Shown: one piece after another, positions 1 through 64,000 of the stretch | Layout: each line of letters opens with the position of its first letter | How positions within the stretch are numbered: the first letter of the stretch is position 1 | DNA from: a virus | Lineage: Duplodnaviria; Caudoviricetes | Virus record (IMG/VR): IMGVR_UViG_3300046779_000519 | Span: 113-64,112 of that record | DNA: 64,000 bases | Reading direction: 5' to 3' (one strand) | Notes under the pieces: generated by a model | Database searches by the model: none | Told to the model about the DNA's origin: nothing | Seen by the model: only the letters and a program-made list of their open reading frames with translations | Made by a program: the position numbers and the translations under genes

Positions 1-394
1 CAACTATGCTTCATTTGGTGGTAAGAAAGATGTAGCTATCGCATTAGGCGTTAACTCTATCTCTGCATTCGGACGTACATTCCACAAGAAGCGTTTAAAT
101 GCATTATCTCACCCACAAATCACTTCAGTAGGTGGTGCTACAGTATTCTCTAAAGAGGCTTACTTAGTTCCTGCTGGAAAGATTAAGGTTGAGCAAGGCG
201 GTGGTCAAGTAGACCGTATGATGATGCGTTACTTAGAGATGCCAGATGGCGTTAACTCTCGTTTCCGTGAGAAGATGTTAGGTGGCTTAGCTCCAACTCC
301 AACTTCAGATACTGATACACTAGATATCGTGTACAGCTCTATCGAAGGTTTAGAGACTGTTGGTAACGAGCACTTCGTTAAGTACAGCGTCTAG
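1..394 (+). CDS. Major capsid protein, C-terminal part (continues from 63048 across the window junction)
   Basis: Open frame from nt 2 (NYASFGGKKDVAIALG...GLETVGNEHFVKYSV*), stop TAG 392-394, followed by a terminator; joins in frame with 63048-63985 to give 443 aa; position after portal and scaffold. Confidence 0.85.
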   Translation, partial: NYASFGGKKDVAIALGVNSISAFGRTFHKKRLNALSHPQITSVGGATVFSKEAYLVPAGKIKVEQGGGQVDRMMMRYLEMPDGVNSRFREKMLGGLAPTPTSDTDTLDIVYSSIEGLETVGNEHFVKYSV

Positions 395-410
395 TCTTAG
401 ACTGACAAAC

Positions 411-441
411 AAAGAGAGGGGGAGCAATCCTCCTCTTTTTT
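411..441 (+). terminator. Intrinsic terminator after capsid gene
   Basis: GAGAGGGG-agcaat-CCTCCTC hairpin followed by T-run. Confidence 0.7.
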
Positions 442-458
442 GTTTTAATATTATTACA

Positions 459-466
459 TACATTTG
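459..466 (+). promoter_or_regulatory. Bacteroidota-type -7 promoter box TACATTTG
   Basis: Matches TAnnTTTG, 20 nt before ATG 487; similar boxes at 1399, 9134, 17561 and 61918 precede other + strand genes. Confidence 0.6.
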
Positions 467-486
467 CGTAACCAAACAAAATAAAA

Positions 487-1305
487 ATGAAAGCATCAGA
501 TTTTAATCTTCTATCAGAGAAGATGATTAGAAAGCTCAAACCAGACGAGAGAGCTATTTACCGCGTAATTAATGTGCGTCCTGACCCTGATAATGCAGGA
601 AAATTCTTAATGCCATCTGCATTACAAATTAGACCAGTTGACACTGTCTTAGATAAAGGAACGGGAGAGTTTGTTAATATTGCCGCTATTGAGCGTACAG
701 ATATTGATGGCAACCCTACATTTATTAGCATTGTGTTTAATGCAGCGAATATGGGATACCTATTCCTTAACGGGAATAACCCAGTTCACCAGAAAATCTA
801 TCAGTACTTAGAGTTGTGTAACTACAACGAATCGAACCCTGATAGAAATGCAAATGATTACGAGGCTTTATTTACTCGCATTGACGCACAAAAAGAAGCT
901 AAGACTGAAAGAAACTTGCGTAAATTAATCGTAAAAGCTGTTAACTTAGCGTTAGACTTAGACGACAAGAAAGCTCGCGAAGTTGCTTTAGCATTGGGTA
1001 TTGATGCAGATACTACTGACGAGCTTCGTAACGAACTAGAAGACTACGCTGGAGACTATCCAGAAGAGTTCTTAGAGGTAGTTGAAAGAGCTTCTTTAGC
1101 TAATGAAACTGCATTAAAAGATGCTGTTAAGAAGAACATTATTAAGAATGACGTGAACGCGTCTTGCTTTAAATGGGTTGAAACAGGAAAAGTAATCTTC
1201 TCTTACACTAAAGGTAAGGACAAGAACTACTTCAAGGAATTAGCCGACCATTTATTAGAAACAAATCCAGATGAGTTAGAAGCCATCAAGAGCCGTTTAG
1301 GCTAA
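487..1305 (+). CDS. Conserved virion-module protein downstream of the capsid gene (function unknown)
   Basis: 272-aa ORF with own promoter and terminator; position matches the conserved post-capsid gene of crAss-like layouts. Confidence 0.5.
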   Translation: MKASDFNLLSEKMIRKLKPDERAIYRVINVRPDPDNAGKFLMPSALQIRPVDTVLDKGTGEFVNIAAIERTDIDGNPTFISIVFNAANMGYLFLNGNNPVHQKIYQYLELCNYNESNPDRNANDYEALFTRIDAQKEAKTERNLRKLIVKAVNLALDLDDKKAREVALALGIDADTTDELRNELEDYAGDYPEEFLEVVERASLANETALKDAVKKNIIKNDVNASCFKWVETGKVIFSYTKGKDKNYFKELADHLLETNPDELEAIKSRLG

Positions 1306-1342
1306 ATCCGACTACAGGATTGATTTGTTTGGTTGGGTTAAT

Positions 1343-1378
1343 AAGAAGGCGTTACATATTGTAACGCTTTTCTTTTTT
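1343..1378 (+). terminator. Intrinsic terminator
   Basis: AGAAGGCGTTAC-atatt-GTAACGCTTTTCT followed by T-run. Confidence 0.8.
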
Positions 1379-1428
1379 CATAGCAAAGTTATTTATTGTA
1401 TATTTGAACAAATTATCCTAGGCTCAAT

Positions 1429-2664
1429 ATGGCTATAAATTTTTCAGCCCAATTTATTGTAAACGAAAAGACTTCAAGTAGGGTCTTACGTTTGACGGAT
1501 ACGTCTACGGGCTTCACCTTAGCCAAAGGTAACTTCTCAGTTACATTCCCTGATGGGTCTAGGGTTTCCCACACAGACTTTATTTCGCCTGACATTAATA
1601 CTCCTGGCGGTAGTGCAGATATTTCGTTAGTCACTTCTATTTCGAACCTTGTCTTAACAGGTCAATATACAGTAGACTTTGTCGCATTAGACGCTACGCC
1701 AACCGAATATACGCTTGAGCGTTCATTTGACTTTAACTGGGAAAAGCCGACTAAAGATATTCAGAACCTATCAGACGTAGTCTTGCCTGATATTAAGTTT
1801 GTCGACTATACACCCTACGAAACATCTGGAAACTTTACGGGCGTATTAACTCGCGACTTCTATACTTACACTCCTGCTGGAAGTGAGGTTGGAGCGTTAA
1901 AGAAACAAAGCGTAGGAGACGTTTTAATGCCCTCTCACAGCTCGAAATACTATGAGGGTATATATCTGGTCAAATCAGGTATTTCCGTGGCTTATACGCA
2001 CTCTTCTCTGTCTTGGTTAACGGTTAGTTATGTTGACTTATTAGAAGAAACATATGATATCAGAGAGGCTCCTACTCAAGATGAGTTGGTTGCTTTAATG
2101 AATACCTACAAAGACCAGATTGAGGCTTACAAAACTACGAATCCAGATGAGTATGCTAGAAGAAACGAGGAGTATGACTTAGTTGTCGGACTTTACTCGC
2201 ACTTGCTAGCGCGCTTTGATACAGATACGTTAGATGGATGCAAACCAATTCTAGACCAGTTGCTAGGATTATTGCCTCCGCAGAATCCTTATACCTATAA
2301 AGCAACTCAGATGCTTCCGTTCTCGCTTAATGTAGCGAGCACAACGTCATTTGTAATTTCTGATGGCACGACATCTGATGGTATTATTACAGGCGAAACG
2401 CTTACCTTTGAGTCGGCAAATTCTGGTTTAGCCATTGCTGTAAGCAATAATAAGCTTACTTTTACAGCGAAATTAGGTTATGTGTTTGTTCAATCTACGC
2501 CTAGTGCGACCTGGACAATAAATCACGATTTAAACAAATATCCTTCTGTTAGTATAGTTGATTCTGCAAATGATGAGGTTATAGGGGAGGTAAATTATAC
2601 GAGTACAACTCAGGTAGTTATATCATTTTCAGCAGCATTTAGCGGCAAGGCATTTTTAAATTAA
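1429..2664 (+). CDS. Putative structural protein (beta-rich N-terminus, fibre-type C-terminal module)
   Basis: 411 aa; C-terminal TWTINHDLNKYPSVSIVDSAN...YTSTTQVVISFS module typical of phage fibre/decoration proteins. Confidence 0.55.
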   Translation: MAINFSAQFIVNEKTSSRVLRLTDTSTGFTLAKGNFSVTFPDGSRVSHTDFISPDINTPGGSADISLVTSISNLVLTGQYTVDFVALDATPTEYTLERSFDFNWEKPTKDIQNLSDVVLPDIKFVDYTPYETSGNFTGVLTRDFYTYTPAGSEVGALKKQSVGDVLMPSHSSKYYEGIYLVKSGISVAYTHSSLSWLTVSYVDLLEETYDIREAPTQDELVALMNTYKDQIEAYKTTNPDEYARRNEEYDLVVGLYSHLLARFDTDTLDGCKPILDQLLGLLPPQNPYTYKATQMLPFSLNVASTTSFVISDGTTSDGIITGETLTFESANSGLAIAVSNNKLTFTAKLGYVFVQSTPSATWTINHDLNKYPSVSIVDSANDEVIGEVNYTSTTQVVISFSAAFSGKAFLN

Positions 2665-2672
2665 CATAAGCA

Positions 2673-3881
2673 ATGGCAAAGAAATTTTTAACCAGTTTAG
2701 ATTTAACCAAGAATCAGATATTAAACGTCGCGATTCAGAATCTATCTTCAGCTCCTTCATCTCCTGTAGCGGGTCAAGTGTACTTTAACACAACTGATGC
2801 GCACTTATACTTCTACAATGGCACTGCTTGGGTGGATGCTTCTGGTGATATTTCTGCTGTTGTTGCGGGTGCAGGTTTAGGCGGAGGCGGAACTACAGGT
2901 TCTGTTACCTTAGACATTAATGTTGACAACGCTACTATTGAGATTTCAGCTGACGCTATCCAGGTTAAAGACCTTGGTATCACAACTGCTAAGATAGATA
3001 ATGGTGCGGTAACAACGGTTAAGATTGGTGCTAACCAAGTAACCTTCGATAAGTTGCAAACTATTGCAAGCGGGAAGGTATTAGGTAACGTATCTGGGTC
3101 AACTGGTAACGTTGCTGAAGTTGATATTATCACAGCTACTGACTTAACAGGCTCAGCTAATACAAACATCCCTTCAACTGCTGCAATCAAAGCTTATGTT
3201 GACGGTAAGATAGGAGGACTTGGAAACTTAGAAGGCGGATGGGACGCTTCAATTGGCGTATTCCCTACAGGCTCTTCTCCTGTATCAGGAACTAAGAAAG
3301 GTGACTATTGGTATGTAACCTTTGGTGGAACAATCGACGGTGCAACATTTAGCATTGGTGATGTTATTGTCGCTAAGACAGATAACGCTTCTGTAACTGT
3401 TGCTTCAGACTGGATTCAGCTAGAAGTTAATCGTGACCAAGCTACTGAGTCTACTTTAGGCTTAGTAACCCTTGCTACTTCGACAGAGGTTAATACTGGA
3501 ACTAACTCAACAGATGCAGTTACTCCTGCAACATTATCTGGTCGTACAGCTACTGAGACTCGTACTGGTATTGCTGAGATTGCTACACAAGCTGAAACTG
3601 ACGCTGGAACGGATGATGCTCGCATTGTTACTCCTTTAAAGTTAAAGACGTTATTGGATAACCGCACTGGCGGATATGCTGCTAACGTAGGTGACGGTGT
3701 TGCAACTTCATTCGCTTTAACACACGGCTTGGGCACAAGAGATGTTGTAGTGGTTATTTATGATAATTCAACTTTTGAAGAGGTAATTACTGACGTTGTC
3801 TTAACATCAACTTCAGTTGTTACGGTTACTTTTGCGGTAGCTCCTTCATCAAACGCGTACAGAGTAGTTATTAAAAAATAA
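2673..3881 (+). CDS. Fibre/decoration protein
   Basis: 402 aa, G/T/A/S-rich; repeats such as LATSTEVNTGT / IATQAETDAGTDD; C-terminal LTHGLGTRDVVV module like that of the preceding gene. Confidence 0.65.
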   Translation: MAKKFLTSLDLTKNQILNVAIQNLSSAPSSPVAGQVYFNTTDAHLYFYNGTAWVDASGDISAVVAGAGLGGGGTTGSVTLDINVDNATIEISADAIQVKDLGITTAKIDNGAVTTVKIGANQVTFDKLQTIASGKVLGNVSGSTGNVAEVDIITATDLTGSANTNIPSTAAIKAYVDGKIGGLGNLEGGWDASIGVFPTGSSPVSGTKKGDYWYVTFGGTIDGATFSIGDVIVAKTDNASVTVASDWIQLEVNRDQATESTLGLVTLATSTEVNTGTNSTDAVTPATLSGRTATETRTGIAEIATQAETDAGTDDARIVTPLKLKTLLDNRTGGYAANVGDGVATSFALTHGLGTRDVVVVIYDNSTFEEVITDVVLTSTSVVTVTFAVAPSSNAYRVVIKK

Positions 3882-3889
3882 TATACTGA

Positions 3890-6800
3890 ATGAGATTCTT
3901 AACAGAAATACTGGCTAAAGCTGGGATAACAAGTAACTATGTCCAATTAGATACGCTTGCAGCTACTCCTGGTGGAGCACCTGGGCGTATTGTTTGGAAT
4001 GACGTAGATGGAACGTTGGAGTTCCAAATGAAGGGTGGCAATGTTACTCAGCAAATCGGTCAAGAGTTACCTGTTCTAGTTAAACACGCTGACAATACAG
4101 GACTTACTAACGGTAAGGTTGTTTACCAGTTTAGCTCTGACGGAGCTAACGTTACAGTAAAATACGCTTCAGCATCTTCTGAGACTACAGCTTCAAAGAC
4201 CTTTGGGGTAATGACAGAAGATGCCACTGGTGGCGCGAAAGGCTTCTGTACGACCTTTGGTTATGTAAGAAATATTAACACCTCAGCGTTAACGGAAGGC
4301 GCAATGATTTGGCTTTCTGAGACTCCAGGTGAGATGACAACTACTCGTCCGACGCAACCCGCTCACGGAGTTGTCGTAGGTCGTTGTATTCGTCAACACG
4401 CTACTGAGGGAGTTATCTTTGTGTCTATTCAGAATGGTTTTGAGTTAGATGAATTACACGATGTATTAATCACATCAAAGGCTAACAACGACTTTATTGT
4501 TTACGAGTCAGCAACTAACCTTTGGAAGAATAAGACTATCTCAGCGGTATTAGGTTATACGCCTGCTAATGGGGCAAATTATCTTGCCTTAACAGGTGGT
4601 ACGCTTACAGGGGACTTGACTTTGTCAGGAGTTAACCCTCGCTTATACTTTACAGATACAGATAATAACCCAGACTACTTCATCTCTAACACAGATGGGA
4701 CGTTTACGGTATATGACGTAACAAACTCAGTTGGTAGATTTAAGATTTATTCGACGGGGAATGCGGAGTTTACGGGAGCTTTAAGCGGTACGAGTGCGAC
4801 GTTTAGTGGAATTATAGCAGCTAATTCGCAAACTACTGCTACTAATGGCTCTATTAATGTAGAGTCAGCTGACCCTGCAATTAGATTTAGGGTAACAGGC
4901 GGTACCGCTAACAGCAGAATCTATGAATGGAGAGCAGTAGCTGCAGGTGGGGTAAATGATATTATGCAATTGAGGCTTTGGAATGATGCTCAAAGTTCTG
5001 CCTCTACATTATTTACGGTATCTCCTACAGGCGCAGCTATATTTACTGCTAACGTTACAGCAACGCAGGGAATTTTTAGTGGTAGCGATGCTGAACGAGT
5101 TAAGATGACAAGAACTTCAATAGGCTCTTGGTTATTAGCAATTAGCGGAAGTAATAGATTTTCTATTTATGATGTAGCTGGTGACGCGGAAAGAATATCA
5201 ATTACTTCTTCTGGCGTCATAGGGGTTGGCAATATGAATCCATTTGGAGGTGCATCTGGAATCAACGGAATGCATATAACTTCATTAAGCGCAAATAGTG
5301 CATTCTTTAGAATAAATAACGCATCGTATACTGGATTTGACTTAATACAGGGCAATGACGGTGTTGGTTATTTATGGCTAAGAGATAATCAAATGATTCA
5401 AATCGGTACTAATAATACCGAAAGGATTAGAGTAACGAACGCTGGTAGGATTATTGTAAATAACTCTGTAGCTAATGACTCTGGTGACAGAAACTTAACT
5501 ATTCAAGGCTCTTTATCTGCAACCAATAATGATGTAGCTTCCATAAACTTAACGCAAGTATGGAACGGGGTTTCATACCCAGCTATATTGGCAGTTCAGC
5601 AAGATTTATCTTATGGTAATGCGTCAGGAATATTTGTATTAAAAACATCTTATTGGAATGGAAGTAGCGTTGTAACTAGTGAGCGATTAAGAGTTGCTGC
5701 TTTGGGGCAACTAAAATTATCTGCCTACACCTCCTCCACATCCTTCTCAGGCACCGCCGCAGGATACCTTGCGTTTGATTCTTCTGGGAATGTTATTACG
5801 GTAGCGGGGGTTGCGGCGACGGATAATACTAAGTTGCCTCTTACAGGAGGAGCTTTAACTGGTCCATTGTCTATTACTGGCAACGGCTCATATTTAGGAG
5901 ACTGGGGATACAAGACTCTTGAGTTAAATGATACCAGCGGATATGCAGGTATATTCTTTAAGAACGGGAATAATATATGGATTAATCGAAGAAATGGCGC
6001 CGATAACGCTATGGACTGGGCTTATTCAACAAATGCTTCTGCTCAAGGAACTGGCACATTTGTTCAAAAAATGCGCCTTGCATCAGATGAGTGGTGGGTG
6101 AGCACTTATCCTAATTATAAGATGCGTGTTGTAGGAGGTGATGTATTGGAAGCTCTTAATGGAACAAGTGCAACAACTTTATACTTACAGTATCATTCTA
6201 ATACAGGAGGACAGGTAAATATATCAGCTGGTAAATTTATATTCTACAGTAATGGAAATTTATCTGTTACTGGAGCTATTTCTATGGCTACCTCTGGAAC
6301 GAGCTATATCCGTATGGGTCAGTTCCCTCAAAGCGTATCTAACTCAGGAGAAGCTTGGATAGGTAGAGCAGCTGATAGAAGTACTGGCTCAATGACTGTT
6401 CAGCTAGGAGGAAGCTCAAATGGCTCTTTCTTTGAGGTTGTTGATTATGGTTGGACTACTGTTACGTTAAAGGTTGGGATGAACGATTTCTCTTATAAGG
6501 GGAATGCTGTTATTCACGCAGGAAATATTGGCTCTCAGTCTGTAAGTAATGCTGCTACTCTTGGAGGATATAGTCCTAATCAAACAGGTGGAGCCTATAC
6601 TATTGTTCAGCGTGATAGTAATGGATATATTCAAAACTCTTATTTTTATACGTCAGGTGGCGGTTCTGAAAGAGGAACAGGTATAAGTTATGTAGCAGGA
6701 TTTAATAGTTCTGACTATTACATTAGAAGTTATACGCTTCAAGGATTAGCTTCTGCTATGAGTGGAGTTAGTATGAATATTAATGGAAATGCTTCTACTG

Positions 6801-8278
6801 CTAGTGGAGCTAATGGAAATTTTTATATTGATGATAATTATGGTAACACAATAGTAGGTGTATACACATCTACTAGATACCAAGGAGTATTTGCGATGGG
6901 AGATGCTTATAAACTCCCTGCAGATGGTTCATCCACTGGCTCCTTATATGGTTTAGCTTGGTCTCACCCTAATGCTGGGGGCGTTGCTAGTAACCTAAAT
7001 ACGCACGGTTTACTAGTAATGGAGAATGGTACATTCCTAGCGGCAATTTCAGGGTCAATTAGAGCAAGAGATGATGTTCGTGCTCCTGCTATTTATGATT
7101 CAGGTTCTCGTGTTGCTATTTCTCGTGGCGAAGGTAGAAATTATGTTGACTACTCTCGTTATGTTTATAACAATGGCGCATACTCAGGTTCAGGTTGGAA
7201 TGAGCCATCTGACTTAGGTGTTAGATATGCAAACTCTGCAGGAAGCTCTACTAGTACCGTCTATATGAACACTCAATTCCAGGGCAGCGGCTCTGTTAAT
7301 ACAAGCGAAGGCAGGTGTATGTCATTAAGGACGGACTCTGGAGCAGGTGCTGCAGTTAACTATGCGCCAGTATTACATATGGCTGCATCAGATACAATGT
7401 GGCAAGCGCAAGGAACTTACGGCTCATCAGGTAACGGCACTCTATATTTTAGACAAGGATATGCTGGTAACTGGGGAAACTGGTTGACAATGATTTCTTC
7501 TGCTAACATTGGGTCTCAATCTGTCAACTACGCATCTACATCTGGTACAGCATCTAACTTATCGGGCTTTGACAAAACTAACCCATCATTTGGTGCAGTT
7601 TATGCATCTAACTGGTTTAGAGCACAAGGGGACTGTGGTTTATATTCTCAGGATTATGGCGGGCACATAAGAAGAGCTTTAACTGGCTCATATGGCAACT
7701 GGGAAACATTTGGATACAACAGAAATGGATGGTCTGGTTTTTTAAATTTGAATAACTATAATTTGAATTTAATGATGAACTCATCTGGAGACCATGGGTT
7801 CTATATAGAAAATGGTCCTGGATGGACATTTTTCTTTAATAGAGGTAATCATTGCGCAGGTATTGGTACAGATAACACCTGGTCTGGTGATGGATTAAGA
7901 GTAGTAAAGCAGATATCTGCAGAGTATGGATTTACAACTTGGTCTGACAGAAGGGCAAAGGAAAATATCACCAACATTACTAGCGCATTAGACAAGGTGC
8001 TGCAAATGCGTGGAGTATACTTCAATTATATTAAAGATGATGCAAAGGTAAAAAGAGTAGGATTTATAGCGCAAGAGCTTCAGGAAGTATTACCAGAAGT
8101 AGTTAATTATGCGGATGAAATAGATGAGTATAATGTTAATTATGGTCAGATAGTTTCCGTATTGACAGAGGCGACAAAAGAGCAAAACGATATGATTGTA
8201 AGCCAAGCTACAAGAATTGAGCAATTAGAATTATTAGTACAACAATTAATAAATAGCAATAATGGCATTTCAAATTAA
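3890..8278 (+). CDS. Long tail fibre with C-terminal intramolecular chaperone (peptidase S74-type) domain
   Basis: 1462 aa, Gly/Ser/Asn-rich repeats; C-terminus WSDRRAKENI...LRGVYF...GFIAQELQEVLPEVV...VNYGQIVSVLTEA followed by coiled coil. Confidence 0.88.
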   Translation: MRFLTEILAKAGITSNYVQLDTLAATPGGAPGRIVWNDVDGTLEFQMKGGNVTQQIGQELPVLVKHADNTGLTNGKVVYQFSSDGANVTVKYASASSETTASKTFGVMTEDATGGAKGFCTTFGYVRNINTSALTEGAMIWLSETPGEMTTTRPTQPAHGVVVGRCIRQHATEGVIFVSIQNGFELDELHDVLITSKANNDFIVYESATNLWKNKTISAVLGYTPANGANYLALTGGTLTGDLTLSGVNPRLYFTDTDNNPDYFISNTDGTFTVYDVTNSVGRFKIYSTGNAEFTGALSGTSATFSGIIAANSQTTATNGSINVESADPAIRFRVTGGTANSRIYEWRAVAAGGVNDIMQLRLWNDAQSSASTLFTVSPTGAAIFTANVTATQGIFSGSDAERVKMTRTSIGSWLLAISGSNRFSIYDVAGDAERISITSSGVIGVGNMNPFGGASGINGMHITSLSANSAFFRINNASYTGFDLIQGNDGVGYLWLRDNQMIQIGTNNTERIRVTNAGRIIVNNSVANDSGDRNLTIQGSLSATNNDVASINLTQVWNGVSYPAILAVQQDLSYGNASGIFVLKTSYWNGSSVVTSERLRVAALGQLKLSAYTSSTSFSGTAAGYLAFDSSGNVITVAGVAATDNTKLPLTGGALTGPLSITGNGSYLGDWGYKTLELNDTSGYAGIFFKNGNNIWINRRNGADNAMDWAYSTNASAQGTGTFVQKMRLASDEWWVSTYPNYKMRVVGGDVLEALNGTSATTLYLQYHSNTGGQVNISAGKFIFYSNGNLSVTGAISMATSGTSYIRMGQFPQSVSNSGEAWIGRAADRSTGSMTVQLGGSSNGSFFEVVDYGWTTVTLKVGMNDFSYKGNAVIHAGNIGSQSVSNAATLGGYSPNQTGGAYTIVQRDSNGYIQNSYFYTSGGGSERGTGISYVAGFNSSDYYIRSYTLQGLASAMSGVSMNINGNASTASGANGNFYIDDNYGNTIVGVYTSTRYQGVFAMGDAYKLPADGSSTGSLYGLAWSHPNAGGVASNLNTHGLLVMENGTFLAAISGSIRARDDVRAPAIYDSGSRVAISRGEGRNYVDYSRYVYNNGAYSGSGWNEPSDLGVRYANSAGSSTSTVYMNTQFQGSGSVNTSEGRCMSLRTDSGAGAAVNYAPVLHMAASDTMWQAQGTYGSSGNGTLYFRQGYAGNWGNWLTMISSANIGSQSVNYASTSGTASNLSGFDKTNPSFGAVYASNWFRAQGDCGLYSQDYGGHIRRALTGSYGNWETFGYNRNGWSGFLNLNNYNLNLMMNSSGDHGFYIENGPGWTFFFNRGNHCAGIGTDNTWSGDGLRVVKQISAEYGFTTWSDRRAKENITNITSALDKVLQMRGVYFNYIKDDAKVKRVGFIAQELQEVLPEVVNYADEIDEYNVNYGQIVSVLTEATKEQNDMIVSQATRIEQLELLVQQLINSNNGISN

Positions 8279-8681
8279 TACGCCAATTGGCACAAATGAA
8301 GGTATTATTACGGGCGCCTATGTTCGCATAGGAGGGTATGATGTAAACAAAAACGGGAACATTGTATTTATTATTGATGTCTTTAGAGATAAGGATGCAA
8401 CAGAATATGATACTGCATATATCCCTGTTATTCATCCAAATAAACTCCAGTCAAAAGAGATTGGTATTTCTCTTGACTTAAAGATGACCAATAAGATAGA
8501 ATACACAAAAACTATCACTAAACAAGTAGATGGTGTAGACACAGAAATGGAGGAGACGTTTACTAAAAAAGTGTCTGATTTGTCCGTCTTCGAAAACAAG
8601 ACTATCTTTGAAGTCGGCTACGAAAAGCTAGGTGAAAAATTAGCATCCTTATACGGAGCAGAAAACATTGAAACAGTTTAA
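8262..8681 (+). CDS. Fibre-associated small protein (paralog of next gene)
   Basis: 139 aa; N-terminus MAFQINTPIGTNEGIITGAYVRI aligns with MALKITAQIGTDKGITSEAYVRI; both end GYxxLxxKLxxLxGxxNI. Confidence 0.55.
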   Translation: MAFQINTPIGTNEGIITGAYVRIGGYDVNKNGNIVFIIDVFRDKDATEYDTAYIPVIHPNKLQSKEIGISLDLKMTNKIEYTKTITKQVDGVDTEMEETFTKKVSDLSVFENKTIFEVGYEKLGEKLASLYGAENIETV

Positions 8682-8693
8682 CTTAAATAAAAA

Positions 8694-9125
8694 ATGGCAC
8701 TAAAAATTACAGCCCAAATCGGGACAGACAAAGGTATCACATCAGAAGCTTATGTGCGTATCTCAAACTACCAACTATCTAAGTTTGGTTCAGCTAACTT
8801 CCAAGTAGAAATCTTCCAATCAGAAGAAGACGCAACGCCAGCAGTTAACGGTATGCCTGGTATGATGGTAGGACAAGCTCGCAATCAGCAAATTGGAGAC
8901 AACATTTATGTTCAATTGAACAAACAAGAAGAGCGCACTATTTCTTACCCTGTTCCTGGCGTAGACGCTGAAGGCAACGCATTACCTGACCGTGTTGAGA
9001 CAATCACAGTTTCTGTTCCAGATTTATCTTCTGCAGAAGGTGTAGACATCTTTGCATTTGGCTACTCTCACTTAAAGGCTAAGCTAGTAGACTTATTCGG
9101 CGAAGACAATATCGTAGACTGCTAA
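8694..9125 (+). CDS. Fibre-associated small protein (paralog of previous gene)
   Basis: 143 aa; see previous entry. Confidence 0.55.
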   Translation: MALKITAQIGTDKGITSEAYVRISNYQLSKFGSANFQVEIFQSEEDATPAVNGMPGMMVGQARNQQIGDNIYVQLNKQEERTISYPVPGVDAEGNALPDRVETITVSVPDLSSAEGVDIFAFGYSHLKAKLVDLFGEDNIVDC

Positions 9126-9163
9126 TTATTGATTATATTTGTTAAAAATAACCAAACATAGAA

Positions 9164-9595
9164 ATGGAAAAAATTAAATTATCTATTACCGAAATCGTTG
9201 GCTTAGAAGCCGAGTTAAATGGATTAGTCAACCAAGAGAATGGCGAAGTAATCTCTAAGGGATTATTTGGCGAGAAATTAGACCTTGTTGTCAAGTATCG
9301 CTTAAAGAAATTATCTGACGCGTTAACAGCAGAGAAAAAGATTGTTGACGATTTAAGACAAGAGCTAATTAAGAAATTTGGCAAGGAAGAGGAAGAAGGT
9401 AAGTTTTCCATCCCTATGTATGAAGACGAGGATAAAAAAGTAGAGCATCCATCTTGGATTGAGTTCAAGAAACAGTACGATGCATTGCTAGCTGAGGAGA
9501 AAGAATTCGAGTATAATCCGTTATCATTAAAGGACATCAAGGATATTAAGTCTGACGAGCGTTATGATTTAGTATTCCGTTTAATAAAAGAATAA
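9164..9595 (+). CDS. Conserved acidic helical phage protein (DUF1617-like)
   Basis: 143 aa; LKKLSDAL...RQELIKKFGKEEE pattern commonly seen after tail fibre genes; own promoter box at 9134. Confidence 0.45.
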   Translation: MEKIKLSITEIVGLEAELNGLVNQENGEVISKGLFGEKLDLVVKYRLKKLSDALTAEKKIVDDLRQELIKKFGKEEEEGKFSIPMYEDEDKKVEHPSWIEFKKQYDALLAEEKEFEYNPLSLKDIKDIKSDERYDLVFRLIKE

Positions 9596-9720
9596 TGGAC
9601 TTAGTAACACTAGGAATCACATACGGGGCGATTTGCATAACAGCAGTCGCCCTTTTATCTTATCGGATTATTAAGAATCCTGATGGAGAGAGCTTTACCT
9701 ATAAAAAGGTTTTGCCTTAG
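9595..9720 (+). CDS. 41-aa single-TM protein (not in ORF track)
   Basis: MDLVTLGITYGAICITAVALLSYRIIKNPDGESFTYKKVLP*; ATG overlaps the upstream TAA. Confidence 0.5.
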   Translation: MDLVTLGITYGAICITAVALLSYRIIKNPDGESFTYKKVLP

Positions 9721-9759
9721 CGCAAAAGACTACTATCTTTGTTATAGATATCTTAGAAT

Positions 9760-10041
9760 ATGGAAAATCCTATTGAGCAAATAAAGGCTTATTTATTCCC
9801 GACGGCAATAAGTATTATGTCGCTAATGATTTGGCACGATGTCAATGAGATGAAAGCGGACATAAAGCAACTAATAGTTCAATCAAATGTAGACAAGACT
9901 AGAATAGATAACTTAGAAAGACAAATCTACAAGACAGGATTACGCGTACCAAACCCACCTTTTAAGCTACCACTTCAGGTAGATATGCGTCAAGTAGTGG
10001 CAATCAGACCAGACGAAGACGAAGAAAAATACTACCTGTAA
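9760..10041 (+). CDS. Lysis-cassette membrane protein (holin/antiholin candidate)
   Basis: N-terminal TM helix followed by coiled coil; upstream of the endolysin. Confidence 0.45.
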   Translation: MENPIEQIKAYLFPTAISIMSLMIWHDVNEMKADIKQLIVQSNVDKTRIDNLERQIYKTGLRVPNPPFKLPLQVDMRQVVAIRPDEDEEKYYL

Positions 10042-10075
10042 CATCAAGCATTTATATACCTAACTCACTAATATT

Positions 10076-10366
10076 ATGTCATTTATCAAGCAGTTGTTCT
10101 CTGACGACAACGACATCAACGAGAAGTCTGTACTAGGATTCTTATCGTTCTTAGTTCTTTTTGTTTACGGATTTGTAGACATCGTTACTGGCTACTTTGG
10201 TCAGCAGTTCGTTATCGAACCTATCATCTTAGAAGTATTCGCTGCATTAACAGCTGGTTGTTTTGGTATCTCATCTTATGAGAAAGTTCAGAACCGCAAG
10301 ACTGATGCTGAACGCGAAAAGAACTTACCTGGCGGATTAGACCCGCTTCCAGAAGATGAAGGTTAA
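10076..10366 (+). CDS. Putative holin
   Basis: 96 aa, two hydrophobic helices, charged C-terminus, within the lysis cassette. Confidence 0.6.
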   Translation: MSFIKQLFSDDNDINEKSVLGFLSFLVLFVYGFVDIVTGYFGQQFVIEPIILEVFAALTAGCFGISSYEKVQNRKTDAEREKNLPGGLDPLPEDEG

Positions 10367-10961
10367 TATAGCCCTTTTTATCTGTTGTATCATTGCTATC
10401 TTCTATGCTTATACTAAGCATATGCAAGCAGGCGAGGCACGTCCTAATGATACCTTAGTTGTACACGATACGTCTTGGCAAAAGTACGACTCTATCGTAG
10501 TTAGAAAGGTTCCTGTACCTTATGAGGTTAAAGTACCTGTTGAATCTAAGCCTGAGATGTTGCCTGATACAAACTATGCTAAGTTAAAGGAGCAGTATAT
10601 GGCGTTACTTCAGCTGTATATGAATAAGTTAGTTTACTCAGATACAATCAGAGTCGGCACCTACGGATACATTGCTGTATTGGATACAATCAACGAGAAC
10701 AAATTAAAGTATAGAAGAACGCGTGATAATTTCAACATTCCAATCGTTAAGGAAACTAAGACAATTACTACATACTCACCACCTACACGCAATGTATTCG
10801 TTGGAGGTGGCGTCTTGGTTAACAATGCTCTTGGAGTAAGAGGTGCTGAAGCGGGACTATTATTGAAAACAAAAAAAGACCAACTGTATAACATTAAAGC
10901 TTCTGTCGACATCGATGGAAATGTTATGTACGGTGCTGGTTATTACTATAAACTAAAATAA
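10356..10961 (+). CDS. Putative spanin-like lysis protein
   Basis: N-terminal TM anchor, Pro/Val-rich VHDT...VPVPYEVKVPV segment, beta-stranded C-terminus ending GAGYYYKLK; between holin and endolysin. Confidence 0.45.
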   Translation: MKVNIALFICCIIAIFYAYTKHMQAGEARPNDTLVVHDTSWQKYDSIVVRKVPVPYEVKVPVESKPEMLPDTNYAKLKEQYMALLQLYMNKLVYSDTIRVGTYGYIAVLDTINENKLKYRRTRDNFNIPIVKETKTITTYSPPTRNVFVGGGVLVNNALGVRGAEAGLLLKTKKDQLYNIKASVDIDGNVMYGAGYYYKLK

Positions 10962-10962
10962 G

Positions 10963-11139
10963 ATGAATTTAATCAAATGGATTAAAGCGTTGTTCACTGC
11001 AAAGAAAAAAGTAGCAGTAGCAGTTGAGAAGACTCAAGACGCTGTAGTTGAAATTAAAGATGCTGTAGCAGAAGCTATCGCAGAAGTAGCTGTACCTGCT
11101 CCTAAGAAGAAAAAGTACTACGCAAAGAAGAAGAAGTAA
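10963..11139 (+). CDS. 58-aa Ala/Lys-rich small protein (not in ORF track)
   Basis: MNLIKWIKALFTAKKKVAVAVEK...PAPKKKKYYAKKKK*; fills the gap exactly between flanking genes. Confidence 0.6.
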   Translation: MNLIKWIKALFTAKKKVAVAVEKTQDAVVEIKDAVAEAIAEVAVPAPKKKKYYAKKKK

Positions 11140-11140
11140 T

Positions 11141-11986
11141 ATGCTATTAAGACTAGGTTCATTTGGGGATGACGTCACTAAGCTTCAAGTTAAGCTTGGC
11201 GTAGACCCTATTGGCAAGTTTGGTCCTAAGACAGAGGCAGCTGTTAAAGGTTGGCAATCCGCTCACGGTTTAACACCTGATGGTATTGTAGGAGATTCAA
11301 CGTGGGCGAAGATGTTTGCTCCAGTGGCAGAAGTACCCGCGCCACAACCAATCGTCGCTCCTGCGCCAACTACGACGCCTACATTCAAGCTAGATGCTCT
11401 TAAAGGACACGTTCCTCAAGCTGTTATTGATGCTATACCTGATACAGCAGCTCGTTTTGGAATCACAACTCCATTACGCCTTGCTCACTTCTTAGCACAG
11501 GCAGCTCACGAATCTGGTGGATTTACGGCGACTACGGAAAACTTGAATTACCGAGCTAAAGGATTATGTGGAATCTTCCGCAAGTATTTTCCTAGCGTAA
11601 CTGTTGCTTTGCAATACGAGCGTAAGCCAGAGAAGATTGCTAATAAGGTTTATGCTAACCGTATGGGTAATGGTAACGAAGCATCAGGAGACGGATGGAA
11701 GCACCGTGGGCGTGGCTATATCCAATTAACTGGAAAGGATAATTACAAAGCATTTGATGCCACAGTTCCTGAAGACATTATGGCTAACCCTGATTTAGTA
11801 GCTACTAAGTATGCATTAGCCTCCGCAGCGTTCTTCTTTAAGAAGAATGGCTTATGGGCTATCTGTGACAGGGGTGCGGATAACGCAACTGTTACTGCTG
11901 TAACTAAGAGAGTAAACGGTGGAACTATTGGTTTAGCAGACCGTCAAAAACATTTTAACGAGTTCTATCATTTATTAGCAGCATAA
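11141..11986 (+). CDS. Endolysin: peptidoglycan-binding domain + GH19 (chitinase-class) muramidase
   Basis: LRLGSFGDDVTKLQ...DGIVGDSTW PG-binding repeat; RLAHFLAQAAHESGGF, ENLNY, RGRGYIQLTGKDNY, VTKRVNGG GH19 motifs. Confidence 0.92.
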   Translation: MLLRLGSFGDDVTKLQVKLGVDPIGKFGPKTEAAVKGWQSAHGLTPDGIVGDSTWAKMFAPVAEVPAPQPIVAPAPTTTPTFKLDALKGHVPQAVIDAIPDTAARFGITTPLRLAHFLAQAAHESGGFTATTENLNYRAKGLCGIFRKYFPSVTVALQYERKPEKIANKVYANRMGNGNEASGDGWKHRGRGYIQLTGKDNYKAFDATVPEDIMANPDLVATKYALASAAFFFKKNGLWAICDRGADNATVTAVTKRVNGGTIGLADRQKHFNEFYHLLAA

Positions 11987-12111
11987 TGGCAAAGCAAAAA
12001 CCATCATCGGAGAATAAAAAGGTTGTATTTGGTGTACGTCGTAACGGCAAGCACAAGAAGACAAATGGTCCAAAAGAAAGTCCGTCGAAGAAATCACGCG
12101 GGCAGGGGTAG
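11986..12111 (+). CDS. 41-aa basic protein (not in ORF track)
   Basis: MAKQKPSSENKKVVFGVRRNGKHKKTNGPKESPSKKSRGQG*; ATG overlaps endolysin stop. Confidence 0.6.
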   Translation: MAKQKPSSENKKVVFGVRRNGKHKKTNGPKESPSKKSRGQG

Positions 12112-12113
12112 AT

Positions 12114-12584
12114 ATGAAATTAATGTTAAGCATATCGCTCATATGGATAGGTGTTTATTTCTTAAAACCACAAGAAATAACCGTAGCATCTGTACAGAAT
12201 AATGTACAGATTGGAGCACTTGCTGGTAACAGAAACTTAGAGTTTGGCGTTAAAAACATCCTAGAGGAGTTCTTGCAAGAAGCAGGACACGAGGTGTCAG
12301 AAGATGCGCCAACGCAGATTAAGGTAGAGATTCTTTATTTAGATGTACTTAAAACTCAGTCGAATCTATCCGTATTCCATAGCAATAAGGAAGCGGTAGT
12401 TATTCGTCTTAGAGGAAAGTTAATACAAGATGGTAAGGTTAAGAAGACTGTCATCGTAGAAGAGCAAGCAGAAGAGGTTTCAATGGCTATGCTTTTAATT
12501 GACGAGGGCGGAAAGTTTAATCAAGCATCCCTAAGTTCCGCAATAAAGAAGTCTTGTAACACCTTAATCACTAAGCTATTATAA
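12114..12584 (+). CDS. Secreted protein, CsgG/LptE-like alpha-beta fold candidate
   Basis: Signal peptide; NLEFGVKNILEEFLQEAG helix parallels RVGLGVTNIVIEFLEET of the CsgG-like gene at 15252; C-terminal helix LSSAIKKSCNTLI parallels IGTTTKKALENAA. Confidence 0.5.
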   Translation: MKLMLSISLIWIGVYFLKPQEITVASVQNNVQIGALAGNRNLEFGVKNILEEFLQEAGHEVSEDAPTQIKVEILYLDVLKTQSNLSVFHSNKEAVVIRLRGKLIQDGKVKKTVIVEEQAEEVSMAMLLIDEGGKFNQASLSSAIKKSCNTLITKLL

Positions 12585-14359
12585 TGAAAAAACTCCTTCT
12601 AATTGTCCAGTTTTTTGTGCTATTAACTGGACATTCTTACGCTCAAACAGTCAAATTAAGTTTGCAAAACGCAAACACTAATACCAATGTTAACGGCACT
12701 GTTATCAACAAGGGCGACGAGTTCATTGTAACCGTGATGGCAGACGGGAATAACAATACCTCCACTCGTGCGCTATACTTCGACTTTGAATATCAGAACA
12801 CCGCATTTGAATTAATGACTGTTAACCACACAGGCACAATGGGCAATGGCGGTATTATTCCTTATGGCTCACAAATCTCAATGAGCTACCAAAACTACCC
12901 AGGTTATAGCTATAACAAGACATCCTTAAACACTACTGATAACGGTAATACCAACTACAATTACTGCCAATACAATTACACACAAGGAGGACCTAAATCA
13001 ATTTTGCGTGTATATCTTAACTGGTCTATTGCACAAGGTGGGCTAGGAACAGATAGATTACTTGTTCTTAAGTTCAAACTAAAGACAGACGCCCCAGGAT
13101 ACGCTTGGAACCCTATTGTAATGAACTTTGCGGCAGCATTTAACCAAGACGGCACATCTGGTTCAACGTTAATGACAACGCCTCTTACAAGCGTTATTAT
13201 GCTAGACCCTGTAGCTACTAGATACATTAATCCTACGATTGATTACAACGCAAATGTGGACATTCAATCGCTTCATCGTATTGCATTTACAGATAGTGCC
13301 GCTAACACAACATACCTAGTAGACGCTTTATCTGACGGCACAATTCCTGTAGACCAGACTAGATTCCAGCCTAATACGGTTTACCACGTTAGGACGTTAT
13401 TTAATATGGATAGCATTAAAGAGTTATCCGCGGCAGCAGTTACAGTCTCTGACTACACAACTGCGCAGGCTGAGTTTGTTACACAGAACTTAGATGGAAC
13501 GTTTAAGAATCAAAACATTATCACAGGAGCTGGATACTACGCATCAGATGTCAACTACAATAAGAAGCTAGACGGAGGAGACTTAGTGAGATTATTTGCG
13601 CAGGTAACGGGAGTAGAGAACTTGGTTACGCTGCCAGCTAACTATGCAGCAGGCACAGATATGTATATGAGTGTTCCTACGTTCACAGACTCTACGTTCA
13701 ATAAGATGACAGCAGCAAACTGGAAGGATGTAGATAAGAATTATGTACGCTTTAAGACAGCTGAGATTGGGAAGAATCTTCCTCTAAAGCTTAGATTCTT
13801 AATCCCAGGCGACATTAACAGAAGCCATAGCTCACAGGTTGTTATTAACAATGCTATAGCTACCAACGCAGTGCCTAGCTTAAAGAAGAGCTTAGCTACA
13901 ACGCAAACTGCTCACTTATTGATTAACACTCCTCAGTTTATCCCATCTATTGATGTTACAATTCAAGGTAAAACTGTAACAACTAACAGCTTTGAGATAC
14001 CTGTTAAGGTAAACACTAAAGAAAGTAATATTGCTGCCTTGCAATTTGAGTTCGTTTATGACCCGACAAAGGTTAAATTTGTAGCGCTGTTAAATGAGCT
14101 ACCTAATACTTGGTATACGTTTGTGGATAATAAGGACGGTAGAGTAAGATTTGGAGCCTTAGATAAAGAACTAAAGACTCCTGTAACGGGTGAGCTTACT
14201 CCATTTAAGTTAAAGTTTGAGACTATTGGAAACGGGGCAGACATTAACACAGTGATTCGCGTGTCTCCTAATATGGATGCAGCGTCTAAGTCAGGATATC
14301 AGCTAGGTATTAATTTAAACCTAGAGGTTATAAAATTAACGGGAATAAATAACTTTTAG
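12584..14359 (+). CDS. Secreted cohesin-dockerin-cohesin domain protein
   Basis: Signal peptide ending SYA-Q; N-terminal KGDEFIVTV...LYFDFEYQNTAFEL and C-terminal FEIPVKVN...IAALQFEFVYDPTKVKFV...GRVRFG cohesin patterns; central DVNYNKKLDGGDLVRL and LIPGDINRS dockerin-like motifs. Confidence 0.7.
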   Translation: MKKLLLIVQFFVLLTGHSYAQTVKLSLQNANTNTNVNGTVINKGDEFIVTVMADGNNNTSTRALYFDFEYQNTAFELMTVNHTGTMGNGGIIPYGSQISMSYQNYPGYSYNKTSLNTTDNGNTNYNYCQYNYTQGGPKSILRVYLNWSIAQGGLGTDRLLVLKFKLKTDAPGYAWNPIVMNFAAAFNQDGTSGSTLMTTPLTSVIMLDPVATRYINPTIDYNANVDIQSLHRIAFTDSAANTTYLVDALSDGTIPVDQTRFQPNTVYHVRTLFNMDSIKELSAAAVTVSDYTTAQAEFVTQNLDGTFKNQNIITGAGYYASDVNYNKKLDGGDLVRLFAQVTGVENLVTLPANYAAGTDMYMSVPTFTDSTFNKMTAANWKDVDKNYVRFKTAEIGKNLPLKLRFLIPGDINRSHSSQVVINNAIATNAVPSLKKSLATTQTAHLLINTPQFIPSIDVTIQGKTVTTNSFEIPVKVNTKESNIAALQFEFVYDPTKVKFVALLNELPNTWYTFVDNKDGRVRFGALDKELKTPVTGELTPFKLKFETIGNGADINTVIRVSPNMDAASKSGYQLGINLNLEVIKLTGINNF

Positions 14360-14364
14360 GTTAA

Positions 14365-14718
14365 ATGAAAAAGACCATAGCATTTTTGTTGATAGTGATG
14401 CTGGCAGCTTGCCAAGACATTGAGCAATTAGAAAAAGAAGTTAGCCTAGGAGAAATGCCTGTGGCTACAGATATTAAGAGCTTATCAGTACAAGGGAAAC
14501 AGGCTACCATTGTAGCTAATACAACTGTAGGGGCTAAATACTCCATACAAATCCAATCATTCGGGAAAACCGAACCGTTGAAGACAGTTGGGTTTACGGC
14601 TACATCGGTGGCGACTATCAAGACTATTCAATTAGATACATTGTCTCGTGGGTTATATGACTTAACTTTGACGGACGTATCGGGCGTAACAATTAAAAAA
14701 CCTTTAATCATTAATTAA
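14365..14718 (+). CDS. Lipoprotein resembling a stand-alone T9SS type-A sorting domain
   Basis: Lipobox LAA-C16; C-terminus IQLDTLSRGLYDLTLTDVSGVTIKKPLIIN resembles the T9SS CTD pattern (GxY...KK-hydrophobic). Confidence 0.55.
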   Translation: MKKTIAFLLIVMLAACQDIEQLEKEVSLGEMPVATDIKSLSVQGKQATIVANTTVGAKYSIQIQSFGKTEPLKTVGFTATSVATIKTIQLDTLSRGLYDLTLTDVSGVTIKKPLIIN

Positions 14719-14719
14719 G

Positions 14720-15025
14720 ATGGCAGAAGAACAAGAAGGCGGAGGCTCACTTAAGAGCATCCTTATCGGATTAGCAAGTACAATCGCACTAGGTGTAGGT
14801 GGATTTGTGACTAAACAATTAACAGGCGAAGAAGAAGCAGCGGCTGCACCAGCGGCAGTAACAGCACCAGCTCCAGTAATTAACATTACGACTAATAACA
14901 CGCAACAGCAAAAGCAATCTGCATCTGCAGGCGGCACAAGAGTTGTTGAGCGGGTTGTAGAGAAACCAGCGGCACCTAAGAAAAAGACTGAGAAAGAAGC
15001 TCTACAAGAAGAGCCGAAGTGGTAA
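14720..15025 (+). CDS. Single-TM protein with Ala/Pro-rich linker
   Basis: 101 aa; hydrophobic ILIGLASTIALGVGGFV then low-complexity and basic tail. Confidence 0.6.
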   Translation: MAEEQEGGGSLKSILIGLASTIALGVGGFVTKQLTGEEEAAAAPAAVTAPAPVINITTNNTQQQKQSASAGGTRVVERVVEKPAAPKKKTEKEALQEEPKW

Positions 15026-15251
15026 TTAATGTTGATTATATTATACATTAACCCCAGTTTTGGGCATTAATGTTGAATATATTCAACAAAAATCCAAACC
15101 AATATTGGCTGGTAAATGATAATTATCCAAACCAATGGTTTGCATTACTAATATACACTATTGACGAAACTTGTAATTTTTGACAAGTTCTGATAATAAG
15201 GGAAACTACAATTTACAAATATGTAAATTATTGTAAAATACAGTTAACGTT

Positions 15252-15956
15252 ATGAAGAAAATATTAATCCTATTACTAGCTTCATTTGGAGCAACCGCAC
15301 AAATAGCAACTGTTAAAACAGAAGGCTACACAGCTTCATTTGAGAAGAAGATTAATATCGATTCATTAATGGACTACGAAGGTCCGAAGATTCCTATTCA
15401 GCTATTGTCTTTAGGTATCAATGAGGAGGTATACGCTGCGTATCCTGAGCTAAAAGATAAGCGCGTGGGTCTTGGTGTCACTAACATTGTTATCGAGTTC
15501 CTAGAGGAAACTAATCGCTTCACGTTTACCGAAGACAAAGCTGAGATTAAGAACAGGATGGTTAAGCAGTTCCAAGCCTCACAAGCTGGAATCTCTGAGA
15601 ATAAGCTAGACGGCAGAGGTAAAATCAAGTTAGCTCAGTACTTTGTCTACATTGAATGCTACGACTTCTCAGTTAGCGAGGATGAGTCTATCTCTATGAA
15701 AGACGGCGTCAAGCAGACAGTAGTTACGCGCCTAGGTTTACAGGTTAAGTTTGTTAACGCTGAGACAGGTGAGTTCTTTACAGGCTCAGGAATGGGCGAA
15801 GCTAAGACAACTCGTGAGGCTACATTAATGAACGACGGCAACTTTGCGGAGATTAAATTTAACCAGTCTACTATTGGTACAACCACAAAGAAAGCGTTAG
15901 AGAATGCTGCCGCAAAAATCATCGTTAGAATGATTAAGAAGAAAATCTTCAAGTAA
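15252..15956 (+). CDS. CsgG/HfaB-family outer-membrane channel-like protein
   Basis: Signal peptide ending ATA-Q; IEFLEETNRFTFTE, AQYFVYIECYDFS, LGLQVKFVNAETGE match the CsgG family pattern. Confidence 0.72.
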   Translation: MKKILILLLASFGATAQIATVKTEGYTASFEKKINIDSLMDYEGPKIPIQLLSLGINEEVYAAYPELKDKRVGLGVTNIVIEFLEETNRFTFTEDKAEIKNRMVKQFQASQAGISENKLDGRGKIKLAQYFVYIECYDFSVSEDESISMKDGVKQTVVTRLGLQVKFVNAETGEFFTGSGMGEAKTTREATLMNDGNFAEIKFNQSTIGTTTKKALENAAAKIIVRMIKKKIFK

Positions 15957-17245
15957 TGAAACTGATATATGCACTCCTATTTATCATAGCCCCACTATGT
16001 GCATATTCACAAGTTTTAACCCAAACCTTTGTTGACCCTTGCTCTGGGAAAGTTACTGTCGTTACCGTACCTTTGGCGAACGGCAAGACTACTGTAGTCT
16101 ATAGAGGGCAATACAGAGTAGTAACGTCTAACGATATTACTACAGGTGCGCTACAGGCTTGGATTAACGATTTAACCATTAACTTCCCTTGCCCGCAAGC
16201 TACTGTCGCTGTAACACAAACCGTAGCAAATGCAGTACAACAAGCAGTAGCGGCAGCGGCATCTGCAGCAACAGCTCAAGCTACGTCAGCTGCAACTTCA
16301 GCGGCTACATCTGCGGCAACAAGTGCTGCGTCATCGGCAGCTAGTTCAGCGGCTTCTTCTGCAGCATCATCTGCAGCATCGTCTTCTGCGGCTAGTAGCA
16401 CACCAGCTCCATCAACAACATCTAGCAGTACACCTAAAGCAGAAACAAAGTCAGAAACCAAGTCAGAGTCACAAAGCGAATCCAAAAGCGAGAGCAAGTC
16501 AGAGTCAAAGAGTGAGGAAAAGTCTGAGTCTAAATCCGAATCGAAAAGTGAAAGCAAGAAAGAATCCAAATCAGAAAAGAAGAGCGAAGCCAAGAAATCG
16601 GCTGCTGTGGCGAATCCGATTATATATAGCTCGGACTTTACAGTCGCTCCATCAAGTGATGTTATTTCTATTATCGCAAGCGTAGGAATGAGTCAAAGTT
16701 CACTAATGGGCAACTCTTCGTGGGGGATATCTACTATGATATGGTCTACGCTTAATCAGTTTGCTCTTAGTGGCAGATACACTATGTTAAACTTCGAAGG
16801 AGGTAAGATGCAGTCCATTTCTAACTTCGGTATCACAGGCGTCTATTTAGGGGGCACAGCGCTTGGATTTGTTACCGCTGCACATATCCAACCTTTAGGG
16901 AAATACGGTACGTCAGGAGCCAACTATACGCTTAGTTTTGCAGGCGCAGATGCGGGGATGAATATTAGCAATAACATAATGTTGTTTTACACAATCCCTG
17001 TTAAGGTTAGTAAAAGGTTAACGGTATCTCCAGATATATACTTCTCAGGTAGCGCAACAGGTTATTTAACGGCACAACAGAAGTTTGTTACATCTAATGA
17101 CGTTGGAGTTCTTACTGGGGCATCGTTTGACATTGCGCTTACTAAACGCTTCAAGTTCAACTTTGCCTTGAAGACAGGGTTTAACAGCAATCCAATTATT
17201 CCCCAAAGTTATTTGGGTATGATTGGGACTAAGATAAATTTATAG
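15956..17245 (+). CDS. Outer-membrane beta-barrel protein with Ala/Ser and SESK low-complexity stalk
   Basis: Signal peptide ending AYS-Q; ~120-aa A/S/T then (S/K/E)-repeat region; ~210-aa alternating hydrophobic strands ending MIGTKINL. Confidence 0.65.
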   Translation: MKLIYALLFIIAPLCAYSQVLTQTFVDPCSGKVTVVTVPLANGKTTVVYRGQYRVVTSNDITTGALQAWINDLTINFPCPQATVAVTQTVANAVQQAVAAAASAATAQATSAATSAATSAATSAASSAASSAASSAASSAASSSAASSTPAPSTTSSSTPKAETKSETKSESQSESKSESKSESKSEEKSESKSESKSESKKESKSEKKSEAKKSAAVANPIIYSSDFTVAPSSDVISIIASVGMSQSSLMGNSSWGISTMIWSTLNQFALSGRYTMLNFEGGKMQSISNFGITGVYLGGTALGFVTAAHIQPLGKYGTSGANYTLSFAGADAGMNISNNIMLFYTIPVKVSKRLTVSPDIYFSGSATGYLTAQQKFVTSNDVGVLTGASFDIALTKRFKFNFALKTGFNSNPIIPQSYLGMIGTKINL

Positions 17246-17273
17246 GTATCTTTACACAACCAAACAAAAAGAT

Positions 17274-17477
17274 ATGATTCAATTTATGATTCCTTTTGAT
17301 TCCATCAATGAAATGGAGTCTGAGCACATTAAGTTCTTGGGCATCCAAGAAACTAAATCAAAGATGTTGTTGGATATGTTAGACGCTATTGCAGAAATTC
17401 CAGTAGAGTCAAAATTAGAACTAGAGACTAATATATTAGATGCGTTATCAGAAATTGTATCTAAAGTAAGAAAATAG
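17274..17477 (+). CDS. Hypothetical protein
   Basis: 67 aa with AACCAAAC leader and downstream terminator. Confidence 0.5.
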   Translation: MIQFMIPFDSINEMESEHIKFLGIQETKSKMLLDMLDAIAEIPVESKLELETNILDALSEIVSKVRK

Positions 17478-17510
17478 CGAGTACGTTTTATTAATGGAAA
17501 ATGAATACTA

Positions 17511-17545
17511 ATGCCTTGGCTCTCTGAGCTGGGGCATTGTCTTTT
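17511..17545 (+). terminator. Intrinsic terminator
   Basis: ATGCCTTGGCTC-tct-GAGCTGGGGCAT then T-rich. Confidence 0.7.
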
Positions 17546-17590
17546 ATAGATAAAATTTCATAACTTTGGATAAATATAACATTATGTATA

Positions 17591-18283
17591 ATGGCTAATA
17601 TAGCAATTAAGGATGCGCACGACTTCATTCGCTCCATTATAAAGAAGAATAAGGGAGGGTTTGTTAGTCCAGGAGATATAGATATCGCTATTAATCGCAG
17701 CGTATCTGACTGGATGAATGCTGCATTATATAAATATCAGACTACAAAGAAGTTTGACTATGACCATTTATTGGTTAAGAAGAAGGTATTTACAGTAGCA
17801 AGCACAACTTCGGTTCAAAGCATTGCTCAAGATGATTATGTACAAGCACTAACAATCTACCTTAAGGATGGCACAAATGTCAACGAAGGCAGAATGTATG
17901 ACTGGGATAGATTCTTAGAAGTAAAGAATAGTGCAATTATTCCTCCCTCAATATCAGAGCCTATAGCTACGGTATTTGTTGCCGAGGAAAGTTCTGTTAA
18001 CGTGCCTAAAGTTGAGTTTGCACCTGTGCCTCCGTCTGGAACAACATACGAGTACACATTGGTGTATATGAGACGCCCGAAGAAAGGTGTTTATGCTTAC
18101 GACACAAGCAATGGTAACTTTACTTATAAATTAAGTGGAAGTGTAGACATTGACATTGATGAAAGATATTTTTCTGATATTATGACGCGGGCATTAATGT
18201 ACTTAGGTGTATCATTAAAAGACGCGGATGTTGCTTCAACTGAGGCAATGAGAGATAACAATCAGAAATTAGACGAAAGGTAA
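17591..18283 (+). CDS. Tail ring / head-tail adaptor protein 1
   Basis: 230 aa; promoter box 17561; pattern (AINRSV...YMRRP...IMTRAL) and position before two more ring-sized genes and a muzzle gene as in crAss-like phages. Confidence 0.6.
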   Translation: MANIAIKDAHDFIRSIIKKNKGGFVSPGDIDIAINRSVSDWMNAALYKYQTTKKFDYDHLLVKKKVFTVASTTSVQSIAQDDYVQALTIYLKDGTNVNEGRMYDWDRFLEVKNSAIIPPSISEPIATVFVAEESSVNVPKVEFAPVPPSGTTYEYTLVYMRRPKKGVYAYDTSNGNFTYKLSGSVDIDIDERYFSDIMTRALMYLGVSLKDADVASTEAMRDNNQKLDER

Positions 18284-18289
18284 TAAGTT

Positions 18290-18922
18290 ATGACTAAGAA
18301 AATTTTAGCTGAACAGATACAGCGCCTTTACGCTAGATTCCTAGATAAAGACAACCCGTCTGATGTAATTGATACAAGAGAGATTCTCTTACTAATAAAC
18401 CAAAGTATCAATAAGGTACTAAAGTTACAGGTAGCCGAGTCTTTTAAGGCTGGTATGGTTGATGTACCTAAGTGTAACTTAATTGAATATACTTGTGCTG
18501 TTACAGCTGAAACAGGGAATAATCGCGCTTACATTACGTTGCCCGCTATTCCATTGACATTACCTATGGATATGGGAATTTGGTCTATTGCTGCATCGAA
18601 TGGTGCAATGACTCCTTATATCCCAATCCCAGCACAAGATGTATTAGTTTTTCAAGGAGCTAACTTGAGTTATTTAGAAGGCAAAATTGGATACTATTTA
18701 CAGGGGTCAAGGGTTTATTTTACAAAGAATATTACGCTATCTGCTAACGGAACAGTAACGTCTGTTGTTGTTAATTTATTAATAATGGATATCAGTAAAT
18801 TCACAGATAATGATATGTTGCCTATTTCACCAGAAGTTGAATCTGCAATTATTGACGATGTCTTACAAACAATCAGTAATGGTCGTGTATCTCAAGCAGA
18901 GCTTGCTAGTAAACAACAATAA
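18290..18922 (+). CDS. Tail ring protein 2
   Basis: 210 aa; ends in DMLPISPEVESAII; synteny. Confidence 0.55.
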   Translation: MTKKILAEQIQRLYARFLDKDNPSDVIDTREILLLINQSINKVLKLQVAESFKAGMVDVPKCNLIEYTCAVTAETGNNRAYITLPAIPLTLPMDMGIWSIAASNGAMTPYIPIPAQDVLVFQGANLSYLEGKIGYYLQGSRVYFTKNITLSANGTVTSVVVNLLIMDISKFTDNDMLPISPEVESAIIDDVLQTISNGRVSQAELASKQQ

Positions 18923-18924
18923 GA

Positions 18925-19683
18925 ATGAAGACTAAAAGTTTAGATGTTATTGTCAGAGACACGTTATTAGATAACGGCTTGCCTTTACATTATTATACTC
19001 GATATTTACATCACGGATTACGATGCCTAGATGAACTATCTCTTGACTTTGATATGGGTAATATTAAGACTGTTGTTCTTAGCGTTACTGACTATCGTCG
19101 CGCTATTCTCCCTGCTGACTTTGTTGACGTTGTGGACGTATCTGGAAAGCACGGCGAGCGTCTTTTACCATTAGAAAGAGTTCGTAATCTTAACAAGCTG
19201 TATAACCGAGATACTGAAGGTAATAAGATTCCTTATCCAGCTGAGCAGTCAGTTAACTATGATGCTGAATTCAACTACAACTTAATTAGCGGTGGTGCGA
19301 CTATGAACTCCAGAGGCGAGTTAATTGGTCGTTTCTATGGTCGCCAAAGAAACCCTTTAATGACCTACGATATTGACACTGTAAATTCGGAGCTAGTGTT
19401 TAGCAATACAATGGATTTAATTGAGGTTACATTAACTTATATAACTTCAGCAGTATCTCGTTCTACAGCAAACGTAGTGACTCCATATGCAACGGATGTT
19501 ATCAGCAAGTACATTACTATGATGGCAGCTAAGGCAGAAGGTTCTACACTTGGCAAGTATCAACTAGCACAACAGGATTATCAAAACGCTAAGCGCGTAT
19601 TTAGAGCAAGAATGAATTCAATGGACTTTGCCGAAATGATTGGTTTAATCAGAAACGGCATCCACGGGTCACTTAAAAACTAA
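18925..19683 (+). CDS. Tail ring protein 3
   Basis: 252 aa; synteny. Confidence 0.55.
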   Translation: MKTKSLDVIVRDTLLDNGLPLHYYTRYLHHGLRCLDELSLDFDMGNIKTVVLSVTDYRRAILPADFVDVVDVSGKHGERLLPLERVRNLNKLYNRDTEGNKIPYPAEQSVNYDAEFNYNLISGGATMNSRGELIGRFYGRQRNPLMTYDIDTVNSELVFSNTMDLIEVTLTYITSAVSRSTANVVTPYATDVISKYITMMAAKAEGSTLGKYQLAQQDYQNAKRVFRARMNSMDFAEMIGLIRNGIHGSLKN

Positions 19684-19691
19684 TTAACATA

Positions 19692-22600
19692 ATGGCTAAA
19701 GTATCTTTAAAAGCTACAGGCGGATTAAATAAAGATGTAGACTTGAATTTATTGCCTGAAGGCGATTATTCAGATGCAACTAATATAATCTTTGATTCAG
19801 GTAAAACGGGTGGCGCTGGAGCAATTAAGATGCTTGAGTCTATTTCTGCTGCGGGCATAGATTTCTCAACTCACACAGTTAAAGATACGCACCAAGCAGC
19901 GGATGGACAGATTTTTGTTTTAACGGTAAGTGGCGCTACAGCATACATCTATAGAATACCTACGACATTAGATTCTAAAACATTAATTCTGAGCTATACT
20001 CATAGTGTTAGCGAGGACTTTGCGCCTGACATTAAGGTGTTAGACAACTGTATTATCTGGAACTATCACGGTACAGGTACTCCTTTGTTATTTTGCTTAG
20101 ATGGATGGACGACTGCGGTGACGCCAGCTATTGGGGACTTAACATTGGTGAAGAGAACTCCTAATAATGTATTTACAATCAATAAAGTTCAAGGCACGCC
20201 AGATAGCGGGTTAGAGTTCTTAGAGACTAGAGACTTTCAGTTTGCCGCAAGATATCAATACATCTCAGGAGAGTACTCAGCGTTAAGCGCTTACTCTCAG
20301 ATGTATAAGGCAGCTGACGGCGTTAGTAGCTATGCATTTAATTACGATTTGTCCGCATCACCTGCTAACGTAGAATACTTAGAGGTATATGTTAGAATTG
20401 GTAACTCTGGAATTTGGAGACGTATTGATACATTTAAGAAAGGTTCTACACCAACTAGTTTTGAGTGGACGGGTCAAATCTACGAGAGCTTAGACACAGT
20501 TACAACTGCTAAGCCATTTGATTCTGTACCTGTAAGTGCTAAACATATTGAGATTGCAAAGAACAGAGTATTCTTAGCTAACATTGTTGACGATTACAGC
20601 GTATCTTCAGCGAACTTAGACTTCACGATATCTGAAGTATCAGGAAGCGATTACAGACCAGATACAACTTCGGGTACATACGGAACATACTTAACATCTA
20701 GCAACTTAGCCGAAGATGGCATAAACAGCAAGGAGTCTACGTCAGTAGCTTACTATAAGCCTTTTGCTAATGATTCTACATATGGGGTTGGATTAGCTTA
20801 CTACGATGAAGCTATGAAGACGCGTGGGGTCGAAAAGTATGTTAAGTTTAAGACAGGTAAGTTTGCTTATCCTATCTTACCTACTATTCGCGTTGGATTA
20901 AACGCTGGGTGGGTTAAGCCTTCTTGGGCAAAGTATGCACAACTAGTATATACTAAAAACATTTCTAAGTCGTATATCTACGAAGGATATGCGAGTAATA
21001 TTTTCTTTGAGTTAACATCTTTTACAACGGATGCGACAACAAAGGCTATTACAGAAATAACAACTATCTCTCAGTCTATCACAGCAGACCAACTTAAGAA
21101 CGTTAAGAACTTAGTAGTTGACTTGATGGGTATGTTCAGAGCAGGTTATATCTATAACTTCTCAGCTGACGACAGAATTACAATCAATACTCCTAACGGA
21201 TTATTTGACTTTAAGATAGATAGCCAAAACGATAACTTCATTTATTGCAAGTACGATAAGGGAACAATGGTTAACTCTATTGTACCTAACGCTAAGAATC
21301 TTTACTTCGAGATTTACACTCCTAAGCAAGTGCCAGAGGATGAATCTTTATTGTTCTATGAGTATGGAAGCTTAATGGACATCAGCTCTTGGACAGCTTC
21401 AACACCTGTTGATGTTTCTGGGGCAGGAACATTGAATACTAACAAGCTATTAGGGGATATGGTGTTCTCTAAGATTGACTTACCTGTATATTCATCTGCT
21501 CCATTTATTTATAATACATCAAAGACAAGTCCTGCAGTTTACGCGGATGATGCTGCAACTGTTGCAAATATTGCATTAGCAGAAACGATGCAGTCTTCAT
21601 TATCTGGAGCTGGGACGGCTACTGACTTGTTTTTAATACCTATTTATACATCATTTGGCACTAATGCAGATGAGGCGGTATTTATTGACTCTTCTGGTGG
21701 CTCTAGTTCAACTGGTCCAGAGTTAAGGATATCAGGATATTATGATGCTGCAGACCAAGAGTCGACTAATAAACTGACAATTAATTACTACGTTAAAGCA
21801 ACACAAACGTTCCAATTAAATGGTTCATTGCCATCTCCATCAGGAAGTATGACTTGGGCGTTGAAGTCTCAGATTTACAGAGTTCCATATAACAATACTA
21901 CAAATGTTTATGGAAGTGCAGTTGCTTATGGTTCGGAGTATGTAGTTGACACAAGAACGTTAACTAGCAATGCATCAGGCGATGTGTTAGATATAACAGC
22001 GACTCAAGATTTGCTATTAAGTTCTTATGCTGACATTTCAGCTAATGATAAGTTTTATGTTCAATTAAAGCTTACATTAACAGCATCTGGGGATGTACTA
22101 GCTGCATTAGTAAACATTGCAAAGCAAACGTCGGCATCTAACGGGATTATTATGACTCTTAACGGAGACAGAATTAAACCTGTAGTTACAACGACTTACA
22201 ACGCTAACTCAATTGTATCAGGTACTACTAGCAAGTTAGTCTTACGCGCATCGTCTACGGCTACGGCTAATCAATTCTGGAATACATCTGCAGGTAAGCC
22301 AACGGTGCTTGTATCTAAGAATCTAAACCCTACAGGAAGAAAGAATACAATTCGTTACGGGGGAAACTATGTCGCTGGAACAAAGATTAATAACCTTAGC
22401 TCATTCTTTGCCTTAGACAGCGCCGATGTTCCAGTTGAGAACGGCGAGATTGTAGCACTACACAGAGCTTCAAGACTACAGGGAAATGGAACAATGTTAC
22501 TTGCTTTATGTCAGAATGAATCTGCCTATATCCTGTTAGGAGAGCAAGAGTTAACGCAAGGTAATAACCAAGGCATCTTATCCATCTCTTCTAATGTAAT

Positions 22601-23375
22601 AGGTACAATTCGTAACCTTGGATATAACTACGGCTTACAAGACAAGCAATCTTCGTTTAACTACAAAGGAAATATCTGGTGGTGGGATAACTATAACAAG
22701 AAGGTAATCAAGTATAACGAGCAAGGCATTGAGCTTGTTAGCGACACATTTATGCGCTCAGAGTTCTTGACTAAGTCAGGTGCTGCTAAGTTTGCTTTCG
22801 ACCCATTCTATAATATGTGCTTTGTAGCTATCGGAAGCGAAACATTTTCTTTAGGATATTCAGATACCTTGAAACGTTGGATATCTAAGTACACGTTTAA
22901 AACAGACCACGCAGAAAGCTACGGAGATAAGATGGTTTTATTTAAGAGTGGTGTAGTTTATAAGTCATTGCAGTCAGGATACAATGCCTTCTTAGGCGCT
23001 TCCGCTGTTGATTCTGCGATTACTTTGACCCTCAATAGTAGATTACCTATTATGCCATTAAACGTGTCTGTATCGCACGATATGAACGTTGTGGACTATA
23101 CGCAATCAAATGCAGTCAAGGCTAATTTATTGTCTATTGCTATATCTAATGAAAGCAATCAAGCAAGCGCAATAAACGAGACAAACTTCATTGTAGAGGA
23201 TAATAGATTATATGCTCACATCTTAAGAGACACTAGTAATGGAGGAGATATTATATCAGGAAACTACATTGTTGGCTATCTAAATAATTTTGTTGTATCT
23301 TTAAAGGATAAAACTCAGAATATGAGGTTAAATTCCTTGGATATAGAAATACAATCAGTATCAGGACACTCATAA
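19692..23375 (+). CDS. Tail muzzle/stabilisation protein (P22 gp10-like role)
   Basis: 1227 aa; N-terminal GGLNKDVD..LPEGDYSDATNI and FQFAARYQY..GEYSALS motifs typical of crAss-like stabilisation proteins; beta-rich. Confidence 0.7.
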   Translation: MAKVSLKATGGLNKDVDLNLLPEGDYSDATNIIFDSGKTGGAGAIKMLESISAAGIDFSTHTVKDTHQAADGQIFVLTVSGATAYIYRIPTTLDSKTLILSYTHSVSEDFAPDIKVLDNCIIWNYHGTGTPLLFCLDGWTTAVTPAIGDLTLVKRTPNNVFTINKVQGTPDSGLEFLETRDFQFAARYQYISGEYSALSAYSQMYKAADGVSSYAFNYDLSASPANVEYLEVYVRIGNSGIWRRIDTFKKGSTPTSFEWTGQIYESLDTVTTAKPFDSVPVSAKHIEIAKNRVFLANIVDDYSVSSANLDFTISEVSGSDYRPDTTSGTYGTYLTSSNLAEDGINSKESTSVAYYKPFANDSTYGVGLAYYDEAMKTRGVEKYVKFKTGKFAYPILPTIRVGLNAGWVKPSWAKYAQLVYTKNISKSYIYEGYASNIFFELTSFTTDATTKAITEITTISQSITADQLKNVKNLVVDLMGMFRAGYIYNFSADDRITINTPNGLFDFKIDSQNDNFIYCKYDKGTMVNSIVPNAKNLYFEIYTPKQVPEDESLLFYEYGSLMDISSWTASTPVDVSGAGTLNTNKLLGDMVFSKIDLPVYSSAPFIYNTSKTSPAVYADDAATVANIALAETMQSSLSGAGTATDLFLIPIYTSFGTNADEAVFIDSSGGSSSTGPELRISGYYDAADQESTNKLTINYYVKATQTFQLNGSLPSPSGSMTWALKSQIYRVPYNNTTNVYGSAVAYGSEYVVDTRTLTSNASGDVLDITATQDLLLSSYADISANDKFYVQLKLTLTASGDVLAALVNIAKQTSASNGIIMTLNGDRIKPVVTTTYNANSIVSGTTSKLVLRASSTATANQFWNTSAGKPTVLVSKNLNPTGRKNTIRYGGNYVAGTKINNLSSFFALDSADVPVENGEIVALHRASRLQGNGTMLLALCQNESAYILLGEQELTQGNNQGILSISSNVIGTIRNLGYNYGLQDKQSSFNYKGNIWWWDNYNKKVIKYNEQGIELVSDTFMRSEFLTKSGAAKFAFDPFYNMCFVAIGSETFSLGYSDTLKRWISKYTFKTDHAESYGDKMVLFKSGVVYKSLQSGYNAFLGASAVDSAITLTLNSRLPIMPLNVSVSHDMNVVDYTQSNAVKANLLSIAISNESNQASAINETNFIVEDNRLYAHILRDTSNGGDIISGNYIVGYLNNFVVSLKDKTQNMRLNSLDIEIQSVSGHS

Positions 23376-23387
23376 TAATATTACAAA

Positions 23388-24356
23388 ATGGCACTACCAT
23401 TAATCTTAGGGGCTGTAGGCGGAGCGGCAAAATTAGTCGGAGCTTTCGGAAAGAAAAGCGAAGCTGAAAGACAATTAGATGCTCAGCGCGTTTATGCTCA
23501 ACAACAAAGAAGCACATTCAATGCTGGTTACGGAGACTTGTTATCACAAGCTAAAAGTGCAGCAACATATCAAGGAGATATTTCTCGTTTCCAAAAGGTA
23601 GAGCAACAAGCTGACTTAGCTAAACGTATGGCTTCGGGTCAATCGCGTGGAGCTGGAGAGCAGATTGCTAGAGACCAAGCGGCTCAAACATCTGCTAACG
23701 TTTTAGCTGCAGCAACTAGGGGCGCTGGAAGTGGTACTGATATTATGACGGCTGCTTTGTTATCTCAACAGGGAGAAAATCAAGCTCAAAATGCTATTAG
23801 CGCACGTTCTGCTGAAGAACAACGCGCTGCAAAAGCTGCTGCAATGGCACAAGAATTTGCTGCATTTGGAAATACGGCTGCAGCTGCTGCAAGAGAAAGA
23901 GGGTTAGAGTTTTCATCTTTAGCTAATAAACAAGCTAATATTATGGGTGTTACTCAGAATAAGATGGAAGGAGAGATGAACCTTAATCAAAGTTTATTTG
24001 ACCAAGAACAAGCTAAAGCTGCTGCTCTTGAAGAAGCTAGAGGAGCGATTTGGTCTGGTATTGGAGATATTGCATCAGGCGTAAGTAGCGGTATGATGGG
24101 TATGGCAAACCAGAAAGCTCAGATGGCTATGTTGAATAAAATATACGGAGGAGGTTCAGCAGGAGGCGATGTATTAACAGGTGCGAGAGCATTTGCTTCG
24201 AATGCAATTGGTTCTGGAGCTAGTTTAGCAAAAATGATTAGTCCATCGTTTGGTCAAATGCAACAATTGCCTACATCAAAAATAAAGCTACCTCAAGCAC
24301 CAGTTTATTCTAGCGGATATGATGGATTAGGTAATTCAATAACACCATTTTTTTAA
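23388..24356 (+). CDS. Putative ejected (pilot/cargo) protein 1
   Basis: 322 aa, Ala/Gln/Gly-rich helical, hydrophobic Gly-rich N-terminus; follows muzzle. Confidence 0.55.
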   Translation: MALPLILGAVGGAAKLVGAFGKKSEAERQLDAQRVYAQQQRSTFNAGYGDLLSQAKSAATYQGDISRFQKVEQQADLAKRMASGQSRGAGEQIARDQAAQTSANVLAAATRGAGSGTDIMTAALLSQQGENQAQNAISARSAEEQRAAKAAAMAQEFAAFGNTAAAAARERGLEFSSLANKQANIMGVTQNKMEGEMNLNQSLFDQEQAKAAALEEARGAIWSGIGDIASGVSSGMMGMANQKAQMAMLNKIYGGGSAGGDVLTGARAFASNAIGSGASLAKMISPSFGQMQQLPTSKIKLPQAPVYSSGYDGLGNSITPFF

Positions 24357-24365
24357 TAAACAATA

Positions 24366-25889
24366 ATGGCAGGATTCGTTTATAACCCAGCGGAAAGTAT
24401 AAAGCAAGATTTTCAGCAGACAGCGTCTGGCTTGGGTAATATTTTTGCGCAAGTAATTCAACAGCAACAAAGAGACTATGCTCTTGCTGAGAATACATTC
24501 GCAAATATAGAGGCTCTTAAGAAAGACTTAAATATCTACGGACAGAAAAGCATTAGCTCAAAAGCTAACGCATTATTAGGTCACGCTAGTTCAGCTATTC
24601 TTGCTAACGGAAAACTTGATTATGATAAGTTAGGAGAGATTCGTCAAGCAGTTTCTGACATTAAAGACCTTAAGACAGGATACGATTTAGGTTCTAAGGA
24701 ATATGAGCGTATGCTTCAAATGGGTTTAGCTAATAAGGAGAACCTAACAAGCTTTGAAGGTTTTTACAAAGACTTGTCTGCAAAGATGTCTGATGAAAAC
24801 TTAATCAAAAATCCTCGTGACTTACAAGCTGCTTTAGCTGACACTTACACTAAAAGCCTAGACGCTACTAAGATGTTTGGTAAAGCTTATTTAGCAGCTA
24901 ATCCTTATCAGAAAGTGGCTTACGACGTAAAAGACCCTAAGACAGGGGCTATGATGCGCGTACAAGGAGAGTTGCCTGCAGGGTGGACAATTGATGCCGC
25001 TGGTAATAAAATACCGCCTAAGTCAGTTACGGTTACAAATCCAGATGGAACAACTTCTGTAGTTGATGCTGATGACCAAACTCTTGCTCAGATTAAAGCT
25101 TCTAATCCAGATGTCTTAGCGGCAATGCGTCGCCAAGCAGGATTTGCGGGTGAGAATATGAGCGATAAGCAATTGGTTCAATATTATACATCTAAGGTTC
25201 CAATGACAGCTCAGGTACAACAGCTTAAATCAGCAGATGAATTAAAGACTCAAGCTGCGCAAGCTAAGACAGCAGAAACAACATCTTTATATGCTGAGAA
25301 AAAGATAAAATCAGAACTTGCATCAGAGGCTGCAGGAAGAGCTTTAACTCAAGCACAGATAAATAAAATTAACGCAGAATTGCAAGCTAATGCTCCTACA
25401 ACAAATATCTATGAAGATGAGACCAAAAAAGCTATTAACTTTGGAGGTAAAGGATATGTAGTTGATATTCCTCAAGTAAATGGACGTACAATCCAAGGTG
25501 CAGTTACTGAGATTTATAAAGATAAAAAGACTGGTAAAAATATGGTAGGTTATATGACCCCTCCTGCAAATACTAGTATTGATACTTGGATTGCCAACGG
25601 TATGGTAGGCGGAGTTAGAAGCGAAAAGCAGATATCTGGAGACTTAGGTAAAAGTAATCTTATCTATAATTTAAAAAGAACATTTGGAGCCAAGAAAGGA
25701 ACAAAGCCATTTGTTTCTGATATAGAAGGATTTGTTAGTTCATCTAATCCAATAAAAGCAGCTACGGCTACTCCTGCAAAGACTGTAACACTTGACGAGG
25801 TTACTGCTAAAGTTAAAGCAGAAGGATATGATTATGACGAGTATAAAGATTTCTTAGAAAAAAACGGATACGTTATAAAAACAAAATAA
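24366..25889 (+). CDS. Putative ejected (cargo) protein 2
   Basis: 507 aa helical; between pilot-like gene and giant protein. Confidence 0.5.
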   Translation: MAGFVYNPAESIKQDFQQTASGLGNIFAQVIQQQQRDYALAENTFANIEALKKDLNIYGQKSISSKANALLGHASSAILANGKLDYDKLGEIRQAVSDIKDLKTGYDLGSKEYERMLQMGLANKENLTSFEGFYKDLSAKMSDENLIKNPRDLQAALADTYTKSLDATKMFGKAYLAANPYQKVAYDVKDPKTGAMMRVQGELPAGWTIDAAGNKIPPKSVTVTNPDGTTSVVDADDQTLAQIKASNPDVLAAMRRQAGFAGENMSDKQLVQYYTSKVPMTAQVQQLKSADELKTQAAQAKTAETTSLYAEKKIKSELASEAAGRALTQAQINKINAELQANAPTTNIYEDETKKAINFGGKGYVVDIPQVNGRTIQGAVTEIYKDKKTGKNMVGYMTPPANTSIDTWIANGMVGGVRSEKQISGDLGKSNLIYNLKRTFGAKKGTKPFVSDIEGFVSSSNPIKAATATPAKTVTLDEVTAKVKAEGYDYDEYKDFLEKNGYVIKTK

Positions 25890-25890
25890 A

Positions 25891-28800
25891 ATGATTGAAT
25901 TGCCTAAAATGCCGTCAAAAAAAGTAAGCTCAGAATTACCAAGTTTGCCTTTGATGCCAAAAAAAAAAGTCGATACGGAATTATCTGGGGCAAAGCTTTC
26001 TACGGATACGAGAAAGGACGAGGATGGATTTTGGGGCGGATTATCTGATACATTTGACTTAGGTTTAAAAAGAATGGCTGGCTCTACTGTTGCAGGTGGA
26101 GCAACGTTCTTAACAAAACTTGTTACAGGGGCAATTAAAGGAGCTGTTGGACAAGATGATATTAGAGGGCAGAAAGAGATTAAGCCATTAATCGACATAT
26201 TAGAAGCTCCTTCTGAATGGCTATCTCAAAAAGCAGCTGAGTACAACGAGAATACAATGCCGCAACTTGAAAAAAGTGCGGTATCTATGGGTCTTAAGGA
26301 AGATAACTTATACAGACCAGCTAATGAATTACTAAGAGAAGACCCAACTCAAGGGTTTTTAAAGATTGGTATTGAGTCTGTAAAACAACTCCCACAACTA
26401 ATTGCTACTGTAGCAGCTGGTGAATCAAAACTAGCTCAATTCGGAGCGTCTGCAACACTTGCTGGTTCTCAAGCCGTTCAGGAAGAATACGAAAAAGACA
26501 AAGATGTATCAGGAATAGATATTCTTCAGTCAGGTGTAAAAGGTGTTGTCGAAGGTTTAACTGAGATGATTTTTGACACCGACTTAAAAACTATCCGTAA
26601 AACAGGTGCGGCTATTGTCGATGTAACTATGGATGGCGCGACTGATATGATAAAAAATATCATAAAGAGCCAAGGTAAGAAAGAAGCAAGAGAAGCGATT
26701 ATTCGTACTTGGGGAGGTGTTGTTAAGGAAGGCTTAAAAGGCGCAGGTCAAGAAGCAGTAGAAGAAGGAATTTCTAACGCTGCAGGATTTGTCGTAGATA
26801 CTATTGACTCTGGTAAATTAGACAAGAAGGACTACGATAAAGCCTTAGATGACTTCTACGACTCAATCCTTATTGGAGGATTTATGGGCGGAGGAATCAG
26901 CTCTATTGGCGCATCTGTATCAAAGCAAAAACTAACAAAAGAACAAGAGCGTCAAATCTCTAGATTAGAAGATGTTGTAAACGATGAATCAATCCCTACA
27001 GAAGCCAGAGAAATCGCTAAAGAGAAAATTGACGATATCTATAAATACAACTTTGGTATCGCTAACGACAACTATAAATTAGTTGCAAACCTTCCTGTTG
27101 ACCAGCGCGTTGAAGCGTTAAAGCTAACCAACAAGATAGAGGATTTTGAGTACGCTAAGTCTATGGCTAAAACAGAAGACTTAATCGCGACCTTTGATTT
27201 GAAGATAGAGGATTTAGAAAACAAGAGAAAGGCTATCTTTGATGAGTTTGATGCAACAGGAGAGAAGGCAGCAGCGGAAGCTCGTAAAACGCAATCTGAA
27301 AAAGACTTAGAGGTAACAAGTAAATACTTCGAAGATTTTGATATAATGGGTAGCGTAAATAATGCTCTAGCTCCTATTCAAGAAAGACTAAGCGACAACA
27401 AAGAGATTGACGAAAATGACTTAGATAAATCAGCTGATGAGTTGTATTCAATTGCTGATAAAGTAGATAAGGACGAGACATTAACTCCAGAACAAAAGGC
27501 GTTAATTACCGACCCTATATTTGAACAAATACAAAAATTAGACGGATATGAATTTGCAACAAAAACTGATTTTACAGAGGTTACCGAAAGACAAACAACT
27601 AAAAGTACTAGGGAAATTGGAAGAGTTGAAAGGCAAGGAGCAGCCCAATCAGTTGCAAACAGCAGATGGGCAGGAAATGCAGTCACAGTCACCTCAGAAG
27701 ATGGAACAGTAACTAATACGGTTGCTGAAGTTACTCCATCAGGTAAAGTTGTATTGAAGCCAAAAGTTGCTTTTAACAAGAAAGCTCAAATACGAGATGA
27801 ACAAAATAGGGTATCTAAGAATCCTATTGTTATAGACACAAACTTCACTGAATTTGTGGAAAGCAAGTTTGATGAGGATGGTAACGTATCAGGTGTTGTA
27901 CTAAAGGACAACAGAAACAATACAACGTTCCAGGTTAACAATCCTGACTTAGCTCTAGATATTGCATTAAAAGCAAAGCAAGATAAGTTAGGCACAGTAT
28001 CTGATGCTGTATTTGAGCAAGTTGTTAAGGAAGAGACTATTGGTATGAGCTTTGATTGGACAACTAAATTAGCAGGCAGAAAAGCTCCTGTTGTTAGTCA
28101 GACAGCTCAACAACCTACTACAACTCAACAAGCTGAACCTACTACAAATCTAACTCCACGTCAGGCTGTTGAAGTTGATAGTGAGTTTGAGACGCGTACA
28201 GATAATCCTATATTAAATACATTAGGAGCGCAAGTTAAGAACATTGTATCTAACGCATACAAAGCATTAAAATCAGTATCACCTAACTCTAAAATGGTAA
28301 TCTACGATAACGAAGATTCTATGATAGAGGGATTGGTTAATGAAGGCGTAAGCAGAGAGGATGCTATAGAGGCTTCTTTAGGCGCTGGTGGATTATTTAA
28401 TCCTGTTACAGGAAATGTACACATTAACAAGACTGCTAAGGATTCAGATGGTAATATCATTAATACTTTAACAGGAACAGTTATTCCTCACGAAGTAGCT
28501 CACGCGGTATTATTACCTTTGGCTAAGCAAAACCCTAAAGAGTTCGCTAATATAGTAGAGAGAATCCTGCCATTTATACCTGAGCCACAACGTTCTAGAT
28601 TGCAAGAATTTGCGGGACAGTACGAAGGGGATGGCGTAGATATGCAGGCTGAGGAGTTCTTGTCTGAATTAGCTGGTATGTTAACGAAAGGAGACGTTAA
28701 ATTCACTCCTAGTAGATTACATAAAATAAGAATGGCTATCAAAGAGTTCATTCAAAAGGTAGCTAAGAAAATGAATAACCAGTCACTAATTAAGTTGGCT

Positions 28801-31800
28801 GATAAGTTATTCCCAGAATCTTCGTCTGCTCAAGAGGATATGAAGTTCTTTACTGACTTAGCTAGGTCAATACAGTCAGGCAATAAAATAAATACTGGTA
28901 GAATATCTGAGTTAGCTGCAATTAGTGAGCAAGACGCACAAGATATTGATAATATCGGAAGCGACTTTAATGGAGAACTATATGAGCCTTCTAACTTAAA
29001 CATTACAGGCACTATAGAGAATCCTGCGCCAGAGACAGGAAGAAAGCCACAGATTAAACAAAGCAGGGGTAATATCAGTGTTTTGCCACATCCTACATTT
29101 GATAAGAGAAAGTTAGTTGGAAAAAGATATAGCGTAACAATGTCTGACCATACAAAGGTTGGCGAGTACGTTAATGAAAAGTCTGGAGTTAAAGTTAACA
29201 ACTTAATGGGTGGAGTTTTCTATCCTTACATTAAGGAGGTTAGAGACGCTGGTTTAGTTTGGGCATCTGTAACTATCAAGGCTGCTAGAGAAATGGTTGT
29301 TAACGCAGCAAACCAAGACTATACATTAGTATATAGAATGGCGCGCTCAACAGGAAGTCGTGGTAATCACAACTTTAACGAAGTGTCTTTTGCTGAGTTG
29401 ACAGCTCCAGTGACTAATGGTAAGGTATCTGAGAAGGAGTTCTTAAAGCAGTTAAATGACAAATTGAACTCTGTATCAGGAGGCAAGCAATTAGTAGCAG
29501 GAAAGGCTTTTTTAGAGAAGTATGGTGTAGAGTCTAATAACAAGATTACTGTTAAAGAGAAAAACAAGAAAGGCGAATTAGTTGAAGTAACTAAAAAAAG
29601 AAAAGAAGTGCCTAGTTTGGCAAGCCTTAAGGAATCTTTATCAAAAGAATCATTTGGTAGCCGCGGCTCTTTCTGGAGTACATTACTAAAAGATAGCTGG
29701 GACAAGAAAAGTACAGGCGCTTGGTATAAATTCTTAGAGCAATATAACGTTGCTTCTATTGCTGACATTGTAGACGGATTAGCTGAGCAGGAGACTGATT
29801 CTGCTAACGACCACGATATCGTATCTGTATTGAAGCTAGATGAGCCCGAATACGATGCAAAAGGCAATATCAAGATTTACACAACTAGACAAGAGCTAGT
29901 AAATGAGGCTAAGGGTATTTACTTTATTGATGCCCCGAATCACCCTAGCTACCCTTATGTTGTAAAGGGTCAGCCAGTTGGCGTATTAGATGAGTTCAAT
30001 AATATCTCTGACTATTTCCCTATCATCAAAGATTGGATTAGCGCAGGTAGATTAAACTCTCCATACAAGGCGGTTGAAACAATGACAAGAGAGCTTATCT
30101 CAAGTAGAGATTTGCTTCGTCAGCAAAAAATCCCTAATGCAACTCAAGCTTCTAAAAAAGCTTTTGAGCAGAAGAGGAAGTTTGATATTAAGAAGTTCCC
30201 AACAGAAGTTCAGAAATGGTTATTCGATAGACAAGTAAACATTAGACGCGCGCTAAAAGACGCTGATATGGAGTTCTCTTTGTACGCTTTAGTTAATAAG
30301 GCAGGAGCGGCTCCATTAGCAAACTTTAAGTTCCAAGGTATATATAAAGACATCTACTCTGATTTAACAAAAGAAGAGGTAGCTAGATTAGATGACTTCA
30401 TATTCTTGCGCCGTGTAATTGCTATTGATGCAAACTTTGACAATCAGAGGAACTTAATCAATAAAAAGATTAGAGACTTAGTTGAGTTAAAAAAGATTGC
30501 TGAAACAAAAGATGAGCTTCAGAATATTGACAAAGAGATAAAAGCTCTTCACGAAAAAGCTAAAGAGAAAGCAAGACCAGACCATCCGACACATACAGAT
30601 GTAAATGGCAAAGATATAACTACGAATAAAGAGTCGGCTGAGAAAACATTAGCTGATTACAAAAAGTCTTTAGGCGAAGATGCGTATAATAAGATATACG
30701 ATAAATCAAATAAGTACTTCAGCACATTCTCTGAGCTTTTAAAATATAAGTACGATAACGGACTTATTACTAAAGAGGAATATGATATGTACAAGGACTA
30801 TAACTATAGCCCGCGTAAATTCTTTGAACATATGTTTGGCGATACTAATGCTAATCTATATGCTAATAGAGGTGTATCATTAAATCAAGATGAGATAAAA
30901 GGGATTAAAGATGGTAGCTTAGATTACCTAGAGACAGACTCTATGAAACTATTGCATTCGGCAATGGTGGCTACTGAGCACAAGGTAATGACTAACAAAG
31001 CTTTACAGACTTTCTTCCAAGAAGGTGCTGGAAAGAACTTGCCATTCTTTAAAGAACTAAACTACGAAAGACGTGCGGATGGTTCTATTGCAACAAACAA
31101 GGACGGTTCGTTAAAGTTCAAGGAGGCGGCTTACGGATTTACTAATATGATATTCAAGGTTAATGGTATTAACCAAGGATTTCAGTTACAATCAGATTTA
31201 GCTAACGAATTCTCAGATGTAGAGAAGTGGAATACTAATCACCCTGCATACAAAATGTTATCTAAGGCATCTGGTGCACAAGTCTTAAGACAACTTGCGA
31301 CAGGCATGAACATTGGATTCTTTATTACTAACATTCCAATTGACTTACTGTCTCAGATTCACTTTAATGATGTATATAATGGCGCAGGTGTAGGTGTAGC
31401 TGGGGAATATGCTAAGGCTATTTCTGGCACAGTGTCAACTGCTAAGTCTATTATTGCAAAAGATAAGGCTACAGCAGAATTAGCTTTAGAATACGCTCAG
31501 GCAGGTGGTTTAATGATGACTCAGTCTCAGGAGGGAACTTCAAATAGACCAGTCCTAAATTATATTGAGGATACTTTATCTTATTTAGGTAACGTATCTG
31601 AATTAGCTTCTAAGTTAAATGCTTACAAGTCTGTTAAAGAAAGAGAGATAGCTAAATACGAAAGCGAGAACAATGGTCAAACTCCAGATGCTGCGGCAAT
31701 GGAAAAGATTAAGTCAAGAGCGGCTTATGAGGCTAGAGGTGCAATGGATTTCCACAGAGGTGGCTTATTAACTAAGTACCTAGATGGGTTTATTCCTTAC

Positions 31801-33042
31801 CTTAACGTGGCTTTCCAAGGTACTAGAATTACAGCGGAATACATTAAAAACAATCCTGTTAAGTTCTTTAATAAGATTGCTCAGACTGGACTTGGTGTGA
31901 TTGCCCTTACGTTGTACAATATGATGGTTGCTGGGGATGAATGGGATAACGACGACTTACAACAAGCTAAAGCAGGTAAGTTATTAGTATTCTCTCCATT
32001 CAAGAATTCAGATGGCACACATTCGTATGGAGAAATACCTGTACCAACTGGAGTTAAATTCTTCTGGAATCTATTCCAAAATATGGGAGAAGGGATGTAC
32101 TATAAGCACATAGCTAAAACTCCTGAAAAGCTAGATGGTGTACTAGCTAAGACTTTGCAAGAGGACTTGGCAATGATGTTACCTAAGTTTACTACAATGA
32201 TGCCTCCTACAGCTAAGGCTATTTATGAGTATGCTGCTAATAAAAACCTTTGGACAGGAAGAGATATCAACTACGACGTTGTTAACACTAAAGATGAAGG
32301 AAGATTCAATGAGAATGTCCTTGGATTCTATAAGATAATGGCTAAAGTAGCTGATAACGTAGGAGTAGAAGTATCTCCTATTAGAACACAAAAACTTGTT
32401 GAAGATATGATTACTAATCCGCATACAAACATTGCGGTTGGATTAGCATATACTATGATGGATAAGTTTGTGAACTTAGTGCCACAGTCATTAGGAGGAT
32501 TATCTGCTAAAGAGCAATCTAAATATTCAGGTCAAAAGGTAGGTGATTTTGCGATTCAGCCTGTTGCAGACTTGTTAGGTAGAGCTACAGGTACTACCGA
32601 CAAAAAGAACAATGGCAAGTATGTTAATATTCAGGAAATTGTAGAGCAAGAAAACAAGAACGTTGGTTCTTACAGACAAGAAGTTAAGTATGATATCCAG
32701 AAAATGGCGGAAGATAAAGCGCCATCAAAAGATGTAATTAACTACTTGACATCTTTGCCAGATGTAGGAGACAAGAAGTTTGCTGCGAATTATTATAAAG
32801 CATTAACAGAGCAGAGTTATCTAGCACTACCTAGTAATAAGTATAGATATGGAGCTATTGCATTTGGTGCAACAACTGATGAAGCTAGAGCCAAAGTATT
32901 GTATGCAAGCTTTCCTAACTTTAATGTTACACAAAATGAACAAGTAATGCGTGATTTAAAGATAATGGGAATTGCGACTCCAATGACAATGATGTACTAC
33001 AAGAAGATTTATGATAACAAAGGTGTTTTAAAAGAAAGATAA
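25891..33042 (+). CDS. Large polyvalent internal virion protein with zincin metallopeptidase and LPD38-like C-terminal region
   Basis: 2383 aa; IPHEVAH (HExxH) with downstream AEEFLSE; C-terminal MDFHRGG...FIPYLNVAFQG...IPVP pattern of LPD38. Confidence 0.7.
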   Translation: MIELPKMPSKKVSSELPSLPLMPKKKVDTELSGAKLSTDTRKDEDGFWGGLSDTFDLGLKRMAGSTVAGGATFLTKLVTGAIKGAVGQDDIRGQKEIKPLIDILEAPSEWLSQKAAEYNENTMPQLEKSAVSMGLKEDNLYRPANELLREDPTQGFLKIGIESVKQLPQLIATVAAGESKLAQFGASATLAGSQAVQEEYEKDKDVSGIDILQSGVKGVVEGLTEMIFDTDLKTIRKTGAAIVDVTMDGATDMIKNIIKSQGKKEAREAIIRTWGGVVKEGLKGAGQEAVEEGISNAAGFVVDTIDSGKLDKKDYDKALDDFYDSILIGGFMGGGISSIGASVSKQKLTKEQERQISRLEDVVNDESIPTEAREIAKEKIDDIYKYNFGIANDNYKLVANLPVDQRVEALKLTNKIEDFEYAKSMAKTEDLIATFDLKIEDLENKRKAIFDEFDATGEKAAAEARKTQSEKDLEVTSKYFEDFDIMGSVNNALAPIQERLSDNKEIDENDLDKSADELYSIADKVDKDETLTPEQKALITDPIFEQIQKLDGYEFATKTDFTEVTERQTTKSTREIGRVERQGAAQSVANSRWAGNAVTVTSEDGTVTNTVAEVTPSGKVVLKPKVAFNKKAQIRDEQNRVSKNPIVIDTNFTEFVESKFDEDGNVSGVVLKDNRNNTTFQVNNPDLALDIALKAKQDKLGTVSDAVFEQVVKEETIGMSFDWTTKLAGRKAPVVSQTAQQPTTTQQAEPTTNLTPRQAVEVDSEFETRTDNPILNTLGAQVKNIVSNAYKALKSVSPNSKMVIYDNEDSMIEGLVNEGVSREDAIEASLGAGGLFNPVTGNVHINKTAKDSDGNIINTLTGTVIPHEVAHAVLLPLAKQNPKEFANIVERILPFIPEPQRSRLQEFAGQYEGDGVDMQAEEFLSELAGMLTKGDVKFTPSRLHKIRMAIKEFIQKVAKKMNNQSLIKLADKLFPESSSAQEDMKFFTDLARSIQSGNKINTGRISELAAISEQDAQDIDNIGSDFNGELYEPSNLNITGTIENPAPETGRKPQIKQSRGNISVLPHPTFDKRKLVGKRYSVTMSDHTKVGEYVNEKSGVKVNNLMGGVFYPYIKEVRDAGLVWASVTIKAAREMVVNAANQDYTLVYRMARSTGSRGNHNFNEVSFAELTAPVTNGKVSEKEFLKQLNDKLNSVSGGKQLVAGKAFLEKYGVESNNKITVKEKNKKGELVEVTKKRKEVPSLASLKESLSKESFGSRGSFWSTLLKDSWDKKSTGAWYKFLEQYNVASIADIVDGLAEQETDSANDHDIVSVLKLDEPEYDAKGNIKIYTTRQELVNEAKGIYFIDAPNHPSYPYVVKGQPVGVLDEFNNISDYFPIIKDWISAGRLNSPYKAVETMTRELISSRDLLRQQKIPNATQASKKAFEQKRKFDIKKFPTEVQKWLFDRQVNIRRALKDADMEFSLYALVNKAGAAPLANFKFQGIYKDIYSDLTKEEVARLDDFIFLRRVIAIDANFDNQRNLINKKIRDLVELKKIAETKDELQNIDKEIKALHEKAKEKARPDHPTHTDVNGKDITTNKESAEKTLADYKKSLGEDAYNKIYDKSNKYFSTFSELLKYKYDNGLITKEEYDMYKDYNYSPRKFFEHMFGDTNANLYANRGVSLNQDEIKGIKDGSLDYLETDSMKLLHSAMVATEHKVMTNKALQTFFQEGAGKNLPFFKELNYERRADGSIATNKDGSLKFKEAAYGFTNMIFKVNGINQGFQLQSDLANEFSDVEKWNTNHPAYKMLSKASGAQVLRQLATGMNIGFFITNIPIDLLSQIHFNDVYNGAGVGVAGEYAKAISGTVSTAKSIIAKDKATAELALEYAQAGGLMMTQSQEGTSNRPVLNYIEDTLSYLGNVSELASKLNAYKSVKEREIAKYESENNGQTPDAAAMEKIKSRAAYEARGAMDFHRGGLLTKYLDGFIPYLNVAFQGTRITAEYIKNNPVKFFNKIAQTGLGVIALTLYNMMVAGDEWDNDDLQQAKAGKLLVFSPFKNSDGTHSYGEIPVPTGVKFFWNLFQNMGEGMYYKHIAKTPEKLDGVLAKTLQEDLAMMLPKFTTMMPPTAKAIYEYAANKNLWTGRDINYDVVNTKDEGRFNENVLGFYKIMAKVADNVGVEVSPIRTQKLVEDMITNPHTNIAVGLAYTMMDKFVNLVPQSLGGLSAKEQSKYSGQKVGDFAIQPVADLLGRATGTTDKKNNGKYVNIQEIVEQENKNVGSYRQEVKYDIQKMAEDKAPSKDVINYLTSLPDVGDKKFAANYYKALTEQSYLALPSNKYRYGAIAFGATTDEARAKVLYASFPNFNVTQNEQVMRDLKIMGIATPMTMMYYKKIYDNKGVLKER

Positions 33043-33043
33043 G

Positions 33044-33190
33044 ATGATAAAGAAAGTCGCTGGAGGCTACAAGTTAGTCTCCAAAACAACTGGACGTAAT
33101 CTAGGAACCGCTAAGACCAAGGCAGGAATAGAAAAGCGTGAAAAACAAGTGAATTATTTTAAGTATCTTGCATCGAAAAAGAAGAAATAA
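33044..33190 (+). CDS. 48-aa basic protein (not in ORF track)
   Basis: MIKKVAGGYKLVSKTTGRNLGTAKTKAGIEKREKQVNYFKYLASKKKK*. Confidence 0.7.
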   Translation: MIKKVAGGYKLVSKTTGRNLGTAKTKAGIEKREKQVNYFKYLASKKKK

Positions 33191-33191
33191 T

Positions 33192-33338
33192 ATGAAAAAT
33201 GGGTTATACGCTAATATTCACGCTAAGCGGAAACGAATTGAAGCTGGTTCTGGAGAAAAAATGAGAACTCCTGGCACTAAAGGAGCTCCAACAGCTAAGC
33301 AATTTAAGCAAGCCGCTAAAACCGCTAAGAAGAAATGA
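33192..33338 (+). CDS. 48-aa basic protein (not in ORF track)
   Basis: MKNGLYANIHAKRKRIEAGSGEKMRTPGTKGAPTAKQFKQAAKTAKKK*; the GLYANIHAKR motif is familiar from aquatic phages. Confidence 0.75.
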   Translation: MKNGLYANIHAKRKRIEAGSGEKMRTPGTKGAPTAKQFKQAAKTAKKK

Positions 33339-33646
33339 TTAACGATTCAATAAAGAACAAACTAGAAAAGTACGGTCTCTCGGGTGTTAATAAGCCCAAG
33401 AGAAGTACTCATAATGGTAAGTCTCACATTGTCTTAGCTAAAGAAGGAGACCGTGTAAAGCTTATTCGCTTTGGTCAAGCAGGCGTTAAGACTAACCAAA
33501 CTGCAGGTCAGCGCGAGGCGTTTAAATCTCGTCACGCAAAGAACATTGCTAAGGGCAAGATGAGCGCCGCATATTGGGCAAACAAAGTAAAATGGTCTCC
33601 AAGTAAAACAGCATCCCCTTCTAAGAAGTGGGTTAAAGGTTCATAA
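33335..33646 (+). CDS. Conserved basic phage protein
   Basis: 103 aa; KLIRFGQ...AFKSRHAK...SAAYWANKVKW motif familiar from aquatic phages. Confidence 0.7.
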   Translation: MINDSIKNKLEKYGLSGVNKPKRSTHNGKSHIVLAKEGDRVKLIRFGQAGVKTNQTAGQREAFKSRHAKNIAKGKMSAAYWANKVKWSPSKTASPSKKWVKGS

Positions 33647-33647
33647 T

Positions 33648-34151
33648 ATGTTATCTAATCTATCAGATTTATTATTCAGCAGGGTAGACCCTGACCCAGT
33701 TCAGTCTCAATCCTCAATGGTAGGGATGTCACCTCAGTCGCAAGCTCAGGCTACATCACAAGTTCCACCACAAGCTAAGTATCTACAGGCAGGGCAACCT
33801 GTTAAGCAGTTCAATGCTATGACAGCTAATATGAGCGCAGGGAATCCTACGGGAGTAGCTGGAGAAGACCCATATAAGGCTTTATTAAAAGGAGACTACA
33901 CCTCATTAAATCCTAAAGATTTTGGAGGTTCATCTGAGAAAGCATTTGAAGCTGAGTCTGATTTAATGAAGTTTAAGCGCTCAAGAATGAGACAAAATAT
34001 CTCAGAGCCTGAGTTGAATAAGATGCTTTATTTCAGAGAACAAGCAGATGATATGAGAGCCGAGCTTTTAAAGTCAGGTAATCTTTCAAGAAAGCAGATT
34101 GACGAAAAAGTGTTAGCGCACATCAAGTCTCTTGGATACACTGGTAGATAA
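33648..34151 (+). CDS. Hypothetical protein
   Basis: 167-aa ORF coupled to neighbours. Confidence 0.5.
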   Translation: MLSNLSDLLFSRVDPDPVQSQSSMVGMSPQSQAQATSQVPPQAKYLQAGQPVKQFNAMTANMSAGNPTGVAGEDPYKALLKGDYTSLNPKDFGGSSEKAFEAESDLMKFKRSRMRQNISEPELNKMLYFREQADDMRAELLKSGNLSRKQIDEKVLAHIKSLGYTGR

Positions 34152-34614
34152 GCCACATACAAGACAATGCCCAATATGCCAAAGAGAACTGGCATACAGA
34201 GAGGTGTCTGAAAGGAACAGGGGGATAAAGAACAATACCCCTTGTAGGTCGTGTGCAAATAGGCTAAAGGCGTTTGTTCCATATCAAGAAATACCCGTTT
34301 CGTGGTATAATGGTAAGATAAGAAGAGCGACACAAAGGGGCTACGAGTTTACAATTACAATAGAAGAAATTTGGGATATCTACATCGCGCAAGATAAAGT
34401 CTGCGCCTTGTCAGGTGTCCCAATTTCGTTTAACGACACTGCATCTTTGGACAGAATAGATAACGCAAAGGGTTATGTGCGCGATAATATACAGATAGTC
34501 CATAAGGACATTAACTATATGAAATACATCTACTCTCAGGATTACTTCATAAAAATGTGTAACTTAGTGGCTTCAAAACATAAAGTTGAGCGTGATGATG
34601 AAGAAATCAGCTGA
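34132..34614 (+). CDS. HNH-family endonuclease with Zn-ribbon
   Basis: CPIC...CRSC; CALSG...SLDRIDNAKGYVRDNIQIVHKDINYMK. Confidence 0.8.
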   Translation: MDTLVDKPHTRQCPICQRELAYREVSERNRGIKNNTPCRSCANRLKAFVPYQEIPVSWYNGKIRRATQRGYEFTITIEEIWDIYIAQDKVCALSGVPISFNDTASLDRIDNAKGYVRDNIQIVHKDINYMKYIYSQDYFIKMCNLVASKHKVERDDEEIS

Positions 34615-34867
34615 GTACTACAAGAAGAATCCAGAGAGCTATGCTAAGAAATTAGCGTATGATAAGAAGCATAATGCTAAACCAGAACAACGCGCTAAGA
34701 GAGCGGAGCTTGTTAAGGTTAATAGAGACAGAGGTACGTATGGTAATGGCGATGGCTTAGACGCATCTCACACTAAGAAAGGTATTGTAATGAAGAAGGC
34801 GTCTGTTAACAGAGCATCCAAGACAGATACTGCAGGCGACAGACGCGCGCGCGGAGGCAAGAAGTAA
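34586..34867 (+). CDS. Small HNH-like basic protein (degenerate)
   Basis: GDGLDASH...KASVNRA resembles GDGKDVDH...NR small phage HNH proteins. Confidence 0.55.
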   Translation: MSVMMKKSAEYYKKNPESYAKKLAYDKKHNAKPEQRAKRAELVKVNRDRGTYGNGDGLDASHTKKGIVMKKASVNRASKTDTAGDRRARGGKK

Positions 34868-35011
34868 TTACTTCTTCTCGTCTTCCCCTAAAAAATCTTC
34901 TCCTTTGTAATCAGGATGGTTATTTTGCATATGTTCTATGCCTTTAATCCAATTGTAAGTAATAACCATTGCTATTGCAAATGGAACTAAGAAGGTGATT
35001 AGTGCTGCCAT
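34868..35011 (-). CDS. 47-aa single-TM protein (not in ORF track)
   Basis: MAALITFLVPFAIAMVITYNWIKGIEHMQNNHPDYKGEDFLGEDEKK*. Confidence 0.65.
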   Translation of the reverse strand: MAALITFLVPFAIAMVITYNWIKGIEHMQNNHPDYKGEDFLGEDEKK

Positions 35012-35226
35012 ACGTGTTGTTCTATTAAATATTTCTCAAATACTTCTACTGCATTCTTTATAGCGCGCTCCTTTGATGTAAAAGGATATGCGCAATCAGG
35101 CAATCCTGCATAAGAGATAAATGGCTTCCATTTAATTCTGGTAAATCCAAATGGATAAGTCTTCTTCTCTCCATACATCACATAGTGTTTGCTCTCAACT
35201 GAGTGTATCTTGAATAAAGGTTTCAT
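34999..35226 (-). CDS. Hypothetical protein
   Basis: 75 aa, coupled in the - strand operon. Confidence 0.5.
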   Translation of the reverse strand: MKPLFKIHSVESKHYVMYGEKKTYPFGFTRIKWKPFISYAGLPDCAYPFTSKERAIKNAVEVFEKYLIEQHVWQH

Positions 35227-35468
35227 TTTTTATCTCTTAATTGTTGTAATCTTCTTTCTAAGTCAGCTCGTTTCTCAAAGATGTGATTCTGCATCTCATC
35301 CCAGAACCTGTAGCTATCCATCCTGTCTTTGTTATGGTACACCTCTCGCTTAATCTCTTCAGCAACAAATAATGCTATAGTATCTGTTTTGACGCCAAAA
35401 GGTAAATCTAATTTGTGAATTCTCTGTTCTAAATCCCATAGCTCGTCGTCTTTGTATCTGTCTGTCAT
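35223..35468 (-). CDS. Hypothetical protein
   Basis: 81 aa, coupled. Confidence 0.5.
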   Translation of the reverse strand: MTDRYKDDELWDLEQRIHKLDLPFGVKTDTIALFVAEEIKREVYHNKDRMDSYRFWDEMQNHIFEKRADLERRLQQLRDKK

Positions 35469-35677
35469 ATTTCTATTTCTTTGATAACTTTTTCGTAATC
35501 TTTTTTTCTTTGCTGAAGAAAGTCAATATAAGCCTCAGCGGAGTCTTTGTCGCTAAATACTTTTGACTTGCCATCATCTGTGCTCACTTTATATGAATAA
35601 TCTATAGAGCACATACTTGAAGTATTCTTAAATTCAATAAAATTAGCTTTTCTAATTTCTGCTATTGTTACTGTCAT
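35465..35677 (-). CDS. Hypothetical protein
   Basis: 70 aa, coupled. Confidence 0.5.
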   Translation of the reverse strand: MTVTIAEIRKANFIEFKNTSSMCSIDYSYKVSTDDGKSKVFSDKDSAEAYIDFLQQRKKDYEKVIKEIEI

Positions 35678-36198
35678 TGCAATAAGGTTGATTCGTAAAT
35701 AACTTTTTTATCTAATCCTTCTTTCTTTGGCTTCTCGTACATTTCTAGCACATCTACTGCCTTAACAAAGTACGCATTAAAGGAATTGTCATCTTCAATA
35801 GAAACAAGCGCTAGGAAGTCTTTGTTGGAAGGGTTAATCGTAACAGGGTCATTAGGTTGGAACACCCAACTAATAGGATATACTCCCATTGCAATGCAAG
35901 ACTTGACGTGAATCTTAATGTCACCGCAGGTTATATCAGCGTCGTAAGATTTCTTCTTAGCAGGATAGATTGCTATGTCGGGAAACGTAGCATCCTTGCC
36001 ATCTCGTTGTAGGTAATTCCACACCGCATACTCCGCCATCTTTCCTATATAAATGTCAGCTATAATCTTCTTGACGTCTGACTGCTTGCGCTCAATGTAC
36101 TTTTCAATGTTCGTATTGAATACTTCTTTAGAGAACATATCCGCCAACTTCTCTTGATAAGTATCAGGCGCGATAAGCTTTAGTTTCTTTAGTTGCAT
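35674..36198 (-). CDS. PD-(D/E)xK restriction-endonuclease-like protein
   Basis: GKMAEYAV...YDADI...IHVKS spacing of E...D...(H)xK. Confidence 0.55.
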   Translation of the reverse strand: MQLKKLKLIAPDTYQEKLADMFSKEVFNTNIEKYIERKQSDVKKIIADIYIGKMAEYAVWNYLQRDGKDATFPDIAIYPAKKKSYDADITCGDIKIHVKSCIAMGVYPISWVFQPNDPVTINPSNKDFLALVSIEDDNSFNAYFVKAVDVLEMYEKPKKEGLDKKVIYESTLLQ

Positions 36199-36565
36199 AG
36201 GATAGGATGTGAACGGTTAACTTGTAATGTTTCTTACCGAGAGTTTCATCTGGGTAAATTTGGATACCTTTGCAGAACTTCTTGGAGTCATCTACAATGT
36301 AGTGCGCCTTCTTCATAGTATCCTCTAGAATCTTAATCATAGGCACGGTATTGCTGGCGTCTAAGCGACTATTGAAGTACATTGTGATAATATACTTGTC
36401 TATCTTTTTTGTGCGCTTAGGAAGCAATTTAAGGAAGAGGTTAGCCCAGAACTCTTTCTCCTTGTTACGGAAAGACCAGTGTCTGTTCGCGTACCATTTG
36501 TTAAGAGACAGGTCAACCCCTTCCCATTCTATTTCAATTCTTGCAATCTCTTCATCTATTACCAT
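36164..36565 (-). CDS. rusA: RusA-like Holliday junction resolvase
   Basis: SLNKWY...RLDASN..MIKILEDTM...IVDDS motifs. Confidence 0.75.
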   Translation of the reverse strand: MVIDEEIARIEIEWEGVDLSLNKWYANRHWSFRNKEKEFWANLFLKLLPKRTKKIDKYIITMYFNSRLDASNTVPMIKILEDTMKKAHYIVDDSKKFCKGIQIYPDETLGKKHYKLTVHILSYATKETKAYRA

Positions 36566-36795
36566 TAGTGGATTCTTAGTGTCTTATTACCAACGGTTAG
36601 GTTGACGTCGAGAGAAATTGGGTGACCATTGGCGGACAAGTTCCTAACCATCTTACCTAGGAGATTAAATCCTATGCCTCGTTGATTATTTTCTAGTCCT
36701 GATATCTGCTGAACGGTATTGAATCCCGCCTCTCTAGCAAATACCGCCTGAGTCATACCCAGTTCAGTCCTAATCTCTTTTATTATGTTTATCAT
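36565..36795 (-). CDS. XRE/Cro-family HTH protein
   Basis: IKEIRTELGMTQAVFAREAG...ISGLENNQR. Confidence 0.8.
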   Translation of the reverse strand: MINIIKEIRTELGMTQAVFAREAGFNTVQQISGLENNQRGIGFNLLGKMVRNLSANGHPISLDVNLTVGNKTLRIH

Positions 36796-36904
36796 CTTCT
36801 TTCTCTTTGGCGAACTTAGCCTTAGCTGAGTCTATCTTTTGACGGTGTAGGTTATAGAGTTGCGCTCCAATGTTATCCCACACCTGATTAAATGTTCTTT
36901 CCAT
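36770..36904 (-). CDS. 44-aa hypothetical protein (not in ORF track)
   Basis: MERTFNQVWDNIGAQLYNLHRQKIDSAKAKFAKEKEDDKHNKRD*; fills the gap. Confidence 0.45.
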   Translation of the reverse strand: MERTFNQVWDNIGAQLYNLHRQKIDSAKAKFAKEKEDDKHNKRD

Positions 36905-37374
36905 TACGATAAGGTTACTCTAATTGATGTTGAACTTGATTTAGCGGGAGGGAAATATTCTATTGTCTCTCCAGTCTCTTCGTCTACCACTGTAGTCTTA
37001 GACTTAAGCGTCTTAGCGAACGCTTCGATGTCTTTAAGTCTTTTAGTCTCAGCGTCTACTTTAGCTTTTTGACTAACCCAAGCAGATGACTCAGAGAAAT
37101 CAAATTTACCAGGAGAATCGACAGCCTTAACAATTGCCCCAAGTACATTGGTTTCATTTCTGTCGTATGTTTCTAGTTCCTTAATAGCAAAGTCTTTAAG
37201 ACCCTTCTCTAACTCTTCTAGCAAGAATATGTACTTTCTACATAACGCTAGGTCTTTTAGAGGTTCTCCGCCATTGTAAGCCATATCCTCAAGATATTGG
37301 CTCACAATGTTTGTCATTTCTCGTTTGTCAGCGGAGACAATCGTACTTTTCTTTAGTGATGCTAACTCGCTCAT
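36904..37374 (-). CDS. Conserved recombination-region protein
   Basis: 156 aa ending VDEETGETIEYFPPAKSSSTSIRVTL; next to SSB-like gene. Confidence 0.45.
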   Translation of the reverse strand: MSELASLKKSTIVSADKREMTNIVSQYLEDMAYNGGEPLKDLALCRKYIFLLEELEKGLKDFAIKELETYDRNETNVLGAIVKAVDSPGKFDFSESSAWVSQKAKVDAETKRLKDIEAFAKTLKSKTTVVDEETGETIEYFPPAKSSSTSIRVTLS

Positions 37375-37375
37375 A

Positions 37376-38092
37376 TTAGAAAGGAAGTTCAGATGTATCA
37401 GCAGGCTCGTCGAATGCTGGGATAGAAGATTCTTGTGGAGGCATAATTGGGTCAGGATGACTTACTGCAACTTCTTCTGTAGCAGAGTTTGCGCTATTAC
37501 CGCGCTCTTTAAAGTAAGCCGCTAATTCATCATACTTCTTGTCAGATGTAGCGCTAACTGACTCCTCAATAGCATCACCAATCTCAAACACAGGGATATG
37601 ATACTTAACTGCACCCTTCTTCTCTTCCTTAGAACCAACTACGGTTACATAGTTTTTCAAGAACTTCTTTCTATTTTCTGCAGAGAAATTAGACCAAGCT
37701 CCAAGCGCTGACGCCTTTAATGCAAAGTTTACAATCTCTCCATCTAACTCAGCATATAAGCTAACGTTGTAATCTCCACCAGCCGTATTTACCACAGGCT
37801 TGATGTCTTGATAAAATCCTTCAGCAATAACTCTATTCTTAGTTCTTACTGTTAAAGTCTCTTGCTTAGTATTCTTAACCTCATTAGAGTAGATGCCAGT
37901 CTTGTTGTTCTCGTCCCATCCTTTGATAGTTGCAAACTCATCGTAATGAATGAACTTGATAGGCAACTTAATAACTGACTTGCCTTCTGCTTTCTTGTCG
38001 AAAACTTTAAAACCTTTCTCGTCTGATGACCAAGTTAGGTACTTTGTTACTGGGGACTGCGCTGTAGCAGTGTGTGCATCTGAACGTGCCAT
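37376..38092 (-). CDS. Putative single-stranded DNA-binding protein
   Basis: Beta-rich core, acidic disordered tail ending DTSELPF. Confidence 0.55.
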   Translation of the reverse strand: MARSDAHTATAQSPVTKYLTWSSDEKGFKVFDKKAEGKSVIKLPIKFIHYDEFATIKGWDENNKTGIYSNEVKNTKQETLTVRTKNRVIAEGFYQDIKPVVNTAGGDYNVSLYAELDGEIVNFALKASALGAWSNFSAENRKKFLKNYVTVVGSKEEKKGAVKYHIPVFEIGDAIEESVSATSDKKYDELAAYFKERGNSANSATEEVAVSHPDPIMPPQESSIPAFDEPADTSELPF

Positions 38093-38108
38093 ATTTTATT
38101 TGTTTGGT

Positions 38109-38288
38109 TTAATAGTTAATAATTTCTTCAGGTTGTTCGAACTGAGTAAGGAATACTATACGAGTAGTCATTCTACTTAATCTTCTCTGTACCTTGGACT
38201 TTAGCGCACCTCTTCTGGTGTAGCTGTTGGGGTCATTTGCGAGTACCTCAGCCTTGCTGACTACATCGCTGTATCTTGTTTTTCTCAT
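38109..38288 (-). CDS. 59-aa basic protein (not in ORF track)
   Basis: MRKTRYSDVVSKAEVLANDPNSYTRRGALKSKVQRRLSRM...; directly downstream of promoter 38309. Confidence 0.55.
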   Translation of the reverse strand: MRKTRYSDVVSKAEVLANDPNSYTRRGALKSKVQRRLSRMTTRIVFLTQFEQPEEIINY

Positions 38289-38308
38289 TGTTTGATTGAT
38301 TTCTTTGA

Positions 38309-38340
38309 CAAAGATAAGTTATTGATTTTTATAAAACAAA
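38309..38340 (-). promoter_or_regulatory. Bacteroidota sigma promoter
   Basis: On - strand TTTG-N20-TATCTTTG, full consensus. Confidence 0.8.
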
Positions 38341-38351
38341 TAGTTTATAAT

Positions 38352-38385
38352 AAAAAAAGATAGCCCGTATAACAGGCTACCTTTT
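38352..38385 (-). terminator. Intrinsic terminator
   Basis: AAAAGATAGCCCGT-ata-ACAGGCTACCTTTT hairpin with T-run on - strand. Confidence 0.7.
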
Positions 38386-38417
38386 CGCACACACACTTAT
38401 GAAAATCAAATCAACAA

Positions 38418-38792
38418 CTATTTCTTGTTTGGTTGGGTAACGTATTTATATGATACAAATTCCGCGCCATCGTAGAACTTAAGCTCACCTTCTGACTTAG
38501 TGTCATTCCGACGCGCCTCTAACTCTTCTTCTAACTTAATAATATCTTTCTTTAATCTTGTAAGATAGACTAATCCATCCATCAATTCTTCTCTTAGATG
38601 TTGTGCCCAGTCAGCTACGGATAAGTCTGTTCTGTCCATATCTGTTCCGTACTTATTATAACCCTTCTCGGCTCTCTCACCAAACTCTTTGATGATTTCA
38701 AATACCACACTATCCGTAAACGTAGTAGTTTGTTCTACCTCACTATTTTTCAACTCCATATTCTCTAAAAATTTCTGATACCCTAGTTGCAC
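38418..38792 (-). CDS. All-alpha NTP pyrophosphohydrolase-like protein (MazG/dNTPase superfamily candidate); probable start 38759
   Basis: GYNKYGTDMDRTDLS..DWAQHLREELMDGLVY acidic EExxD motif. Confidence 0.5.
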   Translation of the reverse strand: MQLGYQKFLENMELKNSEVEQTTTFTDSVVFEIIKEFGERAEKGYNKYGTDMDRTDLSVADWAQHLREELMDGLVYLTRLKKDIIKLEEELEARRNDTKSEGELKFYDGAEFVSYKYVTQPNKK

Positions 38793-39105
38793 ACTCTATT
38801 TTCTTGCCTTCATCTAATAGCTCCATCCTTAATGAAATACCATATAGGTAGTCAACTTGCTGAGAACAATTCACAAACTGCTCTACTATTGCTTCGATGT
38901 CTCCATCTGGATTCTGTTTAATTAGATAATCTACTTGACCCTCTAATTCTCTAACTAACAAGTTTGTGAACTGCTTTACCTTCTGGTAATGGAAATTTGC
39001 AGGGACAACTTTCTCATCAATGAAATCTCTAAGTGACTGACACTTAGCATAATAAGCGACCATATCTCTAATCTCTTGGTCGTCGAGTGCTCTTTTTTTT
39101 CTCAC
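38743..39105 (-). CDS. Hypothetical protein
   Basis: 120 aa, AACCAAAC leader. Confidence 0.5.
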   Translation of the reverse strand: MRKKRALDDQEIRDMVAYYAKCQSLRDFIDEKVVPANFHYQKVKQFTNLLVRELEGQVDYLIKQNPDGDIEAIVEQFVNCSQQVDYLYGISLRMELLDEGKKIECATRVSEIFREYGVEK

Positions 39106-39563
39106 GTTGTTGTTTGGTTTATGTATGATTGTATAGTTCGCAGGTCAATTATACCTCCGTTGTTTCTAAAGAATTTAAAGATATTCCAAGCGGATATCCC
39201 TAGCATATGTGCCTCCTCGATAAACATCTTGCGGGCTTTCAACACCCAGAGCCACTTACCTTCTTTGTAGAACTTGTCTAGTAGCTCCTTGTTATACTTA
39301 CCTGAGAAGCGTTTAATCTTCTTTCGAATCAACTCATTCAAGTATGCCTCGTTATCCCACATCTCCTTCTTGCGCAGGTAAATCTTGTTTCGTTCATTTC
39401 GTTTATGTAGGTGAAAAAATCCATTAGTTGTCATCTCAACTAGGTGTGGATACCCGCACTGTTGGCAACGGAATGTCTTTCCCAAGCATCTCCTTACAAG
39501 TCTTAACTCGTGTGGATTGTGGCATTCTCTGCAGTCTGTTCTGTGGAAATCTATTTTAGGCAT
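39102..39563 (-). CDS. Zn-ribbon protein
   Basis: CRECHN...CQQCGY. Confidence 0.5.
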   Translation of the reverse strand: MPKIDFHRTDCRECHNPHELRLVRRCLGKTFRCQQCGYPHLVEMTTNGFFHLHKRNERNKIYLRKKEMWDNEAYLNELIRKKIKRFSGKYNKELLDKFYKEGKWLWVLKARKMFIEEAHMLGISAWNIFKFFRNNGGIIDLRTIQSYINQTTT

Positions 39564-39817
39564 TAGTCCCAGTCAGTGTCAACAAACAAGGGTGAGCCTT
39601 CAAATGTCAAACTACCTCGCACATTATACTCGAAATAATCTATCGCGTCATCAACAGACATCCCATCCTTAACTAGCACCTCAATACACTTAGGTACTGA
39701 GTACACCAACTTCATATGTTGTTGTTCTAGTCCAATGATAGCATCATCAAATCCATCCGCTTTAATCAACTCAGTCTCGTCGTTAAAGTATTCTAGTATT
39801 TTGTCTATCATAATCAC
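39563..39817 (-). CDS. Conserved hypothetical phage protein
   Basis: KADGFDDAIIG...YSVPKCIEVL..DGMS.DDAIDYFEYNV motif familiar from aquatic phages. Confidence 0.6.
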   Translation of the reverse strand: MIMIDKILEYFNDETELIKADGFDDAIIGLEQQHMKLVYSVPKCIEVLVKDGMSVDDAIDYFEYNVRGSLTFEGSPLFVDTDWD

Positions 39818-40083
39818 ATCTTTGAGGATAAGCGTCCAATTACTTCTTCTAGTATCTCCCGAGTTAGGGGTTCGTGGTCTACGTCTTTCTCTTGGGAAAA
39901 GTTTGCTAACTTATTCTTTTCAGCCATACTTACTTTCTTCAGTAGCCATTGCAACTCGTCTAATCGAGTCTTGTACTCGTCGCAACGTTCTTCGCTAACG
40001 TACTTAGTTAACTTCTCGTGCTGAGCTTCCTTAAGTTTAGCCCGCATATTATTCATACGGTCTAGTATTATTTTCTTTATCAT
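39814..40083 (-). CDS. Hypothetical coiled-coil protein
   Basis: 89 aa. Confidence 0.5.
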   Translation of the reverse strand: MIKKIILDRMNNMRAKLKEAQHEKLTKYVSEERCDEYKTRLDELQWLLKKVSMAEKNKLANFSQEKDVDHEPLTREILEEVIGRLSSKM

Positions 40084-40093
40084 ATCTTAAATC

Positions 40094-40189
40094 TAGTAGT
40101 CAGAATGGGAATCGAACCCACACCCCATCTCTTTCGAGTGCTCTAATCCTCAAGGGTCAATTTCCTTATGACCTTTAAGCTACCTGACT
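40094..40189 (-). ncRNA. tRNA-like element A (expanded D-loop, anticodon arm replaced by GAAA tetraloop hairpin)
   Basis: Acceptor AGTCAGG/TCTGACT-A-CTA; T-arm GTGGG-TTCGATT-CCCAT; TAGCTT...GAGC D-stem. Confidence 0.7.
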
Positions 40190-40331
40190 AAATTGCTGTC
40201 TTTCCAGCTGTCATTACTTGTAACCTTGCAGTGGCAAACCGTGTATTGAGGGTTATACGACTGAGAACCTCATTGCCAATATTTATAGTCGTATATTTAA
40301 ACAAGTAAATTGCTGTCTTTCCAGCAGTCAT
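40189..40331 (-). repeat. Two 26-nt direct repeats (hairpin TGAC[A/T]GCTG-GAAAGA-CAGCAATTT) 117 nt apart
   Basis: 40189-40214 and 40306-40331 differ at one position. Confidence 0.85.
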
Positions 40332-40389
40332 AGAGTATGACGTCTGCTAGTTTTCCAGTTGTAAACAGCCGAAAACTAACGGTTCTCTC

Positions 40390-40489
40390 TAGTAGTCAGG
40401 ACAGGATTCGAACCTATTCCGCGGCAAGTGATTGGTACTGACCTTTCGGTTACTCCCGTTTCCGCTTTCTACCATTAAACTACCTGACT
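40390..40489 (-). ncRNA. tRNA-like element B (about 37-nt structured insert in place of the anticodon loop)
   Basis: Acceptor AGTCAGG/CCTGACT-A-CTA; D-arm TAGTTTAATGGTAGAA; stem GCGG/CCGC; T-arm ATAGG-TTCGAAT-CCTGT. Confidence 0.72.
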
Positions 40490-40598
40490 ATATAGTTATC
40501 CTCACACCAACTCAGATAACTACGTTTGCTCTCCTCCTTAATCACGCTGAGACTTTGCGCTTTCGGTAATATGGTGACTGACTTCCTTCAACCTGACT

Positions 40599-40630
40599 CA
40601 AAGATAGGTAAACGTTTTTGTTAAGTCAAG
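40599..40630 (-). promoter_or_regulatory. Promoter driving the non-coding RNA locus
   Basis: On - strand CTTG-N20-TATCTTTG. Confidence 0.65.
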
Positions 40631-40860
40631 TTTTGAGACAAATAAATCTTAAATTCTCTTATCTGCCTATAAGATGCCTGTTGCGCACGTCCTTTGGCGT
40701 GAACTAATCTGTTAAGATTAGTCTTAACCATATCAATGTCGCTATGACAAATCACGCCTTGCTTATACCTTACTTCTCTAGGTTCAGTATTCTTCTCAAG
40801 GTACTCAGTAGCCCACTGGATTGCTTTTTCATAGTTTTCATTCTTTGCATTGTCTGCCAT
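40621..40860 (-). CDS. Hypothetical protein
   Basis: 79 aa. Confidence 0.5.
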   Translation of the reverse strand: MADNAKNENYEKAIQWATEYLEKNTEPREVRYKQGVICHSDIDMVKTNLNRLVHAKGRAQQASYRQIREFKIYLSQNLT

Positions 40861-41147
40861 CGTACATCTACCTTATAAAAATACCATTCAAATAATCTAA
40901 TATGGGGAACAACGTTATAGCGCAGTTCTCTAGGAACATCCTGATATTTTTCTGCGCGGTATATGATTCCCCCTAGTTTAAGGTAATAACCTCTAACTCT
41001 CCTGAAGTTGTATCTCTTGAACTGCATCTCTGAATTTGTTGATAGTGGCGGCGTTCGTTTTAGTCCATCCGTTATAGGACAGGTTAGCTTCAATTCTGTC
41101 GTTGATTGCTCCAAGTAATCGGTAACGATAGTTCCCTTCTTTGTCAT
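40770..41147 (-). CDS. Possible hypothetical protein (overlaps both neighbours; true start probably later, MQFKRYN)
   Basis: ORF track; extensive overlaps make it uncertain. Confidence 0.3.
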   Translation of the reverse strand: MTKKGTIVTDYLEQSTTELKLTCPITDGLKRTPPLSTNSEMQFKRYNFRRVRGYYLKLGGIIYRAEKYQDVPRELRYNVVPHIRLFEWYFYKVDVRWQTMQRMKTMKKQSSGLLSTLRRILNLEK

Positions 41148-41235
41148 AAAAATTTACTTTAAGTTCGTTGTAGTCGACAATGCAAACCTCGCTTGCATCT
41201 GCTGACTTGTAGTACATTAATTTAATCTTCTTCAT
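40993..41235 (-). CDS. Hypothetical protein
   Basis: 80 aa. Confidence 0.5.
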   Translation of the reverse strand: MKKIKLMYYKSADASEVCIVDYNELKVNFYDKEGNYRYRLLGAINDRIEANLSYNGWTKTNAATINKFRDAVQEIQLQES

Positions 41236-41497
41236 CTTCGTCGTATATTAATTGTAAAACTAATTCTTCCATATAATGCGCCTTCATAGCGACATCTTTG
41301 TTACCATTCCAAAACTCGGAGTAATGCTCGCGAGGGATAGCGTACCATAGGTCTTCGTATGCATTCCACCAGAATACATACGGGTAAAGGTAGATTGATT
41401 TATTTTCCATAATATTTATTATCTGGGTTACAATATGGGTCTTCATAATACTCCTCAGGCTCAAAATCATCATCATTATTGCCTCGCCAAAATCCAT
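41222..41497 (-). CDS. Hypothetical protein (probable start 41410, MENKSIY)
   Basis: Aromatic-rich YVFWWNAYEDLWYAIPRE. Confidence 0.5.
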   Translation of the reverse strand: MDFGEAIMMMILSLRSIMKTHIVTQIINIMENKSIYLYPYVFWWNAYEDLWYAIPREHYSEFWNGNKDVAMKAHYMEELVLQLIYDEDEED

Positions 41498-41678
41498 ATG
41501 AATAAGCGTCTATTATCTGCTCTTTCTCCATTTGTTTGGCTTCTTTAAGTAAAATAATAAAATGAACTAAAGCCTTGCTATATCCAATCTCTTGCTGAGT
41601 AGGTTCGTTTGGCTCCTTATCTAATGAATCATTACATCTTTTAGTTAACCATTCTACTGCTGTCTGTTTATTTGCCAT
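41400..41678 (-). CDS. KQTAVEWL-family small protein, copy 1
   Basis: MANKQTAVEWL...AKQMEKEQIIDAY. Confidence 0.6.
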   Translation of the reverse strand: MANKQTAVEWLTKRCNDSLDKEPNEPTQQEIGYSKALVHFIILLKEAKQMEKEQIIDAYSYGFWRGNNDDDFEPEEYYEDPYCNPDNKYYGK

Positions 41679-41808
41679 CTTCTTGATTTAAAATATGCTT
41701 AAACATTTCTTTAATAACCTCTTCTGAGACAAGTTCTCCTTCAACGTATAATTGTCCGTCGGATGTAAGTCGCATTAATTCTTTGGGTTCTTCTGTGTTA
41801 GTTTCCAT
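41668..41808 (-). CDS. 46-aa hypothetical protein (not in ORF track)
   Basis: METNTEEPKELMRLTSDGQLYVEGELVSEEVIKEMFKHILNQEDGK*. Confidence 0.5.
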   Translation of the reverse strand: METNTEEPKELMRLTSDGQLYVEGELVSEEVIKEMFKHILNQEDGK

Positions 41809-41819
41809 CAGATTATTAT

Positions 41820-42077
41820 TTATAACATTTCTTTTAAATGTTGAAATACGGATTGGGGTCTTTCCCAGTTCTTATATGCATCTTCCACTGTTTCTTCGAA
41901 GTGCTTCTTGAATACGGGTACTGCTGTCGGATAGTCTTTGAAAAATTTAGCTAAATTAATGTAATCTTGTAGGTGGTATAATTCGCCACGAGAGTTGCTA
42001 TTGAATATTCTTTCTCGATAGTCCTCGATATCAAGAATCTTTAATGCCTCTTTAAATGTAATTTGTTTGGTTTCCAT
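41820..42077 (-). CDS. Hypothetical protein
   Basis: 85 aa. Confidence 0.5.
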   Translation of the reverse strand: METKQITFKEALKILDIEDYRERIFNSNSRGELYHLQDYINLAKFFKDYPTAVPVFKKHFEETVEDAYKNWERPQSVFQHLKEML

Positions 42078-42098
42078 TGTATTGTTTTTTTATTTTTT

Positions 42099-42521
42099 TT
42101 AATAATCTCTTACAAGAGAATACGTTCCACAGTATTCGTCTTTTTTGCCATTAACTAATGCTTCTAGGAATAAGAAAGAATCTGTGTCAAAGACCATATA
42201 TTCCTCAAGCCATTCCTTATTATAGTCACTCCAGATTTGCCGAATTATACTTACTGATTCGTGTTTTGTATTTTTGCATAAAAACAATCTTGTTCTTGAA
42301 CCGTATCCAGATTGGTCAGTGTATTCGTAAACTTCAACAATTCCATCCCTGCATTCCAAGTAATCGTTTACAAATGATTCTTTTTTGTTCTCTGAATCAA
42401 GAAAAATCTTGTCACCTCTATTTAATTTTTCCATATGTTTCGTTATAATATTGTTCTTCTGGTTCTTGTTGATTAGGAGTACAAATAGTAGCTCCATCAT
42501 CTTGACCATATAACCAAGCAT
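42099..42521 (-). CDS. Hypothetical protein (probable start 42434, MEKLNRG)
   Basis: ORF track. Confidence 0.5.
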   Translation of the reverse strand: MLGYMVKMMELLFVLLINKNQKNNIITKHMEKLNRGDKIFLDSENKKESFVNDYLECRDGIVEVYEYTDQSGYGSRTRLFLCKNTKHESVSIIRQIWSDYNKEWLEEYMVFDTDSFLFLEALVNGKKDEYCGTYSLVRDY

Positions 42522-42717
42522 CTTTTATCTGCTCTTTCTCCATTTGTTTGGCTTTCATAATAATGTTATCTAATACATCATAATTAATTATTACTTCATT
42601 ATTAAGACTATATTTACATTCAAAGTGCAACAACTCTTCTAGCCATTCGACTGGTGTTTGTTTATTTTCCATCGTTCTTCTGTTTAAATAGTTCGCACAT
42701 ACCGTGTTCGTTTTCAA
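42418..42717 (-). CDS. KQTAVEWL-family small protein, copy 2 (probable start 42672)
   Basis: MENKQTPVEWL...AKQMEKEQIKDAW. Confidence 0.6.
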   Translation of the reverse strand: MKTNTVCANYLNRRTMENKQTPVEWLEELLHFECKYSLNNEVIINYDVLDNIIMKAKQMEKEQIKDAWLYGQDDGATICTPNQQEPEEQYYNETYGKIK

Positions 42718-42892
42718 AAAAATGAGCCACCTTTTCGCCTAAAGAAAAGAAGCCAATACAAGCATATCCCATTGCCTCATTCATTCTTCCATTCCCAACT
42801 TCTTTATTGAATGGATGCTTCATTAAAGGGGTGCTATACTCGCATTGACAACAACAGCCCTTATATTCTTCCAAGGTGCATTTATTGTTCAT
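42662..42892 (-). CDS. Cys-rich hypothetical protein
   Basis: CCCQC...C...C. Confidence 0.5.
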   Translation of the reverse strand: MNNKCTLEEYKGCCCQCEYSTPLMKHPFNKEVGNGRMNEAMGYACIGFFSLGEKVAHFFENEHGMCELFKQKNDGK

Positions 42893-43064
42893 CTTCCTTT
42901 TTTGGTTTATTCCAAATCTCCATAAAATGCTCGCAAGTATTATCCTCTTTGATAGGAGTCTCTGCGAAATACGACTGCCTCCACTTGCTTGGGGTGGCAG
43001 TAAAACGATAACACGTTTCTTTAATGGGGCAATTTTCTCCCTGGCACATTGCTATATCAGGCAT
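42882..43064 (-). CDS. Conserved Cys-rich small phage protein
   Basis: MPDIAMCQGENCPIKETCYRF...QSYF...CEHF. Confidence 0.6.
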   Translation of the reverse strand: MPDIAMCQGENCPIKETCYRFTATPSKWRQSYFAETPIKEDNTCEHFMEIWNKPKKEDEQ

Positions 43065-43389
43065 TGTCTTGTTGTTTAGATACTTGTTCTCTTATTCTAT
43101 TTATCTCTTTGTTTTTGATGTCAATCTCATCCTGCAACTCAGAAATGTTTTTTTCGGCTACATCAGACATAGATGAATACAAATCGTTTTCTGTAAGATT
43201 TATACTATACTTACGCCACATAAAAGAAAACATTTCGTACCAGCTAGGCGCAGTATTTACTTCGTAAATTACCTTTAACCCCAATCTATTAGACGAGATG
43301 TGTACATCTGCGATTTTACCTTTCGCTATACTACCATATTTGTCGAAAAATACTACATCTCCAATATTGTATTTAGTCTCTATTTTCAT
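43057..43389 (-). CDS. Hypothetical protein
   Basis: MKIETKYNIGDVVF SH3-like start, coiled-coil end. Confidence 0.5.
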   Translation of the reverse strand: MKIETKYNIGDVVFFDKYGSIAKGKIADVHISSNRLGLKVIYEVNTAPSWYEMFSFMWRKYSINLTENDLYSSMSDVAEKNISELQDEIDIKNKEINRIREQVSKQQDNA

Positions 43390-43579
43390 TGTTTGGTTGT
43401 TTAAACTGTGAGTTCATCAGATTCTTTATCCTCTTCTTGTACGCATCCTTTCTGCAAGCCTTCTCTTCTTGTTTTGTGAATGGATGACTGCTAAAAAAGT
43501 TCCCACACGAGGATAGGTACATACCTTGAAATTCCTGCATATCTGAACCATCAGCTGAATATCCTGTGTATATTGGCAT
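43373..43579 (-). CDS. Hypothetical protein
   Basis: 68 aa. Confidence 0.45.
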   Translation of the reverse strand: MPIYTGYSADGSDMQEFQGMYLSSCGNFFSSHPFTKQEEKACRKDAYKKRIKNLMNSQFKQPNNENRD

Positions 43580-43779
43580 TAGTCTTGTTGTTTATGTAAA
43601 GGTGTAGGCAACCAACCAGATACATCTATCTGATATTCGTGCCATAATTTTCTCCAATTGTTACCATCCCACCATCCCCAACTGATGCCATTAGCACCAA
43701 TGTTAACGATGTATTGACCAACCTTTGGTGGTTTGTCTGTTCTCCAATAAATGTTATCCATTGTCTTTTTGTTTAGCAA
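43579..43779 (-). CDS. DUF551-like small protein
   Basis: WRTDKPPK.G.Y...WW....W......GWLPTP pattern. Confidence 0.5.
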   Translation of the reverse strand: MLNKKTMDNIYWRTDKPPKVGQYIVNIGANGISWGWWDGNNWRKLWHEYQIDVSGWLPTPLHKQQD

Positions 43780-44167
43780 TCTCTATAAGTTTATCTATAC
43801 AAGCATTCTCTGCTTCTTCGTAGGTGTCCCAATAGGTGTCTATCCAATCATCAAAACTGCCTCGCCAAATAACATAGCTGAACATATTTTTACCATTATC
43901 ATATCCTCCTTCTATCAATCCAATCAGATTGCGTGTCTCTCTAAACCATCTAAATACTTGTTGTTTAAGTGGTAATGGAATTGGTGTAATAGTTTTATCT
44001 ATTGTACAATCAGGATAGCCACAATGCAGATTATGTAATTGACATCCTCCAGGTCTTTCTTTCTCTACACATTTTTTAGTATGCTCAGATTTTATCAAAC
44101 ATCTTTCATCGAACCCTAATTCCTTTAAGGTTAATGCTTGCGCGTAGGTTACAAATTCTTTTTCCAT
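43754..44167 (-). CDS. Conserved Bacteroidota-phage hypothetical protein
   Basis: MEKEFVTYAQALTLKELGFDE...PLKQQVFRWFRE...TYEEAENACIDKLI. Confidence 0.55.
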   Translation of the reverse strand: MEKEFVTYAQALTLKELGFDERCLIKSEHTKKCVEKERPGGCQLHNLHCGYPDCTIDKTITPIPLPLKQQVFRWFRETRNLIGLIEGGYDNGKNMFSYVIWRGSFDDWIDTYWDTYEEAENACIDKLIEIAKQKDNG

Positions 44168-44424
44168 TGTCCTAAATATTTAGCGATTCCTTTTTGCACA
44201 TCTTCAAACTTCTCAGGATATAACGTAGCCATACTGAAATGACGTCGCTCGTATTCCCATAGTCTGTTGCGTCCCGTGATTACAATCATCAGGTAGTGGT
44301 TATTATCTCCACCATCTTTTAATAACATTACACTGCCAGCGTCAGGAACCATATAGTAAAGATACCCAAGCTCAGTGATATACCTCTTAGTCTTGTTAAG
44401 TAGGATTAGTTTACTCCGCGTCAT
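44149..44424 (-). CDS. Hypothetical protein
   Basis: 91 aa. Confidence 0.5.
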   Translation of the reverse strand: MTRSKLILLNKTKRYITELGYLYYMVPDAGSVMLLKDGGDNNHYLMIVITGRNRLWEYERRHFSMATLYPEKFEDVQKGIAKYLGQWKKNL

Positions 44425-44698
44425 AGTCGTATAGTAATAAGAATCTTGATATTACATTTTCATCCATATAAACGTATTCGTTGTCAGAGAACTTAATCTC
44501 TCCGTCAAGTGATGTCATCTTGTACTTCTTAATGAACTTGATGAAATCGCCAAGTATTAACTTGGGATTAGATAGCTTCTGATTAATCAAAAACTGACTC
44601 TGTTCGCCGTGCTCGTAGCCTCTCATATAGGCATCTCTTAGATAGATTCCGACACCTTCTTTGATGTCTTCTATCTCATTGTTTAGTATATCTTTCAT
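44411..44698 (-). CDS. Hypothetical protein
   Basis: 95 aa. Confidence 0.5.
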   Translation of the reverse strand: MKDILNNEIEDIKEGVGIYLRDAYMRGYEHGEQSQFLINQKLSNPKLILGDFIKFIKKYKMTSLDGEIKFSDNEYVYMDENVISRFLLLYDYDAE

Positions 44699-44701
44699 TG
44701 T

Positions 44702-44950
44702 TTAATTGTTTACTGATTCATAAGTCATTTCAAAAATGTCGGGCTTGCAAGGGTAGAATTCTCCTTTTACTCCCTTTATAATGTAGTCGCCCTTGTTTGC
44801 TAGCATATCGCCTTCAAGGGTTTCGATAACTACTCCTATAAGCGGATGAGATTTAATTTTATCACCACAAAATTCTACTAACAAGTCTACGTTTTCATCT
44901 GTTAATTGAATCGCTTCAATAACTACTGGTTTCTTTCTGTATTGTGCCAT
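44702..44950 (-). CDS. Widespread small phage protein (RKKPVVIEA...TLEG...GDYIIKGVKGEFYPCKPDIF family)
   Basis: Diagnostic motif string recognised. Confidence 0.7.
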   Translation of the reverse strand: MAQYRKKPVVIEAIQLTDENVDLLVEFCGDKIKSHPLIGVVIETLEGDMLANKGDYIIKGVKGEFYPCKPDIFEMTYESVNN

Positions 44951-44967
44951 TGTTTGGTTGGGTTTAA

Positions 44968-45195
44968 TTAATCTTTTATAATATCACATTCTTCACCTAC
45001 TTTTTTCAGGACATAGGCTAATTCTAAAGCTAACTCTCTTAAAGAACTGTCTTCTAATTTGGCTATCCATTCTCTTTGTCTTTCTACTGGACAATCCTCA
45101 AATGAGGTTGGCATAGACTTTTCTTCGTTTTCAAACTTATGAAAGATATATATGCCACTAAGGTTTCTCCTTTTGATTGATTCTTTATTACTCAT
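44968..45195 (-). CDS. Hypothetical protein
   Basis: 75 aa. Confidence 0.5.
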   Translation of the reverse strand: MSNKESIKRRNLSGIYIFHKFENEEKSMPTSFEDCPVERQREWIAKLEDSSLRELALELAYVLKKVGEECDIIKD

Positions 45196-45610
45196 TCTCG
45201 TATGGGTTTTTGGTTGTTAGATATTTATAATAATAGATACTCATTGAATCAGCTGAGTTCCTTGGATTGCATCCATATTTTAATATAGCATCAGTGTTAG
45301 CGTTAAATTTCCTAAAGTATGTAATCATCCAGTTATCGTACTCCATATCCCTAACCCAAACAACATCCCCAGGCTCAGGTGCTGGCTCAGGTCGTTTTTG
45401 GCTGAATCCTTCAAGCGTGTATTCGGTGAAGGATAGCATTGGTGGACCTTCTGAATAAAATCTACCATCTTCAGTAAACGAACCATTGCCTAATGGGAAA
45501 GAACATCTAATAGGGAATACGATATTTTTTAAATATATATTTTCAACCACACCCCAACCTCCAAAGTAATGGCAAAAGACTTTATCTCCTTTTTTAAATA
45601 TCTGTTTCAT
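45188..45610 (-). CDS. Hypothetical protein (two SH3-like modules)
   Basis: FKKGDKV...G.G.V and GDVVWVRD motifs. Confidence 0.5.
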   Translation of the reverse strand: MKQIFKKGDKVFCHYFGGWGVVENIYLKNIVFPIRCSFPLGNGSFTEDGRFYSEGPPMLSFTEYTLEGFSQKRPEPAPEPGDVVWVRDMEYDNWMITYFRKFNANTDAILKYGCNPRNSADSMSIYYYKYLTTKNPYENE

Positions 45611-46374
45611 TATTTCTTGTGTTTAAACATTAACTCTATTGTTGATTGATAATCCTTACATTCAATTACCTGATACGATTCGTTCTCCTCAAACAACCAC
45701 ACCAAGTACAATCGACCAATCTTAATATTGGTATTCTTCTCAATGATATACTTGTAAAGGTTTAGCTGAAGAGAATAAGTCTCGTACTCACATTCCTCTA
45801 TGAAAGAGATAGGTGCTTTGAAACGCTTGCGATACTCTGACTTCATTCGTATCTGCTTGTTGGTCTTGTAGTCCCATATCTGATACTCCTTAAGTTTCTC
45901 ATTATAGAATAGACAATCCACCATACCTCCTACCCCAAGTTCTGCGTCCCCAATAACTAACTCCATTGTGATAGGTGTTAGGGCAGGGGAGGCATCACGA
46001 TAGAAGTCAAGGAACATCTGAACGCATACATCATAACGCTCTTTGATATGGTCTTCGCCGAACTTATCTATAACAATTTGTGAATTGTAAGGGAATATCT
46101 TATTGAACCAGTAGTTCTCCGCAAAGTTGTGGACTAGTGTCCCCTTCATACCCGCGAACTCTCGTTTGTAATCCCATTCGGCAAGGACATCCTCTACAGG
46201 AACACCTAACTTCTTAGCTGACTTCTCAGCCATTACTTTAGCATTGAACTCAGGCTTAAATAGCTTGAGGAATCCCGTACCTGATACTAACTCTTGCTCT
46301 CCTATGAAATACTTATGAGGCTCGTCATAGTATTTGATATGGGAAAACTTCTTAAGTTCTTGGTATATGTGCAT
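45610..46374 (-). CDS. PD-(D/E)xK exonuclease (RecB/Cas4-like)
   Basis: GTLVH...GGMVDCLF...IWDYKT...YSLQLNLY. Confidence 0.8.
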   Translation of the reverse strand: MHIYQELKKFSHIKYYDEPHKYFIGEQELVSGTGFLKLFKPEFNAKVMAEKSAKKLGVPVEDVLAEWDYKREFAGMKGTLVHNFAENYWFNKIFPYNSQIVIDKFGEDHIKERYDVCVQMFLDFYRDASPALTPITMELVIGDAELGVGGMVDCLFYNEKLKEYQIWDYKTNKQIRMKSEYRKRFKAPISFIEECEYETYSLQLNLYKYIIEKNTNIKIGRLYLVWLFEENESYQVIECKDYQSTIELMFKHKK

Positions 46375-46846
46375 ACTTATTTTCTATGTTATGTTCTTTT
46401 AAATAATTTAAGTAAGCATCTCTGGCATCTAATTCATTGTCAAATCTTCCTAAATCAACTTTCTTGTTGTTAACAGATATCTTTGCCATATATTTATTGC
46501 CATCTTTTGTTACACCAACATACTTACTACTTCTATTTGGTTTATTAATCGCAACGTGAGTATGATTCTCTCTTCGCGATGTCCATTCTAGATTATCTAC
46601 TCTATTATTCTTTCTGTCAAAGTCTTTGTGATTAACCTCGTTCTTGCCTTCTACTTTAGGTATAAATGTGTTTGCGATTATACGATGTACCTTAGTTGAC
46701 TTTCTGTTAATCGCACATTTGTCATAGTGCGATGTACTATTCGAGTATGATATAAAGTATCCAGTTTCTTTTATCCTTATCCTACCAAATGTACTTGCCT
46801 CGTACTTGCCATCCGTATTAGGGACATCTTTCCAAATTTCTTCCAT
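46352..46846 (-). mobile_element. NUMOD4-HNH-AP2 homing endonuclease
   Basis: EIWKDVP..GKYEASTFGRIR; VHRIIA..F...EVNHKDFDRKNNRVDNLEW; SSKYVGVT...Y.AKI...LGRF AP2 domain. Confidence 0.85.
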
Positions 46847-46847
46847 A

Positions 46848-48269
46848 TTAAAAAGGGTCTATTTTTACGTCGTTATCAAAGTCTACTTCCATCTTAGATA
46901 ATACAGAGTTCTTGTAGGCAGGCTCTTGAGCCGTGAACCTAAACAATTCCTCCTCCTCATCAGCGATTCTATTTGTGGTTACGTCGCAGTACCTAACAAT
47001 ACCGCCCGTCATACCATCTCTGTTCTTAAGTATGATAAACTCTAGCGTGTAGTCGTTGTCTGGCACTGGCATATTGTTAGCGCGCGCATCTGCTTGGGCA
47101 TAGTAATAGGGTCTATACAATCCAATAACAACCGACGCATCCTGCTCGATGTTACCCGAACTTCTGATATCAGATAATTGAGGGCGCTTGTCGCTCCGAC
47201 CCTCCGCTCCACGAGATAGCTGACTAAGGCATACGATTGGGATATTTAACTTTCTAGTTAGCTTTTGTATCTTATTGGATACAGATGATACTTGAGAAAA
47301 GTCATCTTGCCCGCGCATCTGATTATCTCTAATCAATTGCATATAGTCAATGACTACCATATCAATTTTGTTCTTGCGACACTCGGTTGTCAACACCATT
47401 GATAGGTAGTTGATGTCGCGATTATCAGAGTCGTAAAAGAATATAGGCAAGCGCTTAAGTTCCCTAGCATTAGATAATCTAATCTTAGATACGTCCTCTT
47501 GGGTGATACGATTAGCTTTGATGTCTGAATACTTGTAGTCGGGTGCTTCAGATGAAATGTAGCGATACATTAGCGACTCCTTTGGCATCTCCAATGAAAG
47601 GAACAACACACGCTTACCTGATTTAGCTGACGCCTTCGCTATATCTAGCCCGACAATAGTCTTACCCATTGATGGTCTAGCCGCGATAACAATCATTCCC
47701 TCCTGCCATCCGCCTAATGCGTAGTTTAACTTACGAGAGCCAGTGTCAATACCAGAAAACTTAACGTTTCCCGCGTTGACTTGTAGCTTATCCATTACAT
47801 TGTCATAGACATCTGATAGGGAGTAAATCTCACTACTAGCCGAACTTGTTTCAATCAATGACTCACCTTGCTCGATGATGCTTTGAAGTATAGACACATC
47901 CTCGTCATTTGTTATTGCCCTACCTAATTCAGTAGATATTGACTGATAGATTCTTTTCTGCTCTAACGACTTTAACTCTTGACACGCTGAGGTCAACTCA
48001 ATTGTTGTCTTAGGCGTCATTGTTAATAGCTTAGGAGGTTCATCCGCTAGGAAGCGAGAACTGTCACTGATGGGCTTAAAAATATCAAAACGAGTGTATG
48101 CTTTATTATTCAAATAAAACTCTCTCATCGCCAAGTATGCGTCCTTGTGTAGGTTGTTAGTAAACGCTGTCTCACTAATAATCTTAACCGCGTCCTTAAC
48201 TAAGTGTGGTTTGTCTAATAGGTAGGCAATGATGTCTGCTTCCAGTAGTGTGTCGTGTATTCTTGCCAT
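46848..48269 (-). CDS. dnaB: Replicative DNA helicase, DnaB family
   Basis: IAARPSMGKT Walker A; FLSLEM; VVIDYMQL; LSQLSRG...RPQLSDIRSSGNIEQDASVV; KNRDG. Confidence 0.95.
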   Translation of the reverse strand: MARIHDTLLEADIIAYLLDKPHLVKDAVKIISETAFTNNLHKDAYLAMREFYLNNKAYTRFDIFKPISDSSRFLADEPPKLLTMTPKTTIELTSACQELKSLEQKRIYQSISTELGRAITNDEDVSILQSIIEQGESLIETSSASSEIYSLSDVYDNVMDKLQVNAGNVKFSGIDTGSRKLNYALGGWQEGMIVIAARPSMGKTIVGLDIAKASAKSGKRVLFLSLEMPKESLMYRYISSEAPDYKYSDIKANRITQEDVSKIRLSNARELKRLPIFFYDSDNRDINYLSMVLTTECRKNKIDMVVIDYMQLIRDNQMRGQDDFSQVSSVSNKIQKLTRKLNIPIVCLSQLSRGAEGRSDKRPQLSDIRSSGNIEQDASVVIGLYRPYYYAQADARANNMPVPDNDYTLEFIILKNRDGMTGGIVRYCDVTTNRIADEEEELFRFTAQEPAYKNSVLSKMEVDFDNDVKIDPF

Positions 48270-48271
48270 TG

Positions 48272-48919
48272 TTAAAAGTTGTCTGGTATAATGATTTCGG
48301 TAATCTTATTTGCTGATAGTGGAATAGGCGCAGGCGTGTCGCTCGGCATCTCATCCTCCCAAACTCTGTGAGTAAGGTAGCGTTCTGGGTCTTTCCTATA
48401 CTTCACCTCTCTGTTAGCTATGTAGCTAGGTAGTGCCCTAAATATAGCATCTATCTCTTTCTCTTTTAGCTTAGCCCATTTAGCCTTAGTCTTGTCTTTA
48501 CCCACCTTCTTATTGTAGATATTCCAGAACTCTTCAAAGCGCTCAATAGAGTTATTATTTACTTTTATATTAGTTTCTTTATTATGTGGTGTTTCTACAC
48601 CAGAGGTATGGGGTTTTAACACCAGAGGGGTATGGTGTTCTGACACCAGAGGGGTGAGCAATCTAATCTCTCTATAATCAACCTCATTATTCTCTTTTCT
48701 CTTGATAGTTCTGCTAATAACAGACTTCTTCTCAAGGTTATTTAGGCAGGTTCTAACTCCCTCTAATTTCATCCCCAAAGAGCTCGCTAAGTATTGGTTA
48801 CTTGCGAAGCAGTATCCCTCCTTAGCTGACAAACTATGAATTAATCCCATCAGATTTTTTTCTGATGCGTTCAAGTCTGTTCGCGCCAATAAATCGTAAG
48901 GGATTATTATAAAATTCAT
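48272..48919 (-). CDS. Replication initiator (N-terminal wHTH, internal iterons, C-terminal FEEFW domain)
   Basis: LNASEKNLMGLI...YCFASNQYLA HTH; FEEFWNIYNKKVGK...YRKDPERYL; directly upstream of dnaB. Confidence 0.85.
   Translation of the reverse strand: MNFIIIPYDLLARTDLNASEKNLMGLIHSLSAKEGYCFASNQYLASSLGMKLEGVRTCLNNLEKKSVISRTIKRKENNEVDYREIRLLTPLVSEHHTPLVLKPHTSGVETPHNKETNIKVNNNSIERFEEFWNIYNKKVGKDKTKAKWAKLKEKEIDAIFRALPSYIANREVKYRKDPERYLTHRVWEDEMPSDTPAPIPLSANKITEIIIPDNF
48583..48654 (-). repeat. Iteron array A (3 x 22-24 bp) inside the initiator gene; probable origin
   Basis: On - strand CCCCTCTGGTGT-N4-AC[A/C]CCA[T/C]A x3, followed by AT-rich 48551-48585. Confidence 0.85.
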
Positions 48920-49167
48920 ATTGCCTCTTTTAATTTTTCGTTTACATCATTCAAGTCTACAACCATATCATCTACAAGGGTTAACAACTTCTTAAATGAT
49001 TCCATCTCAGGTCGCGCATATTTAAATAGAGCGGAGTATTCTCTTATCTCTCGCTCAAGATTAACCTTGCGCATATTAAGTACCGCCCGATGACACATAA
49101 TCTCTAGTTCATCGCCTATAAATGGATTGATTACTTCTTCTTCCATAGTACAAAAATAAACCCCCAA
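48916..49167 (-). CDS. Hypothetical protein, first gene of the replication operon (probable start 49146)
   Basis: MEEEVINPF...; the track start lies inside a terminator hairpin. Confidence 0.5.
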   Translation of the reverse strand: MGVYFCTMEEEVINPFIGDELEIMCHRAVLNMRKVNLEREIREYSALFKYARPEMESFKKLLTLVDDMVVDLNDVNEKLKEAI

Positions 49168-49192
49168 ACCTTGTTGCGCAGGTAAGGGGGCG
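49151..49192 (-). terminator. Intrinsic terminator in the 5' leader of the replication operon
   Basis: GCCCCCTTACCT-gcgcaaca-AGGTTTGGGGGT followed by TTATTTTT. Confidence 0.7.
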
Positions 49193-49255
49193 GTTCAAGT
49201 TGCCTTGAATACCGAATGAGATGACCGCAACTTCACCTCATCCGATTGTACGATT

Positions 49256-49287
49256 CAAATGTACAACATAAGTTTTAATTAGTCAAC
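49256..49287 (-). promoter_or_regulatory. Promoter of the replication operon leader
   Basis: On - strand GTTG-N20-TACATTTG. Confidence 0.65.
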
Positions 49288-49554
49288 TAATGTTAGATTA
49301 TTTATATTCATTGTCGGAATACCAATAGTCCTAAACATCTCGCGCGGGTGTGTAAAGATTAATGTGCGAAAGTCTGGAGTTCCTTCTAAGAATACACCAA
49401 AGTCAGAGATTATCCTGCTACCTAATCTGTAATCGACAAGGTATCTCGCGCCTTGAATTAACTTGCTTGTGTCTACGTTAGGATTGTATACCTCGTAGAT
49501 TTCTTTTTTAAGACCTGATTCTTTACCTAAATATGTTCCTACTACTTTTCTCAT
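49279..49554 (-). CDS. Hypothetical protein
   Basis: 91 aa. Confidence 0.5.
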   Translation of the reverse strand: MRKVVGTYLGKESGLKKEIYEVYNPNVDTSKLIQGARYLVDYRLGSRIISDFGVFLEGTPDFRTLIFTHPREMFRTIGIPTMNINNLTLVD

Positions 49555-49558
49555 AATG

Positions 49559-49837
49559 TTATAATGTTTTAGCTATGTTTAAAATTTGTTCTTCTTGTTC
49601 TAATGATAATCTTAAGTGATTCTTACTAATCTTTTGTAGCGCCTCAAAGAAACCTGTTGTGGCAAGTGAACTCGTGTCGGGTGCATTAAACTCAGCACCC
49701 CACTTGTTTACTTCATACTCCCAGACCTCTTCGTGTTGCTCTTGTATTTCTTTAATTAACCTTGTTACTTCGGATGTCGTGCACTCCCGCACGTACTCCC
49801 ATTCAGATATCTCTACCTCTGCAGTAAATTCTGGCAT
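49559..49837 (-). CDS. Hypothetical protein
   Basis: 92 aa acidic. Confidence 0.5.
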   Translation of the reverse strand: MPEFTAEVEISEWEYVRECTTSEVTRLIKEIQEQHEEVWEYEVNKWGAEFNAPDTSSLATTGFFEALQKISKNHLRLSLEQEEQILNIAKTL

Positions 49838-49848
49838 TGTATTGTGAT

Positions 49849-49986
49849 TTACGTATTATTAATTCTTACCCAATACTCTGTTTCTTGTAATAGCTTAAGT
49901 AGAACACCAAGTGTTACTATCTCATCAGAGCCATTGCTCTTGATTCTATCTTCTACTTCTTCTATTAATTGATTCAATACTTCCAT
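49849..49986 (-). CDS. 45-aa hypothetical protein (not in ORF track)
   Basis: MEVLNQLIEEVEDRIKSNGSDEIVTLGVLLKLLQETEYWVRINNT*. Confidence 0.45.
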   Translation of the reverse strand: MEVLNQLIEEVEDRIKSNGSDEIVTLGVLLKLLQETEYWVRINNT

Positions 49987-49987
49987 C

Positions 49988-50224
49988 TTATTTCTTGTTT
50001 AATATTATCTCAAAATTTCCTTGTGTTACTACTACCTTGCCATCTGTTGATGTGAAGGTTACGCCGTGTCCGTATACCCTAAAGGTGTCAGCGCAATAGG
50101 TACTGAACTCCGTCTTGATGGTATATTTGCCAGTTGAGCGTGATAGGTATAGCGTTGAAGCTACACCCACCAAGCATACAAATCCAATAAGGATTACTAC
50201 TAGTTCATTTGATAATCTTCTCAT
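49988..50224 (-). CDS. Single-TM hypothetical protein
   Basis: Hydrophobic LVVILIGFVCLVGVASTLY. Confidence 0.5.
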   Translation of the reverse strand: MRRLSNELVVILIGFVCLVGVASTLYLSRSTGKYTIKTEFSTYCADTFRVYGHGVTFTSTDGKVVVTQGNFEIILNKK

Positions 50225-50586
50225 ATCTCTACCTCAATTTGTTTAACCAATGTATTGTTCTTGTAAGTCGATACATCCTTGTAGTCTGTTACGCGAGCGT
50301 TTAAGATTCCGTCGGGTGATTCGATGATGTGTACCCATACCTTGCGCGGGCGTTTTGATAAGTAGATATGCTCTACGCTTGTGTTATAAGCTACGTCACC
50401 TATCCATCCAATAGCCATACCATTTCTGATAGAGGTAATCTCGAACGGGTCTTTGTGGTAGATTGTGTATGCATCATATAATCCAATCTGATACATTGCG
50501 TAATCGAACTCAATTTTTTCTCTCTTGTTTTCCATTTTGTTTGGTTTTAAAATATTTATAATACGATTAAATAATAAGCTAAACAT
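50221..50586 (-). CDS. Hypothetical protein (probable start 50535, MENKREK)
   Basis: AACCAAAC leader at 50539-50546. Confidence 0.5.
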   Translation of the reverse strand: MFSLLFNRIINILKPNKMENKREKIEFDYAMYQIGLYDAYTIYHKDPFEITSIRNGMAIGWIGDVAYNTSVEHIYLSKRPRKVWVHIIESPDGILNARVTDYKDVSTYKNNTLVKQIEVEI

Positions 50587-50634
50587 ATAGCTGAAATGAT
50601 TACAACAACCTCTAATAGGTCAACGTAGGTGTTC

Positions 50635-50907
50635 TTAGAATTCATCTTTAGTTCTGATAGTTAATTTAACAAGGCAAGGCGCGTTATAGTCTGAAGGATG
50701 ACCATCAGTCGCGTCATATATACTAACCGATACATCTTCCTCATACAATAGATGTAGGTCATACAACCTACCATTAAAATCGAAGGAATGCCATTCGTCT
50801 AGTTCTAGATAATCTATTAGGGTCTCGCATTCAACCTTGTTGACACGAGCATACACGCACATCCTTTGTTTAAAAGGATTAATTATCACGTTGAAGTGTG
50901 TTGCCAT
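50635..50907 (-). CDS. Hypothetical protein
   Basis: 90 aa. Confidence 0.5.
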   Translation of the reverse strand: MATHFNVIINPFKQRMCVYARVNKVECETLIDYLELDEWHSFDFNGRLYDLHLLYEEDVSVSIYDATDGHPSDYNAPCLVKLTIRTKDEF

Positions 50908-51142
50908 TCTCTATAATTTCTAGTAGTTTAAGATTCTCTACATTAGCCTTAGAGATGTTATCCTCCAAGGCTTTATGTAGTTCATACAATTCGTTAATCA
51001 ACACGTCGACTAGGTCGTCCGTGTACAATTTTGCTAAGTGTTCCATCTCCCGATATTCCACGGGGCTAATGCGACAATCTAATATCGCATTGATGATTTT
51101 TTCTCGTTGGTTTGCCATTACTTGTTGTTGTTTAGTAGCCAC
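50879..51142 (-). CDS. Hypothetical protein
   Basis: 87 aa. Confidence 0.5.
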   Translation of the reverse strand: MATKQQQVMANQREKIINAILDCRISPVEYREMEHLAKLYTDDLVDVLINELYELHKALEDNISKANVENLKLLEIIENGNTLQRDN

Positions 51143-51313
51143 ATTAGGTGGACTAAGTCTTCGTGATTCATATGTGTTTAGTCTAAGGAGTTTACTAAGG
51201 TGATTAAGTTTGTAATTAACTCTCGTTCATCTATAAAATATGCATCGTCGTGAATCTCTTCTTCTTTTTCGGATAGCATAAATTCTAGACTAAAAAGATG
51301 TTCGCGTATTGTT

Positions 51314-51502
51314 TCAATTGTTAATTCGTGCTTCGTCATTTTTATGTTTCATTAAGTTTAATAATAGTTCATCCATTTCTTTGATTATCATTAATTCGTC
51401 TTCGAATTCGTCAAAGGTTAATCTTCTTTCTCTGATGCATCCACTCAGTAGGTGGAGGTCATTATAAAGCATCAGTAATAATTTATTCTCGAAGGGTGTC
51501 AT
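51314..51502 (-). CDS. Hypothetical protein
   Basis: 62 aa. Confidence 0.45.
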   Translation of the reverse strand: MTPFENKLLLMLYNDLHLLSGCIRERRLTFDEFEDELMIIKEMDELLLNLMKHKNDEARINN

Positions 51503-51506
51503 AAGA

Positions 51507-51722
51507 TTATTGTTCAGTTATTAATATTTTTAGTTTTGTTAGCATCTCTTCTCCGCCATCGAATACACCATTATAGTGTATCCAATATCTGAGTAATTCA
51601 AAGTCCCTTAGTTTCATATTTTTAATGAAATGTTCCTCGTAAGTTTTTTCGGGAAAGTTAATGGCATCTATTTCTGCCATATAATCTGCTAGGTACTGCT
51701 TAAGTTTATCTGATTGTCTCAT
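51507..51722 (-). CDS. Hypothetical protein
   Basis: 71 aa. Confidence 0.45.
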   Translation of the reverse strand: MRQSDKLKQYLADYMAEIDAINFPEKTYEEHFIKNMKLRDFELLRYWIHYNGVFDGGEEMLTKLKILITEQ

Positions 51723-51922
51723 CTTTGTCTATTTAAGTAATCTAAATAGTTATTAATGTGGGCATCAATTACATCCCAATTAACACCTACTTCTGCATCG
51801 TGGTAATGAAAGACATTTTGCAATATCTCTTCGGCTTGCTTTTCAGTAATAAATAATAGCCCCATATATTCGGCTCGTATTAGCACATCGTCCGTGCTCC
51901 ATTTGATTTCAATTGTCTTCAT
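51719..51922 (-). CDS. Conserved hypothetical phage protein
   Basis: IEIKWSTDDV...AEEILQNV..YHDAEVGVNWDVI motif. Confidence 0.55.
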   Translation of the reverse strand: MKTIEIKWSTDDVLIRAEYMGLLFITEKQAEEILQNVFHYHDAEVGVNWDVIDAHINNYLDYLNRQR

Positions 51923-51926
51923 TTGT

Positions 51927-52148
51927 TTAGTCGATTAAGTTTGCTACATATTGTTCCATACATTCTTCTAATTTCTTGGTGTCGTCATTAAAATCAGATT
52001 CAACAAAGTCTTCATATAAGTCGATTAATTGCACAAAGATGTCTAGATGCTCTGCCTCTTCGGTGCGGGTAAGGTATGCTCTCGTAGCTATTCTACTGAA
52101 CATAAAGAAATCGTAATTGTACTTTTCGTAAGGTGTGTTATTGCTCAT
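51927..52148 (-). CDS. Hypothetical protein
   Basis: 73 aa acidic. Confidence 0.45.
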   Translation of the reverse strand: MSNNTPYEKYNYDFFMFSRIATRAYLTRTEEAEHLDIFVQLIDLYEDFVESDFNDDTKKLEECMEQYVANLID

Positions 52149-52426
52149 CGCTTTAGTTGGTCTATGATTGTATAATACTCATCGTATAATCTATCAAAAA
52201 TATCTTGTGCGGTTTCTGAATATATCAAACCGCCGTGTTCGTCATCGACAAATGCTTTCCCATCACGAAAGTCCCATTTCGCTTGTAGTTCTTTGTCAGC
52301 AAGCTCGCTTGCTAGTTCTAAAATGTTGATAGTGACATTCATCGCTATTAATTTAAAGTGATACGATTCTTGGTAGCGTACTTCACTACCCAATCCAATT
52401 GCTTCTCTGAGATTTCGCCCATCCAA
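52145..52426 (-). CDS. Hypothetical protein
   Basis: 93 aa; YSETAQDIFDRLYDEYY. Confidence 0.5.
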   Translation of the reverse strand: MDGRNLREAIGLGSEVRYQESYHFKLIAMNVTINILELASELADKELQAKWDFRDGKAFVDDEHGGLIYSETAQDIFDRLYDEYYTIIDQLKR

Positions 52427-52722
52427 AAGAAGATGTCTAGAATGTTTCTAATAGCGGGGGCTTCTTTGTCACCCGAGTTAGAATACATACGTTCCTTGCA
52501 AAAGTTTCTGATTGTTTGCGCATAGCGTGAGCGCAAGTCATTGTTGGTTTCTAAAATTTCTCTAACTGACATAGTATTATTATTTTCTTTTATTTTTGAA
52601 TTACACTCTTCACATACATCTCCCTCAAACCATTGGTCGTGCCTCCCGTATAATTGGTGGCACTCCTCGCAAGCCCAAATGTCTTCTTGTCGTGTCATCT
52701 TAATTAGCGGTTGCCTATACAC
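52348..52722 (-). CDS. Zn-ribbon-containing hypothetical protein (may be two small genes)
   Basis: CEECH...CEECN in the first half; internal MSVREIL start. Confidence 0.45.
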   Translation of the reverse strand: MYRQPLIKMTRQEDIWACEECHQLYGRHDQWFEGDVCEECNSKIKENNNTMSVREILETNNDLRSRYAQTIRNFCKERMYSNSGDKEAPAIRNILDIFFWMGEISEKQLDWVVKYATKNRITLN

Positions 52723-52737
52723 CGCAAGGTTAAAATG

Positions 52738-53655
52738 TTATTTTGATAAGATTAACTCTACCGCCTCGTGAGCCTTGGTAGATGCACTCATAATTAACTT
52801 AGGGTCAGACTTCAATTTGCTAATCCATCCGTTGATGTATGCTTGCGAATTCTTGACATCGTCGACTATTGCTTGAATGCCCGTGATAGCCTCTAAATAT
52901 AGCGCGCCTAACTCAGCTACCAACTCCTCCTTAGAATACTCGTCAGAGCCAAAGTTTGCCGTCTTGTCTAAGCGATTAAGTCTAGACTCGTGACCCGTAG
53001 AGTGGATAGCCTCGTGAAAGAATACCTTGTAGTAATCCCCGTTCGATTTCCATTTCTCCGTTGTCTTTGCGGGCATATGGATGTAGTCACCGCTAGGCGA
53101 ATAGTAAGCGCGACCTTGTCCGCTATGCTTAAGCGTTACCTCTTTGCACCAAGCCTCAAGGATAGCTTCAGCGTGTGCATCTGCCTCCAGTTCTGTCACC
53201 TCAATAGGTTGCGATGGCGTGTCGATTGGTAGGTTGGTCTGAGAGATAGAGAATACTTTAAATACCTGCAAGAAGAACGCCTTCTTAGCTTGCTTCTGTA
53301 GGTGTGCGGGTACATCTTCTAAGCGTGCAAAATACTGGGTCTTGCCCGCGATTTCTACCGCAAAGTTGACCTTCCAAAGGTAGACATCCGTAGACTTTTC
53401 GCCCTTGTTAACGCGTCCGTCTAGCTTGCTTACCTGAGCGAATGTGTACCACTTGTTAACCCATCCGTTCTTGATAGCCTTAGCTGATAGGATGAACTGA
53501 TTAACACCGCGGTAAGCCTTACCTTGGGAGTTGATAGCGTTCCATTGATTGGTTACGCTATCCTTGAAAGGTTTAAACCATTGCAAGCCTTTAGTTTGTA
53601 AGCCTTCGATGATTGTATTATTGATTTGGTCGATTAATTCTGCTTGAGTTGCCAT
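52738..53655 (-). CDS. ardC: ArdC-family antirestriction protein (ssDNA-binding N-terminus + zincin domain)
   Basis: QWFKPF...GKAYRGVNQFIL...WYTFAQV..LDGRVNKGEKS; AYYSPSGDYIHMP; FHEAIHSTGH..RLNR; YSKEELVAELGA. Confidence 0.92.
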   Translation of the reverse strand: MATQAELIDQINNTIIEGLQTKGLQWFKPFKDSVTNQWNAINSQGKAYRGVNQFILSAKAIKNGWVNKWYTFAQVSKLDGRVNKGEKSTDVYLWKVNFAVEIAGKTQYFARLEDVPAHLQKQAKKAFFLQVFKVFSISQTNLPIDTPSQPIEVTELEADAHAEAILEAWCKEVTLKHSGQGRAYYSPSGDYIHMPAKTTEKWKSNGDYYKVFFHEAIHSTGHESRLNRLDKTANFGSDEYSKEELVAELGALYLEAITGIQAIVDDVKNSQAYINGWISKLKSDPKLIMSASTKAHEAVELILSK

Positions 53656-53687
53656 AAGATTTGTGTGCTAAAGTTGAGCGTGATAGA

Positions 53688-53810
53688 TTAAAGTAATGGT
53701 AAAAGGAAAGCGCATAAGGTTGCGATTACTAGAGCGGTGATTAACTCACCCTTGTCTTGTGATGCCTCCTCCCCTAGGAAGAAGACAACTACTTTGTTGA
53801 AGGTCTTCAT
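53688..53810 (-). CDS. 40-aa membrane peptide (not in ORF track)
   Basis: MKTFNKVVVFFLGEEASQDKGELITALVIATLCAFLLPLL*. Confidence 0.5.
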   Translation of the reverse strand: MKTFNKVVVFFLGEEASQDKGELITALVIATLCAFLLPLL

Positions 53811-53998
53811 TATTCCTCTGATTGGATGTGTGCTACCATACAAGAAATAATACCACTAAGGAAAAAGCCTCCAATGATATAGGCTACGCGACCATTCTCG
53901 GTAGCGTGTGCCATAACTGCTATGTCCCAAGAAACGAATGCGCAGATAGCGTAAAGACCTAGGAATGTACTGATGATTACAATGATAAATGGTTTCAT
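53810..53998 (-). CDS. 62-aa two-TM protein
   Basis: Two hydrophobic helices. Confidence 0.55.
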   Translation of the reverse strand: MKPFIIVIISTFLGLYAICAFVSWDIAVMAHATENGRVAYIIGGFFLSGIISCMVAHIQSEE

Positions 53999-54094
53999 AA
54001 GAATTAAAATAAGATGTGAATGATTTGGATTAAAGCACTAGCCACCATATAGATAGCTAGTGCGAAGAATGATGCGATTAAGATTTTCATATGA

Positions 54095-54637
54095 TTAAAT
54101 TACGTTAGATGTGCGCTTAGATATTTGATTCCAATATTCGCCTCCATCTTCAGTTTCTGACCAAGTAAATGCCGCCAATACAATTTCTCTAAAGTCAAAG
54201 TGTCCATTGCGTACAAAGAAATTCTCAATTGTTGCTGATTGTTTTTGAGAAAGAAACGCTTTGTGGAATTTGTTCCACTCTGATGGAGTCATAAAGCGTT
54301 CGTAATCCTTGCCTTGAACTATGTCAGTTAATAGGTGCTTTTCAGCATAGATGAACGTCTTCATTTCTGAGTGCATCAAAAGGAAAGTTAATTCAACCTT
54401 GTATCCATCAACTTCGCCTACTAAATCGATATAATTTCGGTCACTTGATGTCCTTACGTCTGCCTTAATTGTAGGCAAGCACACAATCTCAAAGTAGATA
54501 TCGTTTGTATTACCCTTGTTTAACTCTAAGAACGCCTCAACTTCTTTGCGGTGGCTGATGCCTAACTTGATTACCGCTTCGTCTGATGGATTAAACTTTG
54601 AAACGAACTTAACTAAATTTTTTGCTGATTGTAACAT
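54095..54637 (-). CDS. Early hypothetical protein
   Basis: 180 aa. Confidence 0.55.
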   Translation of the reverse strand: MLQSAKNLVKFVSKFNPSDEAVIKLGISHRKEVEAFLELNKGNTNDIYFEIVCLPTIKADVRTSSDRNYIDLVGEVDGYKVELTFLLMHSEMKTFIYAEKHLLTDIVQGKDYERFMTPSEWNKFHKAFLSQKQSATIENFFVRNGHFDFREIVLAAFTWSETEDGGEYWNQISKRTSNVI

Positions 54638-54683
54638 AAGATTTGATTCGGTTACCTACACCGAAAGGATAGTTGAATAATTA

Positions 54684-54726
54684 GAACCTAGGAGGGAATC
54701 GAACCCTCCGCGCTCCAAGCTAGGTT
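54684..54726 (-). ncRNA. tRNA minihelix-like element C
   Basis: AACCTAG-(11 nt)-GAGGG-TTCGATT-CCCTC-CTAGGTT-C. Confidence 0.7.
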
Positions 54727-54955
54727 AGTATTGTATGTCAGTATGTTCGTGTGTTGGGTGCAATTTGCATACCCCTAGCCCAATAAAACTTGTAGGCATT
54801 TGCAATCCGTTTCTTTTGTGTGCATCGATTAGCGATTCTGTCATTTTCTTCGCTTCTGCTATTGCCTCTTCAGCAGTATTGAATTCCGCAATGATTGCCC
54901 TTCTGATTGGTAGCACATAATTTTTTGTCGACTTTAGATAGATTCCGTATTCCAT
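54725..54955 (-). CDS. First early gene, hypothetical
   Basis: 76 aa, flanked by two minihelix elements. Confidence 0.55.
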   Translation of the reverse strand: MEYGIYLKSTKNYVLPIRRAIIAEFNTAEEAIAEAKKMTESLIDAHKRNGLQMPTSFIGLGVCKLHPTHEHTDIQY

Positions 54956-54973
54956 AATAGTGTGTGTTTAAGT

Positions 54974-55022
54974 TGGTGACTAGGTGCGGAATCGAACCGC
55001 ACTAGCAAGCCATTGCCTAGTC
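54974..55022 (-). ncRNA. tRNA minihelix-like element D with encoded CCA
   Basis: GACTAGG-(14 nt)-TGCGG-TTCGATT-CCGCA-CCTAGTC-ACCA. Confidence 0.75.
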
Positions 55023-55270
55023 GTATACATAACCCTTGTATGGGTGGGGATTTGTTGACGCCGTTTACTCGGCGATGGGTTTATTTAGCAACCCGTTCTT
55101 CTGGAACTTCAAACCTTTATACTCAGGAATCCACCATCCTCGTGGGTAACCTTTAGCCTTTCCGAGTGGGGGTTAGCCACTAAGGTGGACTCTTTCGAGT
55201 AGGCGCACCTATTACCCCCTGTATGTGTCAGGGTGGAAGCCGTTGGAGAACTTTTTCCCCGTTTGCTTGA
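55023..55270 (-). ncRNA. Structured GC-rich leader RNA of the early transcript
   Basis: No ORF; multiple short hairpins and a 4-way junction at 55168-55219. Confidence 0.55.
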
Positions 55271-55272
55271 TG

Positions 55273-55305
55273 CAAAGTTAGTACAACTAATGCTTTACCT
55301 CCAAA
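55273..55305 (-). promoter_or_regulatory. Main early promoter
   Basis: On - strand TTTG-N21-TAACTTTG at the head of the - strand gene block. Confidence 0.8.
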
Positions 55306-56040
55306 AAGATGCGACGAAATCCGTAAATGTGTCGACGAAATCCCCATTTTCTTAGAATAATACAATGAAAATATACCCTTTTTGTACTATTCTCAGATAC
55401 TCTCTTTTAAAATATACTGAAACCGCACACGCGCGTATCGCGCACGGGACGCGTCACACGCATACGCATACGCAGGCGCGCGTCACACACGTACACGCGT
55501 TAGCAAATTTTTTGACATCAAAATTACCCCGATTTTGCGTCTAAGGCATTATCTCGCTCTAGGCTTATAGAATGGACATCTGAAAGAGAAAATGTCTTAA
55601 ATTAAAGATTTGACCCCTTAAAACGAATGCTAGTAAATTGGGAGGTTTTCTCTTGTGGTGTGGTGTGAGGGAGTTATTCCCTTAGGTCAGATACGCCCTC
55701 CATTTAATCCTATGGCACATTATTCCACACAACAACCCTAGCAAACCACTAGACAATCATTCTCTTTCACACAACACGTGCACATTTTTCTTTCTGAATG
55801 AATGAGTGAGGGAGAGAACAACCACCGACAAGGTACATTGTACCGAAGTGATACATTGGGAATTGTTTATTGTATCATTGATATACAATGGGCTGATTTT
55901 TGGAATTTGGATTTGAGAAAGTGACCCCACCCCATTGCAAAATCCCGTTTGTCGTCTGCGCGCGCGACCCTACGTGTAATATATATAACCCTGACAATCC
56001 ACCCACGCGGTCCAAAAACAGCGTTTAAAGCAAACTAGCA
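55306..56040. other. Gene-free divergence region; candidate packaging/terminus and regulatory region
   Basis: CGACGAAATCC x2 with 21-bp period, purine-pyrimidine tract 55424-55500, imperfect 14-bp inverted repeat 55542-55599. Confidence 0.45.
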
Positions 56041-56766
56041 GTGGAAACATATGGAGATAAGAATTGGATATATGTAGGTATCTGTCTATCTTTACCTTTA
56101 CAAACCAAACAAACATTATTAATGCTTACTTACGATATCAAAAAATCCGCGCCAAATACGGTTGTGGTTGAGGTCGGTGCAACAATGGATGACACTGTCG
56201 AATACGGTAATTTAAAGCTGCATATAGACCCAGAATTCAATCCTACACACTACGCTAGAATCTATGGTCGAGTAATCGCTGTGCCTGACGGTAAAGCTTA
56301 CAACGAAGAGGGTGTTGAGATAGAAAAGAATGTGCAAGTAGGAGACATTATATACTTTCATTACTTAACTACATCGGATGAAACGAACTGTATCTACGGG
56401 AACTATTATAAAGTACCTTATTATTGGGTATTTTGTATCGTTAGGAGTGGTAATATATTACCTGTTGGCAGCTGGACTTTGTGTGAAACGGTGGTTGAGG
56501 AAGAGTTTAATCACGTTGAAGTTGATGGTCAAAAGATTGAAGCGATAACATCGGCGTCTGGACTAGTAATTGGTATCAACAAGAAGCCATCAACTAAGTT
56601 TGCTAGACTAGTGCATATTGGTGCACCAGTAGGTGAGGGAATTGAGCTTGAGGTGTCGCCTGGTGAGCTAGTTTTGTTGAACAAAAACTCAAATTTTGTA
56701 AACAAGATTGAAGGCAAGGAGTACTATACAGTGCGTCAAAGCGATATTTTATCATCAAAACTATGA
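56041..56766 (+). CDS. GroES-like co-chaperonin, two tandem GroES-like units (probable start 56122)
   Basis: GRVIAVP...VQVGDIIYF...YYKVPY and ARLVHIGAP...VSPGELVL...IEGKEYYTVRQSDIL. Confidence 0.7.
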   Translation: METYGDKNWIYVGICLSLPLQTKQTLLMLTYDIKKSAPNTVVVEVGATMDDTVEYGNLKLHIDPEFNPTHYARIYGRVIAVPDGKAYNEEGVEIEKNVQVGDIIYFHYLTTSDETNCIYGNYYKVPYYWVFCIVRSGNILPVGSWTLCETVVEEEFNHVEVDGQKIEAITSASGLVIGINKKPSTKFARLVHIGAPVGEGIELEVSPGELVLLNKNSNFVNKIEGKEYYTVRQSDILSSKL

Positions 56767-56770
56767 TGTA

Positions 56771-56866
56771 CCCCTCTGGTGTAAAAACACCATACCCCTC
56801 TGGTGTAGAAACCCCATACCCTCTGGTGCTAAAACACCATACCTCTGGTGTAGAAACACCACATAA
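56771..56866 (+). repeat. Iteron array B (4 x 22-24 bp), inverted relative to array A, followed by AT-rich tract
   Basis: CCCCTCTGGTGTAAAAACACCATA-type units; last unit CCTCTGGTGTAGAAACACCACATAAT identical to array A. Confidence 0.9.
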
Positions 56867-56983
56867 TATATAATATAATAAATAAGGTTAATAGATACTA
56901 TATTGCGGAGCCTAAAGGCTATCCGATATTGCAACAAAAAAAGGAGCTTGCTCCTTTAGAAGACAAAAAGAAAAAAAAGAAGA

Positions 56984-57607
56984 TTGGGACGCCGCGCCGC
57001 CCGCCGACTTCAATACCGCGTAACATATAGTAAGAGCATAACAGATATGGCACTATTCAACAAAGAAGATTTCGCAGACTTAGCAATACCTATCTATGAT
57101 AGCAACCTTGCAAAAAATCCAATTATCAAACAGGTATTTGGGAACGTACCCGCTTCGGAAATCCCAATTCTTATTTACGTTGCACTGATATACGACCAGA
57201 AGAGTCCGCTGCGATTAAAAATATCTAACATACAGGAGCGTAAAGAGGAGGCTGCTGAGATGGCTGGCATCAAGGGAGATACATCTGACATCTTTGATTT
57301 AAAGGACAATAATATCCTTGCCTATATAAACTCCTATCTTCGCTATCAATCGTCCAAGGTGTGGTCAATACTAGCCGCTAACGAGGAGGTATTGTGGCAG
57401 TATCAAGGTGAGTTGTTATCTCCTATCACAGCATACAAGACTGATAAAGATAAACTGCAAGCGCTTGAGATTAAGTCGAAGCTAATGGCTGAGTGCGACG
57501 CCATAATTAAACGTATTGAAGCTTACGAGGATAAACTCTTTGGCGACACTAAAGAGAAGAAGAGTGAGATTCTAAACCTAACGCCCGAGGCAATAGCAAA
57601 TGTATAG
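56984..57607 (+). CDS. Putative terminase small subunit (probable start 57047)
   Basis: Helical ~186 aa immediately upstream of and overlapping terL. Confidence 0.5.
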   Translation: MGRRAARRLQYRVTYSKSITDMALFNKEDFADLAIPIYDSNLAKNPIIKQVFGNVPASEIPILIYVALIYDQKSPLRLKISNIQERKEEAAEMAGIKGDTSDIFDLKDNNILAYINSYLRYQSSKVWSILAANEEVLWQYQGELLSPITAYKTDKDKLQALEIKSKLMAECDAIIKRIEAYEDKLFGDTKEKKSEILNLTPEAIANV

Positions 57608-59609
57608 AAAGCATCCTAAAGGAAAGCCATACGAGATAAACGGTATAACGGTTAACATCCCGCCAAATGGGTATATCTATAACATTATAACTAATCAATG
57701 GGAGAAGCGTGAGATAATGTCTCGCTCGGTCAAGAAGGACTATCAATACTGGGAAAGACCAGAACCTCCTAAAGACTACGAGACAAAGCGCAAGAAGGAG
57801 ATTGCTACCCAGAAGACTAACCCTGGATACTTTAATCCTGAGCTTCAAGAATACCGCAACCAAGAATGGGACAGACGTCTTAACGGATTCTGGTTCTATA
57901 ACAACGGTCACGCGACATATATTACTGGTCTACATTACTTCTATCTAGTACACTGGAAACTTGACGTGGGATATCCATCCTTCAGGATGACAGATAGGGA
58001 CTTCTTTATGTTCCTAGAGTACTGCGTACAGGACCCTAACTGTCTAGGAATGGTTGAGGTTACCAAGCGTCGCCAAGGGAAGACTATGCGAGCAGGAGCT
58101 TTCTTATTCGAGTTAACCTCTAGAAGCAAAAACAAGAACGCAGGTATCCAATCAAAGACATTTGAGGACGCTAAAGAGAACGTATTTGCTAAAGGCGTTA
58201 TTATGCCTTTCAAGTACTTACCTGACTTCTTTGTCCCTATATACGATACTGAAAAGGGTATGACCCCCAAAGGTGAACTAAGATTCTTTAAAACAAACAA
58301 ACGAGGTGCAACTGACGACATTTTTGCTGAAAAGATTGAGCTTGAATCATCTATTACTTTTAAATCGGCTGATAAGTTTGCTTATGACGGTATGAAGCTA
58401 CACCGCTACCTAGGCGATGAGGCAGGTAAAACCAAGAACGTAGATGTCTACGATAGACACCAGGTCCTTCAGTTCTGTCTACAGCAGGAAGAAAACATTA
58501 TCGGAAAGGCTCTATACACCACCACCGTCGAGGAGATGGAGGATGGCGGTGAGTCATTCAAGATGTTATGGGACGCATCTAACCAGAACGAGAAGAACGC
58601 CAACGGTAGAACAAAGTCTGGTCTGTACCAGTACTTTATGCCTGCTTACAAGACCTTATTCTACGATAAGTTTGGTCAAGCTGACGAAGAAAAGGCTAAG
58701 GCGTTCTATATGGCAGAACGTGCCGCATTGGAATCGGACCCGCGCGCATTGGCTTCATTTATCCGCAAGAACCCGTTTACAATTGGTGAGGCATTCTTTA
58801 GCGAGGCAGACACTTGTTTGTATGATGCGATGGCATTGAACAGACAGATGGAATCTATATCGTGGATTGCTGAAAAAGATTTATATTTGCGTGGAGAATT
58901 TGTTTGGGAAAAAGCAGAGCGTGACAGTAGGGTTGTCTTTAACGAGACATCTAATGGAAAGTTCTTGGTTCACAAGAAACTTAACATTTACGATTACGCT
59001 AACTTTAATCAAGTAGAGGAGTATGGTACAAAGAAAGTGCCTAAGCAGAGTAAGAAGTACGCGATAGCAGTTGACCCATTCGACCATAGCATTACGACAA
59101 GTAAGGAGCGGTCAGATGGAGCAAGTTATGTATATAGGAGATATGACGCGTTAGATGAGTTTAGTGAGACATTTTTAGTAGAATATATTAATAGACCCGA
59201 GAAGGCTGAGATATTCTACGAGGACATGATTAAGCTTTGTCACTTCTTTGGATGCGAAATACTACCAGAGGATAACAAGGTTGGATTGATTAAGTACTTT
59301 GAGTACAGGGGCTATGAGAAATTTTTAGTTAAATTACCTGGCGCGACTAAGTATGGAATCTCTGCAACCGTTAAGACTCACCAGCAGATTGCAGAAGTGA
59401 CAGAAAGTTATATTACAGAGAACGTAGAAAAGGTTATCTTTATGCGATTATTGCAAGACTGGTTAAAGTTTGATATTAACAAGACAACCAAGTTTGACGC
59501 CGCGATGGCTGCTGGTTATACATTGATACAGGCTAACAAGTCTAAGTTTAGTGAAAGAGTAGAGCAAAAACAGAAAATATACGATATAAGGGAGATATTC
59601 CCATTTTAA
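57600..59609 (+). CDS. terL: Terminase large subunit
   Basis: VTKRRQGKT Walker A; YLGDEAGK Walker B; AIAVDPFD and KFDAAMAAG nuclease motifs. Confidence 0.92.
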   Translation: MYRKHPKGKPYEINGITVNIPPNGYIYNIITNQWEKREIMSRSVKKDYQYWERPEPPKDYETKRKKEIATQKTNPGYFNPELQEYRNQEWDRRLNGFWFYNNGHATYITGLHYFYLVHWKLDVGYPSFRMTDRDFFMFLEYCVQDPNCLGMVEVTKRRQGKTMRAGAFLFELTSRSKNKNAGIQSKTFEDAKENVFAKGVIMPFKYLPDFFVPIYDTEKGMTPKGELRFFKTNKRGATDDIFAEKIELESSITFKSADKFAYDGMKLHRYLGDEAGKTKNVDVYDRHQVLQFCLQQEENIIGKALYTTTVEEMEDGGESFKMLWDASNQNEKNANGRTKSGLYQYFMPAYKTLFYDKFGQADEEKAKAFYMAERAALESDPRALASFIRKNPFTIGEAFFSEADTCLYDAMALNRQMESISWIAEKDLYLRGEFVWEKAERDSRVVFNETSNGKFLVHKKLNIYDYANFNQVEEYGTKKVPKQSKKYAIAVDPFDHSITTSKERSDGASYVYRRYDALDEFSETFLVEYINRPEKAEIFYEDMIKLCHFFGCEILPEDNKVGLIKYFEYRGYEKFLVKLPGATKYGISATVKTHQQIAEVTESYITENVEKVIFMRLLQDWLKFDINKTTKFDAAMAAGYTLIQANKSKFSERVEQKQKIYDIREIFPF

Positions 59610-59612
59610 GCT

Positions 59613-61913
59613 ATGATGGAAAAAGATGTACCAAAGAATATGGACTTTCCAAGTCACCTAGTCGAAAACGAAAAGAAGGACAAGAATTGGATTGCACAAT
59701 ACATTAAAGCCGCTTGGCGAGATTTTGGAACCTATTATCCTAACCAGTTATACAACGGACGTGAGAATTATCACGAGATTAAGTTGTATATGCTTGGTAA
59801 ACAGTCAGTTAGCCGCTATAAGAAGTTAGTTAACCCATCTTCCACTGCTAATGAAGACCAATCAACAGCCAACATAAGCTGGGACATCTTACCTATTATC
59901 CCTAAGTTCCGTCGTATTGCACTTGCTACATTAATGAAGTCTGACTTCAATATCTCTGTAGATGCTATTGACCCAATTGCTCAAGACGACAAGAATAAAT
60001 TCTACGCAGATAACGCTGCTAAGTTAATCCTTAAAGAAGAGTTTGAGAAACAAGGTGTTGACCCTGAGTTAATCCCTAACGCTGATATCGACGCGGCAAC
60101 ATTACAAGAGCTTGATATGTATATGAACTACTCATATAAGCATAGAATGGCTATTGAGATGGAGCAGGCGATTGACTTGGTATTGAATATGAACAACTTT
60201 AATCAAGAGCGCGCGCTTGCGATTGAAGACCTTCACGACTTTGGTATTACAGGATACAAGGAATACTTTGATGCGGCTGGTAATATTAAAATTCGTCGCG
60301 TGAATCCTTCTAATATGGTTATGTCTTATACGACTAATCCATCGTTTAAGGATGTTCAGTATATGGGCGAGGTAGTGGAGATGACAATCTCTGACTTAAA
60401 AGAATTAGCTGGTGACCAAATTACTGCAGAACAGTACGAGCAGATTGCTGAGAAATACACTAACAAGATGGGTAACCCTACACTTGTTAAGAACACAGGC
60501 TTTAATCAGACTCGCAACTACGACGGATTCCGTATCTCAGTACTAGACTTAGAGTTCTACTCTGTTAACAGTATGATTCTTGAGGAACGCGTTAACTCTA
60601 AGGGTAACGTTGTTGTGGGAAGGGCTGCTAAGGTGAAACCAGGTCGCAAAGATAAAAAATATTCTAAGACAGACTATAAGGTTGTTTATCAGGGTAAGTG
60701 GATTGTAGATAGCGACATCTTCTTTGACTGCAAGCTTGCCACTAATATGAAGCGCGCTAAGTCAGACTTGACTAACACTACGCTTTCTTACCACGTTGTG
60801 GCGCCTAACATCTATCAGATGGTTACTTACTCACTAGGTAGCCAAATGAAAGCCATTGCTGACCAGATTCAGATGGCGTGGTACAAGTTACAGAACGTGA
60901 TGTTACGCGCACGTCCGCGTGGTATTATGATTGAAATTGGTGCGTTAGAGAATGTGCCTATCGGTAAGGGTGGTAAGGCGTTAACCCCTATGCAGATTGT
61001 TGACTTATACAATCAGACAGGTAACTTAGTGTATCGTCGTTTATCTGACGAAGGCACAGCTAGTAACTACAAGCCTATTGAAGAACTTGATAACGGTATT
61101 GGTAACGAGGCAACTCAATACTTTAACATTATCACCAATAATATCCAATTACTTCGCGACATTTTAGGATTTAATGAGATTACAGACGGTTCGACACCTG
61201 ACCCACGGACATTAAATGGTGTGGCGAAGTATGCATCTGAATCAACTAACAACTCATTAGACTTTATTAAGCGCGCTGAACGCGAGTTGTTAGAGAAGTT
61301 ATGTTACAGTTTAACTCTTCGCATCCAAGATTCTGCTGTTAACGGCACTATTGAGGGGTATATTCGTGCATTAGGTAGTTCATCAGTACAATTCTTTAAG
61401 TTAGACCCTAACACAAGCGCTCACGAGTGCGGATTGGTGGTATCACAGAAGCCGACTGAGTTTGAGAAAGAGAAATTAGCTCAAAGAGTTAATATGGCTA
61501 TTCAATCTGGACAGATTACTTTAGCTGACGCCATTATGCTTGAGAACCTTGAGAATATGAAGTATGCCGAGGTGATGCTTGCATACAAGATTAAGAAGAA
61601 TGAGGAGGAGAAGCAGAAAAAAGCATTAGAGATGCAGCAAATGAATGGTCAGATTCAGCAGCAGTCAGCAATGGCAGCAGAGCAAGCTAAACAACAGACT
61701 ATTCAAGTGCAAACTGCAGCCGAATTGCAGGTAATGGAGAGAAAAGCGCAACTAGACGCTCAAATATTAGCTATGAAGTTGCAAAACGAGGCAACAATTG
61801 AGCAAGGTAAGATTGAGGGCAAAATTAACACGGCTAAGATTGAAGCAGATAGCCGAGAATATATTGCCCAGATTAAGAAGAGCGAAAAGGAGCTTGGAAG
61901 TAAACAGAAATAG
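59613..61913 (+). CDS. Portal protein (crAss-like size)
   Basis: 766 aa after terL; WDILPIIPKF, RRVNPSN, ILGFNEITDGS motifs; Gln-rich coiled-coil C-terminus. Confidence 0.85.
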   Translation: MMEKDVPKNMDFPSHLVENEKKDKNWIAQYIKAAWRDFGTYYPNQLYNGRENYHEIKLYMLGKQSVSRYKKLVNPSSTANEDQSTANISWDILPIIPKFRRIALATLMKSDFNISVDAIDPIAQDDKNKFYADNAAKLILKEEFEKQGVDPELIPNADIDAATLQELDMYMNYSYKHRMAIEMEQAIDLVLNMNNFNQERALAIEDLHDFGITGYKEYFDAAGNIKIRRVNPSNMVMSYTTNPSFKDVQYMGEVVEMTISDLKELAGDQITAEQYEQIAEKYTNKMGNPTLVKNTGFNQTRNYDGFRISVLDLEFYSVNSMILEERVNSKGNVVVGRAAKVKPGRKDKKYSKTDYKVVYQGKWIVDSDIFFDCKLATNMKRAKSDLTNTTLSYHVVAPNIYQMVTYSLGSQMKAIADQIQMAWYKLQNVMLRARPRGIMIEIGALENVPIGKGGKALTPMQIVDLYNQTGNLVYRRLSDEGTASNYKPIEELDNGIGNEATQYFNIITNNIQLLRDILGFNEITDGSTPDPRTLNGVAKYASESTNNSLDFIKRAERELLEKLCYSLTLRIQDSAVNGTIEGYIRALGSSSVQFFKLDPNTSAHECGLVVSQKPTEFEKEKLAQRVNMAIQSGQITLADAIMLENLENMKYAEVMLAYKIKKNEEEKQKKALEMQQMNGQIQQQSAMAAEQAKQQTIQVQTAAELQVMERKAQLDAQILAMKLQNEATIEQGKIEGKINTAKIEADSREYIAQIKKSEKELGSKQK

Positions 61914-61947
61914 TTTATACATTTGCATAACCAAACAATAATATAAT

Positions 61948-63021
61948 ATGGCAGAGCCAATTAACCTAGACGAATTATTGTCTAAAGACGAACCAATTGA
62001 GACAACAGAAGAAACTACAGCAGCTTCCGACGAAACTTCTAGCGCAGATGATAGCACTGAAGACCAAGGAGTTGATGTTTCTAATGAAGATAATGAGCCT
62101 CAAAACGTTGAGGATTCAGTAGAAAATACGACGCAAACGGAAGATGCTGACGGATATGCAGAAGAAACTGTTATTCAACAACCTGATACGACTCAGGAAA
62201 CTACAGAAGATTCTACTCCAGAAGAGAAACCAGTTGCGAAGTATCAATTTAAAGACCCGTTCATTGAGAAAGCTGTGCAGTACTACGAGACGTATGGTAC
62301 ACTACAGCCATTCTTAAGAGCAACCGAAGTCGACTATACAGAAATGTCTGACCTAGAGGTACTTAAGGTTAAATTCGATGCAGAAAATGCAGACCTTAGT
62401 CCTAAAGCAAAACAGAAACTGTTTGACAAGGAGCTTGAGAAATACGGTCTAGATTCTTATGATGAGGAAGACAAGGAAGTCGGAGAAGCTTTGTTAAAGC
62501 GAGATGCACAAAGGCTACGAAAAACTTTTATTGAGGAGCAACAACAGTTCCTTAGCAATGTTCAATCACCACAAGCGTCAACAGGTCCTTCGCAAGAAGA
62601 GCTTGCTGCTCAACAAGAACAGAGCAGAAAAATTATTAGTGAAGGAGTATCCGCTGTTATTAAAGATAACATCATTAAAGTGGGAGCTAACGGAGAAGGT
62701 ATTAATTACCAGATTCAAGACCCTAATGTTGTTGTTGACTATGCAATGGACTCAAACAAGTTCCTTTCTATCTTTGCAAAAGACGGAAGTGTTGACTGGG
62801 ATAAGTGGACAAAAACAGTTGCATTCGCACAGAATCCAACTCAATTTATAAGCGAATTAATTAAACACGGAAAGTCTTTAGGACGCAAGGCTATGGAAGC
62901 GGAGCTAAAGAACGTTGTACCTCCGACGATTAACAAGACGGTTGTTGAGTCTAACAGTATTGAGAGACCATCAGATGACCCAATTGCATTCTTACAAGGT
63001 ATGACTATTACTAAAAAATAG
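61948..63021 (+). CDS. Putative scaffolding protein
   Basis: Very acidic N-terminus; between portal and capsid. Confidence 0.6.
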   Translation: MAEPINLDELLSKDEPIETTEETTAASDETSSADDSTEDQGVDVSNEDNEPQNVEDSVENTTQTEDADGYAEETVIQQPDTTQETTEDSTPEEKPVAKYQFKDPFIEKAVQYYETYGTLQPFLRATEVDYTEMSDLEVLKVKFDAENADLSPKAKQKLFDKELEKYGLDSYDEEDKEVGEALLKRDAQRLRKTFIEEQQQFLSNVQSPQASTGPSQEELAAQQEQSRKIISEGVSAVIKDNIIKVGANGEGINYQIQDPNVVVDYAMDSNKFLSIFAKDGSVDWDKWTKTVAFAQNPTQFISELIKHGKSLGRKAMEAELKNVVPPTINKTVVESNSIERPSDDPIAFLQGMTITKK

Positions 63022-63047
63022 TGTTTAACAATTAAATTATTTAAGAA

Positions 63048-64000
63048 ATGGCTATTGGAGCAGGTAACATCGACAGAACATTCTTGTCGACTGTATCATT
63101 CACAAACACGTTAGAGCAACGTGAAATTTTAAAGGACGTATTAGACATCTATGATGAGGAAGCGTCTATGTTGGACGTATTAGATTGGACAGGTAAGTCA
63201 AAAGCTACTGCACAAACTGAATACTTCACAGTACAAAACAACTTCTTGTATGCTACTGCTACAGTTAAGACTCCAGGTACTTCTGCGGGTTCTGCTGGTG
63301 CATCAGTAGATATCACTTGCGTTGGCGCAACTTCTGTTAAGCCATTAGTAGGTGAATTGATTTTGTTCGCTAACGGTATCGTTGGTTATGTATCAGCAAT
63401 CTCTTCTGCTACAGACTTCGTATTAACTGTTAAGCCAGTTAACTCTGCAGACGTAATTCCTGCTACTACAACTGGTTCTAAGTTATCATTTATGTCTAAC
63501 GCATACGCGGAAGGAACTGGTTCTAACCAAATGCGTAAGTCTGACTTGATTAAGCGTTCTAACAAGTTACAGATTTTCAAAACTAAAACTTCTATCACAG
63601 ATATCGCTTACGGTTCTAAGATTGAGGTTGAGTTTAAAGGAAAGCCTTACTACTTCTTAAAGCAGCAGCACGATGCATATTTGAAGCACCGTATGGATAT
63701 CCTTTATGCTATCTTGTTCGGACGTGAGTCTGCAGGTTTAACAGATGCTGCTGGTAACGCTATCAATACAACTCGTGGTTTACGCGATACTATTGTTAAC
63801 GCAGGTGGTATTTCTTCTGCTACTGCTACTGGTAACACAGTAACTTTGGCTGACTTATCTGCATTATCTCGTTTGATGGATGCTAACCGTTGCCCTTCTG
63901 AGTACTTATTATGGGCTGGTGCTGATTTCGATAACTCATTTGATTCAACTATCACAGCTGCAACTCAATTTGTTAACGGAGCAATCAACTATGCTTCATT
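63048..64000 (+). CDS. Major capsid protein, N-terminal part (missed by ORF track because it runs off the end)
   Basis: MAIGAGNIDRTFLSTVSF... open to the window end; continues into 1-394. Confidence 0.88.
   Translation, partial: MAIGAGNIDRTFLSTVSFTNTLEQREILKDVLDIYDEEASMLDVLDWTGKSKATAQTEYFTVQNNFLYATATVKTPGTSAGSAGASVDITCVGATSVKPLVGELILFANGIVGYVSAISSATDFVLTVKPVNSADVIPATTTGSKLSFMSNAYAEGTGSNQMRKSDLIKRSNKLQIFKTKTSITDIAYGSKIEVEFKGKPYYFLKQQHDAYLKHRMDILYAILFGRESAGLTDAAGNAINTTRGLRDTIVNAGGISSATATGNTVTLADLSALSRLMDANRCPSEYLLWAGADFDNSFDSTITAATQFVNGAINYAS
63986..64000 (+). repeat. Terminal overlap with nt 1-15
   Basis: CAACTATGCTTCATT at both ends, in frame within the capsid gene. Confidence 0.9.

What the first reader, a model, noticed from the sequence alone, without database searches (positions are those of the whole stretch)
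12114..17245. Phage-encoded secreted/outer-membrane module inside the late operon (best candidate for an undescribed system)
Seen: six co-oriented genes between the endolysin and tail genes, all with export signals. Four have Sec signal peptides with Gln at or next to the cleavage site, one has a lipobox, one has a TM anchor. They are a CsgG-like protein, a cohesin-dockerin-cohesin protein, a T9SS-CTD-like lipoprotein, a TM protein, a second CsgG-family protein and a stalked beta-barrel. Established: CsgG forms an outer-membrane secretion pore, and csgG/csgF homologs are reported in some marine phages. I see no CsgA/CsgB curlin repeats here. Inference: a non-curli surface-assembly apparatus that exports or anchors a cohesin-dockerin polymer on infected cells, for example for receptor masking, superinfection exclusion, aggregation or particle attachment.
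Basis: partly seen in the sequence, partly recalled or inferred. Interest (0 to 1): 0.87.

Follow-up and report, generated by a model that had tools for sequence, protein, structure and literature searches.

The report
Phage envelope cassette in spanin's place
A complete 64-kb Flavobacterium-type phage carries, right after its cell-wall-cutting enzyme, six exported proteins that sit where near-identical phages carry spanin-like outer-membrane-breaking genes, so this may be an undescribed way for phages to open, or re-dress, the host envelope.

Summary
The six co-oriented genes are real and all carry export or membrane signals. The fold calls differ in strength:
- g5 has a CsgG fold (VIA Z 13.8), but no lipid anchor and no membrane-type hairpins.
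- g6 is a stalked 12-stranded outer-membrane barrel (Z about 21).
- g2 has a Pfam cohesin. It has no profile-detectable dockerin.
- g1 is only a remote CsgG-superfamily relative.
- The T9SS-CTD likeness of g3 is weak.

The cassette recurs widely. g1, g2 and g6 accompany g5 in 50 of 50 well-flanked viral loci. The holin-like gene and the GH19 endolysin lie adjacent to it or interleaved with it.

The new evidence is positional. Phages 82-85% identical in DNA on both flanks carry three non-homologous spanin-like genes exactly in place of g1-g6. Sibling phages carry holins, an M15 endolysin and a unimolecular-spanin-like gene in the same slot. In this complete genome g3 is the only lipoprotein candidate.

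My best reading (0.45) is an envelope complex that serves the outer-membrane step of lysis. That rival is favoured by T9SS tags and lectins in divergent versions and by phage immuto.

I found no paper describing this cassette. The scan has noted it on other DNA several times.

The parts
9760..10041 (+). h93: 93-aa protein with one hydrophobic segment and a coiled-coil-like tail. First gene of the lysis block.
   Evidence: Homologues lie upstream of the holin-like gene in 24 related loci. No Pfam or PHROG hit.
10076..10366 (+). h96: 96-aa holin-like protein with two TM segments.
   Evidence: TM segments at about 18 and 45. It lies next to the endolysin in most loci and between g4 and g5 in L051-L059. 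The holin role is inferred from topology and position only.
10356..10961 (+). g0a: 201-aa protein with an N-terminal TM anchor and a periplasmic domain. Conserved partner of the endolysin.
   Evidence: It is kept in the cassette-less L141.
10963..11139 (+). g0b: 58-aa protein with a Lys-rich C-terminus.
   Evidence: Present in 8 related loci. No family hit.
11141..11986 (+). Endolysin (PG_binding_1 plus GH19 domains).
   Evidence: Pfam 48.5 and 33 bits. PHROG 181 endolysin, E 2.4e-71.
11986..12111 (+). k42: conserved 41-aa Lys/Arg-rich ORF between the endolysin and g1.
   Evidence: Translation. Homologues sit at the same position in nearly all related loci, including cassette-less ones.
12114..12584 (+). 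g1: small exported protein, a remote CsgG/LpoB-superfamily relative.
   Evidence: hhalign against the g5 family: 79%, E 1.6e-5, 121 columns. Weak Pfam Lipoprotein_16 hit, E 3.6e-4. Present in 50 of 50 well-flanked loci.
12584..14359 (+). g2: 591-aa secreted protein. It has a C-terminal cohesin, a cohesin-like N-terminal module and a middle region with an EF-hand-like Ca loop.
14365..14718 (+). g3: 117-aa lipoprotein with a beta-rich domain. It is the only lipoprotein candidate in the genome.
   Evidence: Lipobox LAAC; the Cys is invariant in 26 relatives. It is the only candidate on a coding strand. Weak Por_Secre_tail hits.
14720..15025 (+). g4: 101-aa inner-membrane tether. It has an acidic N-terminus, one TM segment, an Ala/Pro-rich and charged tail, and a C-terminal Trp.
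   Evidence: The immuto gp016 homologue also ends in Trp.
15026..15251 (.). 226-bp gap with inverted repeats. In relatives this junction holds x198, h96 or insertions.
15252..15956 (+). g5: 234-aa secreted CsgG-fold protein. It is the most conserved gene of the block.
   Evidence: AF2 pLDDT 80.5. CsgG Z 13.8, rmsd 2.4 over 167 residues. 18 of 40 family members hit Pfam CsgG. Median identity 88% against 76% for the endolysin.
15956..17245 (+). g6: signal peptide, 60-aa domain with two invariant Cys, Ala/Ser and Lys/Glu/Ser stalk, and a 12-stranded outer-membrane barrel. Its start overlaps the g5 stop.
   Evidence: NalP Z 21.8; KdgM Z 21.0, rmsd 1.7 over 166 residues; FapF Z 20.0.
17274..17477 (+). 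g7: 67-aa acidic protein without an export signal. It is specific to this phage lineage and is not part of the cassette.
17509..17539 (+). Strong terminator-like hairpin (14 pairs) that closes the transcription unit before the virion genes.

Best explanation
The six genes are the envelope arm of this phage's lysis module.

Before lysis their products are exported:
- g4 sits in the inner membrane and reaches out through an Ala/Pro-rich tail.
- g1 and g5, both CsgG-fold proteins, lie in the periplasm. g5 is probably a ring under the outer membrane, as in PelC, LptE or CsgG.
- g2, the cohesin scaffold, is secreted.
- g3 is a lipoprotein.
- g6 inserts a 12-stranded barrel with a long stalk into the outer membrane.

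Once the holin-like protein and the GH19 endolysin have removed the wall, this assembly does the job that spanins do in other phages. It breaks or opens the outer membrane so that virions can leave.

Shown here: the folds, the export signals, co-inheritance, interleaving with the lysis genes, and an exact swap against spanin-like genes.

Inferred: that the parts assemble, and that they act on the outer membrane at lysis.
For: 1. Exact non-homologous swap. L141 and L139 are 82-85% identical in DNA to cassette-bearing L012 and L026 on both flanks. The flanks are h96, g0a, endolysin, k42 and the start of g1 on one side, and the tail fibre on the other. In place of g1-g6 they carry a 47-aa g1 remnant and three genes: a TM plus coiled-coil protein, a lipoprotein whose start overlaps it (ATGA), and a protein with a signal peptide and a C-terminal TM. 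These three show no homology to cassette proteins.

2. L184 and L185 have the order endolysin, then a relative of the same TM protein (50% identity), then a 113-aa lipoprotein, then k42.

3. Sibling phages L104-L106 and L109 are 75% identical in a virion protein. In the same slot they carry two holin-like genes, an M15 endolysin and a gene with an N-terminal lipobox and a C-terminal TM, which is the unimolecular-spanin topology. They have no cassette.

4. This complete genome has direct terminal repeats and is rated 100% complete. Its only lipoprotein candidate is g3. It has no homologue of the swapped genes.

5. Lysis genes are interleaved with cassette genes in other lineages: g4-h96-g5 in L051-L059 and g5-endolysin-g6 in L069-L079. 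The endolysin lies within the fetched flanks in 41 of 50 well-flanked loci.

6. The topology covers the inner membrane, the periplasm and the outer membrane.

7. Published precedent: phage CsgG-like genes have been proposed, on synteny alone, to act in lysis (PMC9004378). About 13% of phages of Gram-negative hosts have no recognisable spanin (PMC6139136).
Against: - Phage immuto carries the core (g2-like, g4, g5, g6, g1) without g3. There it lies 6 kb from an unrelated endolysin, among DNA-metabolism genes.
- Fourteen endolysin relatives with at least 6 kb on both sides lack the cassette. For 12 of them my scan found no same-strand lipoprotein within 4 kb upstream and 5 kb downstream, so the pattern 'cassette or spanin' is not clean.
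- Five of 24 g2 relatives end in a true T9SS sorting domain and one carries a C-type lectin. That fits surface display better than membrane breaking.
- Five kilobases and six proteins is far more than any known outer-membrane disruptor needs.
- The swapped genes are called spanin-like from topology and position only. PHROGs gives them no name.
- g3 is missing from many cassettes.
- There are no expression or phenotype data.
Confidence: 0.45

Rival explanations
1. Surface re-dressing. The cassette places a cohesin scaffold, and in other phages lectins, on the infected cell's surface or outer membrane. This would mask receptors, exclude superinfecting phages, stop progeny sticking to debris, or aggregate cells. 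The CsgG-fold proteins and the barrel serve as anchor or export parts.
For: - g2 is a cohesin protein.
- Five of 24 g2 relatives carry a T9SS sorting domain (best E 6.4e-10) and one carries Lectin_C.
- Immuto's block includes an annotated C-type lectin and a secreted nuclease, and it is not next to the endolysin.
- The g5 fold also matches TraT, a decameric surface-exclusion lipoprotein, at Z 8.6.
- The g6 barrel matches autotransporter translocators, whose N-terminal parts are displayed outside the cell.
- Late expression would suit masking of debris.
Against: - The window's g2 has no T9SS domain and no detectable dockerin.
- This reading does not explain the exact swap with spanin-like genes.
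- It does not explain why this genome has no other spanin candidate.
- It does not explain why holin and endolysin genes sit inside the cassette in several lineages.
- Known exclusion genes of this type usually sit by receptor-binding or early genes (from my own knowledge of T5 llp and T4 imm/sp).
Confidence: 0.3
2. Outer-membrane channel for timing or secretion. The g5 ring and the g6 barrel form a gated conduit that lets a molecule out or in late in infection, or sets lysis timing. This is what has been proposed for CsgGF of pelagimyophages and phage Melnitz.
For: - The g5 stop overlaps the g6 start, and the pair is adjacent in most loci.
- Proteins of this fold pair with barrels in PelBC and LptDE.
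- g6 resembles the small 12-stranded channels KdgM and NanC and the amyloid exporter FapF.
- Published proposals: PMC9004378 and PMC7029224.
Against: - No substrate gene is evident.
- There is no CsgA, CsgB, CsgE or CsgF.
- g5 is not lipidated and its long hairpin tip is acidic, so a CsgG-type pore is unlikely.
- A 12-stranded barrel is a narrow pore.
- This reading leaves g1, g2, g3 and g4 unexplained.
Confidence: 0.1
3. Cargo at a recombination hot-spot. The site after the endolysin simply collects alternative envelope-acting accessory genes. The cassette and the three-gene set are then unrelated in function, and the outer membrane is breached by something else, for example g0a, g0b or k42.
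For: - Homing-endonuclease-like genes are inserted in or near the cassette in relatives.
- k42, g0a and h96 are kept in both cassette-bearing and cassette-less phages.
- Many relatives have neither the cassette nor a visible spanin.
Against: - g5 is more conserved than the endolysin: median 88% against 76%, and the most conserved gene in 48 of 52 loci (the loci were chosen by g5, so this is biased).
- g1, g2, g5 and g6 are co-inherited 50 of 50 times across phages of 64 to about 160 kb.
- That is strong selection for a working unit, and the replacement genes have spanin topology.
Confidence: 0.1

Closest known systems
CsgG/CsgF 'curli-like' clusters of pelagimyophages (HTVC008M group) and Methylophilales phage Melnitz (PMC7029224, PMC9004378)
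   Same: A phage-encoded CsgG-fold protein without curlin subunits. The gene is absent from typical host genomes, the function is unknown, and a lysis role has been proposed from synteny.
   Different: Those clusters have a recognisable CsgG and CsgF and are proteobacterial in origin. Here there is no CsgF, g5 itself misses the Pfam CsgG model, it is not lipidated, and its partners are a cohesin protein, a stalked barrel, a lipoprotein and a membrane tether. The hosts are Bacteroidota.
E. coli curli channel CsgG (PDB 4uv2, 4uv3)
   Same: It is the best structural match to g5: Z 13.8, rmsd 2.4 A over 167 residues. The loop after the first strand is similar and keeps a conserved Tyr-Pro.
   Different: g5 has no lipobox. 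The tip of its long hairpin is acidic, the second hairpin region is short and of low confidence, and there are no CsgE, CsgF, CsgA or CsgB partners.
PelBC and LptDE: a lipoprotein of this fold paired with an outer-membrane barrel
   Same: g5 matches PelC (Z 10.1) and LptE (Z about 9). It is translationally coupled to a barrel protein.
   Different: The barrels differ: 12 strands here, against PelB and the 26-stranded LptD. There are no polysaccharide or LPS genes. No complex has been shown.
12-stranded barrels with N-terminal extensions: type Va autotransporter translocators (NalP, EspP) and FapF
   Same: g6 has the order signal peptide, N-terminal domain, long linker, C-terminal 12-stranded barrel. 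NalP Z 21.8 and FapF Z 20.0.
   Different: There is no confident pore helix. The N-domain is only about 60 residues, with a widely spaced invariant Cys pair. There is no sequence similarity (6-9% identity). Which side of the membrane the N-domain lies on is unknown.
Phage spanins (lambda Rz/Rz1; T1 gp11) (PMC6139136)
   Same: The position is immediately after the endolysin. The set includes an inner-membrane-anchored protein and an outer-membrane lipoprotein encoded side by side (g4, g3). In near-identical phages the cassette is exchanged for genes of spanin topology.
   Different: There are six proteins rather than one or two. The lipoprotein gene precedes the TM gene. The g4 tail is low-complexity rather than coiled coil. 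g3 is a 100-residue beta domain and is missing from many cassettes.
Cellulosome-type cohesin-dockerin assemblies
   Same: A Pfam cohesin is found in g2 and in 20 of 24 relatives. There is one Ca-loop motif with dockerin-like spacing.
   Different: No dockerin profile matches in any cassette protein of the window. There are no enzymes, and the proteins are phage-encoded and made late.

Membership tests
Curli type VIII secretion (CsgG channel) | Match to the CsgG sequence family (Pfam PF03783) | tested here: inconclusive
   g5 and g1 give no hit at E<=1. However, 18 of 40 members of the g5 family hit CsgG (best E 1.9e-17) and 8 hit LpoB. g5 is therefore a divergent member of the superfamily.
Curli type VIII secretion (CsgG channel) | CsgG fold | tested here: met
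   AF2 pLDDT 80.5. Foldseek E 2.6e-7. VIA Z 13.8 for CsgG, against at most 10.6 for the next family.
Curli type VIII secretion (CsgG channel) | N-terminal lipid anchor (lipobox Cys) | tested here: not met
   g5 has a signal-peptidase-I type signal ending A|Q, with no Cys. The same holds in nearly all of about 60 distinct phage homologues. The distant bacterial relatives do carry a GC motif (consensus).
Curli type VIII secretion (CsgG channel) | Two amphipathic transmembrane hairpins per subunit | tested here: inconclusive
   The model has one long hairpin (130-169), whose tip is Ser/Glu/Asp/Lys-rich. The second region (191-204) is short, with pLDDT about 60 (and sequence reading). No oligomer model could be run.
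Curli type VIII secretion (CsgG channel) | Partner genes csgE, csgF and curlin subunits csgA/csgB | tested here: not met
   No Pfam hit to CsgE, CsgF or curlin repeats in any of the six proteins or in the extra cassette genes x198 and x112 of relatives.
Cohesin-dockerin assembly | Cohesin module | tested here: met
   Pfam Cohesin 26.8 bits (cut-off 24.1) at g2 residues 459-538. 20 of 24 relatives hit it. The N-terminal module resembles it at 70% hhalign probability.
Cohesin-dockerin assembly | Dockerin module (paired Ca-binding loop-helix repeats) | tested here: not met
   No Dockerin_1 hit for g2 residues 270-360 at E<=10, nor in 24 relatives at E<=0.01. There is only a single DxNxNxxxDxxD loop with invariant residues.
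T9SS cargo | C-terminal sorting domain (Por_Secre_tail) | tested here: inconclusive
   The window's g2 has none. Five of 24 g2 relatives have one (best E 6.4e-10). g3 scores E 0.058, and 10 of 26 relatives hit weakly, all below the cut-off. hhalign of the g3 family against CTD-bearing g2 relatives found nothing.
Two-component spanin | Outer-membrane lipoprotein and inner-membrane N-terminal-TM protein encoded side by side near the endolysin | tested here: met
   g3 (lipobox) and g4 (N-terminal TM) are 1 nt apart and lie 2.4 kb after the endolysin. The order is the reverse of the usual i-spanin then o-spanin.
Two-component spanin | Coiled-coil periplasmic domain of the i-spanin, short Pro-rich o-spanin, C-terminal contact, and complementation of a spanin defect | not testable with these tools
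   The g4 tail is Ala/Pro/Lys/Glu-rich low complexity, and g3 is a beta domain of about 100 residues. Contact and function need experiments. g3 is absent from 14 of 50 well-flanked cassettes.
Type Va autotransporter / FapF-type barrel | C-terminal 12-stranded outer-membrane barrel preceded by a linker and an N-terminal domain | tested here: met
   Barrel at residues 222-428, pLDDT about 80. NalP Z 21.8, KdgM Z 21.0 (rmsd 1.7 over 166 residues), FapF Z 20.0.
Type Va autotransporter / FapF-type barrel | Helix or plug inside the barrel; known side of the N-terminal domain | tested here: inconclusive
   Only a 4-residue helix (216-219) precedes the barrel. The long predicted helix 80-137 has pLDDT below 50.

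The most novel reading that the evidence does not exclude
This is a new class of phage lysis machinery for Bacteroidota hosts. It is a multi-protein, envelope-spanning assembly that replaces spanins for breaching the outer membrane. Its parts are a CsgG-fold ring, a stalked 12-stranded barrel, a cohesin scaffold and an inner-membrane tether. In nature it is interchangeable with spanin-type genes.
Probability: 0.35. Interest if true: 0.9.

Novelty: categorically new. Interest (0 to 1): 0.78.

Why it matters
How phages without recognisable spanins get through the outer membrane is an open question. About 13% of phages of Gram-negative hosts are in this group (PMC6139136). Lysis in phages of Bacteroidota is almost unstudied.

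This cassette is abundant. The g5 family has 5,876 database relatives, nearly all viral. It is more conserved than the endolysin. It sits in phages from 64 kb to about 160 kb.

The natural swap against spanin-like genes in near-isogenic genomes gives a clean, testable hypothesis. A cultured carrier exists: Flavobacterium phage immuto on Flavobacterium sp. LMO8.

Even if the role turns out to be surface re-dressing, it would be the first phage system built from CsgG-fold, cohesin and autotransporter-like parts.

Tried and rejected
- Megablast of the cassette against 50,697 phage records found nothing.
- tblastn of g6 against the phage collection found nothing.
- PHROGs and NCBIfam gave no meaningful names for g1-g6. 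The weak Cor, Zot and tail-fibre hits cover signal peptides or low-complexity stretches.
- phmmer of g5 and g1 against PDB sequences found nothing.
- g1 as a single sequence against the g5 family gave 5% probability. It reached 79% only with a g1 alignment.
- The genome-contig scan with the alignment failed for lack of conserved words. The single-protein scan found only 3 MAG contigs, all phage-like.
- I looked for a g5-g6 fusion as a sign of contact. The long g5-like proteins are fused to caspase or kinase domains instead, not to barrels.
- I tested whether g3 is a split-off T9SS domain of g2. hhalign found nothing.
- I tested for homology between the swapped three genes or the u-spanin-like gene and any cassette protein. 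Only signal-peptide matches appeared.
- PHROGs gave no names for the swapped genes, k42, g0b, h93 or h96.
- I tested for a clean 'cassette or lipoprotein-spanin' pattern around endolysin relatives. It was not found.
- A search for relatives of the g6 barrel returned only close unnamed relatives of similar length.
- Contigs of distant g5 relatives were too short to show gene context.

Full report
**What is there**

The window is almost the whole of a 64,112-bp viral record with direct terminal repeats, rated 100% complete.
- g1, 12114-12584, 156 aa
- g2, 12584-14359, 591 aa
- g3, 14365-14718, 117 aa
- g4, 14720-15025, 101 aa
- g5, 15252-15956, 234 aa
- g6, 15956-17245, 429 aa

The block directly upstream looks like a lysis block. 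It holds h93, the two-TM holin-like h96, the TM-anchored g0a, the Lys-rich g0b and an endolysin with PG_binding_1 and GH19 domains. Tail-fibre genes lie further upstream. Virion structural genes follow a small gene, g7, and a strong terminator-like hairpin at 17509-17539.

**Export signals**

g2, g5 and g6 have Sec signal peptides with Gln at +1. This fits what I recall as the Bacteroidota 'Q-rule' (my own knowledge, not checked here). g3 has a lipobox whose Cys is invariant in 26 relatives. g4 has one N-terminal TM segment. The hydrophobic N-terminus of g1 is a clear signal peptide in some relatives and a TM anchor in others. Because these signals are conserved, the products go to the envelope and not into virions.

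**g5**

- g5 itself misses the Pfam CsgG model.
- A search of 1.8 billion cluster representatives found only 239 related clusters.
- In an alignment of 40 members, 18 hit Pfam CsgG and 8 hit LpoB.
- The AlphaFold model has pLDDT 80.5.
- It matches CsgG best: Foldseek E 2.6e-7 and VIA Z 13.8 at rmsd 2.4 A over 167 residues. The next families reach 10.6 at most: Cj1090c, PelC, LptE, FlgT and TraT.
- g5 has no lipid anchor. The tip of its one long hairpin is rich in Ser, Glu, Asp and Lys. The region that would form CsgG's second membrane hairpin is short and of low confidence.
- The nearest bacterial proteins carry this domain fused to Ser/Thr kinases or caspase-like peptidases, that is, as a periplasmic module.

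I therefore read g5 as a periplasmic, probably ring-forming, CsgG-fold protein and not as a curli-type pore.

**g1**

An alignment of g1 relatives matches the g5 family at 79% hhalign probability, E 1.6e-5, over 121 columns. There is also a weak Pfam Lipoprotein_16 hit. g1 is a remote relative at best.

**g6**

- The model shows a 60-residue N-terminal domain with two invariant Cys.
- A low-confidence Ala/Ser helix and a Lys/Glu/Ser stalk follow it.
- The C-terminus is an all-beta domain at 222-428 with pLDDT about 80.
- The best matches are all 12-stranded barrels: NalP translocator (Z 21.8), KdgM (Z 21.0, rmsd 1.7 A over 166 of 171 residues), EspP, FapF (Z 20.0) and NanC.
- The domain order is that of type Va autotransporters and of FapF. 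These two place the N-terminal part on opposite sides of the membrane, and I cannot tell which applies here.

**g2, g3 and g4**

- g2 has a Pfam cohesin above the cut-off, as do 20 of 24 relatives.
- Its N-terminal module resembles the cohesin at 70% probability over 50 columns.
- No dockerin profile matches, even at E<=10. One Ca-loop motif with invariant Asp and Asn residues is present.
- Five divergent g2 relatives end in a true T9SS sorting domain and one carries a C-type lectin. The window's g2 has neither.
- The likeness of g3 to a T9SS sorting domain stays below every threshold.
- g4 is an inner-membrane tether with an Ala/Pro-rich, charged tail that ends in Trp. The immuto homologue ends the same way.

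**Distribution**

- g5 has 5,876 relatives in the large protein collection.
- The language-model look-up places its close clusters wholly in viruses.
- In 80 viral contigs found through g5, 50 loci have at least 6 kb upstream and 4 kb downstream of g5. Of these 50, g1, g2 and g6 are present in all 50, g4 in 42, g3 in 36, the endolysin in 41 and h96 in 42.
- The carriers range from 64-kb phages like this one to contigs of 83, 133 and 148 kb with quite different neighbours.
- The cultured 160-kb Flavobacterium phage immuto also carries it. There the genes are annotated as hypothetical proteins, one as cohesin-domain-containing.
- Close relatives of g5 occur in only 3 contigs among 185,579 species genomes. 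All three are MAG contigs of Flavobacterium or Sediminibacterium with phage gene content.
- A g5-family profile matched 2 of 151 genomes sampled from that Flavobacterium MAG's family. One of the two was the MAG itself.
- g5 is the most conserved gene of the block, with median identity 88% against 76% for the endolysin. The loci were chosen through g5, so this comparison is biased.

**Link to lysis**

The order of lysis and cassette genes is shuffled between lineages. h96 lies between g4 and g5 in L051-L059. The endolysin lies between g5 and g6 in L069-L079. The endolysin lies divergently upstream in L081-L085.

Three comparisons are more telling.

1. Sibling phages share 75% identity in a virion protein with this one. 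In the same slot between tail fibres and virion genes they carry two holin-like genes, an M15 endolysin and a 156-aa protein with an N-terminal lipobox and a C-terminal TM. That is the topology of a unimolecular spanin. They have no cassette.

2. L141 and L139 are 82-85% identical in DNA to cassette-bearing L012 and L026.
   - On the left they match through h96, g0a, the endolysin, k42 and the first 37 codons of g1.
   - On the right they match from the tail fibre that directly follows g6.
   - In between, instead of g1-g6, they carry three genes: a 94-aa TM plus coiled-coil protein; a 123-aa lipoprotein whose start overlaps it; and a 138-aa protein with a signal peptide and a C-terminal TM that overlaps the lipoprotein gene out of frame.
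   - These three have no detectable homology to any cassette protein.

3. L184 and L185 have the order endolysin, then a relative of that TM protein, then a 113-aa lipoprotein, then k42.

In the present complete genome g3 is the only lipoprotein candidate on a coding strand. None of the swapped genes has a homologue here.

**Reading**

The cassette occupies the genetic place of spanins and is exchanged for spanin-like genes in near-isogenic phages. Its products cover the inner membrane (g4), the periplasm (g1, g5 and perhaps g2) and the outer membrane (g3, g6).

I think the most likely role, at 0.45, is the outer-membrane step of lysis. Under this reading the complex is built before the holin fires and breaks or opens the outer membrane once the wall is gone. 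Assembly and action are inferred, not shown.

**Against this reading**

- Immuto carries the core without g3, 6 kb from an unrelated endolysin.
- Fourteen well-flanked endolysin relatives have no cassette. For 12 of them I saw no same-strand lipoprotein nearby.
- T9SS tags and lectins in divergent versions speak for display on the cell surface.
- The swapped genes are 'spanin-like' by topology only.

A g5-g6 channel for timing or secretion, and unrelated cargo at a recombination hot-spot, each get 0.10.

**Comparison with what is known**

Phage-encoded CsgG and CsgF have been reported in pelagimyophages and in phage Melnitz. Uptake, 'sibling capture' and lysis regulation were proposed for them without tests (PMC7029224, PMC9004378).

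The present cassette shares only the CsgG fold with those clusters. It fails the defining features of each system I considered:
- a curli system: no lipid anchor and no partner genes;
- a cohesin-dockerin system: no dockerin;
- a canonical spanin pair: the gene order, the domain types and the frequent absence of g3.

Full-text searches for combinations of CsgG, cohesin, phage, Flavobacterium and spanin found no paper that describes it.

Earlier notes of this scan record the same block on other phage genomes and read it as envelope re-dressing. Like me, they saw that it is tangled with the lysis genes. The swap evidence is new here.

Noticed in passing
window 11986-12111 (+): A 41-aa Lys/Arg-rich ORF starts at the last base of the endolysin's stop codon. 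It is conserved at this position in nearly all related loci, including cassette-less ones, and a similar 45-aa ORF follows the u-spanin-like gene in L104. Its function is unknown. It has too few hydrophobic residues to look like the phiKT cationic 'disruptin' peptide.
   Followed up: partly
L104:7959-8429 (also L105, L106, L109): Sibling phages carry a 156-aa protein with an N-terminal lipobox and a C-terminal TM segment right after an M15 endolysin. This is a unimolecular-spanin topology in a Bacteroidota-type phage.
   Followed up: partly
L141:2033-3004 (also L139; relatives in L184, L185, L164): A three-gene set replaces the cassette: a TM plus coiled-coil protein, an overlapping lipoprotein, and an out-of-frame overlapping protein with a signal peptide and a C-terminal TM. 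It is a candidate spanin system with three parts.
   Followed up: partly
window 15026-15251: A 226-bp non-coding gap with inverted repeats lies between g4 and g5. In relatives the same junction holds the TM protein x198, the holin-like h96, or insertions of about 0.9-1.2 kb. It is a variable junction inside the cassette and may hold an internal promoter.
   Followed up: no
L004:4992-5663 and 6386-6946; L141:3110-3667: Homing-endonuclease-like genes (weak or faint NUMOD3 and I-HmuI hits; HNH-like by eye) are inserted inside or beside the cassette in relatives.
   Followed up: no
proteins P0197, P0202, P0225 (caspase fusions); P0218, P0236 (kinase fusions): Bacterial relatives of the g5 domain are fused to Peptidase_C14 caspase-like domains or to Ser/Thr kinases. 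This suggests a periplasmic sensing or anchoring role for this CsgG-fold subfamily.
   Followed up: partly
protein P0228: A 4,047-aa protein matches a roughly 50-residue stretch of g5 (residues 172-220) in 18 separate stretches. This repeat use of part of the fold is unexplained.
   Followed up: no
window 10963-11139 (+): g0b is a 58-aa protein with an amphipathic-looking N-terminal half and a poly-Lys tail. It lies just before the endolysin and matches no family.
   Followed up: no
L118-L123 and L128, g5 homologues: Some g5 homologues have a Cys in the signal peptide (LSLSC-FGQ) that my loose lipobox scan flagged. Most homologues have no Cys there. A few copies may therefore be lipidated.
   Followed up: no

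Follow-up and report, generated by a model that had tools for sequence, protein, structure and literature searches.

The DNA analysed here, referred to below as the window, is a stretch of 64,000 nucleotides that makes up nearly all of a complete phage record (64,112 bp with direct terminal repeats). Our best guess for the host, judged from the sequence, is a bacterium of Bacteroidota type. A Shine-Dalgarno-like motif was found in 1 of the 96 called ORFs, and the ORF leaders were A-rich. Near and distant searches of the phage collection returned no similar DNA.

On the minus strand of the window, a promoter-like site is followed by a leader, a first tRNA-shaped element (element B), a spacer, a 91-nt folded module and a second tRNA-shaped element (element A), beyond which the first protein gene begins (Table 1). 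A search of the whole phage genome with the tRNA model RF00005 yielded two matches, elements A and B alone. Because they are the sole tRNA-like genes in a complete genome, they are not a residue inside a tRNA cluster. The genes around the array are small and of early type, an ArdC-like anti-restriction gene is encoded on the same strand, and no tRNA- or RNA-handling enzyme, transferase or synthetase was detected among the approximately 40 phage proteins scanned.

Table 1. Positions of the RNA features and of the adjoining protein gene, in order of the minus strand.
Feature	Position	Strand	Description
Promoter-like site	40599-40629	-	TTGAC-N18-TAtcTTTG; sigma-70-like spacing with Bacteroidota -7 box TAnnTTTG
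Leader RNA, ~110 nt	40490-40598	-	Non-coding, conserved, two hairpins, invariant purine-rich GGAGG stretch; 3' limit is the 5' end of B
Element B	40393-40489	-	RF00005 39.3 bits (gathering cut-off 29); class I-type tRNA frame
Insert of B (putative cargo)	40425-40461	-	Bulged hairpin under ACC-GAAA-GGU cap; flanks conserved
CUA(G) trailer of B and two-hairpin spacer module	40329-40392	-	Fold z-score -2.1
Leader hairpin 1	40311-40328	-	UGAC-N-stem-GAAAGA-stem, then AAUUU, then 91-nt module
91-nt folded module	40216-40306	-	Predicted fold: closing stem ACUUGU/ACAAGU, multi-branch, pseudoknot-capable
Leader hairpin 2	40194-40211	-	Same GAAAGA loop; ends 5 nt before A
Element A	40097-40189	-	RF00005 34.0 bits (cut-off 29); acceptor, T arm, discriminator A
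CUA trailer of A	40094-40096	-	C74-U75-A76 where CCA is expected; next gene begins 10 nt on
First protein gene past the array	39814-40083	-	89 aa, no family match; anchor for locating sister loci

Promoter, leader and modules of the locus

The locus had been described earlier from its letters and open reading frames (the sequence-only reading) as a promoter-driven, non-coding stretch with two tRNA mimics. The promoter-like site is present, and its sequence is identical in the sister phages L124-L127, L129, L131 and L132, where the surrounding sequence differs. As an addition to that description, the promoter fits the Bacteroidota type, its -10-like box matching the -7 motif of that group. A second site resembling the array promoter lies at 49256-49286.

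Alignment of 13 leader variants showed one hairpin pair to be G-C in six and A-U in six, and two pairs of the 10-bp leader hairpin were altered on both sides. Comparison with the sister phages revealed no conserved reading frame, either in the leader or in the whole minus-strand stretch 40629-40094. The start of a 47-aa ORF at 40188-40331 falls inside a hairpin and is missing in L143 and L141, which upholds the description of the locus as non-coding. A third AGTCAGG at 40592-40598, which had been noted alongside the copies in the two acceptor stems, is indeed present but is probably not functional, because it varies among relatives.

The spacer module behind element B was 100% identical in L137, L138 and L145, and in sister phages it also occurs after other elements. 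The two hairpins with the loop GAAAGA belong to a family with 100 copies in the fetched phage loci, compared with 28 expected by chance, and with six different compensating stems. This hairpin ends 4-9 nt 5' of many elements, and also of some true tRNAs in unrelated phages. After an RNase P cut it would cap and protect the 3' end of the upstream RNA, and the invariance of its loop suggests that some factor also reads the hairpin. A role as a DNA promoter was considered and rejected: changes in the stems are compensated, and the -10 position would lie inside the variable stem.

The 91-nt module was 95-99% conserved in L137, L141, L143 and L145, and it occupies the slot of a tRNA-like element, directly 3' of a GAAAGA hairpin. 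Rfam searches of the locus (to E = 10) and of eight sister loci (to E = 0.1) returned tRNA only, with nothing for the inserts, the spacers, the leader or the 91-nt module. The main parts that the sequence-only reading had listed are all present at the places it gave, but its list was incomplete, and the two GAAAGA hairpins, the 91-nt module and the conserved leader have to be added.

Structure and conservation of the tRNA-shaped elements

Elements A and B share the acceptor stem AGUCAGG/(C,U)CUGACU, the discriminator A, the CUA(G) trailer and a 5-bp T stem with a UUCGAnU loop, and these parts were all found on the minus strand where they had been described. Both exceeded the Rfam tRNA cut-off although neither has an anticodon loop. 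A pseudogene call or no call at all had been anticipated from ARAGORN, and the outcome agreed: A alone was called, as tRNA-??? with a 2-nt 'anticodon', and B was left uncalled.

Element B has a 7-bp acceptor stem, a 4-bp D stem with a GG loop (D arm GUUU-AAUGGUA-GAAA), a T arm, the discriminator A and a short variable loop. In the Rfam alignment its anticodon arm consists of a 3-bp stem enclosing the 37-nt insert, without the 5-bp stem and the 7-nt U33 loop, in agreement with the earlier description of a normal D arm and a structured insert of about 37 nt carrying ACC-GAAA-GGU at the anticodon position. A single metagenome scan with a 20-nt word from the insert retrieved 20 contigs with 12 distinct elements. 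Across these 12 relatives, the 26 frame pairs were 98.7% paired, and 10 of them had changes on both sides. The D stem and the 3-bp closing stem, neither of which had served to select the sequences, also covaried; the outer pair of the closing stem was C-G, A-U or U-A and the second pair G-C or C-G. An alternative fold of the insert proposed by RNAalifold fails in two sequences in which double changes keep the closing stem paired.

The insert itself (37-38 nt between the closing strands) was nearly invariant on the acceptor stems AGUCAGG, GGUCAGG, AGGGGAG and AGUGAGA and on differing D stems, and it was conserved in contigs of both marine and freshwater origin. Of the 37 insert nucleotides, 20 were fixed by the search word, so that covariation is uninformative about the inner fold of the insert; the insert flanks beyond the word were likewise nearly invariant. 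Because it remains nearly the same on frames with four acceptor stems, the insert is the constrained part of the RNA, and a constant insert on a varying frame is the pattern expected if the frame carries and the insert works. No second B-type insert was found in the fetched viral loci, where the B-type model R1 collected the whole tRNA and frame family. Four Bacteroidota genomes, searched for a host RNA that the insert might mimic, held no look-alike of it at up to 3 mismatches, and the phage's own genome held no antisense target with complementarity of at least 14 nt. The insert may resemble the 3' hairpin of 16S rRNA.

A second covariation set comprised 21 elements of the lineage with six different acceptor stems, extracted under the requirement that the acceptor and T stems pair. 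All 12 acceptor and T pairs were 100% paired and 10 pairs showed changes on both sides, a pairing that the extraction partly guarantees. In the shuffle control, 0 of 500 shuffles reached the observed covariation, and sliding the partner column left 40-46% of positions paired. The test on the 12 relatives of B is the cleaner one, because the D and closing stems were unused in selection. Taken together, the acceptor, D and T stems are backed by covariation, as is the 3-bp stem closing B's insert, and the absence of covariation, which had been named as an outcome that would speak against the tRNA mimics, did not occur.

In the Rfam alignment of element A, the D loop is extended by an insertion of 27 nt, and all that remains of the anticodon arm is 8 nt. 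The D arm (GCUU...GAGC) contains the insertion, with a hairpin in or replacing the D/anticodon region. The centre of the element allows three competing folds, which its near-identical copies are unable to separate; as anticodon candidates it offers no more than a 6-nt loop or a 3-bp GAAA hairpin, and none is usable under any fold. The enlarged D loop and the CUC-GAAA-GAG hairpin of the sequence-only reading are both present, but the latter had been labelled an anticodon arm. It is more likely, by sequence comparison, a class II variable arm, because the same hairpin (N-CUC-GAAA-GAG-N directly 5' of the T arm) is common as the variable arm of ordinary class II phage tRNAs. A search for diverged relatives of A through this hairpin beside the T arm was discarded, as its matches were mostly such ordinary class II tRNAs. 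Element A was 98-99% identical in L144 and L147, where the adjoining genes were 86-92% identical at the DNA level, and L060 holds a diverged copy.

The trailers resemble those of real tRNAs. Bases 74-76 of the elements were C (96%), A or U, and A (72%), and those of 229 ordinary tRNAs from the same phage loci were C (98%), A or U, and A (74%). This shared pattern with the real tRNAs of CCA-less phages points to a common 3' maturation route.

Cassette turnover in sister phages and the wider frame family

Sister phages were located through the leader hairpin and the downstream 89-aa gene. They keep the promoter and the leader of about 110 nt, and the content beyond differs. L142 has a hairpin alone and no element (0 matches with model R1). 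Behind the leader, L127 carries only A and L193 only B, compared with B, the spacer, the 91-nt module and A in the window. L124 and L125 carry an A/B chimera, in which the 5' part of A is fused to the 3' end of B, followed by further modules. L126 has three elements, and L129 has five by our own reading, with 4 found by R1 in its twin L145; the acceptor stems in L129 are unrelated in sequence. Another insert was found on three different acceptor stems (L129, L139 and L141). In all the sister phages, a gap of 10-13 nt separates the last element, whichever its type, from the start of one and the same gene. Because the sisters hold none, one, three or at least four elements as well as a chimera, the locus reads as an exchangeable array of accessory RNA cassettes with recombination within a shared frame. 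As L142 shows, the phages can do without the elements, which is compatible with an accessory role but also with junk.

The frame extends well beyond this lineage. A degenerate pattern for the T arm and the 3' acceptor strand matched at least 120 viral contigs, and the 160 elements among the matches listed include sequences of 67 to 147 nt. Their common parts are the acceptor stem, a tRNA-Leu-type D arm and the T arm, with a middle that varies widely in length and sequence. A phage often has several of them, close to real tRNAs, and most escape ARAGORN. The AGUCAGG frame itself hardly varies between phages that are otherwise very different. Among 185,579 species genomes, the 3' signature was found in 38 stretches, about 22 of them with the standard frame and many on Bacteroidota metagenome-bin contigs; set against the viral loci, these numbers indicate that the family is phage-borne. 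Our literature search returned no description of it. Elements A and B have the family's acceptor AGUCAGG/YCUGACU, discriminator A, T arm GGUUCGAWUCC, variable insert at the anticodon arm and C-N-A trailer, and they too are phage-borne; they lack its tRNA-Leu-type D arm (GGCGGAAU.GGUAGACGC) and are variants of the frame.

Proposed function, competing explanations and known counterparts

The locus is a real feature and well supported as structured RNA; Rfam, ARAGORN, covariation and conservation agree in pointing to non-decoding tRNA-shaped RNAs at one promoter-driven, non-coding locus, as had been proposed. As to function, we lean, with a confidence only somewhat above even, towards small stable non-decoding RNAs in which a tRNA frame, cut out by host enzymes, carries a functional insert. 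One promoter would drive the leader RNA, B, the spacer, the 91-nt module, A and, beyond them, the downstream genes. Through its acceptor stem, T arm and elbow, each element would be excised and protected by the host tRNA-maturation enzymes, with RNase P cutting the 5' end and the pathway for CCA-less tRNA genes forming the 3' end. The part that replaces the anticodon arm would be the working part, displayed on the frame like the aptamer of an engineered 'tRNA scaffold', and would most likely bind a host or phage factor. The same cuts may free the neighbours, namely the leader, the 91-nt module ending in a GAAAGA hairpin and an mRNA with a short leader, and recombination in the shared frame sequences would add, delete and fuse elements, so that the sets of sister phages differ. 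Among the roles suggested in the sequence-only reading (decoy, scaffold or processing signal), that of a scaffold has the most support, as the insert is nearly invariant and the frame varies with compensating changes.

A processing role is plausible as a secondary effect, given the real-tRNA-like trailers and the constant gap to the next gene. As the whole explanation it is unlikely, although it is the strongest of the rivals. Under it, RNase P and 3' enzymes would cut merely to free the leader, the 91-nt module and the short-leader mRNA, and the excised pieces would be by-products, as mascRNA is at the end of MALAT1. The fixed position of the last element in every sister phage fits this, as does the conserved hairpin 4-9 nt before many elements, which would cap the 3' end left by RNase P. 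In the wider family, 13.6% of the elements have an ORF start 10-19 nt downstream, compared with 5% of random positions (2.7-fold), but 69% have no ORF start within 60 nt. L142, moreover, has the same operon layout without any element, and punctuation has no need of an insert, yet the insert of B is the most conserved part of the RNA.

Slightly less probable again is that the frame serves as a decoy or sponge for factors that read the top of a tRNA (an acceptor-end defence enzyme, RNase P, the CCA-adding enzyme, EF-Tu or a synthetase), the insert merely abolishing decoding. The setting of the array among small early-type genes on the strand of the ArdC-like gene agrees with such a role; content turns over fast between near-identical phages, as in counter-defence loci, and the AGUCAGG frame hardly changes between very different phages. 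Within the lineage, however, acceptor stems and discriminators (A, G, U, C) vary freely, so that no single identity is kept, and the conserved insert is left unexplained. Targets of anticodon nucleases cannot be mimicked at all without an anticodon loop, and the decoy against these nucleases that had been suggested is therefore unlikely.

That the RNAs are aminoacylated and act as non-ribosomal aminoacyl donors or sinks seems very doubtful. E. coli LeuRS does not need the anticodon, and the common frame combines a Leu-type D arm with A73, as does T5 RNA1; but A and B are without the Leu-type D arm, the discriminators vary in the lineage, and the scanned phage proteins include no transferase or synthetase.

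There is slightly less still to be said for B (perhaps also A) as a tRNA gene whose short intron is spliced out to give an ordinary decoding tRNA. With introns allowed, ARAGORN does read B as tRNA-Ala(GGC) with a 24-nt intron, and the GGGA beside the insert is invariant. That reading requires G33 (C under the position-37/38 reading), a position at which the family has U, C or A, as well as an intron that interrupts the anticodon at 35/36 and an A.G stem mismatch. No bulge-helix-bulge could be drawn from the alignment, no Rfam intron family matched, and 24-37 nt is far too short for group I. The supposed intron is also better conserved than its 'exons', the host type is bacterial, and A lacks a usable anticodon loop under any fold. 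Splicing to an ordinary decoding tRNA, which had been named as an outcome that would overturn the mimic interpretation, is thus unlikely by these comparisons. A reading as tRNA pseudogenes in decay, or as recombination scars or sites at the DNA level without RNA function, would suit the dispensable elements (L142) and the recombinant chimeras (L124 and L125), but is just as improbable, since pairing is maintained in every stem by compensating changes, the adjoining genes are less conserved than A, the insert of B is kept across marine and freshwater contigs, and the phage has no real tRNA cluster as a source of decay.

The locus shows that the constrained part of a tRNA-like RNA can be the insert rather than the tRNA frame, and that the tRNA-like phage RNAs form a very large family under selection. 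Near-identical phages that differ in their cassettes offer ready natural gain and loss variants, and the short, nearly invariant 37-nt insert of B could be used as bait for its partner. Gene finders miss or mislabel such genes, so that counts of phage 'tRNAs' and the non-coding gaps of viromes are misinterpreted. More tentatively, and with the odds against it, the cassettes may belong to a phage-wide, RNA-only accessory system, in which each exchangeable cassette displays its own sequence-specific module on the tRNA frame, recombination in that frame shuffles them to manipulate host factors or counter defences, and the GAAAGA hairpin is the common boundary signal. Such a system would be the RNA counterpart of protein anti-defence islands.

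Several known RNAs share parts of this design. The mascRNA at the 3' end of MALAT1 has a non-decoding tRNA shape at which RNase P and RNase Z set the ends of the neighbouring RNA (PMC8457004), and the tRNA-like parts of murine gammaherpesvirus ncRNAs act as RNase P/RNase Z processing handles in longer transcripts (PMC4337559). Both are eukaryotic and have no sequence relation to A and B, and here the tRNA-shaped piece itself bears the conserved insert. Theta ribozymes, which are minimal HDV-like ribozymes, lie 3' of CCA-less tRNAs in Bacteroidota phages and have been proposed to mature tRNA ends (PMC10879173). They self-cleave 3' of real tRNAs, whereas A directly precedes a gene, and the locus had no Rfam match to an HDV-like ribozyme up to E = 10. 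Three bacterial tRNA mimics treated in a 2026 preprint belong to other Rfam families.

Canonical tRNAs (RF00005, including class II phage tRNA-Leu and tRNA-Ser) have the cloverleaf frame, elbow nucleotides and trailer statistics in common with A and B. Their 5-bp anticodon stem and 7-nt U33 loop are absent here, so that no codon can be read. The AGUCAGG family likewise has Bacteroidota-type hosts; its D arm is usually Leu-type, whereas that of B is class I-type with 4 bp and the D region of A contains a hairpin insertion. In tmRNA and in engineered tRNA scaffolds, a tRNA-like acceptor/T module is joined to a functional insert. An ARAGORN tmRNA search of the window was negative, with no tag reading frame or pseudoknot ring, and the engineered scaffold that displays an aptamer is an analogy only.

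Phage tRNA-like stable RNAs have been known since the T4/T5 era, and to our knowledge none has been assigned a function. The species 1 and 2 RNAs of T4 (rnaC and rnaD) are stable small RNAs beside tRNA genes, and rnaC ends in a T-arm-like hairpin. A relationship to A and B is not supported, and they are treated as analogues: they are without the AGUCAGG frame, and their best Rfam match (tRNA-Sec, 17.5 bits) is below threshold. The RNA1 and RNA2 of T5 (AY543070, 30501-30644 and 32959-33083), annotated as 'tRNA-like stable RNA with unknown functions', are built like A and B: the acceptor end is paired, a D arm follows (Leu-type in RNA1), a long insert takes the place of the anticodon arm, and the stem-loop of the T arm is near-identical to that of A and B. 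Both are phage-encoded, lie on the gene strand and adjoin other small RNAs. Model R1 scored them at 23.5 and 19.6 bits, values within the range of ordinary T5 and T4 tRNAs. They differ from A and B in their acceptor sequences and inserts, in their enterobacterial host and in their place inside a large cluster of real tRNAs. By their shared build, RNA1 and RNA2 are the closest known relatives of A and B, which are a new form of this long-known type of phage tRNA-like stable RNA.

Hairpins, module and leader of the array

Many of the tRNA-like elements, tRNA-shaped RNAs without an anticodon loop, were preceded by a hairpin of the form UGAC-N-stem-GAAAGA-stem, whose 3' end lay 4-9 nt upstream of the element and which occurred twice in the window (table). 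The same hairpin was found in viral loci L001, L014, L040, L048, L049, L063, L074, L077, L082, L097, L104, L112 and L116. The loop was invariant and the stem sequences differed with compensation, and 100 hairpins were observed versus 28 expected. In L063, the hairpin precedes a gene called tRNA-Ile by ARAGORN, in phages with no relation to the window phage.

The two window hairpins flank, one on each side, a 91-nt module that stands in the slot otherwise held by a tRNA-like element and is 95-99% conserved among several sister phages. Rfam searches returned no match for either the hairpin or the module. Upstream, the GGAGG purine stretch of the leader is invariant; the phage's genes are without Shine-Dalgarno sites. 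At L043, L134 and L136, the same leader and an element with the shared acceptor and T arm (the frame) follow a different upstream sequence.

Features of the array, its surroundings and related tRNA genes
Feature	Location	Strand	Description
GAAAGA hairpin, two copies	window 40194-40211 and 40311-40328	-	
91-nt RNA module	window 40216-40306	-	multi-branch, pseudoknot-capable (predicted fold)
Leader RNA	window 40490-40598	-	conserved; invariant purine stretch containing GGAGG
HNH/NUMOD4 gene	window 46352-46846	-	homing-endonuclease-like
Second promoter-like site	window 49256-49286	-	TTGAC-N18-TAnnTTTG, same form as array promoter
ArdC-like gene	window 52738-53655	-	anti-restriction, zincin domain
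tRNA-Lys(UUU)	L009 3319-3389		AGUCAGG acceptor
tRNA-Lys(UUU)	L054 13031-13101		AGUCAGG acceptor

Protein genes around the array

In two sister-phage loci (L125, L143), the last element was separated from the 89-aa gene by an extra small ORF of ~70 aa; the slot therefore takes protein-coding cassettes too. The HNH/NUMOD4 gene, the ArdC-like gene and the second promoter-like site all lie within the array's early-strand block.

Ordinary tRNA genes

Among the 229 tRNAs called by ARAGORN in L001-L120, C74 was encoded in 98% and A76 in 74%, while C75 was rarely encoded, so that CAA or CUA replaces CCA in these genes. Such ends suggest that the hosts mature or repair tRNA 3' ends by a particular route. 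The AGUCAGG acceptor stem of the anticodon-less elements was also present on apparently normal tRNA-Lys(UUU) genes, and the frame is therefore common to at least one decoding tRNA.

Short elements and second T-arm-like hairpins

Short tRNA-like elements of roughly 60-70 nt, with a related acceptor end, D arm and T arm and without an anticodon arm, were found in Companilactobacillus genomes (L152, L155, L158, L161, L163, L171, L172, L180), across whose species they are kept, and in viral L010, L029 and L083. Inserts, the parts in place of the anticodon arm, frequently held another T-arm-like hairpin, in which a UUCGAnU-type loop is closed by a stem, with many cases in L021, L027, L032, L042, L075, L116, L160 and L166. 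With such a hairpin, an RNA would have two potential elbows. The insert of phage T5 RNA2 (L317 2660-2784) likewise holds a second T-arm-like hairpin.
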